Under the pieces are notes generated by a model. It did not search any database, was not told where the DNA came from, and worked only from the letters and a program-made list of their open reading frames with translations. The translations under genes and the position numbers were made by a program. From Patescibacteria group bacterium (lineage in GTDB: Bacteria; Patescibacteriota; Minisyncoccia; UBA9983), in NCBI GenBank assembly GCA_018895015.1, contig JAHIOX010000015.1, positions 11,533 to 75,532 of the forward strand: DNA of 64,000 nt, written 5' to 3'. Below, piece after piece: positions 1-64,000 of the stretch. Positions within the stretch are counted from its first letter, which is position 1. Every line of letters begins with the position of its first letter.

Positions 1-312
1 CTGCCGTATGTTTTGCTTGAAGCCGGGCTGGCGGAAATTCCAATTATTGCTACAAATGTCGGAGGCGCGCCGGAAATAATAGGCCCCGCCCTATCAAGGT
101 CGGACCTTGGAAATTTAAAAAGGTCCGACCTTAAGGAAACTGGAATTTTAGTAAACCCCGCAAACCCGGAACAACTGGCAGAGGCAATTAAAAAATTAAT
201 TGAAAATCCTGAATTAGCAAAAGCTCTCGCCGCAAACGCGCGTCAAAAAATATTGAGCGAATTTTCTTTTGAAAAGATGCTACAACAAACCTTGGCGGCG
301 TACGAGAATTAA
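1..312 (+). CDS. Glycosyltransferase family 1 (GT4-like), C-terminal part; the gene starts upstream of the window
   Basis: Open frame from position 1. The C-terminal GT1 motif region (EAGLAEIPIIATNVGGAPEII...ILVNP...LAEAIKKLIENPELAKALAANARQKILSEFSFEKM) is typical of GT-B glycosyltransferases. Contains the in-frame palindromic insertion at 96-143. Confidence 0.7.
   Translation: MPYVLLEAGLAEIPIIATNVGGAPEIIGPALSRSDLGNLKRSDLKETGILVNPANPEQLAEAIKKLIENPELAKALAANARQKILSEFSFEKMLQQTLAAYEN
96..143. repeat. Palindromic in-frame insertion (variant): 13-bp inverted repeat AAGGTCGGACCTT / AAGGTCCGACCTT with an 11-nt loop, flanked by CTTGGAAAT and GGAAACTGG motifs shared with the type A elements
   Basis: Read directly: aaggtcggacctt ggaaatttaaa aaggtccgacctt aaggaaactgg. 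It is translated in-frame as LSRSDLGNLKRSDLKETG inside the GT1 gene. Confidence 0.5.
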
Positions 313-1512
313 ACCAGCGCCAGAAATCGCGCCAATCCCCAAAATAGCAAGCAGCCAATTTTTGATATCCCCGTCATTTCCTTTTACAACAGAAACAACA
401 TTAGCAACCTGGCTATCAGTGTTAGAAGCCGAGCTTTCAACACCGGCAACAGCCCCGGAGATGTCGGAAACTCGGTTTCCGACATTAACAATTTCTTCTG
501 GTTCAAAATTTACAACGGACACCGGTTTGGCTATCGCATAGCCAAAAAAAGAAAAAGCGATTGAGCCATTCGGATATAAAATTTCTGCTTTTTGACTCTC
601 TGCCTTAAGCCCAGACACGGAAGAATCTATCATTAAATCTCTGTTTGTTTTTATAAAAGTATTTGCGGGAAATTTAAAAAAAATGTTTTCCGCCTTCAAA
701 AACCAATGCGAAATATCTAATTCAACATTAGAACCGTTATGCAGTTTTATATAATTTTGATTTGCCTCAATAATCTCAAGTTGATTTGGAATTATTTTTG
801 CCGTCAATCTGCCTGAAGCTGAATATTTGCCAGAAGAAATATCCAGAATGACAATGTATTCTCCGGGATATTTATAAACATGTTTGACATTCTGGCCTTC
901 GCTTATCGCGCCATCGCCAAAATTCCAGAGATAACGCGCGCTTTCCAATGGCTCTTTTTTGAGTCCGAGCGCCTTTCCTGAAAAATAAACGTCAGCGCCG
1001 GCAATAGCTGTTTTGTCAGAGCCGGCATTGGCAAAAATCTGCGGCTCCACAGGCCATTCAATTGAACCGTCATCGTAAGTCGGTTTTGGCGATTCAGATT
1101 TTAATTCTGGCGTAAGCGCAGATTCTGATACTACAATATCTTGCTCTGCGGTCCATTGGTTGGCCTTAATGGTTAATTTGTAATTACCAACGGCTGAATC
1201 TTTATAATAAAAACTGCGATTGGCAGTATTTTTAGCCATTGTCAGTTTGCTGGTAGAAACCCATTTAGTGCTGCTGGCGGAAAATTCGCCAGTGCTTGAA
1301 TTAGTTTTGAGTTCAAGATATATAGTTTCTGTTATTTTTACGAGATTCCCATCTGCGTCTTGCGCCTGAACAGTTATTTTTTCCGAGGCTTCATTCGGTT
1401 TAATTACTTGCGGATCTGTTGTAAAAACAAATTGCGATATATCGCTTGCCAAAGCAATATTAATGCTAAACAAAAAAAATAAAAAAGTTGATATCAATCT
1501 AACTGCTAACAT
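280..1512 (-). CDS. Secreted/surface protein with N-terminal signal peptide and a PKD-like domain
   Basis: N-terminal hydrophobic signal (MLAVRLISTFLFFLFSINIALA). PKD-like motif WNFGDG...YKYPGEYIVILDIS. Hydrophobic C-terminus. Lies 5 nt downstream of the ATPase gene on the same strand. Confidence 0.5.
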   Translation of the reverse strand: MLAVRLISTFLFFLFSINIALASDISQFVFTTDPQVIKPNEASEKITVQAQDADGNLVKITETIYLELKTNSSTGEFSASSTKWVSTSKLTMAKNTANRSFYYKDSAVGNYKLTIKANQWTAEQDIVVSESALTPELKSESPKPTYDDGSIEWPVEPQIFANAGSDKTAIAGADVYFSGKALGLKKEPLESARYLWNFGDGAISEGQNVKHVYKYPGEYIVILDISSGKYSASGRLTAKIIPNQLEIIEANQNYIKLHNGSNVELDISHWFLKAENIFFKFPANTFIKTNRDLMIDSSVSGLKAESQKAEILYPNGSIAFSFFGYAIAKPVSVVNFEPEEIVNVGNRVSDISGAVAGVESSASNTDSQVANVVSVVKGNDGDIKNWLLAILGIGAISGAGLILVRRQGLL

Positions 1513-1517
1513 GCTAT

Positions 1518-3227
1518 TTACTCAAACTTTATTCTATCTCCGGGCTTGAGAGTTCCCTTTTTATCATTAACAATTTTTTCTTTCATAACCTCATCTAATA
1601 CTTCTCTCAATTCATCTAATTTGGGTTCTGTTTTGCCTTTTGTCGGGCTAGCGAATTTTTTATTTTCCAATTCTTTCAACGATATTGGCTTTGGAGCCGA
1701 AACCGGTGGCTCGGAATGCCTTCTGTGAGCTTTGCAAAAAACCATCCTTTTCCCGTCCGGCTTAAACGGAACATATGTTTTTTTGCCGCACACATCGCAA
1801 ACCGCTTCATTGAGTTCCGGCGGCGCTTCCATTTTTTCCCTTTCTATTTCAGTATGCGGAAGCGACCTCTTAATGGCGCGCACGGCTGGGGCTGAATACG
1901 CGGCCGCCTTATTTTCATTAACTGTATTTTTCTGATTGCTGGTTTTATGCCACTCGGCGATTTTATTTTCCACCTCCTCTCTCGCCGTGGCGTATTTTTC
2001 GCGCGACACTTCAATTATCTTGTCTCTATGCGAGCTTTCAGGCGGGATTATCGGAGGAAGAGTGCTGGCTGAAAAAGGCCTGGATGCCACACCGTCTATC
2101 ATCAGCTTTAAATAAATACTCGCAAATCCAAGATTTACTATGTCCTGTACGACAAATTCCGGCGCGAATTCCTGCTCTAAAACTTCCGCGTCATAAGCGC
2201 CAACCCTAAAAGCCGCCAGCGTGCCTACGTTTCCAAAAACGGCGTCGCGCACCGTCTCATCCATCTGCGCGATATATTGGTGAGCCAAAACTAAATTGAG
2301 GCGGTATTTTCTCGCCTCTGAAAGAATATCCTTAAACGATTCAGTGGCAAAGTTCTGGAATTCGTCAACGTATAAATAAAAATCCGTCCGCTCTTCTTCG
2401 CTAACGTCAACTCGGCTCATTGCCGCCAGATATATTTTCGTAATAAGCATAGCTCCGATAAGGCGTGAATTTTCTTCGCCTACTCTTCCTTTAGAAAGGT
2501 TCATTATAAATATTTTCTTTTTATCCATTATATCGCGTATGTCAAACGCCGAGTGCGGCTGGCCGATTATGTTGCGTATAATAGGATTGGAAATAAATTG
2601 GCCAACTTTGTTCTGAATGGCGGCGCCGGCCTCAGTCATAAAGCGGTCGGTGTATTTCGCGAATTCATCAGTCCAAAAAGCTTTGATAACAGGGTCTGTA
2701 ATTTTTGAAACAACCTCTTGCCTGTACTCTTTGTCGGACAGCATTCTGTTTATGCCCAAAAGAGTCGACTCCGGATATTCAAGAAGCGCGAGAATGCAAT
2801 TGTTCAAAATATATTCCATTCGCGGCGACCAGACATCCGGCCAGATTTTTTTAAAAACGCCAAGCAAACCGTTGGCAATTAAATGCCGCTGGCTCGTGTC
2901 AACATTTTCCATCACGTTAAAAGCAACCGGCCAATCAGTGTCGTGAGGAGCGAAATAAAGAACATCGCCAATGCGGTTTTCCGGCACAAAATCCAATAAT
3001 TTTTCAGCAAAACCTCCGTGAGGGTCAACAATACCGACCCCTTCTCCGTTTAAAATATCCTGCATCGCCATATTTTCAAGCAAAGTCGTTTTTCCCATGC
3101 CGGTTTTGCCGATAATATACATATGCTTGGTTCGGTCATGCCTTTTAATGCCGAATCTTTTTTTCTCATTGCGAAAATCCGTTTCAGCGAAATAAGTGAT
3201 ATTATTATTGCCGTTTTTATCGTTCAT
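1518..3227 (-). CDS. VirD4/TraG/TraD-like (type IV coupling protein family, FtsK/HerA superfamily) P-loop ATPase with C-terminal CxxC...CxxH zinc ribbon
   Basis: Walker A GKTGMGKTT. Walker B YLYVDEFQNF followed by an RKYRLNLVLAHQYIAQM motif resembling the TraG-D_C region. C-terminal CDVCGK...FCKAHRRH. Paralogous to the CDS at 27761-30163. Confidence 0.5.
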   Translation of the reverse strand: MNDKNGNNNITYFAETDFRNEKKRFGIKRHDRTKHMYIIGKTGMGKTTLLENMAMQDILNGEGVGIVDPHGGFAEKLLDFVPENRIGDVLYFAPHDTDWPVAFNVMENVDTSQRHLIANGLLGVFKKIWPDVWSPRMEYILNNCILALLEYPESTLLGINRMLSDKEYRQEVVSKITDPVIKAFWTDEFAKYTDRFMTEAGAAIQNKVGQFISNPIIRNIIGQPHSAFDIRDIMDKKKIFIMNLSKGRVGEENSRLIGAMLITKIYLAAMSRVDVSEEERTDFYLYVDEFQNFATESFKDILSEARKYRLNLVLAHQYIAQMDETVRDAVFGNVGTLAAFRVGAYDAEVLEQEFAPEFVVQDIVNLGFASIYLKLMIDGVASRPFSASTLPPIIPPESSHRDKIIEVSREKYATAREEVENKIAEWHKTSNQKNTVNENKAAAYSAPAVRAIKRSLPHTEIEREKMEAPPELNEAVCDVCGKKTYVPFKPDGKRMVFCKAHRRHSEPPVSAPKPISLKELENKKFASPTKGKTEPKLDELREVLDEVMKEKIVNDKKGTLKPGDRIKFE

Positions 3228-3259
3228 TTGGCTTAATTATACATAAATCTTAAAATAAA

Positions 3260-4423
3260 TCACTCCTTGTCAAGCGCGGCATGGGTGTATTTATTAGCCG
3301 CGTCCCACAACAGCCAAGAATCCAGGCCGGCATCGTAAACAGCCTGCTTTTGCTTGCGCACCATCGCGGCATCATAAGTCGCGCCCAAATCAAAGTCCTG
3401 AAGCCAAGGCCGTAATTTATTCGGCGTTGAAGTAGCGGCAATCAAACGCCCGGAAGCAGTATCCATCGCCAATTTTACCACTTCATAGGGATGCTCCGCC
3501 GGGTTTTTAAATCCATTATATGTTGGCGGATAATGAGAAGGATAAACCATCGGGCAGATGTAATCAAAATACGGCTCCGTTTTTTCCAAAACCTGGCCGA
3601 TGTTTAAATCGTCGGAATTGGTTGCAGTCATTCCAAACAAATCCGCTGACAAAGGCACATCAAGAACTTCCAGTTCTTTTTTTAGATACGCGAAAAAATT
3701 TTCCATGGCATCGGATTTTTCAATTTCCTTTTGGCAAAAAGAATAGCTTACGTCTTTCATATTGCCGTCGGAAGGAAATCTGATATAGTCAAAATTCAAT
3801 TCGTCAAAACCGACTCGCTCGGTTTCTTTGGCAACGCTTACGGCATAATCCCAAACTTCTTTTGAGCAAGGGTCAAGCCACGCGATTCCTTTCCTGTCCT
3901 TCCAAACAGTTTTACCGTCGCTTCTTTTAACGGCCAAATCCGGCCTTTGTTTAGCCAAATAAACATCTTGAAAAACAGAAATTCGCGCGATAGCGTAAAT
4001 ATTTTTACTGTGAAGATAATCTAAAAAATCTTTTATATCAGCGACGCGCTTTTCTGCGGAACCTATTCCTTGAAGTTTCGGGTCGGAAACTTCAAAAGAA
4101 ATTCTGCCGGTGTAATCTTTCACATCAATCACAACCGCGTTAAGCTCTGTTGAATCTATTAAATTGACAAGCTCCTGGCGCCAGTCTTTTGTTGAAGCAA
4201 CCCAGCTTGTCATGTAGATTCCGCGGACATGCGGCGGAGTTTTTATATGGGCTGGCTTGATTTCTTCCGGAGTAATTATATTATCTTCAGAGCCGGAAAT
4301 TTTAGAAGCAATATATTCAGAATTAGGAACATCAAGCAAAAAACTAACGCCAAAAAAAGCAAAACAAGCGGCGCCGGAAATCAGCGAAAAGACAACGCTC
4401 TTTTTGGTTAAATATTTTTTCAT
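3260..4423 (-). CDS. Membrane-anchored putative glycoside hydrolase-like TIM-barrel protein (DUF4015-like)
   Basis: N-terminal TM/signal anchor. Motifs YMTSWVA...LNAVVIDVKD...DYIRFP resemble the GHL/DUF4015 family. Assignment from memory only. Confidence 0.35.
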   Translation of the reverse strand: MKKYLTKKSVVFSLISGAACFAFFGVSFLLDVPNSEYIASKISGSEDNIITPEEIKPAHIKTPPHVRGIYMTSWVASTKDWRQELVNLIDSTELNAVVIDVKDYTGRISFEVSDPKLQGIGSAEKRVADIKDFLDYLHSKNIYAIARISVFQDVYLAKQRPDLAVKRSDGKTVWKDRKGIAWLDPCSKEVWDYAVSVAKETERVGFDELNFDYIRFPSDGNMKDVSYSFCQKEIEKSDAMENFFAYLKKELEVLDVPLSADLFGMTATNSDDLNIGQVLEKTEPYFDYICPMVYPSHYPPTYNGFKNPAEHPYEVVKLAMDTASGRLIAATSTPNKLRPWLQDFDLGATYDAAMVRKQKQAVYDAGLDSWLLWDAANKYTHAALDKE

Positions 4424-4431
4424 TATTCAAA

Positions 4432-4632
4432 TTACTCCGCTTGCTCTGTTTTTTTATCAGCCGATTGGGCGACAGTTTCGCTCACGCCCCTCCAAAAAGA
4501 GATAAGCGCGACAAGCAAGCCGGATATAATCATAAACGCTCTTTGGACCGCGGACGGGAAACCCAAGAATCCCAAAATAATTATCCAAAGCCCTAAAGCG
4601 CCAATAAACCAATTTCTCCACATATATGCCAT
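4432..4632 (-). CDS. Small two-TM membrane protein (hypothetical)
   Basis: ORF 4432-4731 trimmed to the internal Met (MAYMWRNWFIGALGLWIIILGF...), because the upstream part overlaps the murB 3' end. Confidence 0.3.
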   Translation of the reverse strand: MAYMWRNWFIGALGLWIIILGFLGFPSAVQRAFMIISGLLVALISFWRGVSETVAQSADKKTEQAE

Positions 4633-4661
4633 TATAACACCCCGCCTAAAAAATTCCATTT

Positions 4662-5630
4662 TTAGCGGGGCAAGACAACAATTTCTTCTTCCAAATCTAT
4701 GTTGAATTTTTCTCTCACTTTTTGTTTGCAAATTTTAATGAGTTCCAACACGTCAGCCGCTCGCCCTTCCCCGATATTCACGATAAAATTCGCGTGCAAG
4801 TCCGAAATTTGGGCTCCGCCAATATTCATTCCCTTTAATCCGCATTGCTCTATCAAATATGCCGCTGGAAATTTCCCGGTCTTAATTTTTTCTTGAGGAA
4901 TTAATTTCAAAAACTCGTTTTTGTTCCGTAATCCGCCAATAACAATATTTTTAAATATACTCCCGATTGAAGGATGCGATGGAATCTTTCTTCTGCGATT
5001 CAATAAAATATTTTTAATTTCTTCTTTGCTTTTTTCTTTTCCGCCAGCCGGCGGAGCCTTTGCTAATTTAAATTCTATTTCTAAAATTACTTCGGCGTTG
5101 CCCAAATTTTTGAATCTGCTTCCGCGATAACAAAATTCGCATTCTTTATTTGAATACTTTTTTATCCGCCAGCCGGCGGAGCCAGCCTCATCCAAAACAG
5201 AAACGCTTTCCACGTTTTCAGATATTGAATGGCCGTATGCCCCGCAATTTCCGGCCACGCCTCCGCCAACTGTTCCGGGTATTCCAACGCCCCACTCAAA
5301 GCCAATGAAACCGGCATCAATGGATTTTATAATTAATTGGCTGAATAATACTCCCGCGCCAACATTCACGCTTGAATTTTCAATTTTTAATCCGCCGGCC
5401 GACGGACAATTTCCAATTTTTATCGCAACGCCTTCAAATCCTTCGTCACGAAATAAAATATTACTCCCGCCACCAAACACAAAATAAGGCAGGTTTTTGC
5501 CTTTCGCGAACTTAATCGCCTCAATAATTTCCTCCTTTGATTTCGCGACAACAAAATACCTCGCCGCCCCGCCGATCTTAAAACTGGAGTGATTTTTTAA
5601 TAGCTCGTTTTCTTTAATTTCCAATAACAT
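4662..5630 (-). CDS. murB: UDP-N-acetylenolpyruvoylglucosamine reductase
   Basis: FAD-binding MurB motifs (FKIGGAARYF...FVFGGGSNILF). Start set at ATG 5628-5630 (MLLEIKENELL). The longer ORF to 5804 would run through tRNA-Ile. Confidence 0.85.
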   Translation of the reverse strand: MLLEIKENELLKNHSSFKIGGAARYFVVAKSKEEIIEAIKFAKGKNLPYFVFGGGSNILFRDEGFEGVAIKIGNCPSAGGLKIENSSVNVGAGVLFSQLIIKSIDAGFIGFEWGVGIPGTVGGGVAGNCGAYGHSISENVESVSVLDEAGSAGWRIKKYSNKECEFCYRGSRFKNLGNAEVILEIEFKLAKAPPAGGKEKSKEEIKNILLNRRRKIPSHPSIGSIFKNIVIGGLRNKNEFLKLIPQEKIKTGKFPAAYLIEQCGLKGMNIGGAQISDLHANFIVNIGEGRAADVLELIKICKQKVREKFNIDLEEEIVVLPR

Positions 5631-5632
5631 TG

Positions 5633-5704
5633 TGGGCGTGGAAGGAATCGAACCTTCGACCCCGTTCTTATCAGGAACGTGCTCTACCACTGAGCCACAC
5701 GCCC
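5633..5704 (-). tRNA. tRNA-Ile (anticodon GAT)
   Basis: Reverse complement GGGCGTGTGGCTCAGTGGTAGAGCACGTTCCTGATAAGAACGGGGTCGAAGGTTCGATTCCTTCCACGCCCA. Cloverleaf with anticodon loop CTGATAA. No encoded CCA. Confidence 0.85.
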
Positions 5705-5934
5705 ATCCGTCAGCTGACGGATTCATTCTATAACAAAAAACCGCCCTATTCAAGAGGACGATTTTTTGATTTATAATATTTTTTCTTTTGTTCCGTTCGC
5801 CCATTTTTACCTCTTGAGTTTGAGGAATCTCAAAACAGCTCCGAGATCAACGCTTTATCCGCCTCATCGGCGGACCGACCTAGTCTTTTCTGTCCGCTAT
5901 GTCCGTAAAGGGCATAAAACGAAAGAAAAGATTG

Positions 5935-7452
<1,518 letters not shown>

Positions 7453-7592
7453 AAATGAACGGAACAAAAGAAAAAATATTATCTCGATTCTGGGACTTTA
7501 TGCCAGAATCGGAATGCACAAATGAATCATATTCATTTTTTAATGTTCAAGAAAATTGTACCTCTGTCTGGGTTTATTCAGTTTATATTTTT

Positions 7593-7620
7593 ATTATATA
7601 CCTGTTATATATAGTGTCAA
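7593..7620 (-). promoter_or_regulatory. Consensus sigma70-type promoter TTGACA-16-TATAAT upstream of the 16S rRNA
   Basis: Minus strand reads TTGACACTATATATAACAGGTATATAAT. -35 at 7615-7620 and -10 at 7593-7598, about 140 nt upstream of the mature 16S 5' end. Confidence 0.5.
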
Positions 7621-7732
7621 TACCAGCAACTATCACAAAGTTTACGCTATAGCGAAAAGATTGTGTCATTGAGTTTTTTAAAAAAATTCATTAAAAAAGC
7701 GGGTTTTTAGGCCCGCCTTAAATTCATTGTCC

Positions 7733-7978
7733 TTAATCAAGTATTATATAAGATGTAATATAGTCATCTATTTCTTCGTATTCTTTAAACAGCTTCTTTT
7801 GTTCTTCGTTCATGCTCTCAAGAAATTTTTCTCTTCTCTTTTGTCCTTCTTTCCTTGCGCAAGAAAGGCAAATCGCGTAAATCATTTCGCTATCTTCTAT
7901 ATAACCCCTATCTCCGAAGCACCATAAACATCTTCTTTCAGGACTTACTTCTTCTTTTCGTATCGCTTCCGCTCCCAT
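7733..7978 (-). CDS. Small zinc-ribbon protein (hypothetical)
   Basis: CxxC...CxxC pattern (CLWCFGDRG...ICLSCARKE). Followed by a hairpin at about 7693-7720. Confidence 0.35.
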   Translation of the reverse strand: MGAEAIRKEEVSPERRCLWCFGDRGYIEDSEMIYAICLSCARKEGQKRREKFLESMNEEQKKLFKEYEEIDDYITSYIILD

Positions 7979-8132
7979 TTAACTCACCTCTCTTTCTATT
8001 TTTATCCCATTTTCCACTAATAGATCGGTTATATATTTCTATCTTTCTGAAACTTACATTCATAATTCTCGGTTTCTTGATTTTTTCCATTCCGCACCTC
8101 CGTTGTATATATTAAATTTTCAAAATACTAAT

Positions 8133-9086
8133 TTATTTTCTTTTCCCACTTTTTCTTTCTTGTAATTTATAAATCGTAACCAAAAGCGGCGAAGCTAAAA
8201 AGATTGAAGAATACGTTCCGGCGATTATACCGACTATAAGCGCCAATGAAAAATATTTTGTCGTTTCTCCGCCGAAAAAGAACAGCGCGAGAAGCACCAA
8301 AAACACCGTTAAAGAAGTGTTAATTGAACGGGCAATTGTTTGGTTAACGCTTAACCCAACCGTATTTTCAAAATTCTCTCCAATGCCCTTCCGTAAATTC
8401 TCGCGAACACGGTCAAAAACAACAATGGTATCATGGACGGAAAAACCAAGAATAGTAAGGAGCGCCGTAATAAACAAAATGTCTATTTCCGCGCCAAAAT
8501 ATTTTCCAAGAATCGCGAAAATTCCGGTTGGAATCGCCACATCATGAATAAGAGCGACAACCGCCATCAGCCCGTATTTAAAAGACGAGACTCCCCTGCC
8601 GGTTTTAGACAGCCCGGCTGAAACCTTGCGGAACGCGAAAGCGATATAAAAAATAATCATTGCCAAAACCAGCGCCATGGCAACCCACGATTTTTGCGCG
8701 AGTTCTTTTCCGATAACAGGCCCGATTGAATCAAAACGCGTTTCGGTTATTTCACTTGGAAATCCAGTTTCCAAGTGCTTGGAAACTGGATTTCCAAGTG
8801 CTTGCAATAATAATTGGTGCTCTTCTTCAGATAAATCTTTTGAGCGGATAAGCAATCCATTGTCGCCGGTTGGCTGCAAGGAGATATTGCCCAAATCCAA
8901 CGGAGAAATTTTTTCCTTAATAACGAAATTTTCCGGCCTGTCATTTAAATATTCAATCTCAAGAAGCGAGCCGCCGGTAAAATCTATTCCCAAATTCAAA
9001 CCAAAAAAGAAAATTGAAAATATGCTCGCTACTACGAGCAGTCCTGAAATCGCGTACCAAATTTTTCGATGCTTTATGATATTCAT
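8133..9086 (-). CDS. secF: Protein translocase subunit SecF
   Basis: SecF membrane topology and conserved C-terminal TM region. Start set at ATG 9084-9086, 4 nt after the secD stop. Contains the type A palindrome at 8752-8799, encoding LGNPVSKHLETGFPS. Confidence 0.85.
   Translation of the reverse strand: MNIIKHRKIWYAISGLLVVASIFSIFFFGLNLGIDFTGGSLLEIEYLNDRPENFVIKEKISPLDLGNISLQPTGDNGLLIRSKDLSEEEHQLLLQALGNPVSKHLETGFPSEITETRFDSIGPVIGKELAQKSWVAMALVLAMIIFYIAFAFRKVSAGLSKTGRGVSSFKYGLMAVVALIHDVAIPTGIFAILGKYFGAEIDILFITALLTILGFSVHDTIVVFDRVRENLRKGIGENFENTVGLSVNQTIARSINTSLTVFLVLLALFFFGGETTKYFSLALIVGIIAGTYSSIFLASPLLVTIYKLQERKSGKRK
8752..8799. repeat. In-frame intragenic palindromic element, type A (48 bp, 23-bp perfect arms)
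   Basis: cacttggaaatccagtttccaag tg cttggaaactggatttccaagtg. The left arm is the exact reverse complement of the right arm. Confidence 0.8.
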
Positions 9087-9090
9087 AATT

Positions 9091-10419
9091 CTAACTTTGC
9101 GAAATCTTATGCGAATTATGCGAACCAAACAAAAATTGCGTTAATTTGCTTTCCTCTTTCGCTCCGATTGCCAGCAAAAATGTCCTGCTTATAATAATTG
9201 CCGAGAACATGCTGACTAGCACGCCGATGCCAAGAGTAAGAGCAAAGCCTTTTACCATGCTCGTTCCCATCCAAAAAAGTATGAAAGCGGTAATCAAACT
9301 TGAAACATTTGAATCGCGGATAGACAGCCAAGCGCGAGCAAATCCCTCTGTAATGGCCGTGTTTAATTGCTTGCCGGCCCGCCTTTCCTCTTTCATTCTT
9401 TCAAAAATCAAAATATTCGCGTCAACCGCCATGCCAATGGACAAAATGAAACCGGCAATGCCCGCGGCTGTCAGCGTTACCGGAATAATTTTAAAAATCG
9501 CCAAAACAATAATAATATAAATGGCGAGAGCGAAAACAGAAATAAGCCCCGGCAAACGATACCATAATACAAGAAAAAGGGACACTAAAATAATCCCGTA
9601 AATTCCGGCAGTAATTCCTTTCATTAAAACTTTTTCTCCCAAAGTCGGGCCAACGCTTTGCTGGGAAATAAGCTCAATCGGAACCGGAAGCGCCCCTGAG
9701 TTCAAGCGCTGGACCAGCAGTTTTGCTTCTGTCGGAGTAAATTGGCCGGTTATTTGAGCGCGGCCGTTTGGAATTTCTTCCCTAACCACAGGCGCGCTAA
9801 TCGGAGCGCCGTCTAAAAATATAGCGAGCTGCTTGCCGACATTTTCCTTTGTGAGCTTGGCAAAAATTTCCGCGCCCTCGTCATTAAATTGGATTGAAAT
9901 TTCCGGCTCGTACGTAGTCGGGCTAAATTCAAGCGTTGCTTTTTCAAGATAGCGGCCGGTAAGCCGGGACGGCAAAAAAGCGTCCGCTGCGTTCACGCCT
10001 TCTTCCATATTCGGCGCCTCTATCCTAAATTCCAAAAATGGAGTTTCTCCGAGCATTTTTATCGCTTGATTCACGTCTGTCACGCCAGGCAATTCAACAA
10101 TAAGGCGCTGTTCTTTATTTTCAGATGCCTTTAAAATGCCTTTTTGCTCCACCTGGACAAGCGGTTCGGCAACGCCAAAAAGATTGACCCTTCTTTCAAT
10201 AACATCCCTAAGCCCGTCCATTGCATCCTGAATTTCAGACGGGCTAATTTGAGAAACATCAGCCCGATAAACCAGATGCGCTCCTCCGCGCAAATCCAAA
10301 CCAAGCTTAAACGGCATGGAAAAAAATAGGTTTGGCGAAAATATATGCGCTACGTCAAAATAGCCGATGGCAGCGCCGGCTAAAATAATCAAAACCGCTA
10401 TAAACCTGTATTTCGGCAT
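9091..10419 (-). CDS. secD: Protein translocase subunit SecD
   Basis: SecD periplasmic domain and C-terminal 6-TM region. Adjacent to and co-oriented with secF. Confidence 0.85.
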   Translation of the reverse strand: MPKYRFIAVLIILAGAAIGYFDVAHIFSPNLFFSMPFKLGLDLRGGAHLVYRADVSQISPSEIQDAMDGLRDVIERRVNLFGVAEPLVQVEQKGILKASENKEQRLIVELPGVTDVNQAIKMLGETPFLEFRIEAPNMEEGVNAADAFLPSRLTGRYLEKATLEFSPTTYEPEISIQFNDEGAEIFAKLTKENVGKQLAIFLDGAPISAPVVREEIPNGRAQITGQFTPTEAKLLVQRLNSGALPVPIELISQQSVGPTLGEKVLMKGITAGIYGIILVSLFLVLWYRLPGLISVFALAIYIIIVLAIFKIIPVTLTAAGIAGFILSIGMAVDANILIFERMKEERRAGKQLNTAITEGFARAWLSIRDSNVSSLITAFILFWMGTSMVKGFALTLGIGVLVSMFSAIIISRTFLLAIGAKEESKLTQFLFGSHNSHKISQS

Positions 10420-10451
10420 AATTTTTAATATTATAGTTTTTTAAAAAAAAT

Positions 10452-11375
10452 TCAACCCAATCCGTAAAAATAGCTTGCCAGACCAATCCACAAAATTCCA
10501 AAAATGATAAAACATGTGGCAATAATTTTACCAGCCAAAATCTTTCCGCTAGACCTCTCTTCCAACAAAAACCATGCGCAGAAAAAAATAACAATGTATT
10601 TTAAACTTTGAGTGGCGTCAACCATTGCCGGGTGCGCCAGCCAAACGGCAAAATAAACAAGAACCGACCCGACGCCCGCGTACAACCTGTTGGCAAAATA
10701 AAGAAAATGATGTTTAACTTTTGTCTGGCGGCTGGAAGAAAAAATTCTTTTTCTTAAATTTTTGCGGAGCAAAAACAAAAAAACAAAAAGCGCCCCGCCA
10801 AGCTTAATCCACGCAAAACCGGCGACAAAAGGCGCTGTTTGAAAAACAATTTTAGACAAAACATTTGATAAGCCCAAAAACAAAGCCGACGCGACGACAA
10901 AAAGAAAAAACAAAAATCTAAGCTCTTTTTTCTCAACAAAAAATAAAACTATTCCGCCTAAAACAAGGAATAAAAAAGCTGGCAATTCGCCAAAGCCAAG
11001 CGAAGAGCCAAGAAACAAATAACTGAAAAACAAAGTAAAAATCGGCGAAAACCCGCCGATAACCGGAAGCGCGCTTGACGCGTCTGAATAATCAAGGGCG
11101 TAAAACAGAAAAAGCATAGCCAGAACAAACAACGCGCCGGCGATAACGGCGGTTATAATTGTGTTTAATGGAAGAATTGTGAACCCAACCAAAAAGAAAT
11201 TTCCTGGCTGGGCAAGCCCAAATGGCAAAATGACTAACGCGAAAACGCCGAGCAACCCCAGCCAGAAAGTGTAAACAAGCGGGTCAAAAAACTTTCGCTT
11301 AAGAAGAAGCTTGTCAAAAACCGCCGAAGTCCCCAACACTACCTGCGCCAAAACGGCAATCAAAAGCCAGTTCAT
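10452..11375 (-). CDS. Polytopic membrane protein, EamA/DMT-like transporter
   Basis: About 10 predicted TM helices in two repeated halves. No other motifs. Confidence 0.4.
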   Translation of the reverse strand: MNWLLIAVLAQVVLGTSAVFDKLLLKRKFFDPLVYTFWLGLLGVFALVILPFGLAQPGNFFLVGFTILPLNTIITAVIAGALFVLAMLFLFYALDYSDASSALPVIGGFSPIFTLFFSYLFLGSSLGFGELPAFLFLVLGGIVLFFVEKKELRFLFFLFVVASALFLGLSNVLSKIVFQTAPFVAGFAWIKLGGALFVFLFLLRKNLRKRIFSSSRQTKVKHHFLYFANRLYAGVGSVLVYFAVWLAHPAMVDATQSLKYIVIFFCAWFLLEERSSGKILAGKIIATCFIIFGILWIGLASYFYGLG

Positions 11376-11416
11376 TTAATAAAATTTTAACATTTTTGCG
11401 TTAAAAATAAAAAGCC

Positions 11417-11439
11417 GGGTCAGGAGCAACTCCTGGCCC
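11417..11439 (-). terminator. Rho-independent terminator-like hairpin downstream of the lipoprotein gene
   Basis: gggtcaggag caa ctcctggccc (10-bp stem with one G-U pair), followed on the minus strand by a T-run. Confidence 0.5.
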
Positions 11440-11448
11440 AGCAAACAC

Positions 11449-11916
11449 TTAAAAACGTGTTACGCTCTCTGCTATCTCCATAAACTTCGGGTCATCAATA
11501 TCAACTCTACCTACCTTTTTTATTCCACGACTTGCTACGTCTATGTAGTAAATCAAACGTCCGTCAAAATTGCACAGATTCAACTCTCCGTTTATTATTA
11601 CTTTGTCTCCAATCCTCAATCCTGAGGCTACTCCGATCGACGAAATCACTTGTATTGTCTCAAATTTTTTACCGCTATTATTATCGTCGAACGGCAAAAT
11701 TCCAATAAAAACATCTGCGTATAACGCAGTTAAACCTAATACAGATTGGTATGCCCGTGTCATCAAAACAACACCATCAGTAAAAACGAATTTTTTTGCA
11801 AGATATTTTTGCGGATTTTTTGAAACCTCCTGCAATGAAACTTGCTCGTCCGCGCCGGGAAACAATGAACACCCAACCAACAATAAAATCATTGCTATAA
11901 TCACTGATTTTCTCAT
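11449..11916 (-). CDS. Lipoprotein (hypothetical)
   Basis: Signal peptide with lipobox LLVGCS. Start trimmed to MRKSVIIAMILLLVGCS. Confidence 0.45.
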   Translation of the reverse strand: MRKSVIIAMILLLVGCSLFPGADEQVSLQEVSKNPQKYLAKKFVFTDGVVLMTRAYQSVLGLTALYADVFIGILPFDDNNSGKKFETIQVISSIGVASGLRIGDKVIINGELNLCNFDGRLIYYIDVASRGIKKVGRVDIDDPKFMEIAESVTRF

Positions 11917-12040
11917 GACATCCACCCCCCATTTCATCTAGTTTTTAAATTTCTATTTTGTAGTAAATTATAACATGGCTCTATTACTTTTGCAAGCCCT
12001 TGCTATTCATGGACGCCAATCCGGATTTTGCGCTCCATTG

Positions 12041-12604
12041 TTATACGATATAAATAATCAATATAATTATAGACATTAAAAAAACTAAAAACTCAGCAAC
12101 TGCGATTGGGTGCCATTTATAATAAATATTTTTTACCCAATCAGCGTCTCCGTGCTCTTTTACATAATTAGGCAATTCTTTTTCGCTAAAAGAAAAAATA
12201 AATTTTCTAAGACCTTTTTTGATTTTTTTAGAATAAAGATAAAAAAACGCATAATTATTCCTTGAAAATGGGTAAAGCCATTTTATTCCCCATCCAATTC
12301 CAATGCTGTCATGAACAAAATGCAAAAATGACGCCACAAGAAAAAGTAGCGACCAAGCTTTTCCAAATATCAACCAAATAATACTTGCGCCTATGGGCAA
12401 GTATATTAATGGATAATGAATTATATCTCTATGTTTATAATCTTCTTTGGTATCGCCTCGTTTTGAATAAAAAAACAAAAAATCTGCATCAGGCAACAAA
12501 GTAAAAATGATTGCAAAAAGAAACACCCAAAAATCAGGATTGATGTGAAAAATCCAACTTATAAAAATTACCGAAAAAATACCTAATGCAATATCTAAAA
12601 ACAT
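12041..12604 (-). CDS. Integral membrane protein, possibly membrane-bound metal-dependent hydrolase-like (hypothetical)
   Basis: Multiple TM helices, His/Asp-rich short loops. Weak assignment. Confidence 0.3.
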   Translation of the reverse strand: MFLDIALGIFSVIFISWIFHINPDFWVFLFAIIFTLLPDADFLFFYSKRGDTKEDYKHRDIIHYPLIYLPIGASIIWLIFGKAWSLLFLVASFLHFVHDSIGIGWGIKWLYPFSRNNYAFFYLYSKKIKKGLRKFIFSFSEKELPNYVKEHGDADWVKNIYYKWHPIAVAEFLVFLMSIIILIIYIV

Positions 12605-13341
12605 TTTTTTATTTTTTTATAACTAAAACCGACTTTAAAATTAACAAGATATGCTCCAATAAAATAGTTATAAATAATTCTAACTAGAAAAGCGATCTTA
12701 TTTTTTATTTTATCTTTTCGAGACAATTTGTTTGTCTTTGTAGCATAAGTTATAGAATCTATAAATTTAATATTTTTAAAAAAATTTGATTTATATAAAT
12801 ATTTTTCTACTACCCTTCTTGGACCTGGAAATCCTAAAATTCTTTTACAAGCAATTTCTGGTAATCCAAATGTATCATGAAAAGCCATTATCCCGCCATC
12901 AATTAAATGCGGAAACCATGACTTAAAATCAATCTCTACGAATTCATATTCATGGGCGCCATCTATAAAAATAAAACCAACCGGCTTATCCCATTCACTT
13001 GCCGCCTCCTCTGAAGTTTTAACAACGGGATTTATTACTTCTCCCACTTGCGCCTTTTTAATATTTTTTTTAAATTCATCAAAAGTCCATACTTGGCCAT
13101 ACATTGTTTGATGTTCAGAACTGCCAGCGTGAGGATCAATCGCATAAACCGGAGTTTTATTGCCGACCAATGAACCGCCGGCAAGCCAAATTGTAGATTT
13201 TCCCTTCCAAGAGCCAATTTCTACAATAACGCCCTTCTTGCACTTTTTAGCATATTCATATAAAAATCTGCCTTCTTTATTTGTAAGCCAGCCTTCTGTA
13301 TTTTTAGCAAAATTAGATATTGTTTTTATATTATTATCCAT
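12595..13341 (-). CDS. Class I SAM-dependent methyltransferase (O-methyltransferase family 3-like)
   Basis: Rossmann SAM motif VVEIGSWKGKSTIWLA, acidic residue after strand 2 (AIDPH), FIFIDGAH motif. Confidence 0.6.
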   Translation of the reverse strand: MDNNIKTISNFAKNTEGWLTNKEGRFLYEYAKKCKKGVIVEIGSWKGKSTIWLAGGSLVGNKTPVYAIDPHAGSSEHQTMYGQVWTFDEFKKNIKKAQVGEVINPVVKTSEEAASEWDKPVGFIFIDGAHEYEFVEIDFKSWFPHLIDGGIMAFHDTFGLPEIACKRILGFPGPRRVVEKYLYKSNFFKNIKFIDSITYATKTNKLSRKDKIKNKIAFLVRIIYNYFIGAYLVNFKVGFSYKKIKKCF

Positions 13342-13353
13342 GTAATTTAATTT

Positions 13354-14625
13354 TTATATTTCTAATTTATTATTTTTGCAAATTTTAGCGTATTCATATG
13401 CGCTAGGACGAATTTTGCGTTCTTGAGTTTTAAAATCCACCTCAACCAAACCGAATCTCGGCCAAAATCCGCGAATTTCAACAAACTCAAAATTATCTAT
13501 TAATGACCAATGGAAATATCCTTTTACGTCTACCCCGTCTTTTATTGCCTTATGCACCCAGTACAAATGCTCTTTTATAAATTTTTCTCTTTTTTCGTCT
13601 TTGGCATCAGCCAATCCATTTTCAGTGATATAAATCGGCTTGTTATATTTTTGCAAATTCTTAAGAAAATGGTAAATTCCTTCTGGATATATTTTCCAGC
13701 CTAAATCGGTTCGTTCTCCGCCAGTATCAAGATTATTTTCAATTATTCCTAAAAAATTTCCCCCTAACCTAAATCCCATTTCTATTGAACGATAATATTG
13801 AAACGCGACATAATCAATATTTTTTTTAATTTTTTTAAAAAAACCGCCTTCTAAATAACTGATAATTTTTGCCAAAATTTTATTGTATATTTTATTTTTG
13901 TAAGGAATAAAAAAGTTTGCCGAATTTCCAACACCAACCAACGCAGAATCGGAAATTGAATGTATAGCGTTATAAGCCGATTTCTGCGCTTTGATAAGAT
14001 TCGCCCTTGTTCTCGCCGCCTTAAAAATACTTTTGTTTCCCGGAGGCTGAGTTCCCTTGATTGTTCCTAAAGAAGTATAAACCGCCGGCTCGTTCAGCGT
14101 TATCCAAAATTTTACATCGCTGAAAGATGCTACGATTTTGCTTACATAACGTTCAAAATATTTTGGAGCATTTTTGTTTAACCAGCCGCCTTTCTCCGCA
14201 AGCCATATCGGCAAAGTCCAATGCCAAAGCGTTACAAACGGCTCAAGTCCGCGCGCGCGAAGAGCTTTTATAACTTTTCTATAATGCTCAATTTCTTTTT
14301 CGTCAAACTTCCCTTCTTCCGGCTCAATGCGACTCCACTCTATGGAAAAACGGTGCGCGTTGTGGCCTAGCGATTTCGCAATGCCAAAATCTTCTTCATA
14401 ACGATTGTAATGGTCGCATGCCCGACCGGAAATATAATTTTCCGGCTCAAACATTTCCGGGAATTTCTTTTTTTGCCAATCCTGCCAATGAGTTTGCGCT
14501 TCTTTTGCCAGCCGAGCGCTGTTCGCATGCTCCCATTCGCTCCAATCATTATAATTATTCCCTTCAACTTGATGCGCCGAAGTCGCCGCTCCCCAATAAA
14601 ATCCTTTTGGAAATTCGTATTTCAT
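13354..14625 (-). CDS. Glycoside hydrolase family 1 beta-glucosidase
   Basis: GH1 N-terminal signature FYWGAATSAHQVEG, acid/base TLNEP, nucleophile YITENG. Confidence 0.85.
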   Translation of the reverse strand: MKYEFPKGFYWGAATSAHQVEGNNYNDWSEWEHANSARLAKEAQTHWQDWQKKKFPEMFEPENYISGRACDHYNRYEEDFGIAKSLGHNAHRFSIEWSRIEPEEGKFDEKEIEHYRKVIKALRARGLEPFVTLWHWTLPIWLAEKGGWLNKNAPKYFERYVSKIVASFSDVKFWITLNEPAVYTSLGTIKGTQPPGNKSIFKAARTRANLIKAQKSAYNAIHSISDSALVGVGNSANFFIPYKNKIYNKILAKIISYLEGGFFKKIKKNIDYVAFQYYRSIEMGFRLGGNFLGIIENNLDTGGERTDLGWKIYPEGIYHFLKNLQKYNKPIYITENGLADAKDEKREKFIKEHLYWVHKAIKDGVDVKGYFHWSLIDNFEFVEIRGFWPRFGLVEVDFKTQERKIRPSAYEYAKICKNNKLEI

Positions 14626-15470
14626 TTATTTAATAAAAGTAAATTTTTAAAAATCATTGCCACTGTTATAGGCCCGATTCCGCCCGGCACCGGCGTAAAA
14701 ATAGATGCTTTTTCAGCGACCTCCGGAGCAACATCGCCGACTATACTTGTACTTGGAAATCCAGTTTCCAAATGGAAACTGGATTTCCAGTAACTTGTTC
14801 CCGCGTCTATTATTATAACTCCCTCCTTCACTATTTCTGGCGTTATCAAATCCGGTTTTCCAACTCCTGAAATTATTATGTCCGCCTCTTTTGTAAATTT
14901 TGTGATATCCGAGGTAGCGCTGTTTAAGACTGAAACCGCAGCGCCTCGGTTGATAAGCCAAATCGCAACGGGCTTGCCAACCAAAATTCCACGTCCGATT
15001 ACAACCGCATGCTTCCCATTCAAATCAACTCCGACTTTATCCAAAATAATTTTTGTGGCGCCAACAACCGGCGGAAGAATTTTACTCCTATCCGTAGAAA
15101 AATCTCCAAACGCGCGCGAGGACAAAACATCAACGTCTTTTTTAAGAACAATCCCATTCAAAACATATTGGGTATTTATTTGCTTTGGAAGCGGAAGCTG
15201 AAGAATTACGCCTGAATTTTCCTTAATATGGCTAATTCCAGCCATATTTTGGCGAAGTTTATTCGTTGAAATATCAGCCGGCAGATTATAAACTTTAGTT
15301 TTTACGCCGATTTCCTCGGCAAATTTCACTTTTCTTTCAATAAATTTTTTTGAAACAGGGTCGTCACCCGCCTGAACAATTGCAAGTTTAAGTTTTTTGT
15401 CAGTTTTTGAAATCTCCTGTTTTAGAAACTCCTTAATCTCCTCCGCAATTTTTCTGCCGTCAATAATCAT
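14622..15470 (-). CDS. folD: Bifunctional methylenetetrahydrofolate dehydrogenase/cyclohydrolase
   Basis: FolD motifs (...GDDPVS..., VVIGRGILVGKP, TPVPGGIGPITVAM). Contains the type A palindrome at 14752-14790, encoding WKSSFHLETGFPSTS. Confidence 0.85.
   Translation of the reverse strand: MIIDGRKIAEEIKEFLKQEISKTDKKLKLAIVQAGDDPVSKKFIERKVKFAEEIGVKTKVYNLPADISTNKLRQNMAGISHIKENSGVILQLPLPKQINTQYVLNGIVLKKDVDVLSSRAFGDFSTDRSKILPPVVGATKIILDKVGVDLNGKHAVVIGRGILVGKPVAIWLINRGAAVSVLNSATSDITKFTKEADIIISGVGKPDLITPEIVKEGVIIIDAGTSYWKSSFHLETGFPSTSIVGDVAPEVAEKASIFTPVPGGIGPITVAMIFKNLLLLNK
14752..14790. repeat. In-frame intragenic palindromic element, type A (short form)
   Basis: cttggaaatccagtttcc aaat ggaaactggatttccag. 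Perfect 15-bp arms ggaaatccagtttcc / ggaaactggatttcc. Confidence 0.8.
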
Positions 15471-15484
15471 AATATTAGTTTAAA

Positions 15485-16696
15485 TTATTTAAGTGTTTTA
15501 TCAATCTTCTCCGCGATCTTTATCATATCTTTTTCTTTCATTCCCAATGTAGTTACTGCCGGCGTTCCAATGCGAATGCCTGACGGGCCTGCCGGCCTGC
15601 GCGTATCAAACGGAATCATATTTTTATTCACGATAATTCCCGCTCTTTCCAGTTTATCGCTCGCCTCTTTTCCGCTTATTCCGCGCGACCATGTATCAAC
15701 CAAAAATAAATGCGTGTCAGTTCCGCCGGAAACAATTCTCCACCCGCGTTTTTTTAATTCGTTTGCCAAAACTTGCGCGTTTTTCACTACTTGGTTAGCG
15801 TATATTTTAAAACTTGGCGACATCGCTTCTTTAAGGCAAACGGCAATAGCGGCGATTTGATTTATGTGCGGCCCGCCCTGCAATCCCGGAAAAACCGCCC
15901 GGTCAATTAGGACATCCAGTGTCCACTTGGACACTGGATGTCCAAGTGGTTTAATTTTGCGAGAAAAAATCATTGCTCCACGAGGACCGCGAAGAATTTT
16001 GTGCGTGGTGGTCATTACGACATCCGCGTACGGGAATGGAGATGGATGCTCTCCGCCGGCCACAAGGCCGGCAATATGCGACATATCAACCATCAAATAA
16101 GCGCCGGCCGCGTCGGCTATTTTTCTAAATTTTCTAAAATCAATTTTACGAGAATAGGCGGTAGCGCCGACAACAACCATCGCAGGTTTTTCTTTTTTAG
16201 CTATTTTAAAAATTTCTTCATAATCAAGCCTTTCGGTTTTTTTACTGACTCCGTAAGGAACTTGTTCCCAAAATTTTCCTGTCATGGAAACTTTCTGGCC
16301 ATGAGTCAAATGCCCGCCCATCTCAAGCGACATACCCATAATCTTACTGCCGATTGGAACAAGCGCCGAATAAATCGCCAGATTTGCCGGCGAGCCGGAA
16401 TACGGCTGGACATTAACATGCCACCTCGACTTCGCTCTGTGCAAGCATTTTTTATTACAAAGCTTAAACAGTTTCAACGCGCGATTTTTGCAAAGCTCTT
16501 CTATTTCATCAACTATTTCATTTCCGCCATAATATCTTTTGCCAGGATATCCCTCCGCGTATTTATTAGTAAAAACCGAGCCGAGCGCGCGCAAAACATC
16601 CCCGGAAACATAATTCTCCGAAGCAATCAAATTAACGGCCTTTTTCTGCCGCTTTTCTTCAAGCTTAATTAATCGCTCTATTTCAGAATCTGTCAT
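15485..16696 (-). CDS. glyA: Serine hydroxymethyltransferase
   Basis: SHMT motifs (HLTHGQ, VVMTTTHKILRGPRGAMIF, pyridoxal-phosphate lysine region). Contains the type B palindrome, encoding KPLGHPVSKWTLDV. Confidence 0.9.
   Translation of the reverse strand: MTDSEIERLIKLEEKRQKKAVNLIASENYVSGDVLRALGSVFTNKYAEGYPGKRYYGGNEIVDEIEELCKNRALKLFKLCNKKCLHRAKSRWHVNVQPYSGSPANLAIYSALVPIGSKIMGMSLEMGGHLTHGQKVSMTGKFWEQVPYGVSKKTERLDYEEIFKIAKKEKPAMVVVGATAYSRKIDFRKFRKIADAAGAYLMVDMSHIAGLVAGGEHPSPFPYADVVMTTTHKILRGPRGAMIFSRKIKPLGHPVSKWTLDVLIDRAVFPGLQGGPHINQIAAIAVCLKEAMSPSFKIYANQVVKNAQVLANELKKRGWRIVSGGTDTHLFLVDTWSRGISGKEASDKLERAGIIVNKNMIPFDTRRPAGPSGIRIGTPAVTTLGMKEKDMIKIAEKIDKTLK
15908..15949. repeat. In-frame intragenic palindromic element, type B
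   Basis: ggacatccagtgtcca ct tggacactggatgtcc aagtgg. Perfect 16-bp arms. Core differs from type A by paired a>c and t>g changes. Confidence 0.8.
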
Positions 16697-16735
16697 TCTT
16701 TAATCTTAACGGCTTAAAATATTTTTTCAACCAAA

Positions 16736-17878
16736 TTACTTTGGCCCGAGAAATTCCGCTCCAATATCATCGCGATGGACATGATGCGAATAACGCCGCA
16801 TGCCCATAAGCATGCCGAGCCCGGCGTAGACAACAAGCATATGCGTTCCGCCGTAACTCATGAAAGACAGATTGACGCCGGTGATCGGCATCAAGCCGAT
16901 ATTCATTCCGACGTTAACTATAAAATGCGCCATTATTAATATCGCCAATCCGATGCCGAATAAGACTTCAAAATTACTTTCGCCCATAAAAGCGTTTCTT
17001 AAAATTCTCCAAACAACTATCCCGTAAAATAAAAAAATAAAAAAGACGCCAACAAGCCCCCACTCTTCGGCAAAAGAAGCAAAAATAAAATCAGTCTCAT
17101 GTTCAGGCAAAAAACCCAGCCTGCTTTGGCTGCCGTAACCGATCCCCTTGCCGAAAATTTGACCGGAACCCACCGCGATCATTGACTGAAGCGCGTTGTA
17201 TCCTGCCCCACGCGCATCCTTTAATGGATTAAAAAATGTAACGACTCGCGCCTTCTGATATGGCTCAAGCACAAAAAACCAAGAGACGCTGAATAAAATC
17301 GCGACTAAAATAAAAACGAGCAAAAGATGTTTTTTGCTGACGCCGGAAACCATTATCATGCCAAGCCAAATAATAGAAATAATCAAAGCCGAGCCAAAAT
17401 CCGGCTGCAAAAAACACAAAAAGGCTGGGATGGCGACATAAATGCCGGAAATAATTATATGGCGGATATGAGCAATTTCTATATGGCGCCGCGAAAAATA
17501 TTTTGCCAAAACCAGAATGACAACAAGCTTTATCGGGTCTATCGGCTCTATTGAAAAAAAATATAAATCAAACCAACTGGATGCCCCGCGCACCGCTTTC
17601 CCAAAAATCAAAAGAGACGCGAGAACAAAAACGGAAGCAAAAAAAAGCAAAAGCAAAATTTCGCCCTTGCGTAAAAACCGCCAGTCAATAAAGCTAAAAA
17701 TAAAAAAGATGCCGAAACTGACAACAACCCAAATAATCTGTCGGCTAAAAAAATAATCTCCGCCAGCCAGCGGATTCCCGGCTCCTAAAGCGCGCATTGT
17801 AATCAAGCCGGAAAAAACAATAGGCAAAGTAGCAAAAAAAAGGATCCAGTCTATCTTTAAATTCCTTGCAATCTTCAT
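16736..17878 (-). CDS. ftsW: SEDS-family peptidoglycan glycosyltransferase FtsW/RodA
   Basis: 10-TM SEDS topology with conserved C-terminal motifs (GYGSQS..., LPEHETDFIFA, GMNIGLMPITGVNLSFMSYGGTHML). Confidence 0.8.
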   Translation of the reverse strand: MKIARNLKIDWILFFATLPIVFSGLITMRALGAGNPLAGGDYFFSRQIIWVVVSFGIFFIFSFIDWRFLRKGEILLLLFFASVFVLASLLIFGKAVRGASSWFDLYFFSIEPIDPIKLVVILVLAKYFSRRHIEIAHIRHIIISGIYVAIPAFLCFLQPDFGSALIISIIWLGMIMVSGVSKKHLLLVFILVAILFSVSWFFVLEPYQKARVVTFFNPLKDARGAGYNALQSMIAVGSGQIFGKGIGYGSQSRLGFLPEHETDFIFASFAEEWGLVGVFFIFLFYGIVVWRILRNAFMGESNFEVLFGIGLAILIMAHFIVNVGMNIGLMPITGVNLSFMSYGGTHMLVVYAGLGMLMGMRRYSHHVHRDDIGAEFLGPK

Positions 17879-17892
17879 GCTTTTTTAAATTT

Positions 17893-18651
17893 TTAGATAC
17901 CGAATCCGGTTCTGAAAAATACATCGTTTGACAAAAGTTCCTCAACAAATGGCTGAGGCCAAGTAAATACCACGGACTTGGAACCTCCAGCGGCAACAAT
18001 GTCTATTCTGGAAGAACTTGCCCCCTTAACATTATTATCCTTGTCGTAAAGAACGGCTACGGCATAAATATCTTTTGCCGGCAAAGCGGATTTATTGTCT
18101 ATAACAATGTAAAGCCGCGGAGACGGATCATTAACAAACTCTTTTTTTGAAACCACGAGCTGCATTTTTTCTTTTTCAACAATTTCCCATTTAAAATCAT
18201 TTTTAAACTCAATAAAAGCGCGCTCCGGAACGCGATTGCCGGTGTCTATGTCAGTTTCAAAAATCGGGAAAGCCTCTCCAGAATTGATAAAAGTTTCTCC
18301 GTCTCTAACGGCAATCAACACATTATTTTTATCATAAAGCTTAAGCTGATAGCTGATGGAAGGAATTGCGAGGCGCAGATTCGGATTATCAACCAGCGCG
18401 ATAGCTTCGTATAAATTTTCATCTATTTTAAAAACATTTGCCCATGGGACAATTAAATTTTTTATATCGCCCTTGCATTGATTTTGGCATGGCCCGCCGC
18501 AATCAATCCCCTGTTCATTCTGATTTTGTTTATTATCAAAACAGGTTGGAGCGAATGCCCTGAACGCTAAAAATACTATCATTCCAAAAACAATGACTAA
18601 AAAAAGCGCCAGATATGTCAGTTGTCTTTTTATCGCCCATGGAATATTCAT
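17893..18651 (-). CDS. N-terminally membrane-anchored Cys-rich extracytoplasmic protein (hypothetical)
   Basis: TM helix (LALFLVIVFGMIVFLAF) followed by a CxxGPCQNQC cluster. No recognisable domain. Confidence 0.4.
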   Translation of the reverse strand: MNIPWAIKRQLTYLALFLVIVFGMIVFLAFRAFAPTCFDNKQNQNEQGIDCGGPCQNQCKGDIKNLIVPWANVFKIDENLYEAIALVDNPNLRLAIPSISYQLKLYDKNNVLIAVRDGETFINSGEAFPIFETDIDTGNRVPERAFIEFKNDFKWEIVEKEKMQLVVSKKEFVNDPSPRLYIVIDNKSALPAKDIYAVAVLYDKDNNVKGASSSRIDIVAAGGSKSVVFTWPQPFVEELLSNDVFFRTGFGI

Positions 18652-18687
18652 AACTACATAATACAGAATTTTAAGGAAAAAATAAAA

Positions 18688-18705
18688 CGCGGGAAAAACC
18701 CCGCG
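18688..18705 (-). terminator. Rho-independent terminator after the 5S rRNA
   Basis: cgcggg aaaaac cccgcg hairpin, with a T-run on the minus strand (complement of aaaataaaa at 18680-18687). Confidence 0.55.
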
Positions 18706-18721
18706 CTAAAATTGAATTTTT

Positions 18722-18830
18722 AAGACTGGCGGCTGGCTACTTTCCCCTTGCGAGTATCATCGCTACTACCACCTTTCACTTCCGTGTTCGGAATGGGAAC
18801 GGGTGGGACAATGGCGTCTAGCCACCAGAC
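18722..18830 (-). rRNA. rrf: 5S ribosomal RNA
   Basis: Reverse complement GTCTGGTGGCTAGACGCCATTGTCCCACCCGTTCCCATTCCGAACACGGAAGTGAAAGGTGGTAGTAGCGATGATACTCGCAAGGGGAAAGTAGCCAGCCGCCAGTC. Conserved CCGAACACGGAAG loop. Confidence 0.8.
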
Positions 18831-18869
18831 TAAAAAATTCAATTGTTATTTTTTACGTCATTTTCAGAA

Positions 18870-21958
<3,089 letters not shown>

Positions 21959-22191
21959 TTTCCTATTAGGAAATTAATAATTCTGAAATATAAACGTAAA
22001 AATACTTTAATTACCCATTATGTTTTCAAAGTTCTGGCATTTCTGTCTTTAAAAAATAAAAAATCCGCTTTTAGAAGCGGCTTAATCAAGCAAAAGTAGA
22101 ACAAATGCTACCCTTTTTTACGCTTCCAAAATATTCCTATTTTCTTTCTTATCATATCTTAATTTCATTATATATTCGCAAAACAAAAAGT

Positions 22192-22224
22192 CAACCCCCG
22201 CCTTTTAGTAAAAGGCGGGGGTTG
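22192..22224 (-). terminator. Strong rho-independent terminator (15-bp perfect stem) after the membrane protein gene, upstream of the 23S
   Basis: caacccccgcctttt agt aaaaggcgggggttg with flanking A/T runs on both sides. Probably bidirectional. Confidence 0.6.
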
Positions 22225-22260
22225 CTGACAATCTTTTATTTTACCCTTTAAAACAAAATA

Positions 22261-22947
22261 CTACTTTGATCCAAGATCTCTTTTTAATTTTTCAACATAC
22301 TGCGACGCCGCCTCTTTTCCGCCAAGCCCAAAAGCAAGACCGCCTGCAATCGCGAGCATCGCCACAAATCCCGTGAAAAGGGTTTGGGCAAAAATACCGG
22401 CAATCCCAAGCTGGTAAAGAGCCGCGAGAATCGCAAAAATCCAAATTGACCATTTGGTTATTCCTCCCAAAAGCTGGGTTGAAGGAACACCAGCCGCCTT
22501 AGCCGAACCGACAACAATACGATGCATGGCATTAGCAAGAAAAGCGGCAACAACCAAGATAAGAGCGGCAACAATAACATTAGGAAGATAAGCAAGAACA
22601 ACGTCTTTTAAAAACACATTGACCTGCTGGAGCCCCAGAACATCTATTGAAGCGATTAAAAAAGCGATAATTAAAAACCATCGCACCAAACCGCCAATAA
22701 AAGCCCCTGAATCAAGTCTAAATCCGGCTCTTGCCAAAGGTTCTTCTATCCCTAAAGACTGAAGCGCTTTATCAACTTTAAAGGAACGGATTATTCTGGA
22801 GACTAATTTATCTAAAGTCACAGCAATCACCCAACCTATAATGAAGATTATTATCGCTATAATGAATTTTGGAATAAACATTATTGCTCCTCCCCAAAGT
22901 TGCTGAAAAGAATAAAACAGCACATCACTCCAAGTTTGTAACAACAT
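22261..22947 (-). CDS. Membrane protein with repeated conserved-TM-helix segments (MscS-like N-terminal type; hypothetical)
   Basis: Several TM helices with repeated ...IAGIF... / ...IIAFLIASIDVLGLQ... segments. Confidence 0.35.
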   Translation of the reverse strand: MLLQTWSDVLFYSFQQLWGGAIMFIPKFIIAIIIFIIGWVIAVTLDKLVSRIIRSFKVDKALQSLGIEEPLARAGFRLDSGAFIGGLVRWFLIIAFLIASIDVLGLQQVNVFLKDVVLAYLPNVIVAALILVVAAFLANAMHRIVVGSAKAAGVPSTQLLGGITKWSIWIFAILAALYQLGIAGIFAQTLFTGFVAMLAIAGGLAFGLGGKEAASQYVEKLKRDLGSK

Positions 22948-23074
22948 AAGCTTTATTATTTAAACTATTAATAAAATTACTACGCGTAATAATTTTAAAT
23001 CGACCTGTTTTATACATAATTCAATTATACCAACAATTAAAAAAATTTTAATGGCTTATGTGGATAACCTTGCT

Positions 23075-23146
23075 TGGGCGGTGCAGGAATCGGACCTGCG
23101 CTCTCTGCAATGTGAATGCAGCATTTTACCATTAAACTAACCGCCC
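23075..23146 (-). tRNA. tRNA-Val (anticodon CAC)
   Basis: Reverse complement GGGCGGTTAGTTTAATGGTAAAATGCTGCATTCACATTGCAGAGAGCGCAGGTCCGATTCCTGCACCGCCCA. Anticodon loop TTCACAT. Confidence 0.75.
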
Positions 23147-23773
23147 TTACACGTTTAGCTTATTAATTAGCTTCTCATGCGGATAATCCAGCACGTCGCG
23201 CACAAATTTATCATACATTCCAAACCTGTACAAAAATTCCTTAGTGCTTAAAACAGCGAAAACAAGCTCTTTGCCGATTTCCGCTTCAATGTTTTTTAAC
23301 ACTTTTTGCAAAACCGCCTTTTTTATGGCGTCGCCAACCAAAAACAGGTCTGTTCTGCTGTCTTCGGATTGTATAAAAATTCCTGAAAGAATCGCGAGTT
23401 TCATCCTGCCAACCGAGCTTAACATTTTTATTAATCTCTCATTATCAATAGGCACAGTATCAACAACAAGGCTTTTAAGCGAGCGAAAAAATGGAAAAGA
23501 CATGTTTAATCTTAAGCCGTGAATTTTTTTCCTTATATTTTTTATTTTGCCGTTCTTGAGTTTAATAATGTCATCAATTTTCTCCTCTTTCTGCGTTACA
23601 AAACCCACGCTTTTTAAAAGCAAAATTTCCCGCCGCGCGGATGGCAAAGCCACCCTTGTGCGGCGGGAAATTTCCTTAATATCAAAAAACATATCAGGGT
23701 TTAAGAAAAAAAGCCGTATGATTTTAACTCTCGAGGCAGAGCCGAAGAGCCTTTCTAAAACCCTTTCTTTCAT
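23147..23773 (-). CDS. Winged-helix (ArsR-like HTH) domain protein, hypothetical regulator
   Basis: N-terminal wHTH-like segment (VKIIRLFFLNPDMFFDIKEISRRTRVALPSARREILLLKSVGFV). The stop abuts the tRNA-Val 5' end. Confidence 0.4.
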   Translation of the reverse strand: MKERVLERLFGSASRVKIIRLFFLNPDMFFDIKEISRRTRVALPSARREILLLKSVGFVTQKEEKIDDIIKLKNGKIKNIRKKIHGLRLNMSFPFFRSLKSLVVDTVPIDNERLIKMLSSVGRMKLAILSGIFIQSEDSRTDLFLVGDAIKKAVLQKVLKNIEAEIGKELVFAVLSTKEFLYRFGMYDKFVRDVLDYPHEKLINKLNV

Positions 23774-23793
23774 ATTATTTTATGATATCACAA

Positions 23794-24189
23794 TTATTTC
23801 AACTCAACAGCCGCTCCGGCTGCCTCTAATTTTGCTTTTAATTCCTCGGCTGTTTTTTTATCCGCCCCTTCTTTTACAACGATAGGAGCTCCATCAGCCA
23901 TATCTTTAGCTTCCTTAAGTCCAAGGCTCAATGCGTCTCTTAAAACTTTGATTACTTGAATTTTTTGCTCGCCAGAACTCTTAAGATGGACATTAAAAGA
24001 TTCTTTTTCTTCTCCGACGCTCGCCTCTAGCGCAGTCGGAGCTCCGACTGCGAATGTCGGAGCCGCTGCCGAAACTCCAAATTTCTCCTCCAATAATTTT
24101 ACAAGCTCCGACAAATCAAGAACGCTCATTGATTCTATTTTTTCAACAATATCCTTGAATTTTGCCGGGGTTTTTATTTCTTCTGCCAT
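23794..24189 (-). CDS. rplL: 50S ribosomal protein L7/L12
   Basis: Canonical L7/L12 N-terminal dimerisation and C-terminal domain (SVLDLSELVKLLEEKFGVSAAAP...). Confidence 0.9.
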   Translation of the reverse strand: MAEEIKTPAKFKDIVEKIESMSVLDLSELVKLLEEKFGVSAAAPTFAVGAPTALEASVGEEKESFNVHLKSSGEQKIQVIKVLRDALSLGLKEAKDMADGAPIVVKEGADKKTAEELKAKLEAAGAAVELK

Positions 24190-24195
24190 AATTTT

Positions 24196-24735
24196 TTAAT
24201 TTTTTCCGCCCGAGGCGGATCCGCCTTTGGCGGAAATTTTACCCAATACGCTGACTAAATTTCTCATAATGCCGTTTAAGGCCACGACCACGCCCTTTCT
24301 CGGCGAATTAATAATATTAACTAACTGCCCCAATAAAACCTCCCTTGATGGAATATTTGCCAACTTAATTACTGTTTGAGAATCTATGTACTCATTCTCA
24401 AACACACCTCCTAAAAATTTTATTGTTTTATTCTTTTTCGCGAATTCATTTAGAATTTTTGCCGCCGCAATCGGATCATTCTGCGCGAAAGCCAAAGCTG
24501 CCTCGCCTTCTAATTCCGGAATTTGACCTGAAAAACCAAGCTTTTCCAAGGCTTTTTTAATAAGTGTTTTCTTGGAGACTAAAAAACGCGCTCCAGAAGC
24601 CCTTAGAGATTTCCTTAATTCACTCAAAGAAGCCACGCTCAGGCCATGAAAATTCACAAAAATTGAAATCTTGGATTCTCCAAATCCTTTTTCTAAATCT
24701 TTTAATATTTCTTGTTTTTTTTCTTTTGTAATCAT
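24196..24735 (-). CDS. rplJ: 50S ribosomal protein L10
   Basis: L10 family, immediately upstream of rplL. About 160-nt leader upstream (24736-24896). Confidence 0.85.
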   Translation of the reverse strand: MITKEKKQEILKDLEKGFGESKISIFVNFHGLSVASLSELRKSLRASGARFLVSKKTLIKKALEKLGFSGQIPELEGEAALAFAQNDPIAAAKILNEFAKKNKTIKFLGGVFENEYIDSQTVIKLANIPSREVLLGQLVNIINSPRKGVVVALNGIMRNLVSVLGKISAKGGSASGGKN

Positions 24736-24896
24736 AATATCGCTTCACTCTTTAATTTTCAACAAAAATACGGCCAATAATAGCCGCGAAAAATCTTCTA
24801 CCTCAACAGGACTTATAATGCCTGCTTTCTACGGCTTATTTTTTAGTATATATCCCTCAAAAAAATATGTCAACTAAAACAGGCATGGCCAAACAC

Positions 24897-25592
24897 TTAT
24901 TCCCTTACCGCGCAATGATCAAAATAAGGACTTGCCATGCGGCAAAAGCTCGCGAGTTTTTCTGAAGAATAAGATTTTTCTTCCTTAAACGCGGAATCCA
25001 AAGTTTTCTCATTCCGAAACCGCTGTAAAAAATACCTCTTGCTTCCTTTAAGCCATCGCGAAATATCCAAGATATCTTCTTTGTCATGAAATCGCGGCAA
25101 AACAGTAGTGCGAAATTCATAATCATCCATGTCCATTATCAATCGAACACTCCTTTCAATGTTGTCTAAGTCTACTTTACTATTGGACAATAGCGAATAT
25201 TTTTCTAAAGGACATTTTATATCCATCGCGACATAATCAACTTTGCCGCCGCTAATTAATTTTTCCAGCACTTGCGGGTTGCTGCCATTCGTATCCAGCT
25301 TTACTAAAAAACCCAGATCTTTTATCGCATTGATAAATTCGGGCAAATCCTTTTGAATTGTCGGTTCCCCTCCGGTTATACAAACGCCGTCCAGCATGCC
25401 GACGCGGTCAGACAAAAAATCAAAAAGATACTCTTCTGAAACAACAAATTTTTCTTCCGTTTTTGCCGGCTGAACCAATTCCGGGTTATGGCAAAAAGGG
25501 CAGGAAAAATTACACCCGACCGTAAAAACAGTCGCCGCGATTTTGCCCGGATAATCAATAACGGTAAATTTTTGAAGCCCGCCAATGAACAT
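24897..25592 (-). CDS. nrdG: Anaerobic ribonucleoside-triphosphate reductase activating protein (radical SAM)
   Basis: Radical SAM cluster motif CNFSCPFCHNPE near the N-terminus. Overlaps the nrdD stop by 1 nt. Confidence 0.8.
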   Translation of the reverse strand: MFIGGLQKFTVIDYPGKIAATVFTVGCNFSCPFCHNPELVQPAKTEEKFVVSEEYLFDFLSDRVGMLDGVCITGGEPTIQKDLPEFINAIKDLGFLVKLDTNGSNPQVLEKLISGGKVDYVAMDIKCPLEKYSLLSNSKVDLDNIERSVRLIMDMDDYEFRTTVLPRFHDKEDILDISRWLKGSKRYFLQRFRNEKTLDSAFKEEKSYSSEKLASFCRMASPYFDHCAVRE

Positions 25593-27703
25593 TATACCTT
25601 AAATTTTTTCCTATTTTTAAATTCTTCTTGCTTGCCCGGGTTCCACTGTAGCACCGGCCTTATGTATCCCACAATGCGCGAGTAAACCTCGCATGGTTGC
25701 TGAATAAGGCAATTCGGGCACAAAAAGTGCTCTCCGGCTATATAGCCGTGGTTCGGGCATACGCTAAAAGTAGGGGTAACGGTTAGATACGGGAGGCTGT
25801 ATTTTGAAAAAACCTTTTTGAGCAAAACTTTTACTGACTCGGGATTATCAATTTTTTCGCCTAAAAATACATGCAAAACCGTTCCGCCCGTATATTTTGA
25901 CTGAAGATTGTCTTGAAGCTCCAAAACCGAAAAAATATCTTCGCTGAACCCGACTGGCAATTGCGAAGAATTGGTGTAATATAGCTCTTTTTCGCCGGCT
26001 GTAATAATATCAGGATATTTTTCTTTGTCTTTTTTCGCCAAACGATAACTGGCTCCTTCGGCCGGCGTAGCTTCCAAATTATACATATTGCCTGTTTCTT
26101 CTTGATATTTTACCAATTTATCTCTCATAAAATCTAAAATTTCAGAAGCGAATTTTTGGCCGGATGAAGTAGAAATGTCTTTATCAATAAAATTAAGAAG
26201 CGCTTCATTCATGCCAACAAGGCCTATTGTTGAAAAATGGTTAGCCCAATAGGTCCCTCTCATTTTTTTAACAGACTCCAAATAATATTTTGAATAAGGA
26301 TAAAGTCCTCTTTCAATATAATTATCCAAAACTTTTCTCTTGATCTCCAAGCTATCCCTTGATAAATCCATTAAATGCCCGAGCCGTCCGAAAAAATCTT
26401 TTTTTGTCTTTGAAAGATAGCCGATTTGCGGAAGATTAATAGTTACAACACCAATGCTTCCGGTAAGCGGCGCGGATCCGAAAAGTCCTCCGCCTCTTTT
26501 GTATAATTCCCTATTGTCCAAGCGCAACCGGCAACACATACTTCGCGCGTCATCAACATCCATCTCCGAATTGATAAAATTTGCAAAATAAGGAACACCG
26601 TATTTCGCTGTAAGTTCCCAAATGCCCTGCAAGGCCGGATTGTCCCAATCAAAATCTTTAGTTATGTTATAAGTTGGTATTGGAAAAGTAAACACGCGCC
26701 CTTTGGCATCGCCCAAAAGCATCACTTCGGCAAAAGCCCTGTTAAAAATATCCATCTCGTCTTGGAATTCGCCGTATGTTTCATTTTGCGGAATTCCGCC
26801 GATAATAACCGCCTGGTTCGCCAAATGCGCCGGCGGCTTAATATCAAGCGTTACATTTAAAAATGGCGTCTGAAAACCGACTCGCGTTGGAATGGCGCAA
26901 TTAAAAATGAATTCCTGAATCGCCTGCTTTACCTGCTGATAAGTAAGATTGTCATTCCGTATAAAAGGCGCCAGCAGAGTATCAAAATTGCTGATTGCCT
27001 GGGCGCCGGCTGATTCGCCCTGCAAAGTATAGAAAAAATTAACTAATTGCCCCAAAGCGGTCCGCAAATGTTTTGCGGGCTTTGATTCCACTTTGCCCGG
27101 GACGCCTCCAAACCCCCTGTAAAGCAAATCAAAAAGATCCCATCCGCAACAATACGGCCCCAAAAAATCCAAATCATGGACATGGAACGCTCCTCCGTTA
27201 ATCGCGTCCCTTATTTCTTTTGGGTAAATTTTATTCAGCCAGTATTTTTTGCTGACCGCGGAAACAATATAATGGTGCAGTCCCTGAAGAGAAAAAGACA
27301 TGTTGGCGTTTTCTCTAATCTGCCAATCCAAATCGCCGATATATTTATCCACCATTTCCAAACTCTCATCAATGGCTGTTTTTGCCTCGCGTATGCGCCG
27401 ATGCTGCTCTCTGTACAAGATATAAGCCTTGGCAGTTTCAACATGATTTTCTAAAATCAAAACTTCTTCAACAATATCCTGAATTTCTTCCACTTTTACG
27501 GTATCCTCGTTTCTAAAACGCTTATTTATCAAGTTAACAACCTTGCCTGAAATAAGCTTTGATTCTTTGCCGTCGCCTTCGCCTGAAGCGGTTAACGCTT
27601 TATGTATCGCCTTTTCAATTTTGCTTTGGTCAAAATCAACAATTCTCCCGTCTCTTTTTTCAATTTTTTTAAGAGTTTTGGATTTTTTAACGGCTTTTTT
27701 CAT
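25592..27703 (-). CDS. nrdD: Anaerobic ribonucleoside-triphosphate reductase (class III)
   Basis: N-terminal ATP-cone. Catalytic region. C-terminal zinc ribbon CPNHGY...CPNC and glycyl-radical motif RIVGYIRPV. Confidence 0.85.
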   Translation of the reverse strand: MKKAVKKSKTLKKIEKRDGRIVDFDQSKIEKAIHKALTASGEGDGKESKLISGKVVNLINKRFRNEDTVKVEEIQDIVEEVLILENHVETAKAYILYREQHRRIREAKTAIDESLEMVDKYIGDLDWQIRENANMSFSLQGLHHYIVSAVSKKYWLNKIYPKEIRDAINGGAFHVHDLDFLGPYCCGWDLFDLLYRGFGGVPGKVESKPAKHLRTALGQLVNFFYTLQGESAGAQAISNFDTLLAPFIRNDNLTYQQVKQAIQEFIFNCAIPTRVGFQTPFLNVTLDIKPPAHLANQAVIIGGIPQNETYGEFQDEMDIFNRAFAEVMLLGDAKGRVFTFPIPTYNITKDFDWDNPALQGIWELTAKYGVPYFANFINSEMDVDDARSMCCRLRLDNRELYKRGGGLFGSAPLTGSIGVVTINLPQIGYLSKTKKDFFGRLGHLMDLSRDSLEIKRKVLDNYIERGLYPYSKYYLESVKKMRGTYWANHFSTIGLVGMNEALLNFIDKDISTSSGQKFASEILDFMRDKLVKYQEETGNMYNLEATPAEGASYRLAKKDKEKYPDIITAGEKELYYTNSSQLPVGFSEDIFSVLELQDNLQSKYTGGTVLHVFLGEKIDNPESVKVLLKKVFSKYSLPYLTVTPTFSVCPNHGYIAGEHFLCPNCLIQQPCEVYSRIVGYIRPVLQWNPGKQEEFKNRKKFKV

Positions 27704-27760
27704 ATAGTGTCTTCATCATAATTCATAAAACCAAAAAAGGGAAATTGTGGATAAAAAAGA

Positions 27761-30163
27761 TTAGACGCTATATCTTTGATGTAATTCAGCTTCTATTTCC
27801 GCCCGCGGGCGGCCGTATTTAAGAGACGAAAGTTTTGCGATTTCCTCGCCATCAGCAATCTCTCCTTTTTGAAACGGGCTTGTCTGCATACTGAACGGCC
27901 TTGATGTCTGGCCGTCAATCAAAACCTTGAGACAAGCGTTATAATTATCAATATTTATAAGGTCGTAAGAATTAAAAACCGGCTCAAATTGCTTTTGCAA
28001 AACTTCAGCGTCTTCAGCGCCAACTCTAAAAGCTACGATTGAGCCGACATTGCCGAAAATCGCCTTTTTAATATTTTCCTCAAGCTGGCCGATAAATTGA
28101 TGCGCGATTGCCAGATTTAATTTATACTTGCGCGCCTCGGATAAAATGGTGGCAATGGAATCGGTAGTGACATTATGAAATTCATCAATATACAAATAGA
28201 AATCCCTGCGTTTTTCTTCCGGCATGTCTACGCGCGAAAGCGACGCCATCAAAATTTTGCCCACAATAATCAAGCCAAGCAAATTAGCGTTCAAGTCGCC
28301 CAATCTGCCCTTTGAAAGATTGATTAAAAGTATTTTGCCCTCGTCCATCGCCTGCCTGAAATTAAACGCGGATTTTTCCTGAATTATTATCGGGCGCATG
28401 ATTTCGTTTGACAAGAAATTGTCAAATTTGCTGGTAATATACGGGACCATATTTTGCAAAGAAGCTTCCCCGCCGGCTTTTTCCGCTACATCCCTCCAGA
28501 AATTTTTTACAAGAGGATTGGCGCAAAGAGACAATTTCCGGTCGCGGAAATTTTTGTCGCTCAAAACCCTTTCCACGTCCAACAAGCTGTTCCCGGAAGA
28601 AACATCGTCCATGACCAGCATCACCGAATTTCTAAAATACTGTTCAAACATCGGTCCGCCGGCAGTCTTCATGTCAAAAAGCTTGTTAAAAATTCCGAGT
28701 AATTCATTAACAATAAACGTTTTTTGCTCCGGATGGCTTTGGTCATACTCCAGCATATTCAATCCCATCGGCCGTTCAATATTGCCCGGGTCAAAATAAA
28801 TTACATCTTCCGCTCTGGATGGCGGAATTCGCGATAAAATATCCTGAATGTCAGAGCCGTGCGGGTCAATAAAACAAATTCCTTTGCCCGCCTCAATGTC
28901 CTGGACAATCATATTTTTAAGAAGCACGGATTTGCCGGTGCCTGTCTGTCCGATAGCGTAAATGTGCCTTCGGCGGTCGTCGTCTTTTATATAAACATCG
29001 GAAATTTCTCCGCGATAAATATTTTTGCCTAGCAAAAGCCCTGATTCCGGCAAACTTAATGGCGGAGGCGCTTCTTTTGTTTTTAAATATTTAAGCTTAG
29101 GCGCCGCAGATGAAGCTATGCCAAGCGGAAAATGAAAAATAGTGGCAAGTTCCGCCGCGTTTAACTGTATCGCGTTTTTCGCGTCCGGTAATCTGAAAGA
29201 AAATTTATAAAAAAGACTTTTTAATTTTCTTCCGCGCGGAACAATAAATTCAAATCCGTTTCCTTGCGCTTCTTTAAATTGCAAAAACGCGCTTTTTAAT
29301 TCCGCTAAAATAGAATTCGCCCTTTCTTTGCTCGTTGAAGAAGCAAGAAGGCGGATATTGGCTTGCATCATTTGGCGGGACGCTTTAGACTCAAGCAGTT
29401 TTACCAGCTCTTCGTCAACCGATTTTTGGCCTGATTCATTTTTTCTCGCGTCCTTGCCTGAACCGAATATAAAATTCCACAATTCGCCAAGCATGCTCTT
29501 CCAAAAACTTTCATATCCGCGCAGCGCATCGGACAATGATTCGCCCTTGCGAACCTCTGAAACAACCATTTTCGCCTTTTTAATGATCTCTTCATTTGAC
29601 GGCGAAAGTATTATTTGCAAAGCGGCGCCTTCTCCGTCTTTCTGTAATTTTGAAAAAGTATTTATAGCCACCTGCAAAGGGTCGGACTCAAACCTGTCAT
29701 ACGTTCTAATCGGCAGAACATCCTCTCGGTTTAACCTGGCAAAAGATCCCGCCGAAAAACCGTCCGGTTTAAAAATATTATAATCGTCTTTTTTAACAGA
29801 AACGCCGGCAAAAGGGAAAAGCCCGTTAACAAGCTTTTCAAAAAGCTGATTTTGGCTTTTTTCCACGGCCGCGTAAAAAACCAATTCCTGCCCCTTGGCA
29901 GGCAACCCGATTTCAAGCGCGTAATAACTTTCTACCGCGGCCATTCCGCTGTAAAACTGCTCCATAACCGATATCAATTCTTTAAAGCTTTTATCGCCAT
30001 CTTTCGGCTTTTCATGCGGCAAAGTTATTTCATAAAGCACAAAATTAAGAGAACGAAGAACCTTGCCACGCTCGTTTTTACGCCAGAAAAAAACAACCAA
30101 CAGCGTTCCGCCGATAAAAATTACGGCGGAAAAAAGATAAAAATAGAAAAAAAATTCAAACAT
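27761..30163 (-). CDS. VirD4/TraG/TraD-like coupling-protein-family P-loop ATPase with N-terminal TM anchor and large N-terminal domain
   Basis: N-terminal TM (FYFYLFSAVIFIGGTLLVVFFW). Walker A GQTGTGKSV. Walker B YLYIDEFHNV followed by RKYKLNLAIAHQFIGQL. Paralogous to the CDS at 1518-3227 (same motif order, about 40% local identity by eye). Confidence 0.5.
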   Translation of the reverse strand: MFEFFFYFYLFSAVIFIGGTLLVVFFWRKNERGKVLRSLNFVLYEITLPHEKPKDGDKSFKELISVMEQFYSGMAAVESYYALEIGLPAKGQELVFYAAVEKSQNQLFEKLVNGLFPFAGVSVKKDDYNIFKPDGFSAGSFARLNREDVLPIRTYDRFESDPLQVAINTFSKLQKDGEGAALQIILSPSNEEIIKKAKMVVSEVRKGESLSDALRGYESFWKSMLGELWNFIFGSGKDARKNESGQKSVDEELVKLLESKASRQMMQANIRLLASSTSKERANSILAELKSAFLQFKEAQGNGFEFIVPRGRKLKSLFYKFSFRLPDAKNAIQLNAAELATIFHFPLGIASSAAPKLKYLKTKEAPPPLSLPESGLLLGKNIYRGEISDVYIKDDDRRRHIYAIGQTGTGKSVLLKNMIVQDIEAGKGICFIDPHGSDIQDILSRIPPSRAEDVIYFDPGNIERPMGLNMLEYDQSHPEQKTFIVNELLGIFNKLFDMKTAGGPMFEQYFRNSVMLVMDDVSSGNSLLDVERVLSDKNFRDRKLSLCANPLVKNFWRDVAEKAGGEASLQNMVPYITSKFDNFLSNEIMRPIIIQEKSAFNFRQAMDEGKILLINLSKGRLGDLNANLLGLIIVGKILMASLSRVDMPEEKRRDFYLYIDEFHNVTTDSIATILSEARKYKLNLAIAHQFIGQLEENIKKAIFGNVGSIVAFRVGAEDAEVLQKQFEPVFNSYDLINIDNYNACLKVLIDGQTSRPFSMQTSPFQKGEIADGEEIAKLSSLKYGRPRAEIEAELHQRYSV

Positions 30164-30581
30164 TGTAAGCGCCTTGAAAATATTTTATCAACGCGTCGTG
30201 AAAATCGTCTTCAAGATGCGGATTGTCTAAATGCCTGATTATGGAAATGGCATTCAAAATTCCTTTATCCTGCGCAATTTGCAATAATTCCAAAATTTGC
30301 CTTTGATGCGCTTCGGCTTCTGTCTCCGGGGAAGAAAATTTTAAGGCGGCGATCCGCTCGGCGCGCTCTTTTGCTTCGGACGGCGCGAAGCGCTGGCTTT
30401 CAGCCAAAACACTCTCCGGAGGTTTTTCTATGTGCTCCTTAATCGCTTCGCGAATAATTTCCGGCCGCTCCTTGTTGCCGGAAGATAATTCCAATTCCGC
30501 GATTCTTTTCTTTAGCGCCTCTATTTCCTGCCCGGCCGATTCAATTTTACCACTTTCTTCCATCAATAAATTATACCACAA
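30156..30581 (-). CDS. Coiled-coil protein (hypothetical), translationally coupled to the downstream ATPase gene
   Basis: Overlaps the 27761-30163 start by 8 nt. Helical/acidic composition. Confidence 0.4.
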   Translation of the reverse strand: MWYNLLMEESGKIESAGQEIEALKKRIAELELSSGNKERPEIIREAIKEHIEKPPESVLAESQRFAPSEAKERAERIAALKFSSPETEAEAHQRQILELLQIAQDKGILNAISIIRHLDNPHLEDDFHDALIKYFQGAYNV

Positions 30582-30796
30582 TCAAAAATAAACAAAATTT
30601 TTACGGCCAAGCGTTTCTTTCTGCTTCATATTTCTCCTTTTCTTGTTCATTTTTAATATATTCGGATTTCAGATGCCAACGCCATGAATTGGTATTACCC
30701 AAAAATAAATCCACCATGTCCGGCGTAATATCAGCCGGTAATTTTTCATGCCAGCCATCCAGCGAATTTCCTATCGCGCCTTCAATAATCTGTTTT

Positions 30797-31033
30797 TCAT
30801 TTTCCTGAAAATTCTCCATTTTCTCCATATTCTTTTGTTGAGATATTTCTCTTGCTAAAAATAAAAATATAAAGAATCTCCAAAATAGCCAAAGTATTGA
30901 TTACCAAAAGGGCGATAAACCAATTTCTATGGCTGTTGCGCGCGGCCTTCCACAACGCCACGCCCTTCCATGGCAAAACCCATAATGCAACCAGTAAAAT
31001 GAGCCACTGATTTTGAATTAAAAATTGTTCCAT
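30797..31033 (-). CDS. Small two-TM membrane protein (hypothetical)
   Basis: Two hydrophobic helices (WLILLVALWVLPW, WFIALLVINTLAILEILYIFIF). Confidence 0.3.
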   Translation of the reverse strand: MEQFLIQNQWLILLVALWVLPWKGVALWKAARNSHRNWFIALLVINTLAILEILYIFIFSKRNISTKEYGENGEFSGK

Positions 31034-31062
31034 ATATTTTTATAATATCATAACCCAGCAAA

Positions 31063-31089
31063 AATAAAACACCCCGGCCAGCTTGTGGC
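31063..31089 (-). terminator. Rho-independent terminator after the response-regulator gene
   Basis: ccccggccagc ttgt gctggacgggg hairpin with one mismatch, followed on the minus strand by a T-run. Confidence 0.5.
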
Positions 31090-31116
31090 TGGACGGGGCT
31101 TCGGGTTATCAAGATG

Positions 31117-31539
31117 TCACCTTGATATAAGTAATTCTTTTATTTTTTCGCCGACACCGCGTATCGGCTTTAGGAGAAAAATGTCCGCGCCGGCGGCTAA
31201 GGCAAAACCTTTATTCTCTATGTTGCCGGACATGGCAATCATCAAGGGTGATGACTCCTTAAAACGGCCTGTCATCGCTAATATCTTAGGCAAACGATAT
31301 TTGCCTGCCAAAAATTTTAGCAAATCCAGCCCATCCATTTCCGGCATATTAATATCTGTCAAAATCACATCCGGTGGTGGAACAAATCTCAAAGAAGCAT
31401 CAATGTATTCCTTTGCTTCTTTGCCATTAGCGAAAACGACTACTTCAAAATCCTCGCCCTTAAGCAATTCCTCAAGGGCCGTCCTGATTCCTTCGTCGTC
31501 CTCAACGATAATAATAAAAAACTTTTTCTCTGTTTCCAT
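31117..31539 (-). CDS. Stand-alone response regulator receiver (CheY-like)
   Basis: Receiver motifs IIVEDDEGIR...DVILTDINMPEMDGL...KILAMTG. Start set at the second Met (METEKK), preceded 7 nt upstream by AAGGAGGA. Confidence 0.7.
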   Translation of the reverse strand: METEKKFFIIIVEDDEGIRTALEELLKGEDFEVVVFANGKEAKEYIDASLRFVPPPDVILTDINMPEMDGLDLLKFLAGKYRLPKILAMTGRFKESSPLMIAMSGNIENKGFALAAGADIFLLKPIRGVGEKIKELLISR

Positions 31540-31560
31540 CCAAAAATCCTCCTTGTTTTT

Positions 31561-31576
31561 TTCGCCAGCTGGCGAA
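31561..31576. promoter_or_regulatory. 16-bp perfect palindrome TTCGCCAGCTGGCGAA in the response-regulator 5' region (candidate operator)
   Basis: Sits between a TTGACA-17-TAATGT promoter-like element (minus strand, about 31600-31633) and the Shine-Dalgarno site of the receiver gene. Confidence 0.35.
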
Positions 31577-31685
31577 TTATTTTCAAATTTCAATATAAAT
31601 ATAACATTACACTAAATCATCTCTTTTGTCAATACATGTCTTGTTTTTTCCCTTATCATGCATTAAGATAAATTAAACAAAACAC

Positions 31686-32270
31686 ATGCTTAATTACAAT
31701 GAACTGAAGCCCGGAAAATACTTTATTTTGGACGACCATCCTTATCTTGTCATGGAATTTCATTTTTTAAGGATGCAGCAAAGAAAGCCCGTGGCGCAGA
31801 CAAAAATAAAAAATTTGATTACCGGCAAAACACTTGAAAAAACATTTCAGCAAACAGACAAATTTGAAGAAGCGGATATTAAAACAAAGCCGATAAAATA
31901 TCTGTATAATAATAAAGGGGAATTTTGGTTTTGCCCTGAAAAAAATCCAAGCGCCAGATTCAAACTGGAAGAATCATTGATAGAAAACAACGGCGATCTG
32001 ATGAAGCAAAATTCAATCGTGGACGCGCTTGTTTTTTCTCACAAAGGCAAAGAAGAAATAATCGGCGTTAATCTTCCGGTGAAAATTGAATTAAAAGTAA
32101 TTGAAGCTCCGCCATCCACAAAAGGAAACACGGCGCAAGGTGGAAATAAACAAGTCAAGCTGGAAACAGGCGCGATGATAAACGCGCCGCTTTTCATCAA
32201 CGAAGGAGATATAATTTCCATAAATACCCAGAACCGCGAGTATGTCGAGCGGTCGGAAAAGGGCCTATAG
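31686..32270 (+). CDS. efp: Elongation factor P
   Basis: EF-P three-domain architecture with a KPGK-type N-terminal loop region. 194 aa. Confidence 0.85.
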   Translation: MLNYNELKPGKYFILDDHPYLVMEFHFLRMQQRKPVAQTKIKNLITGKTLEKTFQQTDKFEEADIKTKPIKYLYNNKGEFWFCPEKNPSARFKLEESLIENNGDLMKQNSIVDALVFSHKGKEEIIGVNLPVKIELKVIEAPPSTKGNTAQGGNKQVKLETGAMINAPLFINEGDIISINTQNREYVERSEKGL

Positions 32271-32334
32271 TAAAGTGGCATTACGCTACATTCGCATTGT
32301 AGAGGCGGGAGTTCGATTCTCCCTAGGTCCACCA
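32261..32334 (+). tRNA. tRNA-Ala (anticodon CGC), CCA encoded; overlaps the efp stop codon
   Basis: GGGCCTATAGTAAAGTGGCATTACGCTACATTCGCATTGTAGAGGCGGGAGTTCGATTCTCCCTAGGTCCACCA. G3:U70 Ala identity pair present. Anticodon loop TTCGCAT. Confidence 0.8.
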
Positions 32335-32344
32335 GAATAAATTT

Positions 32345-32575
32345 ATGTGTTTAGCCATTCCGGGAAAAATAATTTCAATAAAAAAGCAAAACGCCACTGT
32401 TGATTTTAGAGGCATTAAAAAAGAGGTGGACATTTCTTTGGTCAGCGCCAAGCCGGGCGACTATGTTGTCGTTCACACCGGCTTCGCGGTCGGCAAATTG
32501 GATAAAAAATCCGCCAATGAATCCTACAAATACTTTGATGAATATATCAAAACAAAACACGGAAAAAATACTTGA
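32345..32575 (+). CDS. hypC: Hydrogenase maturation factor HypC
   Basis: N-terminal MCLAIPGKI signature of HypC/HupF. Confidence 0.8.
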   Translation: MCLAIPGKIISIKKQNATVDFRGIKKEVDISLVSAKPGDYVVVHTGFAVGKLDKKSANESYKYFDEYIKTKHGKNT

Positions 32576-33587
32576 TGAAATAAAAAAACTGGCGAAATCA
32601 ATAGGCCGCGAAACGCGGCTGATGGGACTTTGCGGAACTCATTCCCAAACCATCGCGCAATACGGCCTCAAAAACTTATTGCCGCGCAATATCAAACTGG
32701 TTGCCGGACCCGGATGCCCGGTTTGCGTCACCGCGCGCGAAGATATTGACGCGGTTATTGGATTGGCTTTAGCTGGAATGCCTTTGGCTGTTTACGGAGA
32801 CACATTAGCTGTTCCCGGCTCAACAGAAAGTCTTGAAAACGCCAGGCAAAAAGGCGCGGATATTAAAATAATTTATTCCATCAAAGAGGCGCTGAAAGAA
32901 CAAAAAATAAAACCCGACTTGGTTTTTTTCGGAGTCGGATTTGAAACAACGGCACCCATGACAGCTTGGGCTATAAAACAAGGATTGCGCGTTTACAGCG
33001 CCCATAAATTTTTCCCGCCGGCAATGGCCGCGCTTTTAAAAAACAAAAAAATTAAAATTGACGGACTTATAGACCCAGGGCATGTGAGCGCGATTATCGG
33101 CGAATCTCCATATAAAAAATTTGAAATTCCGCAAGTAATTACCGGATTTGAACCGGAAGATGTCTTAATGGCGGTTTTGATGCTGCTAAATCAAATCGCT
33201 GAAGGCAAACGCGATCTTGAAAACGAATACGGCCGCGTGGTAAAAAAAAATGGAAACGAGAAAGCGGTAAATTTAATCAATGAAGTTTTTGAGCAATGCG
33301 ACGCCGAATGGCGCGGCATAGGCCTGATAAAAAATTCCGGAATGAAAATAAGAAAAAAATATTCCGCTTGCGACGCCAAAATAAAATATCGCCGGACAAT
33401 CGCAGAAATTTTATCGCGGACAAAAACCAAAAAAACTGCCTGCAGATGCGGAGAAATATTGCAAGGGTTAATTGAACCGAACCAATGCCCTTTATTTAAA
33501 AAAATCTGCGCCCCGGAAAATCCTTTCGGCGCATGCATGGTTTCAATTGAAGGAACCTGTAATATAGAATATAAATATGCGCGCTAA
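32538..33587 (+). CDS. hypD: Hydrogenase maturation factor HypD
   Basis: GLCGTHSQ and GPGCPVCVT motifs plus C-terminal CxxC-rich region. Start chosen at ATG 32538 (MNISKQNTEKILDEIKK), aligning with the HypD N-terminus. The ORF-track start at 32400 is an upstream extension. Confidence 0.8.
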   Translation: MNISKQNTEKILDEIKKLAKSIGRETRLMGLCGTHSQTIAQYGLKNLLPRNIKLVAGPGCPVCVTAREDIDAVIGLALAGMPLAVYGDTLAVPGSTESLENARQKGADIKIIYSIKEALKEQKIKPDLVFFGVGFETTAPMTAWAIKQGLRVYSAHKFFPPAMAALLKNKKIKIDGLIDPGHVSAIIGESPYKKFEIPQVITGFEPEDVLMAVLMLLNQIAEGKRDLENEYGRVVKKNGNEKAVNLINEVFEQCDAEWRGIGLIKNSGMKIRKKYSACDAKIKYRRTIAEILSRTKTKKTACRCGEILQGLIEPNQCPLFKKICAPENPFGACMVSIEGTCNIEYKYAR

Positions 33588-34596
33588 AAAACAAAATAAC
33601 GATACGATAGAACTGGACCACGGCGGAGGAGGATACAAGTCGTGGGAATTGATTGAGGAAATCCGCGGGAATATGGCTGACAGCCGCCGACTGGCGAAAA
33701 AATGGCAAAATTGCGAAGACGACGCGGCAGTTTATAATTTAGGAAAACAAAAATTGGTTTTTACCACAGACGCTTTTATAATTGACCCGATATTTTTCCC
33801 GAGTGGCGACATAGGAAAAATAGCCGCTTGCGGCACAATAAACGATTTGGCGGTAATGGGCGCGAAACCGATAGGCCTTTCTTTAAGCATTGTGATTGAG
33901 GAAGGTTTTTCAAAAAAAGATTTGCTGAAAATCATCCGTTCAATAAATAATGTTTCCAAAGAAAGCGGCGTCCCTATTGTCACCGGCGACACCAAAGTAA
34001 CTGAGAAAGGGAAACTGGACAAAATTGAAATCACCACCGCCGGCGTCGGTCTAGCCGGGAAAATAATTGAAAATAAAGGAATTGAGACTGGCGATTTAAT
34101 AATCGCTTCCGGAGATCTTGGCGAACATGGCATAGCTCTGCTTTCGCAAAGATTTAATTGCAAAAGCAAAATAAAAAGCGATTGCAAACCTTTGAACAAA
34201 GAGATTGGAAGCGTCGCGAGCTATCTGCATTCTTGCAAAGACCCGACGCGCGGAGGATTGGCGGCGAATTTATATGAAATGGCGGAAAAATCCGGAGCGC
34301 GTATTATTTTGGAAGAAAAAAAACTTCCATACAAAAAAGAGGCTTTTGCCCTAGCGGAACTTTTGGGGATTGATATCTTTTCACTGCCCTCCGAGGGTAG
34401 ATTTATTGCTGCTGTTTCAGAAGGAGACGCGGAAAAAACTTTAAAAATACTTAAAAAAAATAATCCTGAAGCAAAAATCATAGGCAGAGCTGAAAAAGCA
34501 AGCAATAAAAACAGCGGCGTCTTCTTAAAAACAAGTATCGGCGGAATAAGGGAAATTGAAATGCCGAGAGGAAAATTAATTCCCAGAATTTGCTGA
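33577..34596 (+). CDS. hypE: Hydrogenase maturation factor HypE (carbamoyl dehydratase)
   Basis: AIR-synthase-related fold motifs and the HypE C-terminal ...PRIC ending with the catalytic Cys. Confidence 0.85.
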   Translation: MRAKKQNNDTIELDHGGGGYKSWELIEEIRGNMADSRRLAKKWQNCEDDAAVYNLGKQKLVFTTDAFIIDPIFFPSGDIGKIAACGTINDLAVMGAKPIGLSLSIVIEEGFSKKDLLKIIRSINNVSKESGVPIVTGDTKVTEKGKLDKIEITTAGVGLAGKIIENKGIETGDLIIASGDLGEHGIALLSQRFNCKSKIKSDCKPLNKEIGSVASYLHSCKDPTRGGLAANLYEMAEKSGARIILEEKKLPYKKEAFALAELLGIDIFSLPSEGRFIAAVSEGDAEKTLKILKKNNPEAKIIGRAEKASNKNSGVFLKTSIGGIREIEMPRGKLIPRIC

Positions 34597-35757
34597 CAAA
34601 TAATAAAAAACCTGACCAAAAGAAATTCCGGCGTCTCCGCGAGGAATTTTTTTATTGGCAACAGCTCCTTTTGATTCAAAATATTCGGAAATAATTTTAT
34701 TGTTCGCCATTCCCCCGCCAAAATAAACCGGCGCTTCCATATTTTTGGCTAAAAAATTATCCTCAACTATTTTATAAAGCCCTTTCGCCAGATAACTTTG
34801 GGCCGCGGCCGCCTTTTTATTTTTCTGGCGCGTGTTTTTCGCAAGATATTTAAAAAGCGGCGCTAAGCGCAAAATAAAAATTCCATTTTCATTTTTTATT
34901 TCCGGCTTAATATCCTTATAAACTACTGATGAATTTTTTTCCAATAAATCAATCGGCTCGTGCTTATAACCCCTTCTGTTTCCGCAAAAACCCAATAAAA
35001 TTGAAGCCGCGTCCAATACTCTTGCCGAGCTTGATGTTTCCGCGCAGTTAAAATTTTGCATGAGCTGATTGCGCAAAATCTCAAATTGTTTTTTTGAATA
35101 ATATTTTTTTAAATATTTATAAACCGATTCTTTGTCTAAAAATCCGCTTAAAATAACCATCAGCATTCTGGCTGGCTCCTCCACAGCCAATTCTCCGCCA
35201 AGCATAATTTGATTCTCCAAATGCCCTATCCTTTCAACGGCTACAGCGCTACGCGCGGAAAACCGGTTTTTAATTTTAATTCTGAAAATTTCTCCGCCCC
35301 ATATTTTTCCATCCAAACCATAACCTGTACCATCCATAGCTATTCCGCAAAAATTATCTGTTTTTCCAAAATTCGCCTCTCCATACGCGGAAAAAATATG
35401 CGCTATGTGATGCTGAACCTGAAAAAATTTCGCTCCGAATTTTCGCGCGAGCTCGTTTCCCATGGCTGTAGTTTTAAAAAGCGGATGTAAATCTGATATG
35501 ACTATATCCGGCTTTATATCATTTTGCTTTAAATATTCCAAAACTGATTTTTTGAAAAACCGGAAATTAGCTTCGTCTAAAAGATCTCCGAAATCATCTG
35601 ACAAAAATATTTTTCCTTTTCTGCAAACGCAAAAAACGCCGCAAGATTCGGCGCCCAATGCTATGACCGTTTTTTTCTTTTGAAAAGGCGTATTAAACCT
35701 TATCACATTTTTATGCTCTATCTTGATACAAAAGGAATGAGTCCCAAGAATCGGCAC
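34576..35757 (-). CDS. hypF: HypF-like carbamoyltransferase, C-terminal Kae1/YrdC-like portion only (truncated relative to canonical HypF)
   Basis: VQHHIAHI and GGVANN-type Kae1-like motifs. No acylphosphatase or zinc-finger N-terminal domains in a 393-aa ORF. Start uncertain (overlaps rpsR). Confidence 0.5.
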   Translation of the reverse strand: MPILGTHSFCIKIEHKNVIRFNTPFQKKKTVIALGAESCGVFCVCRKGKIFLSDDFGDLLDEANFRFFKKSVLEYLKQNDIKPDIVISDLHPLFKTTAMGNELARKFGAKFFQVQHHIAHIFSAYGEANFGKTDNFCGIAMDGTGYGLDGKIWGGEIFRIKIKNRFSARSAVAVERIGHLENQIMLGGELAVEEPARMLMVILSGFLDKESVYKYLKKYYSKKQFEILRNQLMQNFNCAETSSSARVLDAASILLGFCGNRRGYKHEPIDLLEKNSSVVYKDIKPEIKNENGIFILRLAPLFKYLAKNTRQKNKKAAAAQSYLAKGLYKIVEDNFLAKNMEAPVYFGGGMANNKIISEYFESKGAVANKKIPRGDAGISFGQVFYYLSANSGN

Positions 35758-35918
35758 CGTTTTACCGCGCGCGCCAATTTTCTCTGGTGTTTGGCGCAGA
35801 CATTTGTTTCTTCTCTTGGCAAAATTTTTGACTGAAAATTCAAAAATTTTTTAAGAAGCTCCGACTCTTTGTAATCAACCTCTTTTATATTGTTTGTGCA
35901 AAAATAACACTGTCGCAT
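35718..35918 (-). CDS. rpsR: 30S ribosomal protein S18
   Basis: S18 family (CYFCTNNIKEVDYK...RAVKRCRFLGLIP). Confidence 0.85.
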   Translation of the reverse strand: MRQCYFCTNNIKEVDYKESELLKKFLNFQSKILPREETNVCAKHQRKLARAVKRCRFLGLIPFVSR

Positions 35919-35931
35919 GGTTTTTATAAAA

Positions 35932-36369
35932 TTAAAAAGGTATTTCCTCCGGGTTAATATCTTCTTCCGGATACTCTATTGTTTCCAATTCTTCCGGCGC
36001 GCTTTCCGGCTTTTGCTTTTGAGAAACGCCCTGGCTCTCCGCTCTTCGCGGCCCAAACTGAATTCTCTCCGCCACTATTTCCGTCCTATTCTTTTTTGAG
36101 CCGTCCTGCGCATCCCAATTTCTTGTTTGTATCCTGCCTTCCACAAAAACAAGGCTTCCTTTTTTTAAATATTGCGACGCTAAGTCAGCCAATTTCCCGA
36201 ATACCACTATATTGTGGAATTGGGCATCTTGCTGATTTTGGCCCTGCTGATTTTTCCAAATTCTGTTAGTCGCCACCCCAAAAGAAACTACCGGCACGCC
36301 CGACGGCAACGACCTTGATTCCGGGTCTCTTGTCAAATTTCCTATAATAAACGCTTTATTTAAATTCAT
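35932..36369 (-). CDS. ssb: Single-stranded DNA-binding protein
   Basis: OB-fold SSB with acidic C-terminal tail ...PEEIPF. Confidence 0.9.
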   Translation of the reverse strand: MNLNKAFIIGNLTRDPESRSLPSGVPVVSFGVATNRIWKNQQGQNQQDAQFHNIVVFGKLADLASQYLKKGSLVFVEGRIQTRNWDAQDGSKKNRTEIVAERIQFGPRRAESQGVSQKQKPESAPEELETIEYPEEDINPEEIPF

Positions 36370-36381
36370 AATCGTAAAAAT

Positions 36382-36825
36382 TTATACTCCTAATAATTCT
36401 TCTAATTTTTTATCAATCTCTTCACTTTTTATTCCCGTCTTCTCATCCATTCCTTCTGTTTTTTTCACTCCGGCAATTTTCTTTCTGCCAATCAGTTTTT
36501 TATCGCGCAATTTTACAACGCCTGTTTCTTTTGCCGGTTTAATAACCAAAAAGCGAAGAACGTTGTCATTTTTTTCAAAAGACGCTGAAATATCATTTAT
36601 AATTTCTGAATTTGCCATAAATTTAACCCAGCCAAAATGCGCGCTGTCAAAACTTTTTATTGAATACGCTAATTTTTGCGCTTTCGGGCGGCCTTCCATT
36701 AAAATAAGGCCATGCTTATCTTCTATGAATTTTCTCAGATTGGAAACATTATCATCCAGCTTGTCTTCCGGGATAAGCGGCGTCAGCAAATAACCTATTT
36801 CATATGTATTTTGATTTTTTTCCAT
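36382..36825 (-). CDS. rpsF: 30S ribosomal protein S6
   Basis: S6 family N-terminal domain (YEIGYLLTP...), with a Lys/Glu-rich C-terminal extension. Confidence 0.8.
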   Translation of the reverse strand: MEKNQNTYEIGYLLTPLIPEDKLDDNVSNLRKFIEDKHGLILMEGRPKAQKLAYSIKSFDSAHFGWVKFMANSEIINDISASFEKNDNVLRFLVIKPAKETGVVKLRDKKLIGRKKIAGVKKTEGMDEKTGIKSEEIDKKLEELLGV

Positions 36826-36886
36826 AAAACCATACTAACAAATAAATATAGTTTAGGCAATCCCATGTGACTGGACAAGGCAAAAA

Positions 36887-36895
36887 TGATATAAT
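36887..36895 (+). promoter_or_regulatory. Extended -10 promoter element TGaTATAAT immediately upstream of pgm (leaderless or near-leaderless start)
   Basis: TGATATAAT ends 6 nt before ATG 36902, with an upstream TGACTG -35-like hexamer at the right spacing. Confidence 0.4.
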
Positions 36896-36901
36896 TAAAC
36901 A

Positions 36902-38050
36902 ATGAAAATCAAGCAATCCATATTTAAAGAATACGATATCAGGGGGAGGTATCCGAGCGAAATAAACAAAGACGCCGCTTATAAAATAGGCAGGGCTTTG
37001 GCCATTTTTTTAAAACTTAAACACAAAAATAAGATTATTGTTGCCAGAGATGGCCGCCCGAGCTCTCCGGCGCTCTCTAAAGCTTTTGTTTCCGGAATAA
37101 TTGATTCCGGCGCCAGCGCGATAGACATAGGCATAGTTACAACCCCAACGCTTTATTTCGCTGTCCCATTTTTAAAAGCCGACGGAGGCGCGATGGTCAC
37201 CGCTTCGCACAACCCGATAAGCGATAACGGGATAAAGCTTGTCAAAAAAGAGTCGGAGCCGCTCAACGAAAAATCTTTATTAAAAATTTATGAAATCGCG
37301 AACAATCTTCCGGATAGACTCCCGGGCAAACTGGGAGAATATAAAAAAATGGATGTTGAAAAAGATTATCTTGAAGCAATGCTCAGCGATTACAAAATTA
37401 ACAAGCCTGGCTTTTCTTATTCTTTTGATTACGACGGCGACCGGTTAATGCTCAAAAATAAAAATGGTAAAGAAATAAGAGGCGACATAGCCGGAGGCAT
37501 TATGGCCGACACAGTCGCGAACGCCGGTGATACCATTGTTTACGACGTAAGATGTTCGCACGGCGTCGTAAAGTATTTTGAAAACAAAGGAATCATTGCC
37601 GCTCCAAGCCGAACTGGGCACTCCAATATCAAAAAATTAATGAGAGAAAAAAACGCAATCTTTGGCATGGAAATAACCGGCCATTACTATTTTAAAAAAT
37701 TCCATTATTGCGAATCGCCATTGTACGGAATAAAAAAAATAGCTGAAAAAATAAGCGAGAGCGGAAAAAACATTGATGAATTGTCAAAGCCCTTTATGAA
37801 ATACTGCCATTCAGGAATAATAAACACCTCTGCCAAGGGCGGGCGAATCGAAAAAATTATAGAAAAATTGAAAGAAGAATATAAAAATGGAGCCCAGAAT
37901 GAACTGGACGGCTTAACAGTAGAATTTTCAAACTGGTGGTTCAACATCCAGCCGTCTCAAACAGAACCAATTATACGGCTAGTGATAGAAACAAAAACAC
38001 CGCAACTTTTAGCGGAAAAGAAAAAAGAATTGTTGAAACTTATATCTTAA
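36902..38050 (+). CDS. Phosphoglucomutase/phosphomannomutase family protein (short form)
   Basis: Active-site TASHNP, metal-binding DGDGDR-like FDYDGDR, GEYK... motifs. Confidence 0.8.
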   Translation: MKIKQSIFKEYDIRGRYPSEINKDAAYKIGRALAIFLKLKHKNKIIVARDGRPSSPALSKAFVSGIIDSGASAIDIGIVTTPTLYFAVPFLKADGGAMVTASHNPISDNGIKLVKKESEPLNEKSLLKIYEIANNLPDRLPGKLGEYKKMDVEKDYLEAMLSDYKINKPGFSYSFDYDGDRLMLKNKNGKEIRGDIAGGIMADTVANAGDTIVYDVRCSHGVVKYFENKGIIAAPSRTGHSNIKKLMREKNAIFGMEITGHYYFKKFHYCESPLYGIKKIAEKISESGKNIDELSKPFMKYCHSGIINTSAKGGRIEKIIEKLKEEYKNGAQNELDGLTVEFSNWWFNIQPSQTEPIIRLVIETKTPQLLAEKKKELLKLIS

Positions 38051-38829
38051 ATTCTAAATAAGTTTAATGCGTTGGCGGTTGTGACTTTTGCCGCTTCTTC
38101 TTCTGAAATGCCTTTTATCTCCGCGATTTTTTTGGCAACCTCAATAACATACGACGGCTCGTTGCGCTGGCCCCTGTAAGTAATCGGCGCAACGAACGGC
38201 GCGTCGGTTTCAATCATAATTTTATCCAACGGCGCGTTTCTGATTATTTCATCATAGTCTCGAGCAAAAGTGATAACGCCAGTGAAAGAAATTAAAAATC
38301 CCAGTTCAAAATATTTTTCCGCCTGCTCCAGACTGCCGGAGAAAAAATGAATATCGCCTCGCAGTTTTTGGCATTTATGCAAATTAAGAATTTCCAAAAC
38401 ATCTTTGTGCGCATCGCGGCAATGAATCATTAATGGCTTATCCAATTCTATCGCCAATTCAATCTGTTGTTTTAAAATATCTTTTTGTCTTGCTAAATAA
38501 TCTTTTTCTCTGCGAAAAATATCAATTCCGCATTCCCCTATTGCCATCACTTTTGGATGTTGAGTCAATTTGCGCAACTTGGAAATCCAGTTTCCACTTG
38601 GAAACTGGATTTCCAAGTTCTCTGCATCCGTAGGATGCAGACCCACTGAAGCAAACATCCCTTCGTATTTTCCCGCGATTTCCACGGCCTTTTTAGAGCT
38701 TTCAAAATCCACACCAACAATAATAGTCCAAATTCCATGAGCCAACATCCGTTTGATGACTTCTTCCCTGTCTTTATCAAAATCCGCAAAATTCAAATGC
38801 GAATGAATGTCAAAATATTTTGGAATCAT
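38047..38829 (-). CDS. tatD: TatD-family metal-dependent DNase/hydrolase
   Basis: TatD motifs (FDIHSHL, AIGECGID, HCRDA, ETDAPF). Contains the type A palindrome, encoding EIQFPSGNWISK. Confidence 0.85.
   Translation of the reverse strand: MIPKYFDIHSHLNFADFDKDREEVIKRMLAHGIWTIIVGVDFESSKKAVEIAGKYEGMFASVGLHPTDAENLEIQFPSGNWISKLRKLTQHPKVMAIGECGIDIFRREKDYLARQKDILKQQIELAIELDKPLMIHCRDAHKDVLEILNLHKCQKLRGDIHFFSGSLEQAEKYFELGFLISFTGVITFARDYDEIIRNAPLDKIMIETDAPFVAPITYRGQRNEPSYVIEVAKKIAEIKGISEEEAAKVTTANALNLFRI
38578..38617. repeat. In-frame intragenic palindromic element, type A
   Basis: cttggaaatccagtttcca ct tggaaactggatttccaag. Perfect 19-bp arms. Confidence 0.8.
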
Positions 38830-38832
38830 AAT

Positions 38833-40305
38833 CTATTTTCTCAAAAACAACGGCTCCGGCATTTTATTCGCTTCAATGGCGCGAAGAATTTTTTCTGAAG
38901 TTTCCGGCAAAAATGGTCCCAGCATAATCGCGACTTCGAAAAGCCCGCTGACTAATTCCAGTAAAATTTTTTTGGCCGCCTTCTCGTCTATTTTTATCAG
39001 CTTGAACGGCTCTGTTTCCTGAATTTTTTTATCCAAATCGGAAATTTTTTGCCAAATAAAATCCATTGCTTTATTCAATTCAAAATCATCCATAAACTTT
39101 TTGTAGTCTTCCGGCACTTGGACATCCAGTGTCCAAGTGGACACTGGATGTCCGCTATCAAAATATTGTTCGCTCATCTTCATAATTCTTGCCGTTAAAT
39201 TTCCCAATCCGTTGGCAAGATTGGCGTTATACGCTTCTTTGAATTTTTCTTCCGTTATGTCGCCGTCTTCAAATATTGTTATCTCTCTCAACAAATAATA
39301 ACGGACCGCGTCTGCCCCGTATCCTTCAATCAAATCAAACGGGTTTATAACATTGCCCAAAGTTTTAGACATTTTTCTGCCGCCGGAAAGCGCAAATCCG
39401 TGCACTAAAATTTCTTTAGGCAAAGGCAAGCCGGCGGACAAAAGCATCGCCGGCCATACAATCGCGTGGAAACGTGAAATGTCTTTGCCTATGACATGCA
39501 AATCCGCCGGCCAAAATTTCGCAAAATTGATATCGTCAGTGCTTCCATATCCAAGAGCGGAAATATAATTCGCGAGCGCGTCGCACCAAACATACATAAT
39601 CTGGCTTGAATCATTTGGAACGGGCACGCCCCAATCCAACTTTTCAACCGGCCTTGAAAAACTTATATCTTCCAACCCGTCGCCAAGCATCACCAGCGCC
39701 TCGTTTTTTCTTGAAACAGGAATAATTTTAAATTCGTCTGATTTTATTTTATTTTTTATTTCTTCCGCGTATTTTGAAAGCCTGAAAAAATAATTTTTTT
39801 CTTCAATCAATTCCGGCTCCTTGTCGTGAATCGGGCATTTCCCGTCAACTAATTCTTTTTCAGTTATATACGCCTCGCATCCGATGCAATAATATCCTTT
39901 GTATTTTGCCTTATAAATATCGCCGGAATCATCAAGTTTTTTCCAGAGCGACTGCACGCCAGGCCAATGCCGTTTTTTATCAGTAGTCCGTATAAAATCG
40001 TCAATTGAAATGCTCAATGCCACTGCAAGCTTTTTGTACATTTCAACATTTTCGTCAACAAAATCTTTTACATTCTTGCCGCGCGCTTCGGCCATTTTCA
40101 ATATTTTAATCCCGTGCTCATCCGCACCTGATAAAAAATAAACTTCTTTTCCCAAAAAACGCTGGTATCGGGCAATAACATCCGCCTGCGTTTTCTCCAG
40201 CGCGTGGCCAAAATGAGGAACGTCACTGGCATAATCAATGGCAGTTGTAATATAAAATTTTTCCATTTTAACCGGCAGCCCTATGTTTTTTATGGTCAAT
40301 ATCAT
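38833..40305 (-). CDS. metG: Methionyl-tRNA synthetase (short, single-chain form)
   Basis: Class I HIGH (PHFGHALE) and KMSKS (KMSKT) motifs, zinc knuckle CIGCE...CPIH. Contains the type B palindrome, encoding GHPVSTWTLDVQV. Confidence 0.9.
   Translation of the reverse strand: MILTIKNIGLPVKMEKFYITTAIDYASDVPHFGHALEKTQADVIARYQRFLGKEVYFLSGADEHGIKILKMAEARGKNVKDFVDENVEMYKKLAVALSISIDDFIRTTDKKRHWPGVQSLWKKLDDSGDIYKAKYKGYYCIGCEAYITEKELVDGKCPIHDKEPELIEEKNYFFRLSKYAEEIKNKIKSDEFKIIPVSRKNEALVMLGDGLEDISFSRPVEKLDWGVPVPNDSSQIMYVWCDALANYISALGYGSTDDINFAKFWPADLHVIGKDISRFHAIVWPAMLLSAGLPLPKEILVHGFALSGGRKMSKTLGNVINPFDLIEGYGADAVRYYLLREITIFEDGDITEEKFKEAYNANLANGLGNLTARIMKMSEQYFDSGHPVSTWTLDVQVPEDYKKFMDDFELNKAMDFIWQKISDLDKKIQETEPFKLIKIDEKAAKKILLELVSGLFEVAIMLGPFLPETSEKILRAIEANKMPEPLFLRK
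39115..39153. repeat. In-frame intragenic palindromic element, type B
   Basis: cacttggacatccagtgtcc aagt ggacactggatgtccgc. Perfect 15-bp arms ggacatccagtgtcc / ggacactggatgtcc. Confidence 0.8.
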
Positions 40306-41308
40306 TCAAAATTTCAACCAGAATAGTAACCACGGGGACAGCCAAAAGCATGCCGATTAACCCGGCCAATTTAGCCCCTGCCACAAGAGCCAAAATCGTC
40401 ATTATTGGCGGGATGCCGACTATTTTTCTTACCACCAGCGGATAGATCAAATGATTTTCAAATTGCTGGACTACGATATAAAGAATAAGAACCTTAAGAG
40501 CCAAAATCGGGCTGATAGACAAAGCCACGGCTATCGGCGGAATAGACGCTAAAATGGGGCCGAATACCGGAATTAGCTCAAACATTCCGGCAAGGAGCGC
40601 GAAAGCAAGCGCGTATTCAATGCCCAATATGCTCAAGCCAAGGAAAGAAAGAACGGCTATTATTACGCCGAGCAAAAACTGGCCCTGCAACCAAAGCCCG
40701 ATCTTCCGGCGAGCCCTTAGCCATAAATCAATAATATACTCTTCGTGCTTGATTGGTATAATGATGCGAAGAAAATTTTCTATTCCTTTTTCCTGAACAG
40801 ACAAGTAAAAAGAAAGCACGACTACCAAAACAAGCGAAACCGCCCCACCGAAAAGGCTTGCGGCGCCATGGGAAAAATCGGTTTTAAAATTCTCTAAATA
40901 TCGAGAGGCGTCTGCGGCAAAATTCCTTAACAAACCGGAAATAGATGAAGGGAAAACCGCGAGAAGCTCGTCTAAAACATTTTGCTCGGCTGGTCTTTCA
41001 AAATAAGCGTCCATTTTTACGACAAATGAAGAAAATTCAGAAAAAATCGCGGGAATTATGATATAAAACATCAATCCAATCGCCACAAAAGTTATAAGAT
41101 ATATAAAAATAACGGCTGGAGTGCGAGGAATCTTTCTTTTTTGGAACCAAACGGCGGCAGGCTCCACGCCAGAAGCTATTACAACCGAAAGAAGAATTAC
41201 CGCGATCAAATCGCGTGTCAAATAAAGAAAAATTAAAAGCAAAACGGTAAAAACAACTTTTATAATAGCGCCTGTCGCGATATTGATTGTTATTTTTTTA
41301 TCAGTCAT
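40268..41308 (-). CDS. AI-2E family transporter (PerM/UPF0118-like permease)
   Basis: 8-TM topology with conserved C-terminal GLIGMLLAVP-like segment. Confidence 0.55.
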   Translation of the reverse strand: MTDKKITINIATGAIIKVVFTVLLLIFLYLTRDLIAVILLSVVIASGVEPAAVWFQKRKIPRTPAVIFIYLITFVAIGLMFYIIIPAIFSEFSSFVVKMDAYFERPAEQNVLDELLAVFPSSISGLLRNFAADASRYLENFKTDFSHGAASLFGGAVSLVLVVVLSFYLSVQEKGIENFLRIIIPIKHEEYIIDLWLRARRKIGLWLQGQFLLGVIIAVLSFLGLSILGIEYALAFALLAGMFELIPVFGPILASIPPIAVALSISPILALKVLILYIVVQQFENHLIYPLVVRKIVGIPPIMTILALVAGAKLAGLIGMLLAVPVVTILVEILNDIDHKKHRAAG

Positions 41309-41317
41309 GCCAATTGG

Positions 41318-42604
41318 CTATAAATTTGAAAATAATTTTTTATAAAACGCCGCGCTTTCTGCGGTATCTTCCTGATTGCCGATAACAGCCATGTTAATTT
41401 TATTAGACCGGAAAATATCTCTCGCTACTTCCAGAATATCATCCTTGCTTACTTTTTCAATCTTTTTTATAATCTCTTCCGGTTGCATAATCTTTTTATA
41501 AAAAAGCTCCTGCCCGGCGATAAACGACGCGATCTCGTCAGTAGATTCCAATCTTAACGCCATTTGTCCCCTTAAAAACCCCTTTGCGAAATCCAAATCT
41601 TTTTTAGAAATTCCATTCTTTTTAATGCCGCCGATCATATCTGTGATTTTGCCGATGACTTTCTTCAATTTTTCATGAGGAATTCCGGCAGCCATTCCCA
41701 AATATCCGCAATCGGCATACTGGTCGCCAAAAGCGTAAACATAATACGCAAGCCCGAGTTTTTCCCTTATTTCAACAAAAAGGCGCGAAGACATATTCCC
41801 GCCCAAAATCACAGACAAAATATTTAGCGCGTACCTGCGCTCATCAAACATGCTATATCCACTTGCCGCTATCGCGAAATGGGTTTGGTCGGAATCTTTT
41901 CGCAAAATTTTTACATTTGGCGCCTTTTGAAAAACTAAAGTTTTTTTATACGATTTATTTTTGCCATTATCAAGGCGGTCAAAAGCTTTTTCAACTTTTT
42001 GAAAAATTATTTTTTCGTCAATTCCGCCAGCGACAACAACAACAATATTTTTAGAAAAATAGTTTTTTAACTTAAAGTCTATAATGTCGGCGCGCCTTAT
42101 GACGCGGACGTTTTCTTTTGTTCCTATGATATCCCAGCCGACTGGCTGGTCGCCGTAAATAACATTTTCTATAACATCCAAAACTTTTTTTCTTGGTTCA
42201 TCTTCATACATGCTGATTTCCTGCAAAATCACCCCTCGTTCTTTCTCAATCTCTTCTTCCTTAAAAATAGATTCCTGCAAAATATCGGAAACAATATCCA
42301 GGCTTTCATCAAAATCCCCTACCGAAGATTTTACCCAAAATCCCGTATTTTCTTTTGATGTGAAAGCATTATACGACGCGCCCATTCTGTCAAGCTCCTT
42401 AAAAACTTCGCCAGCCTTTGGCCTGTTTTTCGTGCCTTTGAAAAACAAGTGCTCCAAAAAATGAGAAATGCCGTTTATTTTTTTGGTTTCGTGCCGCGAA
42501 CCAACGCCCACCAAAACCAAAAGAGTCACCGCTTCAGTATTTTTCATCGGCGCCGCAAACACCCTTAATCCGTTGTTTAAAACTTTTTTTTCAAAATGAA
42601 TCAT
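41318..42604 (-). CDS. M16-family zinc metallopeptidase (insulinase/PqqL-like)
   Basis: Inverted zinc-binding motif HFLEH...E in the N-terminal domain. Two-domain M16 architecture. Confidence 0.8.
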   Translation of the reverse strand: MIHFEKKVLNNGLRVFAAPMKNTEAVTLLVLVGVGSRHETKKINGISHFLEHLFFKGTKNRPKAGEVFKELDRMGASYNAFTSKENTGFWVKSSVGDFDESLDIVSDILQESIFKEEEIEKERGVILQEISMYEDEPRKKVLDVIENVIYGDQPVGWDIIGTKENVRVIRRADIIDFKLKNYFSKNIVVVVAGGIDEKIIFQKVEKAFDRLDNGKNKSYKKTLVFQKAPNVKILRKDSDQTHFAIAASGYSMFDERRYALNILSVILGGNMSSRLFVEIREKLGLAYYVYAFGDQYADCGYLGMAAGIPHEKLKKVIGKITDMIGGIKKNGISKKDLDFAKGFLRGQMALRLESTDEIASFIAGQELFYKKIMQPEEIIKKIEKVSKDDILEVARDIFRSNKINMAVIGNQEDTAESAAFYKKLFSNL

Positions 42605-43917
42605 GAAATTGCATTATGCAGGAATTTTGTCAATTCATCAATTTTTACTCTTTCCTGCTCGCCGGTGTCGCGGCTACGGACAGTGACGGTGTCGTTATCC
42701 AAAGTTTCAAAATCAACGGTAACGCAAAACGGCGTGCCGATTTCATCCTGCCTTCTGTAGCGCTTGCCAATATTGCCGTTATCGTCAAACATCGCTGGCT
42801 GAATTCCTGCCTCGCCGGCAGGCGAGTCTTTTTTTACCATGGCATAAACTTCTTTTGCCTTTTCAACCAGCTCCGGTTTGTTTTTCAGCAATGGAAAAAC
42901 CGCGGCTTTAACTGGCGCTATTTTTGGATTAAATTTTAAAACAATTCTTTTTTCGCCTCCCATTTCATCCTCGCTGTACGCCTCGCATAACAACGCCAAA
43001 ATAGTTCTGTCAATTCCAAATGTCGGCTCTATAACATGCGGCGTAAAAGTCTCTTTCGTTTCCTCGTCATAATAATCAAGCCCGTGATTTTTTAAATCAA
43101 AATCGGCGCGATAAGCGATACCATAAAGCTCTCCTCTGCCAAAAGGATAATTATAATCAATATCGATAGTCCTTTTTGAATAATGCGCTCTGTCTTTTTC
43201 TTCCACCTCCCTGTCAAAAATATTTTTTCCGCTTATCCCGATTTCTTTCATCCAATCATGCATCTGGTTCAGCCAATACTCAAAACTTTTCTCCCACGCC
43301 AACACGCCGTTCGGTTGCTTGATAAAATACTCTATTTCCATTTGCTCAAACTCCCTTATCCTGAATATAAAATCACACGGGGTAATTTCATTCCTGAACG
43401 CCTTGCCTATTTGCGCGATGCCAAAAGGAATTTTGGGGTGAAAAGAATCAATGATATTTTTGAAATTAACAAACATCCCTTGCGCGGTTTCCGGGCGCAG
43501 ATAAATCTGCGAAGCGCTGTCTTCCGCCGAGCCGATAAGTGTTTTAAACATTGTGTTAAACTTTCTCGGCTCTGTAATCTCACCGCCGCAAACATGACAA
43601 CAAAATTCTTCCTTTAACTGCTCTGCCCTGAATCTTTTATGGCACTTTTTGCATTCAACAAGCTTGTCGGAAAATTCTTTGATGTGGCCGGACGCCTCCC
43701 AAACTTTTGTGTTCATTAAAATCGCCGAATCAATCCCGTACATATCATCCCTGTCCAGCACAAACTTTTTCCACCACAAACTCTTAATATTGTTTTTCAG
43801 CAAAACTCCGAGCGGGCCGTAATCCCAAGCGCCAGCCAATCCGCCGTAAATATCAGAGCTCGGATAAATAAAACCGCGCCTTTTTGCCAATGATACGATT
43901 TTTTCTAAGTTGTCCAT
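42601..43917 (-). CDS. glyQS: Glycyl-tRNA synthetase (dimeric class II form)
   Basis: N-terminal RRGFIYPSSDIYGGLAGAWDYGPLG signature. Class II motifs 2 and 3. Anticodon-binding domain. Confidence 0.9.
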   Translation of the reverse strand: MDNLEKIVSLAKRRGFIYPSSDIYGGLAGAWDYGPLGVLLKNNIKSLWWKKFVLDRDDMYGIDSAILMNTKVWEASGHIKEFSDKLVECKKCHKRFRAEQLKEEFCCHVCGGEITEPRKFNTMFKTLIGSAEDSASQIYLRPETAQGMFVNFKNIIDSFHPKIPFGIAQIGKAFRNEITPCDFIFRIREFEQMEIEYFIKQPNGVLAWEKSFEYWLNQMHDWMKEIGISGKNIFDREVEEKDRAHYSKRTIDIDYNYPFGRGELYGIAYRADFDLKNHGLDYYDEETKETFTPHVIEPTFGIDRTILALLCEAYSEDEMGGEKRIVLKFNPKIAPVKAAVFPLLKNKPELVEKAKEVYAMVKKDSPAGEAGIQPAMFDDNGNIGKRYRRQDEIGTPFCVTVDFETLDNDTVTVRSRDTGEQERVKIDELTKFLHNAIS

Positions 43918-43918
43918 T

Positions 43919-45817
43919 TTATCTTATTACCTTGCCCTCTTCATATTTAAAATTCGGGTCGTTTTTCAAAATAATATCAACCTGCTGAAAACTGCGCTTA
44001 AAATCATCCTCAACAAAATTATCGCGCCCTTCCAAAATTCCTTCGCTTACTAAAGTTGGCGACAGCCCTTCTAAATTCGAGCCCGGGGTAAACGCGATCT
44101 TAAAAACAACTTCTTTTGGCGGCATTACAACGCCGGTTCCGGCGTTAATATGCCCGGCGCTCCAAACAATATTTCCGCCCCTTTCTTCATATTTAATTTC
44201 CGCCCCTTCCGGAGAAACAACACCGAGCCAACGCGCGTAAGAAGGCAATGACGCAGTTGCTTTTACGTTTGACAAATCATTAGAAACTCCGCTCAAAGAC
44301 CAAACTACAGTATAAGTGGTTTCTTGGCCAATTCTTGGAGGCATAGGCCCGGAGTTTTTAAACGGCCCTGAATAATAAAGAGCGGTGGAAGTAAAATTGA
44401 TTGGCGAGGCGATTTTAATTTCTTTCAAATCATTGTCAAAAATCTCTATGGCTTGCGATTCTTCCGAGGTTTCCATGCCGGAAATTTTTGACTCCAAAAT
44501 TATAGAAAAATTCTTGTCATTTATGTTTTTTGCCGGCAATAAATCTAGCACCGAAAAATTGCACTGAACTCTCCCTGTGTCGCCCGGGCTGACCAAAGAA
44601 AACTCCGGAACGCCGGATGAATTCCAAACTATCTTTTTATCAAACGCTCTGTAAACACCTCCTCTTGCTGAAATAGAACGCTCATCATAAACGTCTCCCT
44701 TTATTTGAAGCTCAATGGTCGCGTTGCGAACGAAGTTTGGCGTATTATTCACCCATTGCAAATCTAAATTCACCAAATCGCCGGCGCGAGCCGTGTTTCT
44801 CTCTCCGTCTTTGCCGTTTATAAAAAAAGAAAGATTGAAAGGCGACCTTTTTATAATCAGCGATGCTGAGGCGTTGCCAAAAGATATTAAATTTTCGTCT
44901 TCTTTAGCCGCGCCAACCGAAACATTAAACGCTTTTTCTTCCAAATCCTGCCCTTCAATAATTCCTTTTATGATTATCTCTCTTTTTTCCAGCGAATTTA
45001 TGTCTCCGAGCAACCAAACATTATCTCCTTCCGATGGCTTTGGAACAGCGTTGCCAAAATGAAATCCCGACGGATACAAAACATGCAAAAATATATTTTT
45101 CGCGGCTAACTCGGAGTTTGAAACTGCCTCTATTTTTATTTCTATCTCGCGCATGGAATTCGTTTCTTTCGGCGCCAACACAGACACTCCGATTGCCGGC
45201 CGAGATATTTTAACAAGATACTCGTTATTTTTTGTAAAAATCGCGCTTGAACCCGCAAGACGATACTCAAGAACAATATTCACTTTTTTTTCTTCGTTTT
45301 CAAGCCCTAAAAAAACAATGTCTTTAAGTTTGCCAATCCTTTCATTTGACTTAACCTCACCTAAAGAAATTCGCTCTCTCTTGAGCGCGACGCCATCAAT
45401 TGAATAAGCCCCTTCCGGAAATTCTAAAATTAAATCCGCCACTTCTAAATTTGTCTTATTTTTATTTTCAACAAAAACGTTAAAATTTGAAATTTTACCG
45501 CCTTCAATATAGGCCGGGCCTTTTATTTCCAAACTTATGTTTCTTGAAGAAATAATATTGCTTTCGGAAAACCAAAAATAAAGCGCGGCTGCGGAAGCGC
45601 CAATAAACAACAAAATAATTAGTGAAATAAAAATAGTTTTCATCACGCTACCGTCTTTTTTCTCTCCTGACGCGCTTTGCCAATAAGAAGGCATTTGACC
45701 GATATTTTCTCCGTAAATTCTTGTTCTTTTCCGCCGTTCTTCAAAAGTCTCTTCTTTCTTATAAAGACGGTCTTTGAGCTTTTTTAGAACGCCGCTATTT
45801 ATACCCATGTTGTTCAT
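43919..45817 (-). CDS. Large membrane-anchored extracytoplasmic protein (hypothetical)
   Basis: Basic N-terminus, single TM (IFISLIILLFIGASAAALYFWF), about 550-aa beta-rich extracellular region. No recognised domain. Confidence 0.4.
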   Translation of the reverse strand: MNNMGINSGVLKKLKDRLYKKEETFEERRKRTRIYGENIGQMPSYWQSASGEKKDGSVMKTIFISLIILLFIGASAAALYFWFSESNIISSRNISLEIKGPAYIEGGKISNFNVFVENKNKTNLEVADLILEFPEGAYSIDGVALKRERISLGEVKSNERIGKLKDIVFLGLENEEKKVNIVLEYRLAGSSAIFTKNNEYLVKISRPAIGVSVLAPKETNSMREIEIKIEAVSNSELAAKNIFLHVLYPSGFHFGNAVPKPSEGDNVWLLGDINSLEKREIIIKGIIEGQDLEEKAFNVSVGAAKEDENLISFGNASASLIIKRSPFNLSFFINGKDGERNTARAGDLVNLDLQWVNNTPNFVRNATIELQIKGDVYDERSISARGGVYRAFDKKIVWNSSGVPEFSLVSPGDTGRVQCNFSVLDLLPAKNINDKNFSIILESKISGMETSEESQAIEIFDNDLKEIKIASPINFTSTALYYSGPFKNSGPMPPRIGQETTYTVVWSLSGVSNDLSNVKATASLPSYARWLGVVSPEGAEIKYEERGGNIVWSAGHINAGTGVVMPPKEVVFKIAFTPGSNLEGLSPTLVSEGILEGRDNFVEDDFKRSFQQVDIILKNDPNFKYEEGKVIR

Positions 45818-46359
45818 TATAGCATACTTTCTTTAATTGCTCTGTTAATTGACGGGATAAGCAGACTTTTCGAAGATGGAATATCCGGCATATAGCCCAG
45901 GTTGTTTAAAATTCTTGCCATAGCCGCGGTTTCCAAATCATGCAGATTTTTATTCCGGCTATCTCCGCCGCTCAAGTTTAAAAATAAATTCTTGATTTCC
46001 TCCCAAATAAAATTATTTTTCTCCTCTCCTTTTATCATGCGGACCAAGAATTTTGCGATTCTGGCAAAAGTTTTCAGCTTATCGGAATCAACAGCGAGCA
46101 TGGCCGAGCTTTTATTTTCCTGCGCGTCAATCACGCGCCAAACCAGCCCGCCGTCGGATTTTCCCGCGATTAAAGAAAAATTGGCGCAAGAAAATAAATC
46201 TAAATTGCAGCGCAGTTTTGATTTCGCGTAACGCACGCCCTGCGCAATCGCGTTGATCATCCCGAATTTTTCCGTAAAAATATAATAAAATCGATTCGCC
46301 TCCCCAAAATCGCTCTTTCCCAAAATTATTCCCTCTGTCTGGTAAATAATATGCGGCAT
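45817..46359 (-). CDS. recO: DNA repair protein RecO (short form)
   Basis: N-terminal OB-fold pattern (TEGIILGKSDFGEANRFYYIFTEKFGMINAIAQG). 180 aa. Moderate confidence. Confidence 0.5.
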   Translation of the reverse strand: MPHIIYQTEGIILGKSDFGEANRFYYIFTEKFGMINAIAQGVRYAKSKLRCNLDLFSCANFSLIAGKSDGGLVWRVIDAQENKSSAMLAVDSDKLKTFARIAKFLVRMIKGEEKNNFIWEEIKNLFLNLSGGDSRNKNLHDLETAAMARILNNLGYMPDIPSSKSLLIPSINRAIKESML

Positions 46360-46376
46360 ACATTATAATTTAAAAA

Positions 46377-46802
46377 TCAAATATCAAAATTATTAATTTT
46401 AGAAATATCGCCGTTAATAATAATCGGCCTTACTGCCTCAATTTCAGTTTTGCAATACGGCATATCCGGAATTTGATTCCACAAAAATATCTTCTGGTTC
46501 AACACGTGCGCAAAGCCAATTTCCATTAAAGTATTCCCACCAATATAATTCTTGGTGCCGTTCTTATCAAAATTCAAGACGAGAACGGCGTCAGCGCCTT
46601 GCATAGCTCTCCAAAATTCACGAATCGCGTCCATATTATATTTCTGATGAAGTTTTATTTTTTCAATTTCTTCATTATTTTTGCCAATCATAGCCTTGTG
46701 CAAATCCGTAACAAAAGCGTCATGCCCAAATTCGCGTAGCTTGTCACGAACCTCAAGCATTTTATCGGTAAATTGCATAGAACCGATTATTCCTATTTTC
46801 AT
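46377..46802 (-). CDS. Hypothetical Rossmann-like protein (nucleoside 2-deoxyribosyltransferase-like fold?)
   Basis: MKIGIIGS...ADAVLVLNF...YIGGNTLMEIGFA pattern. Weak. Confidence 0.25.
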   Translation of the reverse strand: MKIGIIGSMQFTDKMLEVRDKLREFGHDAFVTDLHKAMIGKNNEEIEKIKLHQKYNMDAIREFWRAMQGADAVLVLNFDKNGTKNYIGGNTLMEIGFAHVLNQKIFLWNQIPDMPYCKTEIEAVRPIIINGDISKINNFDI

Positions 46803-46825
46803 ATTTTTAATTAAAATTTTATTTG

Positions 46826-47083
46826 CTAATTCTTATAAATTTCCTTTCTGTGGCCAACTTTTAAAATAAGTAAAATATTCTTTTTGACATCAAAAAGAAT
46901 TCTGTAATCGCCTATCCGGAAACGATACTCTCCAAATCTTTGGTCCTTAAGTTTTTCGGCAAACGTCAAAGGATTTTCCTGAAGCGAGTAAAATTGAAGT
47001 TTTTTTAAAATTCTTTCGCGAATTTGAGGAGACAATTTTTCAATCTCCCTTGCCGCTTTTCTTTTAAATTCAAAATTAAACAC
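46826..47083 (-). CDS. Type II toxin, RelE/ParE family
   Basis: RelE/ParE fold signature (GEYRFRIGDYRILFDV...ILKVGHRKEIY). 85 aa. Confidence 0.75.
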   Translation of the reverse strand: MFNFEFKRKAAREIEKLSPQIRERILKKLQFYSLQENPLTFAEKLKDQRFGEYRFRIGDYRILFDVKKNILLILKVGHRKEIYKN

Positions 47084-47086
47084 AAA

Positions 47087-47293
47087 TTAAATGCGGTATT
47101 TTTTAAGAATATTTTTTAAGGGAATTGTTCCTTTTTCTTTGCGTCTCTTTTGTATCTCTTTTGCCAGAGCTTCTGAACGGTACATTTCTAAATTTTCCAA
47201 TTCTTCCTCAATTTTTTGCCATTTTTTCAGCGGCAAAATCACAACCCCTTCTTTTCCTCGTATAACGGATTTTGGCAAAACTATTGTATTCAT
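47087..47293 (-). CDS. Type II antitoxin (Phd/YefM- or RelB-like), partner of the downstream RelE/ParE
   Basis: 68 aa. The stop lies 4 nt before the toxin start. Typical antitoxin-then-toxin order. Confidence 0.55.
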   Translation of the reverse strand: MNTIVLPKSVIRGKEGVVILPLKKWQKIEEELENLEMYRSEALAKEIQKRRKEKGTIPLKNILKKYRI

Positions 47294-47395
47294 ATATTGT
47301 TATTCTAAAATTTACTCAAAAAAAGTCAATCCAACAAAATTATCCCCTCTGTTTGATAAATCCTACGCGCCATGTGCGCCACTAAGTGGCTAACA

Positions 47396-47968
47396 CTAAC
47401 TGCTCATTTCCAAAATTTTTTCCAAAGCAACCGGCAATTCAATAACACCATCACTGGCATTAAAATGGCCCTTATTGCGTTCAACTATAATTCCGGCTCC
47501 AAGTTCTTTTTTAAAAATCTCATTATCGTTTAATGGCACCACTGGGTCGTTATCGGAAAAAATAGCGGCAATTTTTTTAGAACTATTTTTAATTTTTTCT
47601 AGATTTATCGGCGTTTCCACCCATGGCCTTGCGATTTTTTCTTCCTCTTCGGACTCCAAATTCGCCAGATTAAACCATCCAGCGACAAACACAATTCCGC
47701 CAACCTTTATGCCATCAAATCTTTCCATATACCTCATTATTGCCTGACGCCCGATGCTATGCCCGACAAAATATGTATTCTCGTCAGACTCGCCGACAAG
47801 GTTCGCGAGAAACGACACCCATTCTTCAATCTTCGGCTCTTCCGTATTCGGCATCGCAGGCGCAAAAACTTCAAAACCTTTTTGCTCCAATTCTTTTTTC
47901 AGCCAAGGAAACCAGTCGTCTTCGGGACTGCCTCCCCACCCATGAATTATAAAAACCCGCTTTTTCAT
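47396..47968 (-). CDS. Alpha/beta serine hydrolase, YdeN/RBBP9-like
   Basis: Nucleophile elbow GHSIG. About 190 aa, FIIHGWGG N-terminal motif. Confidence 0.65.
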   Translation of the reverse strand: MKKRVFIIHGWGGSPEDDWFPWLKKELEQKGFEVFAPAMPNTEEPKIEEWVSFLANLVGESDENTYFVGHSIGRQAIMRYMERFDGIKVGGIVFVAGWFNLANLESEEEEKIARPWVETPINLEKIKNSSKKIAAIFSDNDPVVPLNDNEIFKKELGAGIIVERNKGHFNASDGVIELPVALEKILEMSS

Positions 47969-47970
47969 AA

Positions 47971-48294
47971 TTATTCCGCTTGTTCTAAAAATATTTTTTT
48001 CTCAAATCCGCCGCGCTTTTGCTTTCTTTCTTCTTTCATTTTTAAAATTTCGTCTTTGCTTAAACCGAAAGCTTTTTCTATGGCTTCAATCACCTCAAAG
48101 ATATCGCCGATTTCTTTCATCAATTCATGGCTATTTTCTGCCAAAACAGCTTCTTGGGATTCTTCTAAGAGCTTATTTTTCAGTTCTTTTTTATATTCTT
48201 CATCATCAAGTATACGAGTTATAGGCTTTTCACCATCATTTTCAATAATTTCGGGAATTTTATCTCTCACTAATTTATTATAAATTTTCACCAT
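47971..48294 (-). CDS. MazG-like nucleotide pyrophosphohydrolase domain protein
   Basis: All-alpha MazG/HisE-like pattern (KLVRDKIPEII...EE..E..L). Confidence 0.45.
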   Translation of the reverse strand: MVKIYNKLVRDKIPEIIENDGEKPITRILDDEEYKKELKNKLLEESQEAVLAENSHELMKEIGDIFEVIEAIEKAFGLSKDEILKMKEERKQKRGGFEKKIFLEQAE

Positions 48295-48298
48295 AAAT

Positions 48299-51193
48299 TT
48301 ATTGGATAATTTTAATGATAAATTTTAATTCTTCTATTTTTATTTCTTCGCCATCGTTTTCTGAAAATTCTATTAAGGCAGTATTTGTGCCTTTTTTGAT
48401 TTCACTTTCAAATTTTTTGATTAATTTTTCGCCGTTATAATCTGTCTCAACAACTAAATCTATTTCTTGTCCAGGCATTAACCCTGCCTTTTTGCGCAAA
48501 TCCTGAATATTACGGACTAATTCCCGCATCATGCCTTCGTCTTTAAGTTCAGAAGTAACAATAATATCCAACTTTACGGACGGATCATCTTGAGCCATAG
48601 TAGCATCAAGCATAACCTCCTTTACATTCACTTCGGCTGCGAGAATATCTTTTACTTCACTCCAATACTGCACTTTTTCTCCATTATGCTTAATAGATAA
48701 TCTTTGTAACGGTTGACGTACTTTTATATTATGTTTAGCTCGTTCCATAAGCGCTATAGACGCGAATGACCTGACAAAACTCATAGCAGTTAGTAAATCA
48801 ACATCTACCGAACCAGACTCGGGCCATTCTTCCAAATGTACTGATTCTTTCTCTCTACCCAATTCTTGATAAATTTCTTCTGCCGCAAAAGGCGCGAATG
48901 GCGCGAGCAATTTTGAAAATTCTACCAACACAAAACACGTTGTGCTGACTACGTTATTTTTATCTTCGCCTTCTTCTTTGAATCTGCTTCTCGAACGCCT
49001 GATATACCAAGTGGACAAATCATCAACAAAATCTCCGAGCGGCCGCGCAGCTTTATCTAGTTCGTAGTTTTCCATCGCTTCGGTAATTTCTTGCGTTAAT
49101 TGGTTCAACCGCGCCAAAATCCATTTGTCTAAAATATTTTTAACACTTGGAAATCCAGTTTCCAAGTGTGCGGAAACTGGATTTCCAAGTGTGTACATTT
49201 TATAAAACGCCAAAACATTTTTGAGTCGCATAATTATTTTTTTGTTGACTTCATCCACGCCTTTTTCCGAAAAATTCAAACTCTCGGCGCGCACGGCTGG
49301 CGAAGAAAGAAGGTAAAAACGCAGCGCGTCAGCGCCATATTTTTCAACAATATCCATCGGGTCTGGATAATTTTTAAGGCGCTTTGACATTTTTTGTCCA
49401 TCTTCAGCCAAAATAATTCCGTTGGCAACAACATTTTTATACGCTGGCTTATCAAAAAGAGCCGTGGAAAGAACAAGCAAAGTATAAAACCATCCTCTGG
49501 TCTGGTCCACGCCCTCGGCAATAAACTCCGCCGGAAATGTTTTTTCAAATTCCTCTTTATTTTCAAACGGATAATGCTTTTGAGCGTAAGGCATTGAACC
49601 GGATTCAAACCAGCAATCAAAAACCTCGGGCACGCGCTTCATTTTTTCACCACAATCACATTGAAATTCAATTTTATCAATATGCGGCCTATGCAAATCT
49701 ATTTTGCCAACTTCTTCTGCCGAACCAATGACTTTTATTTCTCCGCATTTTTCGCATCTCCAAACGGGCAAAGGCGCGCCCCAGTAGCGTGAGCGGGAAA
49801 TCGCCCAGTCGCGCGCGCCCTCAAGCCATTTTCCAAAACGGCCGTCGCGCAAATTCGCCGGAATCCAGTTTATTTTTTTGTTGTTTTCCAAAAGCTGGCC
49901 TTTTATTTTTTCAACATTCACGAACCACGAACTCGCCGCGTAATTCAAAAGCGGAGTTTCGCACCGCCAGCAAAAAGGATACGAGTGCGAAATTGATTCC
50001 TGATTAAAAACTTTATCGCCCAAAAATTCAATAATTTTTTCATCGGTCTCTCTTGGATTGCCCTTCGGCTTAACTTGCAAGCCGGCGAAGCCTTCAACTT
50101 CCGGCTTAAACTTCCCGTCCATTCCGACATGCTGAATAAATGGCAATTTTTCTTTTTTACCCAATTCCATATCGTTCTCACCGAACGCCGGCGCGATATG
50201 GACAATTCCCGTTCCATCTTCAGTATTCACAAAATCCGCAGAATAAATTCTCCAACCGTTATTACTATTTTCTAATTTTTTATCTTTAGAATAATAATTA
50301 AATAACGGCTTGTATTTTTTCCCGATCAAGTCTTTTCCTTTTAATTCTTGGATAATTTTATATTCTTTGTCTTTTAGAATGTCATCAATTCTATCTTTTG
50401 CCAAAATAAAATACTCATTATTTTTGAGATTTGATTTTTGAGATTTGATTTTGCAATAAATCACTTTGTGATTTATTGCCAACGCGACATTTCCGGGCAA
50501 TGTCCACGGAGTCGTGGTCCATGCTAAAACATAAGTATCCGGCTCGTCTTCCAATTCAAATTTAACAGTAACGGCAATATCTTTAATCTCTTTATAATTT
50601 TGCGTTACTTCAAAATTTGAAAGAGTGGTTTCGCATCGCGGGCAGACGTGCATTGATTTATGCCCTTCATAAATTAATCCTTTGTCATAAAGCGTCTTAA
50701 AAACCCGCCAGACCGATTCAGTGTAATTTCTGTCCATTGTCTTATAATCATTTTCCATATCCACCCATCTGCCGATACGCGGAATTATTTTTTTCCATTC
50801 GTCAGCGTATTCCAAAACGCTTTCCTCAGCCTTTTTATTAAATTTTTCAATGCCATATTCTTCAATGTCTTTTTTGCTTTTCAAACGCAAATCTTTTTCT
50901 ACGAGATTTTCAATCGGCAAACCATGACAATCCCAACCCCACCTGCGCGGAACATTTTTCCCTCTCATTGTCTGATAACGCGGAATCGCGTCTTTTATTA
51001 TGCTCGCCAAAATGTGGCCGTAGTGAGGAAGGCCTGTGGCAAACGGCGGCCCGTCATAAAAAGAAAAAACAGGCTTGTTTTTGCCCTGCTCAAGCGTCTT
51101 TTCAAAAATTTTATTCTCTTCCCAAAATTTAAGTATTTCTTCCTCTTTTTTAGCGATTTCAGATTTATTTGTTTTATTTTCTTTGTTTTTCAT
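48299..51193 (-). CDS. ileS: Isoleucyl-tRNA synthetase
   Basis: Class I HYGH (PHYGHIL) and KMSKR motifs, CP1 editing domain, C-terminal zinc motif CxxC. Contains the type A palindrome, encoding LGNPVSAHLETGFPS. Confidence 0.9.
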   Translation of the reverse strand: MKNKENKTNKSEIAKKEEEILKFWEENKIFEKTLEQGKNKPVFSFYDGPPFATGLPHYGHILASIIKDAIPRYQTMRGKNVPRRWGWDCHGLPIENLVEKDLRLKSKKDIEEYGIEKFNKKAEESVLEYADEWKKIIPRIGRWVDMENDYKTMDRNYTESVWRVFKTLYDKGLIYEGHKSMHVCPRCETTLSNFEVTQNYKEIKDIAVTVKFELEDEPDTYVLAWTTTPWTLPGNVALAINHKVIYCKIKSQKSNLKNNEYFILAKDRIDDILKDKEYKIIQELKGKDLIGKKYKPLFNYYSKDKKLENSNNGWRIYSADFVNTEDGTGIVHIAPAFGENDMELGKKEKLPFIQHVGMDGKFKPEVEGFAGLQVKPKGNPRETDEKIIEFLGDKVFNQESISHSYPFCWRCETPLLNYAASSWFVNVEKIKGQLLENNKKINWIPANLRDGRFGKWLEGARDWAISRSRYWGAPLPVWRCEKCGEIKVIGSAEEVGKIDLHRPHIDKIEFQCDCGEKMKRVPEVFDCWFESGSMPYAQKHYPFENKEEFEKTFPAEFIAEGVDQTRGWFYTLLVLSTALFDKPAYKNVVANGIILAEDGQKMSKRLKNYPDPMDIVEKYGADALRFYLLSSPAVRAESLNFSEKGVDEVNKKIIMRLKNVLAFYKMYTLGNPVSAHLETGFPSVKNILDKWILARLNQLTQEITEAMENYELDKAARPLGDFVDDLSTWYIRRSRSRFKEEGEDKNNVVSTTCFVLVEFSKLLAPFAPFAAEEIYQELGREKESVHLEEWPESGSVDVDLLTAMSFVRSFASIALMERAKHNIKVRQPLQRLSIKHNGEKVQYWSEVKDILAAEVNVKEVMLDATMAQDDPSVKLDIIVTSELKDEGMMRELVRNIQDLRKKAGLMPGQEIDLVVETDYNGEKLIKKFESEIKKGTNTALIEFSENDGEEIKIEELKFIIKIIQ
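49143..49192. repeat. In-frame intragenic palindromic element, type A (long form)
   Basis: acacttggaaatccagtttcc aagtgtgc ggaaactggatttccaagtgt. Perfect 21-bp arms. Confidence 0.8.
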
Positions 51194-51285
51194 TGTTTAA
51201 TAAAACCCCTCCTTGCCTCCCCTTGTCAGGGGAGGAATTTATTTTGCTCCCTCCCTGACAAGGGAGGGTCGGGGTGGGTTTAATA
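51186..51285. repeat. 100-bp direct repeat, copy 1: structured leader overlapping the ileS start codon
   Basis: tttttcattgtttaataaaacccctccttgcctccccttgtcaggggaggaatttattttgctccctccctgacaagggagggtcggggtgggtttaata. Two internal 7-bp hairpins plus an outer aaacccc/ggggttt pairing. Confidence 0.85.
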
Positions 51286-51388
51286 CGATCACTATAAATA
51301 AAAGTTTAATAGATTCCGCACTTAAATACAATAAAGAAAAAGAAAAAATCCCACAAGGGATTCTTTTTTGTAAACAGCTATTTATAAA

Positions 51389-51847
51389 TTATTTTTTGGC
51401 TTTTATTTCTTCGTATTTCTCAGCGACAGCTTGCTTTATCTCCTGCAGATGTTGCAGTCGAACGCCATAACTGCATTTATCGCAAGTAACCGTACTCCTG
51501 CTATCCGAATGGCAAAAGCAACTGATTTCCCCACCAAATACTTCTTGGATAAAAGTCACGCATCTTTGAAAGTTCTGCGGATCATTCTGCAATAATTTAA
51601 ACGCTTCTTCAATCGCTTGTTTTTCCAACCCGAATTTAACCTCCAAAAACATCGACTGCAATCTGCGCTCATACGAAGGCAAGCCCTGCTCTCTTTTATA
51701 TGACCCCTCTAAGCCTTCATCAAAACTCCGCGAGCTCGAAACAATCTTGCTATGCAAAGTCCCACTATTTACCATTTCCGCCAGCACGCCAAGGTTTGCC
51801 AAACAAAACCAATACTTTCTTTCTTTCAACCATTCTCTCGCGTCCAT
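51389..51847 (-). CDS. Hypothetical protein with C-terminal Cys cluster
   Basis: CFCHSD...CDKC cluster. Lies inside the segment bracketed by the 100-bp direct repeats. Confidence 0.4.
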   Translation of the reverse strand: MDAREWLKERKYWFCLANLGVLAEMVNSGTLHSKIVSSSRSFDEGLEGSYKREQGLPSYERRLQSMFLEVKFGLEKQAIEEAFKLLQNDPQNFQRCVTFIQEVFGGEISCFCHSDSRSTVTCDKCSYGVRLQHLQEIKQAVAEKYEEIKAKK

Positions 51848-51919
51848 ATTCCGCCTCCTGTTCGCATTTTTTCTATCCGCATACTATCACACTACACTTA
51901 CAAAAATCAAGATAATTTA

Positions 51920-52321
51920 TTAATTTTGCAATACATCATGCTTTTGACGGTACGGTTTTATTTTCTTAATCTTCTCTTTTAAGTCTTGATAAACTTCTTC
52001 TATATTAAACATTACGTCATTATTTGTGTAACGGACTACTTTAATACCATACGCTTTTAATTTTTCAGACCTTAATACGTCATATTCTTGCCGTATTACG
52101 TGAGAATCTCCATCAATTTCAATAGCCAACATCAATTCCGAACAATAAAAATCTACAATAAAATTATCTAATGGCTTTTGACGAATAAATTTATAATTCT
52201 CAAATTGCCTACTTTTTAATACTCTAAACCATATTTTCTTTTCCGCGTGTGTTGGATTTTTTCTATTTTCCCTTGCTACTTCTATGAGTTTTTGATTGTA
52301 TGGAATATAAAGTTTTTTCAT
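51920..52321 (-). CDS. DUF559 (Vsr-like/restriction-endonuclease-fold) domain protein
   Basis: THAEKKIW...YKFIRQ...DFYC...LAIEIDGDSH... pattern of the DUF559 endonuclease family. Its start codon is embedded in repeat copy 2. Confidence 0.65.
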   Translation of the reverse strand: MKKLYIPYNQKLIEVARENRKNPTHAEKKIWFRVLKSRQFENYKFIRQKPLDNFIVDFYCSELMLAIEIDGDSHVIRQEYDVLRSEKLKAYGIKVVRYTNNDVMFNIEEVYQDLKEKIKKIKPYRQKHDVLQN

Positions 52322-52412
52322 TGTTTAATAAAACCCCTCCTTGCCTCCCCTTGTCAGGGGAGGAATTTATTTTGCTCCCTCCCTGACAAGGAGGGTCGGG
52401 GTGGGTTTAATA
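52313..52412. repeat. 100-bp direct repeat, copy 2 (99 bp; one G deleted in the second hairpin)
   Basis: Identical to copy 1 except for a 1-nt deletion (gacaaggagggtc versus gacaagggagggtc). Overlaps the DUF559 gene start. Confidence 0.85.
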
Positions 52413-52414
52413 GT

Positions 52415-54160
52415 TTATATCCTTTCCAAAGTTTTAATTCCCAGCAAGCCCAAGCCGGTTTTGAGAGTAGCTGCGATTGCCTGCGCCAAAGCTAAGCGGG
52501 CTTCTCTCTCGCCCTTCGACGCGGCAAGCACTTTTTCTTTTTGGTAAAATAAATTCGCCTCTTGCGCCAACTTGTACAAATACTCCGCCAAATAATGCGG
52601 AAGATAATTTTTTGTAACTAAATCCAAAACATCCGGAAATTCCGAGAGCAGCAAAATAATTCTAGTTTCAATTTCGCTGTTTAAAAATTTCTGGTCAAAC
52701 CTAGCAACCGGTTTCGCTTTGCGCAAAATGCTTTTTAATCGCGCGTAAGCGTACTGTAAATACGGCGCGGAATTGCCTTCAAGGTTCAGCATTTTCTCCC
52801 ACTTAAAAGCGATGTCTGACATCCGATTTTGCGAAAGATCATTATATTTAAGCGCGCCTATGCCGATTGTCTCGGCGATTTTTTGCTTTTCCTTTGATTC
52901 CAAATCCGGCTGTTTTTTCTCTGCCACATTTCTCGCGCGAGACACGGCTTCATCCATCACCTCTTGCAAAGAAATATGCCGGCCGGCCCTGGTGGAAAGT
53001 TTTTTCAAGCCCTCAGACAAAACTAAACCAAATTTGGCATGAAATAATTTTTCTTTTTTTGCCAAGCCCAGTCTTTCCGCGGATTTGAATAACTGCTCAA
53101 AATGAAGCGACTGGCCATTGTCCACCACGTACAGAACCATGTCCGGCTTGAACTTTTTCATCCTGTATTTTATTGCCGCCAGGTCGGTTGTGGAATATAA
53201 ATACGCTTCATCTGATTTGCGAATTATAAACGGCGGCTGATTATTATCCATTGGAATAACTGCGGCGCTATCACTTATTCTCGCGGCGCCATTTTTTAAA
53301 GCGTCGGTTACAATCCCTTCCAGCATAGGTTTGTAAAAACTCTCGCCCAAATAATAATCAAATTTTATATCCAGCCGTTTGTAAACTTTTTTAAATTCGT
53401 CCAGGCTTATTTTGTAAAACCTTTTCCAGATTTTTATATTTTCCTTGTCTCCGCGCTGAAGCTTTTTGGTTTCTTCACGCGCTTTATCTTCCAGCTCTGA
53501 ATTATTTTTCATGCGCGCGGTATAATCCACGTACAAATTCATTAAATCCTCTATTTTTAAGTCTTTTTTATTTTTCAAATCAGACTGCTTAAACGCGGCA
53601 ATTAAAATTCCAAACTGCTTGCCCCAGTCCCCCAAATGATTATCGCCGATTGTTCTCCATCCTCTAAATTTAAAAATATTGCAAAGTGCCTGACCGATTA
53701 TCGTGGAACGCAAATGCGCCACGCTCATTGGCTTGGCGATGTTCGGATGGGAATAATCTATCACGATTGTTTTTCTCTCTTTTATTTTGAACTTACCCCA
53801 TTTATCTTTGTTTTTAAAAATTTCAACAAAATCTTTTTGAATACTTTCTGGCTTCAGCCAGAAATTCAAATAGCCAGCTCCGGCAGTTTCAATTTTGTCC
53901 GTTATTTCTTTAACAGCTTTCAATTTTAACAATTCATCTTTAAATTTTTCCGCGAATTCATTCGGAGGCGTTTTTCGCGCTTCAACTGAAGAAGTCCTAA
54001 TCGTCATTAAATTTGCCGAGTAATGCCCGAACTTTTCTTCGGGTACAATATTAAACATGGCTTTGCCCAAACCAAGCTTTTGCGCGACTTTTTCCATATT
54101 CTTACGCAATATCTCCTTGTTCATTAAACTTAATATATCACAAAAAATCTGCCGCGTCAT
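52415..54160 (-). CDS. argS: Arginyl-tRNA synthetase
   Basis: N-terminal Add-1 domain, class I HIGH-like (SHPNIAKPMSVAHLRS), C-terminal DALR anticodon-binding domain. Confidence 0.9.
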   Translation of the reverse strand: MTRQIFCDILSLMNKEILRKNMEKVAQKLGLGKAMFNIVPEEKFGHYSANLMTIRTSSVEARKTPPNEFAEKFKDELLKLKAVKEITDKIETAGAGYLNFWLKPESIQKDFVEIFKNKDKWGKFKIKERKTIVIDYSHPNIAKPMSVAHLRSTIIGQALCNIFKFRGWRTIGDNHLGDWGKQFGILIAAFKQSDLKNKKDLKIEDLMNLYVDYTARMKNNSELEDKAREETKKLQRGDKENIKIWKRFYKISLDEFKKVYKRLDIKFDYYLGESFYKPMLEGIVTDALKNGAARISDSAAVIPMDNNQPPFIIRKSDEAYLYSTTDLAAIKYRMKKFKPDMVLYVVDNGQSLHFEQLFKSAERLGLAKKEKLFHAKFGLVLSEGLKKLSTRAGRHISLQEVMDEAVSRARNVAEKKQPDLESKEKQKIAETIGIGALKYNDLSQNRMSDIAFKWEKMLNLEGNSAPYLQYAYARLKSILRKAKPVARFDQKFLNSEIETRIILLLSEFPDVLDLVTKNYLPHYLAEYLYKLAQEANLFYQKEKVLAASKGEREARLALAQAIAATLKTGLGLLGIKTLERI

Positions 54161-54228
54161 TCACAAAATAACAACAAGGCCAAAGAAAAAAGCCCCTAGA
54201 CAAACTCGGGGCCCTTAATTTTGCAAAT

Positions 54229-54462
54229 TTAAATAAGATTAGTAAATCCTTCGGGAATGTTTTTTTCAAGGAACTCCTCGTAAACCATCAAGGTCATGTC
54301 GTTTATTTCCTCATCAGACATGCCATGGCGCATTTTTAGTTTTTTGACAAATTCAAGATACCATTCTTCTTTGGAGCTTACATACGATTGCTTCAAAAGT
54401 CGCTTTTTTATTTCTTCTTTAAACTCTTGCTTAATTTCCGATAAATTATCGCCTGATCCCAT
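54229..54462 (-). CDS. Small acidic hypothetical protein
   Basis: 77 aa. Strong SD (GGAGGTG) 5 nt upstream. Last gene of the tmk/ThyA-like operon. Confidence 0.4.
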   Translation of the reverse strand: MGSGDNLSEIKQEFKEEIKKRLLKQSYVSSKEEWYLEFVKKLKMRHGMSDEEINDMTLMVYEEFLEKNIPEGFTNLI

Positions 54463-54480
54463 GTAACACCTCCGCCCATT

Positions 54481-55206
54481 TTATTCTAAAGTTTTAGCGA
54501 AAGACGCTTTATCCAAGAGAACATTTTCGTCAACAACAACTTTGTCTACATTTAGCGCGTTGACCAGTTCAAAATACTGGTCATAAATATGCAACCCGTC
54601 GCTATAAGCGATTAAATCGCCGTCAACTAAATTCAGGCCGTCCAGATGCGCGAGAACATATTCCTTAACCATCTGCAATCCGCCGAGATTTTCCGGTAAG
54701 CCGGCGAATAAATCCCACGAACGGAAAAAAACTGCCATATTTAATTTCCCGTTCACAACCTTGAAATCAATCACGCGCAAACAAGGTGGGTCGGGTAGGA
54801 AAATTGATTCTTTATCCCCGACAGAAATACAAGCCTGATTTGTGTTTCCGTTTGAGCTTTGCAATAAATCAATAACGCGAGGTAATTGCGGTTTTATATA
54901 GCTTCCGTAAGTATACTGTTCGTTTTTTTCCAGCTTATCCTCCATAAGATATCCCAGAAAATATTTTTCTATTTTTTCTTCGCTTGTGGGCGAAGGCCAC
55001 GGAGGCGGCACAATAGGCGCCAGCGGCCTTTTAGCGGGCTCTTTTATTTTCAGAACCACATAAGGCAGCTGTTTCCTTATCTGCCCCACATAACTACCGC
55101 CTTTTACCACAAAATCATAGCCCTGCATTACGCAAAGCCACATTACTTCCCGCCAAACATCATCTATTCTATTGCCTTCCACATAATTCGTCTTAAAATC
55201 TATCAT
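54481..55206 (-). CDS. Divergent thymidylate synthase (ThyA)-family protein: thymidylate synthase or pyrimidine-nucleotide hydroxymethylase-like
   Basis: The C-terminal half aligns with ThyA: catalytic Cys (DPPCLRV aligning with APCHAFF), FFRSWDLFAGLPEN (QRSCDVFLGLPFN), SDGLHIYDQY (GGDTHLYSNH). The N-terminal phosphate-binding motifs (RTGTGT, SRRI) are not conserved. Confidence 0.55.
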   Translation of the reverse strand: MIDFKTNYVEGNRIDDVWREVMWLCVMQGYDFVVKGGSYVGQIRKQLPYVVLKIKEPAKRPLAPIVPPPWPSPTSEEKIEKYFLGYLMEDKLEKNEQYTYGSYIKPQLPRVIDLLQSSNGNTNQACISVGDKESIFLPDPPCLRVIDFKVVNGKLNMAVFFRSWDLFAGLPENLGGLQMVKEYVLAHLDGLNLVDGDLIAYSDGLHIYDQYFELVNALNVDKVVVDENVLLDKASFAKTLE

Positions 55207-55871
55207 TATACTCTCCCTTCATAAAGAAAATTTCTTACTGCGCATACCACATCTTTCTGCACAACATCTTCATCGCGGCTGGCATCAACTGTAATCCAAT
55301 TTCCGTTCTGTCCGGCTAATTTCAAAAACCCGCTTCTCACTCTTTGATGAAACATGATGTCCTTTACATCAAATCTTGTAATTTCGCCAGCGTTTTTCCT
55401 ACGTTCCAGCCCAATCGCCGGATCTACATCTAAATAAATTATTAAATCCGGTTTAAGATTATTTGTCGCGATGTAATTCAGCTCATCAAAAATAGTTTTA
55501 TATCCTTCCCTCTGCGCGCCAATGATTTGGTACGCGAATGTTGAAGGGCTAAATCTGTCGCAAATGACATTTACGCCATTTTTAAGCGCTGGCCGAATAA
55601 CTTTCGCGCAATGTTCCGCGCGCACGGCGCAGAAAAGAAAAAGTTCCGCGAGCGTCGTTATGTGATTGCTTTTATCCATCAAAATCGCGCGAATCTCTTC
55701 GCCGACTTCCGTTCCGCCCGGCTCGCGAGTGAAAATTGAGTTGCCGATATTTTCTTTTTTCAGCTCCTCTATACAGGTGCTTTTTCCGCTTCCTTCGCCG
55801 CCCTCAATCACAATAAACTTTCCTCGTTCCGACATAAATAATCTCCTCTCTTTCTTTAATTTTATTGTCAA
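55206..55871 (-). CDS. tmk: Thymidylate kinase
   Basis: P-loop FIVIEGGEGSGKST, DRF-type motif region, LID region. 1-nt overlap with the downstream ThyA-like gene. Confidence 0.85.
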   Translation of the reverse strand: MTIKLKKERRLFMSERGKFIVIEGGEGSGKSTCIEELKKENIGNSIFTREPGGTEVGEEIRAILMDKSNHITTLAELFLFCAVRAEHCAKVIRPALKNGVNVICDRFSPSTFAYQIIGAQREGYKTIFDELNYIATNNLKPDLIIYLDVDPAIGLERRKNAGEITRFDVKDIMFHQRVRSGFLKLAGQNGNWITVDASRDEDVVQKDVVCAVRNFLYEGRV

Positions 55872-55942
55872 AAAAACTAAAAACTCTCTTTATATTCATA
55901 CAACAAAGAGAGTCTAAAGTCAACGCGGCAAATTTTTTCTAT

Positions 55943-56365
55943 TTATTCAATTGAGATGCCCATTGAGCGCGCTGTGCCGGCGATAATTTTTTCCGCCGCT
56001 TTAATATCGTTAGCGTTCAAATCATCCATTTTCCGTTCCGCGATTTCTTTTAACTGCGCTTTGGTGATTTTCCCCGCCTTAGAGGTTATATTCTTGCCAG
56101 AGCCTTTTTCAACGCCGGCCATTTTTCTCAATAAGTCTGACGCTGGCGGAGTTTTTAATTTAAAATCAAATGTTCTGTCTTCGTAAACAGTAATTTCAAC
56201 AGGAATGATATCGCCGGTTTTATCTTTTGTCACGTCATTAAACTTACTGACAAAATCGCTGATATTCAATCCGTGCTGGCCCAAAGCCGGGCCAATCGGA
56301 GGAGCGGGGTTTGCCTTGCCTGCCGGAATTTGTAATTTAATTATAGTTTTTATTTTCTTTGCCAT
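55943..56365 (-). CDS. rplK: 50S ribosomal protein L11
   Basis: [21 protein letters not shown] signature. Confidence 0.9.
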
Positions 56366-56374
56366 AGTTGATTA

Positions 56375-56920
56375 TTATAACTTTTTAATCTGCAAAAAGT
56401 CCATCTCCAGCGGAGTTTCTCTGCCAAAAATTGAAACAAGCACTTTAAGCTTTCCTTTTTCCTCGTCCACTTCGTTTATTCTGCCTTCAAAATCCTTAAA
56501 TGGGCCGTCAGCGACCCTGACAATATCGCCAATCTTGACATCAATTTTATATTTTGGCTCTTTAACTCCCATTCTTTCAAAAAGATGGTCAACCTCATCT
56601 TTCGCGAGCGGCACCGGCGTGGTGCTTGAACCGACAAAACCTGTTACGCGCGGAGTATTGCGCACCACATACCATGAATTATCGTCAACAACCATATCAA
56701 CAAGAACATAGCCGGGATAAATTTTTTCTTCAACAACCCTTCGTTTGCCTCCATGAATTTTTATTTTTTTCTCCGTCGGCACAACAACACTGAAAATTTT
56801 ATCCTCCATTCCGAGCGATTCAATCCTTTGCTTCAAATTGCGCACCACGGCATCTTCATATCCGGCGTATGTATGAATCGCGTACCAATTTCTTCCGGCG
56901 TGTACTTTTTGTTTTACCAT
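56375..56920 (-). CDS. nusG: Transcription termination/antitermination factor NusG
   Basis: NGN domain (WYAIHTYAGYE) and C-terminal KOW (GDIVRVADGPFKDFEGRI). Confidence 0.85.
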   Translation of the reverse strand: MVKQKVHAGRNWYAIHTYAGYEDAVVRNLKQRIESLGMEDKIFSVVVPTEKKIKIHGGKRRVVEEKIYPGYVLVDMVVDDNSWYVVRNTPRVTGFVGSSTTPVPLAKDEVDHLFERMGVKEPKYKIDVKIGDIVRVADGPFKDFEGRINEVDEEKGKLKVLVSIFGRETPLEMDFLQIKKL

Positions 56921-56924
56921 AAAA

Positions 56925-57107
56925 TTATAGAATAAATTGCCTTAAAATATAGCTTAAGGCAATATCAAAAAGGCCCAAAAATAAAGCGATGCCCAAAGAA
57001 ACAGAAATCACGATAATTGTAAAATTAATAGTCTGCTTTCTTGTGGGCCAATTAACATGCTTTAATTCCGCCCTTGTTTCTTTTATATAATTTATTAACT
57101 TGTTCAT
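56925..57107 (-). CDS. secE: Preprotein translocase subunit SecE
   Basis: 60-aa single-TM protein immediately upstream of nusG (conserved secE-nusG-rplK order). Confidence 0.7.
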   Translation of the reverse strand: MNKLINYIKETRAELKHVNWPTRKQTINFTIIVISVSLGIALFLGLFDIALSYILRQFIL

Positions 57108-57217
57108 TTTAGCTTCCTTTCAAAAAAGCCCCTCCCGGGCTTATGCAATATTTATATCATACGCTTTTATAAAAAAAGGTCAACCCCGCCTGGCGGGGTC
57201 AAGTCCAAAAATAAAAT

Positions 57218-57253
57218 GCCCCGTTCGCGCGAACGCGAACGGGGCTTTCTTTA
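57218..57253. terminator. Strong bidirectional rho-independent terminator (12-bp perfect stem), preceded by two further GC hairpins (57130-57146, 57185-57199)
   Basis: gccccgttcgcg cgaa cgcgaacggggc then tttctttat on the plus strand; A/T-rich on the other side. Confidence 0.6.
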
Positions 57254-57751
57254 TCTAAGCAGAAGCCTTGGCTTGGCCGGCAAAGGCCTCACCGCAATTC
57301 CAAAATTTTCAACAAAATCTTTTAACTCTCTGCCCATCTCTTTTGTATAGGCAAAAAAAGTTAAGGTTTTTCTTTTTTTAATAACTTCTGACGCCAATTC
57401 TATAATATGCTTATCGTGCGTCAGAATTACAAAATCCGTAATTTCTTTATATCGTAAAAAACTTATTCCCATAATTGCCATTCGTGAATCAACCTTATCC
57501 TCCCGCTTTTCAGAATCCGCCAAAGAATCCATTTTCTGGCAGACAACAATTTCAAAGCCCAAATTGTTTACTTTTGGCAAACTATGATAGCTGCCAAATG
57601 GAACGAATATCGCGGCAAAATCCACCTCGCCTATTTCCAAAAACTGCTTCATTAATTCAGCAAAATCTAAACTCTCATTATGCTTTCTCATCTGGGAATC
57701 AACATTGTCGTAATCAATAAAAGCAATTAGTATCCTTCTTTTCTTGCTCAT
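57251..57751 (-). CDS. NYN-domain (LabA-like, PIN-fold) predicted ribonuclease
   Basis: NYN motifs IAFIDYDNV, AAIFVPFGSY, KVDSRMAIMGI, DFVILTHDKHIIELA, KTLTFFAY. Perfect SD AAGGAGGTGA 6 nt upstream. Confidence 0.55.
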   Translation of the reverse strand: MSKKRRILIAFIDYDNVDSQMRKHNESLDFAELMKQFLEIGEVDFAAIFVPFGSYHSLPKVNNLGFEIVVCQKMDSLADSEKREDKVDSRMAIMGISFLRYKEITDFVILTHDKHIIELASEVIKKRKTLTFFAYTKEMGRELKDFVENFGIAVRPLPAKPRLLLR

Positions 57752-57829
57752 CTTTTCACCTCCTTTATTCTGGAGTTAATAAAGGGCCGGGCGCTAGCGC
57801 GATTCACCGGCCCCTGTTTTTCCCGCAAG

Positions 57830-58978
57830 CTATTCCTTCCGCGACAAAGCATAACCTGTCGCAACATAAATCTTGCGACATACATCCAGAACAAACTCCT
57901 GATGCTCTTCCGGGACACTATCTGAAATCTTTTTGTCTTTCAAATAACCGCGATAAGTAGGTACCGCTACCCACTTACCTCTGTCGGCCTCTCGCCATGA
58001 CTTGAGTGAACCGGCGCCGTCTTCAACCCTAACAACCAAAAATGGGAACGCCCCTTTTTTATCCTTATTAAGGTCAACAATTTGGACAATACCGGCACCC
58101 TCGCCCCACCCATTGGGACGTTTTTCGTCGGGCGGTAGATAAAGGGTATAATACCCCTCTTTGCCGTCAGCGATAAGCCTTAATGGCAAGCCATGCCTGG
58201 CACGGATATCCGCGATTCGAGTTGCTTCTTCAGCGAGAGCCTTTTCAGCTTTCTCGCGAGAAAAACCAACGAACCGGTAGACAAGCGCGCGAAGCGCCTT
58301 AAAGATGCGCTTGTCAGCGCCTGACACCTGACCTTCGCGGCCTGGCATTTGAGAAAAAATGTGTAAAAGCACATAATGCCTGTCGCCATTGCGGAAATAA
58401 ACATGATCCGTAGACCATTTCTCGTTTTTTCTCCGGAACTCCTTATCTTCCGCATCTGGCACACGCCCGCGCCCCATCGCGAGTGTCCGGTTGAACATCA
58501 TAAGAACATCGTAGGGATTCCTCGGTTCCAGGTTATCAATCTCCGTGATAAATAAATCCACGGCAAATTGGTCCTGGACGCCCTTGGGTTGGCGTGCCAA
58601 AACATCGTTTATCCGGCTCTGCTCGGACAGAAGCTCCCTTAATTCACGAAATTGCGCGGTCAACTCAATCCCCTCCACCGACTGCAATTCCGCAATTCGC
58701 CGGCAGATTTTGAAATAATCTGCGGCAGACCCAAATACCTGCTCGCTTCTTTTTTTTGCCTCGGCCTTAACGGCCTCGGCGTCAAAATCTTCAGTGGCTT
58801 TCTTTCTCGCCACAAGCCCGTCAATATCCGCCTTGGGCTCTGGCTCGACCAACTTGTTTCCATTTCCGCCGACATTGGTTTTTGGCAGTTTTTCTTTAAT
58901 TTCAGCCAGCGCCGCGAACGGCGTCTGAACAACATTACCTTCACCAAAACTACATTTTAGCGTACTTTCTTTTGGCAT
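57830..58978 (-). CDS. Hypothetical protein encoded by a compositionally distinct (GC-rich) gene
   Basis: 382 aa, no recognised domain. Visibly higher GC than the flanking sequence. SD GGAGGTG 6 nt upstream. A GC-rich hairpin (57784-57815) separates it from the NYN gene. Confidence 0.45.
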   Translation of the reverse strand: MPKESTLKCSFGEGNVVQTPFAALAEIKEKLPKTNVGGNGNKLVEPEPKADIDGLVARKKATEDFDAEAVKAEAKKRSEQVFGSAADYFKICRRIAELQSVEGIELTAQFRELRELLSEQSRINDVLARQPKGVQDQFAVDLFITEIDNLEPRNPYDVLMMFNRTLAMGRGRVPDAEDKEFRRKNEKWSTDHVYFRNGDRHYVLLHIFSQMPGREGQVSGADKRIFKALRALVYRFVGFSREKAEKALAEEATRIADIRARHGLPLRLIADGKEGYYTLYLPPDEKRPNGWGEGAGIVQIVDLNKDKKGAFPFLVVRVEDGAGSLKSWREADRGKWVAVPTYRGYLKDKKISDSVPEEHQEFVLDVCRKIYVATGYALSRKE

Positions 58979-59095
58979 TTCACACCTCCAAAATTTTCAT
59001 TTTCAGAATTTTTTGAGAAAAATACAAGCGCAAAAAACCGGATTTCACCTCCTTTTTTATTTTTTAAGACTGCTTAATCTAAAAAGAATTATAAA

Positions 59096-59896
59096 CTATT
59101 TTATTTCGTATGTCAAGCTAACCGTAGTTGTTATTTTATTTTCACCAGCCGGGATTTCAGGCGCTGGCGCCGCTTCTCCCCCCATGCCAAACCCAGCCGT
59201 TTTCAAATTATATAAATACGGGCTGTCTCCGCCTGATTCAGAAAAGCTTACCAAGCGGACAATCTTTACGCCTAAATCTTTTGCAAGCTGAGCTGATTTT
59301 TCCTTCGCGTCAATAATGGCCTTCTGCCTTGCTTCTCTTTTTGGAGCCTCTTCATCGTCAACAGTAAAATAAATTCCGCCGACCTGATTGGCTCCTGCCA
59401 GCGCCGCGCCAGACAAAATTTTTCCGGTTTCATCAATTTTCCTGATTTTTATCTCTAGAGTCTGCGTTACCGTATATCCTCGGAAAACTCTGCCTTGCTC
59501 TTCAAGATAATCGTAGCGCGGATAAATATTATAATTTGTTGTCTTAATATCTTTATCCTCAATTGATGACCCTTTCAAAAAGGCAATAATTTTATTGATG
59601 TCTTCTGTCGCTTTGTTTTGAGCTTCAGCGACTGAAAGCGCTTCTTTTTCAACCGAAATTGAAATTTTCGCGATATCCGGTTTTGTAAAAATTTCCCCCT
59701 TGCCGCTGACGGTTATGGTGTTTACCGGAATAATATCCTGGCCGATATATTTTCTTTGCTCAATTTCATTGAAAGATTTCGCGATAAAAAAAATGACCAG
59801 CACGGCTAAAAAAACGGAAGCCAGCGCGGCCATTATTTTTTTTAATTTAATAATGGAAGCCTTGTTTCCTTCAGATAAAAAATTTTCGTTAAACAT
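59096..59896 (-). CDS. SIMPL/DUF541-family periplasmic protein (26-kDa periplasmic immunogenic protein-like)
   Basis: N-terminal TM anchor plus the SIMPL domain pattern (NTITVSGKGE...DIAKISISVE...YTVTQTLEIKIR). Confidence 0.65.
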   Translation of the reverse strand: MFNENFLSEGNKASIIKLKKIMAALASVFLAVLVIFFIAKSFNEIEQRKYIGQDIIPVNTITVSGKGEIFTKPDIAKISISVEKEALSVAEAQNKATEDINKIIAFLKGSSIEDKDIKTTNYNIYPRYDYLEEQGRVFRGYTVTQTLEIKIRKIDETGKILSGAALAGANQVGGIYFTVDDEEAPKREARQKAIIDAKEKSAQLAKDLGVKIVRLVSFSESGGDSPYLYNLKTAGFGMGGEAAPAPEIPAGENKITTTVSLTYEIK

Positions 59897-59938
59897 ATTA
59901 GTATATTTAAATAATAATTTATAAACCAGCTAAATTTT

Positions 59939-60009
59939 TCGGGCTGCGGAGACTCGAACTCCAACTAAATCCTCCCGAAGGACTCGTGCTGCCATTACAC
60001 TACAGCCCG
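59939..60009 (-). tRNA. tRNA-Pro (anticodon CGG)
   Basis: Reverse complement CGGGCTGTAGTGTAATGGCAGCACGAGTCCTTCGGGAGGATTTAGTTGGAGTTCGAGTCTCCGCAGCCCGA. Anticodon loop TTCGGGA. Confidence 0.7.
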
Positions 60010-60033
60010 ATAGTGTAGGACCTCTCGCAACAA

Positions 60034-60288
60034 TTAAAGACTGTTCAAATCATCGTCAATTTCTTTAAATTCTTTGTCCAAATCAATTGTCTCGATCCCC
60101 TCCAAATCGGCGTTAATATCAGAAACAGAGTCGCTTTCTTTTGGCGTCGCGCTCTGTTGCGGAGCCGTGCTTGGCGGTTCAACCTGTATTGATTCCAGAT
60201 TTCGCGTCTGGCTCCAATAAAACCAGATAGCGACGCCAATTATGGCTAAAATTATAATGACTGTGATTATTATGATTGCTTTATTCAT
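60034..60288 (-). CDS. Small N-terminally anchored acidic protein (hypothetical)
   Basis: TM helix (IIIITVIIILAIIGVAIWFYW) followed by an acidic tail. Confidence 0.35.
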   Translation of the reverse strand: MNKAIIIITVIIILAIIGVAIWFYWSQTRNLESIQVEPPSTAPQQSATPKESDSVSDINADLEGIETIDLDKEFKEIDDDLNSL

Positions 60289-60325
60289 ATTAAATTAATA
60301 TTAATTTTTAATCTGGCTAAAAAGC

Positions 60326-61159
60326 TTATTCAGCCGGAGTGGATGTCGCCGTTGGTTCCTCTGGCAATTCCAAGCTGTCAATTCCCGAAATTTGATAAAG
60401 CGCCTGCGCGGCTTTTTTTACCGCCTCACGCGCGGCAAATACAGCTTCCCTCACGGCCACCAAATCCGAGTGCAAAAGCTGGCGCGCCTTTCCGACATCC
60501 TGTTTTAACGCGTCTTCGGCATTAACGGTTATCTCATAAGTTTTCGCGGCTTGCGCTTCAATTGCCGCTCGGCTAACCGTTATCTCTTTATTCGCGTCAT
60601 TAATTGCCGTTTGAACAGCTGTTATGTCTCGGCCGTTTGCGGCCGCCTTATCGGCGCGCGAGGCGATTTTACTAAGAACACTTTCCAAATGCGCAAGAAC
60701 ATCGGAAAAATGCTTAAGTATCCTCTCGTTCAGCGCGTTGATATTGTCAGCGATTCTTACGACAATTTCTTTCTTACGCTCGTCTTTTATTTTTTGCAAA
60801 TTTTGTTTCAATTCCTCGCGCTCGGCCTGAATTTTATTTTTAACTTCTTCGCGCTTATTTTCAATTTTTTCCTTAAACTCATTCTGTTTCCGCTCGCGCA
60901 AAGTATTTGCCTCTTCCAGCCTGCTCTGAAATTCTTGCCTTAATTTCTGTACTGCCTCTTTTGATTCAATTCTTATCTCTTGTCTTGCCTCATTCATCTC
61001 CTGCGTTGCGCTTTGCTTAATATCGCGAACCTCGTTGCGTATAGCTTCGCGCTTTTCGTTTAAAATATCATCCGGCGCGGAAACGACTTGCGCCACGACC
61101 GGCATCGCAAAAAACAAAGACAGACTGATTAAAATCATGATTTTACTTATTTTGTTCAT
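60326..61159 (-). CDS. Secreted coiled-coil protein (hypothetical)
   Basis: Signal peptide (MNKISKIMILISLSLFFAMPVVAQ) followed by long heptad-like E/K/R-rich helices. Start trimmed to the internal Met. Confidence 0.4.
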   Translation of the reverse strand: MNKISKIMILISLSLFFAMPVVAQVVSAPDDILNEKREAIRNEVRDIKQSATQEMNEARQEIRIESKEAVQKLRQEFQSRLEEANTLRERKQNEFKEKIENKREEVKNKIQAEREELKQNLQKIKDERKKEIVVRIADNINALNERILKHFSDVLAHLESVLSKIASRADKAAANGRDITAVQTAINDANKEITVSRAAIEAQAAKTYEITVNAEDALKQDVGKARQLLHSDLVAVREAVFAAREAVKKAAQALYQISGIDSLELPEEPTATSTPAE

Positions 61160-61350
61160 ATTTTTTATAAAATTAATTATTAAGCCGATAAAATAACACT
61201 TATAAATAAGTATAATATATCGCAAATGTTTGTCCACCCTGTGGGGTATACCTCCAAGTTATGATTCTTGTTATGGTCGCCTAAATTCGCCGCCCTTCGC
61301 GCTGCTCAGGACACTGAATTTTTATAGTCGCTTCGCTCATTAAAAATTCG

Positions 61351-61424
61351 TGGGTGCCTAGAGGGAATCGAACCCTCGATATCAGTTCCACAAACTGAAG
61401 TTTTGCCACTAAACTATAGGCACC
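61351..61424 (-). tRNA. tRNA-His (anticodon GTG), with encoded G-1 and CCA
   Basis: Reverse complement G-GTGCCTATAGTTTAGTGGCAAAACTTCAGTTTGTGGAACTGATATCGAGGGTTCGATTCCCTCTAGGCACC-CA. Anticodon loop TTGTGGA. Extra 5' G pairs with the discriminator C. Confidence 0.85.
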
Positions 61425-61436
61425 ATAAATATCTTG

Positions 61437-62219
61437 CTATTTTACTTCCATTATTCTTAATTTGCCTTTTTCGTCTTCAACCAAATTTTCTTCCAATTTT
61501 TCTAAATCCAAAAGCTTTTTCGAATTTTTCCCAATCTCGCCGCGCAACATCTCAAACTCTTCTTTTGAAATTCCCTCGGTTTCAAAGTTCCGAAATAAAT
61601 AAAAAAAACGCAAATAATCATCGGCAGGCAGTTGAAACTTATGCGCCGTTGAAAGGTCGCTATATCTGTAATAATCATATTTTTCAAGATAACCGTGCTT
61701 TTTCCTGATTTCATCTTCTAAAATTTGATCATTTCTATTCATTTCCGCAATATAATATTCAAGATATCCGGTTAAATACTTAAGAGTCTCTATCGTTTTT
61801 TTGTAAGAATCTGTTTCTTTTATTTTATCAATATCCTTGCCTTCTCTTTTATAGCGCTCATATCTGTTAGCTTGCCCGAAAATATCATGAAAAAAATTTC
61901 TGACAATATGTTTCAAATTGCTTCTTTTAATCTTTGACAAAGAATAGTCGCTTTCAAACCTAATTTTTATTTTCTCTTTCAAAATCTCAACATTGTCAAT
62001 TAAAAATTTTTTCTCATCTTCGCCAAGATTAATATCTTTTGCCGCAAACTCGCTTGAAAACTCGCCGCTTATAAATTCTTTGGCGTTATCCAATGTTTCC
62101 GTAATTGTTTCCCCTTTGCCTTTTTCCTCCGGCTCTTTCAGCTCCTGTTCAATCAAAATTCTTTTAATTTCTTCCTGCTCTCTCGCTTTATTCAATTGTT
62201 CATAAGAACCTAAAGCCAT
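61437..62219 (-). CDS. Coiled-coil/acidic hypothetical protein
   Basis: 260 aa, E/K-rich. No recognised domain. Confidence 0.4.
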   Translation of the reverse strand: MALGSYEQLNKAREQEEIKRILIEQELKEPEEKGKGETITETLDNAKEFISGEFSSEFAAKDINLGEDEKKFLIDNVEILKEKIKIRFESDYSLSKIKRSNLKHIVRNFFHDIFGQANRYERYKREGKDIDKIKETDSYKKTIETLKYLTGYLEYYIAEMNRNDQILEDEIRKKHGYLEKYDYYRYSDLSTAHKFQLPADDYLRFFYLFRNFETEGISKEEFEMLRGEIGKNSKKLLDLEKLEENLVEDEKGKLRIMEVK

Positions 62220-62281
62220 ATTAATGCAAACTTAAATTACGACAAGCAAATTGCCGCGCCGTTAAAATAAAAAATTATAAT

Positions 62282-62530
62282 CTACCCTTCTTCTCTGAAA
62301 ACTTTCGCGCCTTCGTGCGTTTTCCGCTCAACCTTTACGGCAACCTCTTCTCCTGCTTCGCCAAATTGAATCGCCTGGCGCTCAACTTCCATGGATTCAA
62401 TCTTTTGGACAAACTCGTCGTCTGCGTAAATGAATTTCACAATATCGCCAACGCTAAGCTTATCGTTAAGCCGAATAACAGCCACCATCGCCTTGTCAAA
62501 ATAATGGATTACTTTGCCTATTTGTTCCAT
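62282..62530 (-). CDS. Small hypothetical protein (beta-barrel-like)
   Basis: 82 aa. No signature identified. Confidence 0.3.
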   Translation of the reverse strand: MEQIGKVIHYFDKAMVAVIRLNDKLSVGDIVKFIYADDEFVQKIESMEVERQAIQFGEAGEEVAVKVERKTHEGAKVFREEG

Positions 62531-62614
62531 ATAATTAAGTATTGGCTACTTAATAACTCGACCTGCTTTAATAATACAGGAAAACAAAAAAAGCAAAAGC
62601 CCGATTAAAAAAAC

Positions 62615-62701
62615 TGGTGCGCGGGAGAGGATTTGAACCTCCACGCCCTTGCGGACACCAGCCCCTCAAGCTGGCCTGTCTACCAATTTCAGCACCCGCG
62701 C
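62615..62701 (-). tRNA. tRNA-Leu (anticodon GAG), type II with long variable arm, CCA encoded
   Basis: Reverse complement GCGCGGGTGCTGAAATTGGTAGACAGGCCAGCTTGAGGGGCTGGTGTCCGCAAGGGCGTGGAGGTTCAAATCCTCTCCCGCGCACCA. Confidence 0.8.
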
Positions 62702-62704
62702 GGA

Positions 62705-63115
62705 TTATTCTTTTATCTCTGCTTTGTCTTCTTTGTTCTCTCCTGCCCCTGTCGCTTCCTCAACCATTTCTTTTTTCTCAAAAATTCTTATCTGTTTCAT
62801 TTTTTTCCTAATTTCTTTCGCCGCTTTTCCGCGCACATAATAAAGCTTGGCGCGCCTAGCCTTAGATTTTTTCACTAAATCCACTTTTTCAATATTTGGA
62901 GAAAATAACGGGAAAATTCTTTCAACTCCTATGCCTCCGGAGATTTTTCGAACGGTAAAAGTCGCGCCAGGCTCGCAGCCGTGCTTATGCGCGATAATAA
63001 GGCCTTCAAAAGCCTGAAGCCGAGTTTTATCCCCTTCTTTTATCTTTTGCCAAACCTTAACAGTATTACCGGGCTCAATTTTCCATTTTCCCCTTTGCTC
63101 AATATTAACTGACAT
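62705..63115 (-). CDS. rplS: 50S ribosomal protein L19 (with K/E-rich C-terminal extension)
   Basis: L19 core ([19 protein letters not shown]...[21 protein letters not shown]). Confidence 0.85.
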
Positions 63116-63136
63116 AACGATTAATAATCTAACATA

Positions 63137-63856
63137 TTATTTTTCCTTCCGCAATCCCTCTAAAAAATTTTCCATGCCAAAAGGCAAATCAGCCTCGATT
63201 CTCGCCAAAGAACCGTTTGGCAAAACAAGCTCAAGATAATTCGCGTGAAGAAAATGCTGTTTTATTTCTGAAGGGCAAAACGCGTTTTTAAATCCGTATA
63301 ACTTGTCGCAAACAATCGGATGTCCAATTTCCCTAAAATGAACTCTTATCTGATGCGTTCTGCCGGTTTTTGGAAAAACTTCAACAAGCGTATATTCAGG
63401 AAATTTTTTAATAATTTTATATTCGGTAATGGCTTCACGGATTTTGCCGGTTATTTCTCCACCCGCGACACGCTTACGGAAATCTTTTTTGCTTTTGGCA
63501 ATCGGCAATTCAATCACGCCTGATTTCGCGCCACCGGGCGGCTTTACATCGCCATGCACCAATGCGATATATTTTTTCTTTATTTTCCTATTTTGAAATT
63601 GCAATTTCAAATATTCAAACGCGCGCTGATTTTTTGCAATCAACAAAACGCCGCTTGTGTCTTTATCCAAACGATGAACAATGCCGGGGCGAAGCTCGGG
63701 TAAATCACCGACATTTTTTACTTCCGGATATTTTTCAACCAGCCAATCAACAAGAGTTTTTTCATGTGTTTTTAGCGCGGGATGGACCAAAAGGCCTGCC
63801 GGCTTATTTATGGCTAGAATGTCTTTGTCTTCGTAGATTATTTTTATATCCTCCAT
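63137..63856 (-). CDS. rluD: RluA-family 23S rRNA pseudouridine synthase (RluD-like)
   Basis: Catalytic motif HRLDKDTSGVLLIAKN. RluA family conserved core. Confidence 0.85.
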   Translation of the reverse strand: MEDIKIIYEDKDILAINKPAGLLVHPALKTHEKTLVDWLVEKYPEVKNVGDLPELRPGIVHRLDKDTSGVLLIAKNQRAFEYLKLQFQNRKIKKKYIALVHGDVKPPGGAKSGVIELPIAKSKKDFRKRVAGGEITGKIREAITEYKIIKKFPEYTLVEVFPKTGRTHQIRVHFREIGHPIVCDKLYGFKNAFCPSEIKQHFLHANYLELVLPNGSLARIEADLPFGMENFLEGLRKEK

Positions 63857-63861
63857 TCCAA

Positions 63862-63910
63862 TGGGCGGTATAGGACTCGAACCTATGACCTTCTCGGCTT
63901 GCCCCGTTAG
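63862..63910 (-). other. tRNA-like 3' fragment (T-arm + acceptor 3' strand + discriminator) lacking a 5' half
   Basis: Reverse complement CTAACGGGGCAAGCCGAGAAGGTCATAGGTTCGAGTCCTATACCGCCCA. Clean T-arm ATAGG-TTCGAGT-CCTAT and acceptor ACCGCCC-A, but no complementary GGGCGGT upstream. 8 nt downstream of tRNA-Val(TAC). Confidence 0.4.
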
Positions 63911-63918
63911 ATTTTTTG

Positions 63919-63992
63919 TGGACGATGCAGGATTCGAACCTGCGGCCTTCTCGGTGTAAACGAGACGCTCTAACCAACTGAGCTAATCGTCC
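63919..63992 (-). tRNA. tRNA-Val (anticodon TAC)
   Basis: Reverse complement GGACGATTAGCTCAGTTGGTTAGAGCGTCTCGTTTACACCGAGAAGGCCGCAGGTTCGAATCCTGCATCGTCCA. Anticodon loop TTTACAC. Confidence 0.85.
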
Positions 63993-64000
63993 ATGAAATC

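Follow-up and report, generated by a model that had tools for sequence, protein, structure and literature searches.

A variable new protein paired with a predicted NYN-domain ribonuclease in Patescibacteria

Patescibacteria (CPR) account for a large share of bacterial diversity; few defence or RNA-decay systems have been recognised in them, and much of their proteome is uncharacterised. In the window (the 64,000-nt stretch of Patescibacteria DNA analysed here), a GC-rich gene, hereafter X, is followed by a gene for a NYN-domain protein, hereafter NYN. A sequence-only reading had described the pair as a compositionally foreign module with a horizontally acquired unknown protein, insulated by terminators from secE-nusG-rplK and arranged in the manner of a toxin-antitoxin or defence system. 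The locus thus raises the question of whether the two genes form a functional unit, whether that unit is foreign, and what it may do.

Layout of the locus and its two products

Both open reading frames were found where the sequence-only reading had placed them, with X transcribed before NYN (Table 1). The X promoter sits within the 3′ end of the SIMPL gene. The same perfect promoter lies 5′ of X in four of the comparison loci (L001, L002, L011, and L022; all comparison loci are short metagenome contigs of 1-10 kb from Logan, ENA or JGI assemblies), and it recurs with one mismatch in L005 and L010. The spacer between X and NYN is 78 nt in the window and 63-94 nt across loci, and holds the GC hairpin that had been reported there. 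A strong hairpin is present in this spacer in every locus, with stem sequences that differ between loci, and is followed by a clear T-run in L003, L004, and L013. Its likely function is that of a partial terminator or 3′ stabiliser, which would keep X expression higher than that of NYN. The terminator cluster described ahead of secE-nusG-rplK is also real, and consists of two tandem terminators after NYN plus a third hairpin in the secE leader, with secE, nusG, and rplK downstream. A strong terminator was found 3′ of NYN at every locus examined. A search of the region with Rfam returned no relevant RNA element.

Table 1. Features of the X-NYN locus, in order of transcription (positions in the window)
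Feature	Position	Strand	Description
X promoter, perfect consensus sigma-70	59088..59116	minus	TTGACA 59116-59111, 17-nt spacer, TATAAT 59093-59088; 12/12 matches
X 5′ leader, about 100 nt	58979..59087	minus	holds SD-like box AAAGGAGGTGA at 59045-59055
SD-like box GGAGGTG	58983..58989	minus	4 nt 5′ of X start codon
X	58978->57830 (57830..58978)	minus	ORF, 382 aa; first in transcription order
X/NYN intergenic hairpin, GC-rich	57784..57814	minus	GGGGCCGG...CCGGCCC, then TTTATTAA
SD-like box AAGGAGGTGA	57756..57765	minus	4 nt 5′ of NYN start codon; best SD match of whole window
NYN	57751->57251 (57251..57751)	minus	ORF, 166 aa; PF01936; second in transcription order
Two tandem intrinsic terminators	57180..57245	minus	close the X-NYN unit
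Terminator T1	57245-57218	minus	12-bp stem, then ATTTTATTTT
Terminator T2	57202-57180	minus	followed by CCTTTTTTTA; overlaps secE promoter -35 element
Third hairpin	57122-57142		in secE leader

The NYN-domain identity proposed for the downstream product was confirmed. It matches PF01936 above the curated gathering score of 24.2 bits (E 9e-7, 29.9 bits, profile positions 5-140 of 145), and a profile of 14 NYN partners matches the LabA-like structure 2qip_A (E 2.4e-4, residues 5-154). NYN domains, which form a group within the PIN-like superfamily, carry four conserved acidic metal-binding residues (PMC5499597). In the present family, which falls in the NYN and not the VapC group, D13, N16, D85, and D113 never vary, and conservation of D15 and D88 is 90% or higher; as in LabA-like NYN proteins (PF01936/COG1432; 2qip), acidic residues sit where beta-1 and beta-4 end and in the helix. 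The family differs from these in that THDKH replaces the canonical SGDxDF and in that its members occur only in a few Patescibacteria, always linked to X. We therefore predict, from sequence, a LabA-like, PIN-fold, metal-dependent endoribonuclease, although in most members His115 stands in for the second Asp of SGDxDF, the fourth of the canonical acidic residues (L006 keeps the Asp), a point that counts against the reading favoured below.

The product of X is soluble and basic (pI 8.8, Arg 8.4%), and members of its family range from 340 to 461 aa. The structural model of X is confident (pLDDT 83) and comprises a disordered region (residues 1-62), a helical domain (67-185), a beta-hairpin (192-205), a 41-residue helix (220-260), a beta-sheet (275-338) and a C-terminal helix (357-379). 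The motifs GRGR (167-170), SGADKRIF (219-226), EGAG (292-295), and DGAGS (320-324) stand out, and R170, Y277, and G323 are invariant. We found no transmembrane segment or signal peptide and no conserved catalytic-type triad, the conserved residues being Gly, Arg, and Tyr, and X looks non-enzymatic. As had been suspected, it has no recognisable domain: models from Pfam, NCBIfam, PHROGs, and PADLOC gave no match (best PHROG only E 0.11). Sequence and profile searches of the PDB gave only spurious hits (best E 0.01-0.024), and fold searches with the model were equally negative against the PDB (Foldseek, best E 0.11, TM<=0.2) and the viral structures of BFVD (best E 9e-3, TM 0.12). These searches detected no DNA-binding domain, no likeness to a known RNA-binding fold and no similarity to pilins, S-layer or capsid proteins. 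X is therefore a new protein family with no fold relative among PDB and BFVD structures.

Pairing, genomic setting and base composition

X and NYN are adjacent in 16 of the 16 informative loci, in four contexts (secE-nusG, secD-secF, NUDIX, and ftsH) and in two gene orders, the reversed order being that of L010, where the NYN protein is multi-domain. The association is reciprocal, as every locus found by seeding with NYN has X directly 5′ of it, and X identity rises with NYN identity across loci (Spearman 0.85, p 0.004, n=9). The operonic link to an RNase gene that had been proposed from one sequence is thus conserved, and X and NYN are supported as a true functional pair. The X family comprises 32 clusters among 1.84 billion representatives, and all traced examples are Patescibacteria; the hosts are tiny groundwater bacteria. 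A motif scan of GTDB representative genomes yielded no X match, GTDB genome scans with two alignments and a JGI scan with X motifs brought no gain, nor did a profile re-search of a 5.8-billion-protein set, limited by its word-index cap. IMG/VR viral contigs gave no instance of the module.

The neighbours of the module include SIMPL, tRNAs, secE, nusG, rplK, secD/F, NUDIX, and ftsH genes. No integrase, transposase or phage gene was seen near it across the examined loci, and in the window it is single-copy at a fixed syntenic site. With tRNA-Pro upstream in several loci, integration into that gene was considered, and was rejected because att-like repeats and an integrase are lacking. A phage origin was likewise rejected: no relative turned up on IMG/VR contigs, no BFVD structure shares the fold, and the best PHROG match has E 0.11.

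Base composition had been the main argument for a foreign module. Windowed GC is not uniform, and X does stand out: its GC content is 49.6%, against 40.7% for the window, making it the most GC-rich of the real protein-coding genes in the window. The standard deviation over 1149-nt windows is 3.6%; 2.5% of such windows reach the level of X and, X itself aside, these fall in the 16S and 23S rRNA genes. NYN, however, has 36.1% GC, below the window mean, so that the compositional claim stands for one gene of the two. The GC content of X also exceeds that of its flanks in almost all lineages, even where the X proteins share as little as 25% identity (X/flank 0.50/0.40 in L001, 0.53/0.40 in L003, 0.57/0.44 in L006, and 0.51/0.37 in L013). 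As a trait of the family, the high GC content gives no sign that X entered this genome recently, and with a syntenic site among housekeeping genes and no mobile elements the claim of horizontal acquisition from composition is not upheld. Of the 9.2 points of excess, amino-acid composition explains about 5.4 and synonymous sites about 3.8. Synonymous codons show a general shift and not a preference for C over U (G over A, z 2.2; CGN and CTN preferred), which leaves codon optimisation unsupported as an explanation of the high GC content.

The setting bears on the possibility, somewhat unlikely in our judgement, that the module serves housekeeping RNA processing or decay. X would then be an abundant RNA-binding adaptor that gives the bare NYN domain its substrate specificity, the role suggested for OST-HTH domains in NYN fusions; the substrate would be rRNA, tRNA or mRNA, in organisms whose ribosomes are unusual. 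Gene neighbourhood has tied bacterial NYN genes to tRNA and rRNA processing, and their specificity has been ascribed to extra domains (PMC5499597). In keeping with this, the module is retained beside secE-nusG-rplK and tRNA genes in many lineages, X is basic and Arg-rich with an invariant Arg in its GRGR motif, and its expression signals are strong. As in NYN-OST-HTH (LOTUS) fusions, NYN appears to rely on a second module for specificity; it differs from them in being a bare 166-aa domain whose partner is a separate protein of 340-461 aa with no OST-HTH similarity. A further parallel is Rae1/YacP (PF05991), a ribosome-associated, small NYN-group RNase of B. subtilis, which is encoded just upstream of sigH-rpmG-secE-nusG, much as NYN lies directly 5′ of secE-nusG-rplK. 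However, NYN does not match PF05991 (PF01936 was the only family reported at E<=1), Rae1 has no X-like partner, and in other lineages the module adjoins secD/F, NUDIX or ftsH. Also against a housekeeping function are the extreme rarity of the X family, the absence of likeness to any known RNA-binding fold, and the presence of deeply diverged X alleles in near-identical strains (see below), which would be unexpected for a core RNA-processing factor.

SD-like boxes in a genome lacking the anti-SD

Both genes had been credited with perfect SD sites at a spacing of six nucleotides. The boxes are present (GGAGGTG for X and AAGGAGGTGA for NYN), but they lie four nucleotides from the ATG, and a spacing of six or seven is reached only if counted from the GGAGG core. 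The 16S gene of this genome ends ...GTGCGTGGAT, followed by TAATTTAAACC, without the CCTCCT motif, and CACCTCCT is absent from the rRNA strand throughout the window. GGAGG occurs at SD distance in only about 5 of about 57 genes. Within host coding sequences it occurs 44 times, against 63.6+-6.1 expected (z -3.2), but the longer GGAGGT and GAGGTG show no depletion, a mixed result for avoidance of the motif. In the window tmk comes immediately after rplK, so that rplA is missing from its canonical place. A subgroup of Parcubacteria that lacks the anti-SD has been described, with a 16S 3′ end without CCTCCT and without ribosomal protein uL1 (PMC9297842), and by its 16S the genome here is of the anti-SD-lacking Parcubacteria type. 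Given such a 16S rRNA, the perfect SD sites of the module are more puzzling than was assumed when they were first noticed.

The X-NYN module keeps three perfect SD-like boxes, the third being the leader box, which is conserved 60-135 nt 5′ of the X ATG in the window and nine related loci (L001, L002, L003, L010, L013, L015, L017, L020, and L018, the last by near-identity to L015). Direct reading of these sequences revealed no start codon at SD distance after the leader box, and a leader peptide behind it was rejected on this ground. STAB-SD is a 5′ mRNA stabiliser of B. thuringiensis cry3A (Agaisse and Lereclus, 1996, as cited in PMC7509114); the X leader is alike in having a perfect SD-like sequence far 5′ of the start, with no ORF behind it, ahead of a gene with strong expression signals. 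STAB-SD acts by base pairing to the anti-SD of 16S rRNA, however, and as that sequence is missing from this genome's 16S the mechanism is doubtful for the X leader.

Alternatively, the module may survey RNA for SD-like purine boxes (AAGGAGGUGA) and mark transcripts that bear them as foreign, an idea that we regard as highly improbable. X would bind the boxes and NYN would cut the RNA; the foreign transcripts would come from phages, a host bacterium or incoming DNA, and the module would repress itself through the three conserved boxes that its own mRNA carries. If true, this would be a case of self/non-self discrimination resting on a lost translation signal.

Allelic replacement of X and the role of the module

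Comparison of near-identical strains revealed that X is a recurrent hotspot of allelic replacement. Between the window and L001, dS is 1.80 in X (dN/dS 0.10) and 0.06-0.18 in SIMPL, secE, nusG, and rplK; between L015 and L020, dS is 0.96 in X and 0.009-0.026 in NYN, secE, nusG, and rplK. Along X, synonymous changes cluster in blocks (permutation p<1e-4), X of L005 is mosaic relative to that of L015, and the upstream recombination breakpoint between the window and L001 lies at about position 59025, within the X leader. These patterns indicate that X alleles are exchanged between lineages via homologous recombination. With saturated dS, blocky changes and dN/dS of 0.10-0.17 across both pairs (purifying selection), neither accelerated protein evolution nor uniform hypermutation fits X. 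A diversity-generating retroelement or shufflon was also rejected, as there are no template/variable or inverted repeats and the divergence runs through the entire protein instead of clustering in a single specificity region. In the window/L001 pair tmk has been replaced too (dS 1.02); as this is an ordinary housekeeping gene, recombination in these populations is not exclusive to X.

The comparison loci are all short metagenome contigs, and strain co-assembly can yield mosaics. It is nevertheless scarcely credible that the hypervariability is an artefact of chimeric contigs or mis-binned strains, with X an orphan that happens to lie beside an unrelated NYN gene. The contrast between X and its flanks appears in two unrelated subclades from different projects and samples, the divergent alleles are under purifying selection, and pairing holds in all informative loci; moreover, chimerism only shuffles existing alleles and could not create saturated dS. 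Chimeric assembly could account for part of the fine-scale X mosaicism.

Antigen-like proteins typically exist as deeply diverged alleles within otherwise identical backbones, and X might accordingly be an abundant structural, nucleoid or host-interaction protein whose diversity stems from exposure to phages or hosts. NYN would be linked to it only as a processor or regulator of X mRNA, with the hairpin and SD-like boxes as cis-elements. Signals for very high expression (a consensus promoter, a 3′ hairpin and a leader box resembling the STAB-SD stabiliser) are consistent with such a role. Nonetheless, we consider it unlikely: X has no signal peptide or transmembrane segment and is unlike pilins, S-layer and capsid proteins, and strict pairing in four contexts, reversed order included, is hard to fit by mRNA processing alone.

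X can be 74% identical where NYN stays 99% identical, which argues against co-variation of an immunity pair and so against a type II toxin-antitoxin addiction module with NYN as PIN-like toxin and X as labile, DNA-binding, autoregulating antitoxin. PIN-like toxins are the commonest toxins of such modules, and the X-NYN locus resembles VapBC in its two genes, with an upstream non-enzymatic partner (the would-be inhibitor), probably made in excess, and a downstream PIN-superfamily nuclease. Type II antitoxins are small (about 70-100 aa) and have a DNA-binding domain, and their genes overlap or are tightly coupled to those of the toxins. X is four to five times that size with no DNA-binding domain detected, a hairpin-bearing gap takes the place of overlap or translational coupling, the module is single-copy at a fixed syntenic site, and L010 has the reversed order with a multi-domain NYN protein. 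We thus consider an addiction module very unlikely.

Closely related strains carrying very different versions of a gene are the usual pattern for genes involved in conflict with viruses or other cells. With X alleles being swapped beside a NYN that can remain unchanged, a biological conflict is the most likely purpose of the module, of either an anti-phage/abortive-infection-like or a toxin-antitoxin-like kind. The reading that we favour, tentatively, is a new two-component RNase module: X, abundant and variable, would gate NYN or direct it to targets, and the role would probably lie in conflict. X and NYN would form an obligate RNA-targeting module limited to some Patescibacteria, with NYN as the conserved catalytic effector, a putative metal-dependent endoribonuclease, and X as a soluble, basic, non-enzymatic partner of novel fold. 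X would be made in large excess by way of its own consensus promoter, long leader and the attenuating or stabilising hairpin before NYN, and would bind NYN and gate or direct its activity; both the physical interaction and the direction of control are our inference, as are the RNase activity and the conflict itself. As a variable sensor or inhibitor, X may release or activate NYN to cut RNA, while its alleles would be swapped repeatedly between strains and deeply diverged lineages would persist under purifying selection. The observations themselves comprise the pairing, the assignment of NYN together with conservation of its acidic residues, the layout of the expression signals, the novelty of the X family, and the replacement of X alleles.

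Strain-level variability, as in defence systems, is seen for X in two independent strain pairs. Two-gene anti-phage sensor-nuclease systems and the hsdS gene of type I restriction-modification systems likewise combine a conserved nuclease with deeply diverged, recombining partner alleles. The present module differs from them in that X variation is gene-wide rather than confined to a target-recognition domain and in that its expression signals are very strong, which is unusual for defence genes and counts against a conflict role. So do the conserved site among housekeeping genes and the absence of any match of X or NYN to the PADLOC-DB v2 HMMs at E<=1. Unlike the anti-phage systems catalogued in PADLOC and DefenseFinder, the module has no HMM match and lies in no defence island and near no mobile elements. 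A defence- or toxin-antitoxin-like role, as first suggested from the sequence, thus remains the best guess although PADLOC recognises neither protein; the accompanying statement that nothing here is a known system holds for the pair in PADLOC, Pfam, NCBIfam, and PHROGs.

These results describe a new family with a confident, unmatched fold that is obligately tied to a predicted RNase and has unusually strong expression signals, and they provide a concrete case tying a gene-specific GC excess to recurrent recombination. They also raise the question of what role perfect SD-like boxes play in a genome that lacks the anti-SD. The exchange of deep alleles on identical backbones is a signature that usually marks genes at the host-parasite interface. 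If defence- or toxin-like, the module would add a CPR-specific class with a NYN effector; if housekeeping, it would represent a lineage-specific RNA-processing factor in organisms with aberrant ribosomes.

Conservation and base composition of the X-NYN pair

The pair encodes X, a 382-aa protein, and NYN, a predicted endoribonuclease with a LabA-like PIN fold, in an AT-rich Patescibacteria chromosome segment (40.7% GC). Identical proteins are found under NCBI locus tag KJ934_03045, annotated Patescibacteria group bacterium. The order of transcription is SIMPL, X, NYN, secE, nusG, rplK, tmk, thyA, and Pfam confirmed the identity of all neighbours of the pair. The second gene had been read as a NYN-domain nuclease; its score exceeds the PF01936 gathering threshold, and a profile built from its relatives matched the LabA-like structure 2qip. 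D13, N16, D85 and D113 are invariant in 14 NYN partners, with THDKH at the place of the canonical SGDxDF motif. In L010, a contig of a distant subclade, the NYN domain lies inside a 379-aa protein (L010:145-1284) with extra N- and C-terminal regions; its Pfam NYN match is sub-threshold (E 1.2e-3), yet the invariant residues align.

X is a wholly new protein family. As expected from the sequence-only reading, it has no recognisable domain: Pfam, NCBIfam, PHROG and PADLOC models gave no match, none of the 36 family members matches any Pfam family consistently, and PDB sequence and profile searches returned spurious matches only. A word-indexed search of 5.8 billion proteins found 9 relatives, and 32 clusters emerged when 1.84 billion representatives were scanned exhaustively with HMMER. 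The elements of the AlphaFold model (36-sequence alignment; pLDDT 83.4, pTM 0.70) are listed in the table.

Coordinates of features in the window and of predicted elements in X
Feature	Position	Strand	Detail
X	58978 to 57830	minus	382-aa ORF
NYN	57751 to 57251	minus	166-aa ORF
X promoter	59116-59088		TTGACA-17-TATAAT, perfect; upstream of X
X leader box	59045-59055		AAAGGAGGTGA
secE promoter	57183-57156
secE leader hairpin	57122-57142	minus	T-run (AAGCCCGGGAGGGGCTTTTTT)
secE ATG	57107
tmk	55206-55871
thyA	54481-55206
Small ORF	54229-54462	minus	77 aa; GGAGGTG
tRNA Pro-CGG	59938-60010
tRNA His-GTG	61352-61423
tRNA Leu-GAG	62615-62701
tRNA Val-TAC	63918-63992
16S rRNA	5935-7454	minus	3' end near 5946
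5S rRNA	18724-18829
23S rRNA	18880-21968
Longest ORF call	4662-5804	minus	380 aa
tRNA in longest ORF call	5633-5704
X disordered N-terminus	residues 1-62		AlphaFold model
X helical domain	residues 67-185		AlphaFold model
X beta-hairpin	residues 192-205		AlphaFold model
X 41-residue helix	residues 220-260		AlphaFold model
X beta-sheet	residues 275-338		AlphaFold model
X C-terminal helix	residues 357-379		AlphaFold model

Conservation of the pair in other genomes was checked in loci gathered from X homologues and, reciprocally, from NYN homologues: X and NYN were adjacent in 16/16 informative distinct loci, and the pair is obligate. It occurs as (tRNA-Pro, SIMPL) X-NYN-secE-nusG-rplK, X-NYN-secD-secF, X-NYN-NUDIX and, with the order reversed in L010, NYN (multi-domain)-X-ftsH. 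From locus to locus, the identity of X to its counterpart in the window rises and falls with that of NYN (Spearman 0.85, p 0.004). We found no mobile-element genes at these loci, no att-like repeats around the pair and no relatives of the module in IMG/VR contigs. The tRNA string upstream is kept, with small unannotated ORFs between; tRNA-Pro stands immediately before SIMPL-X, and before X itself in L017, a contig without SIMPL.

The earlier description of a compositionally foreign two-gene module held for both ORFs and for the GC richness of X (49.6%); other 1149-nt windows as GC-rich as X fell only within the 16S and 23S rRNA genes. NYN has only 36.1% GC, so the two genes together do not form a foreign unit. 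In nearly every lineage, even at 25% protein identity, X exceeds its flanks in GC, and the excess is a family trait. Amino-acid composition accounts for ~5.4 of the 9.2 excess points in the window X (Arg 8.4% vs 4.3%; Ile 4.5% vs 9.0%), and synonymous sites supply ~3.8. Translational selection on X codons was not supported, as the synonymous shift is general and not C-over-U. Composition is therefore no evidence of the recent acquisition previously read from it. Bacterial recombination is reported to be consistently associated with higher GC (PMC4450053) and may plausibly have caused the synonymous excess.

Allelic replacement in X

Allelic replacement has a hotspot in X. Between the window and the near-identical contig L001, SecE and NusG are 100% identical, SIMPL 99% and L11 98%, compared with only 76% for X and 82% for NYN. 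The nucleotide backbone is 96-100% identical and X 61-74%, with the drop beginning at ~59025 in the X leader, a 91% identity island at residues 266-299 and a patchwork of identity in NYN. For X, dS is 1.80, dN 0.18 and dN/dS 0.10, against dS of 0.06-0.18 for SIMPL, secE, nusG and rplK. L017 shows that ~74% nucleotide identity equals a whole-genome distance, so the X allele came from a lineage about that far off. The same pattern was observed in an independent pair of another subclade and site, L015 and L020 (Hainich groundwater), in which X has dS 0.96 (74% amino-acid identity) and NYN, secE, nusG and rplK have 0.009-0.026. Synonymous changes in X are blocky (35 unchanged codons in a run, permutation p<1e-4), and L005 and L015 show intragenic mosaicism (dS 0.21 in the 5' half, 1.59 in the 3' half), although the contigs are short metagenome assemblies and fine mosaics may be partly chimeric. 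Four X alleles on the window-type lineage share 69-76% identity, and their divergence is spread through the whole protein. Replacement between the window and L001 also affected tmk (dS 1.02, 72-85% nucleotide identity in the 96-100% backbone).

Further downstream, thyA is partly replaced relative to L001 (dS 0.43). Other lineages carry dCMP deaminase at the place of tmk and a ThyA-like protein only 25-30% identical.

Expression signals and ribosomal RNA genes

The perfect X promoter recurs in L001, L002, L011 and L022; L005 and L010 each differ from it at one position. The leader (~100 nt) opens with a non-initiating box conserved in 9 related loci. The GC hairpin reported between X and NYN was found, strong, in every locus, with stem sequences varying by clade and a T-run following in some; NYN is followed by strong terminators. 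From these signals we infer that X would be produced in large excess over NYN. The secE-nusG leader contains a terminator-like hairpin between the secE promoter and ATG, kept with a differing loop in L001, L002, L005, L011 and L015; it could be an attenuator, possibly for NusG-dependent autoregulation of the operon.

GGAGG stands at Shine-Dalgarno (SD) distance in ~5 of ~57 window genes, and the best two AAGGAGGTGA matches in the window belong to NYN (10/10) and X (7/10). Boxes of at least 5 nt precede X and NYN in 17/21 cases across loci vs 17/56 for other genes (Fisher p 9e-5). Such boxes are odd in an organism without an anti-SD: the 16S gene ends ...GTGCGTGGAT, then TAATTTAAACC, not CACCTCCTT, and CACCTCCT is absent from the 16S strand across the whole 64-kb window. 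Roughly half of Parcubacteria are reported to have lost the anti-SD, a set that overlaps with those lacking uL1 (PMC9297842), and the window matches this anti-SD-lacking subgroup. Within the 64-kb window, at 55835-56365, tmk directly follows rplK without rplA (uL1) at the canonical position, consistent with the uL1-lacking CPR group.

Among the very few other SD-bearing window genes is a 77-aa ORF with a perfect box, missing from L001 through an indel and without significant Pfam match. The 16S gene is unlinked from the 23S and 5S genes, with ~11 kb of protein-coding genes between; the 23S match of 3089 nt, against a 2925-nt model, suggests insertions. The longest ORF call overlaps a tRNA gene, so its true start lies downstream of the tRNA; the overlap is a mechanical ORF-calling artefact.

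Proposed role of the pair

As the best-supported reading, we tentatively propose that X-NYN is a two-component RNase module: X, abundant and variable, would gate or target NYN, the conserved predicted RNase effector. Its role would most likely lie in conflict, either defence-like or TA-like. PADLOC places it in no catalogued defence system. Three features speak against a classical TA system of the VapBC type: how large X is, the hairpin in the spacer, and the lack of co-variation between X and NYN. Alternatively, X may be a housekeeping RNA-processing adaptor, as its neighbourhood, strong expression signals and basic character would suit; the rarity of the family and the turnover of X alleles are at odds with such a role, which we consider rather unlikely. 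Of the earlier interpretation, the link between the two genes is supported and horizontal acquisition from composition is not. The two-component module would be of the nuclease-plus-partner type, with a wholly new partner family and unusual population-genetic and regulatory features.
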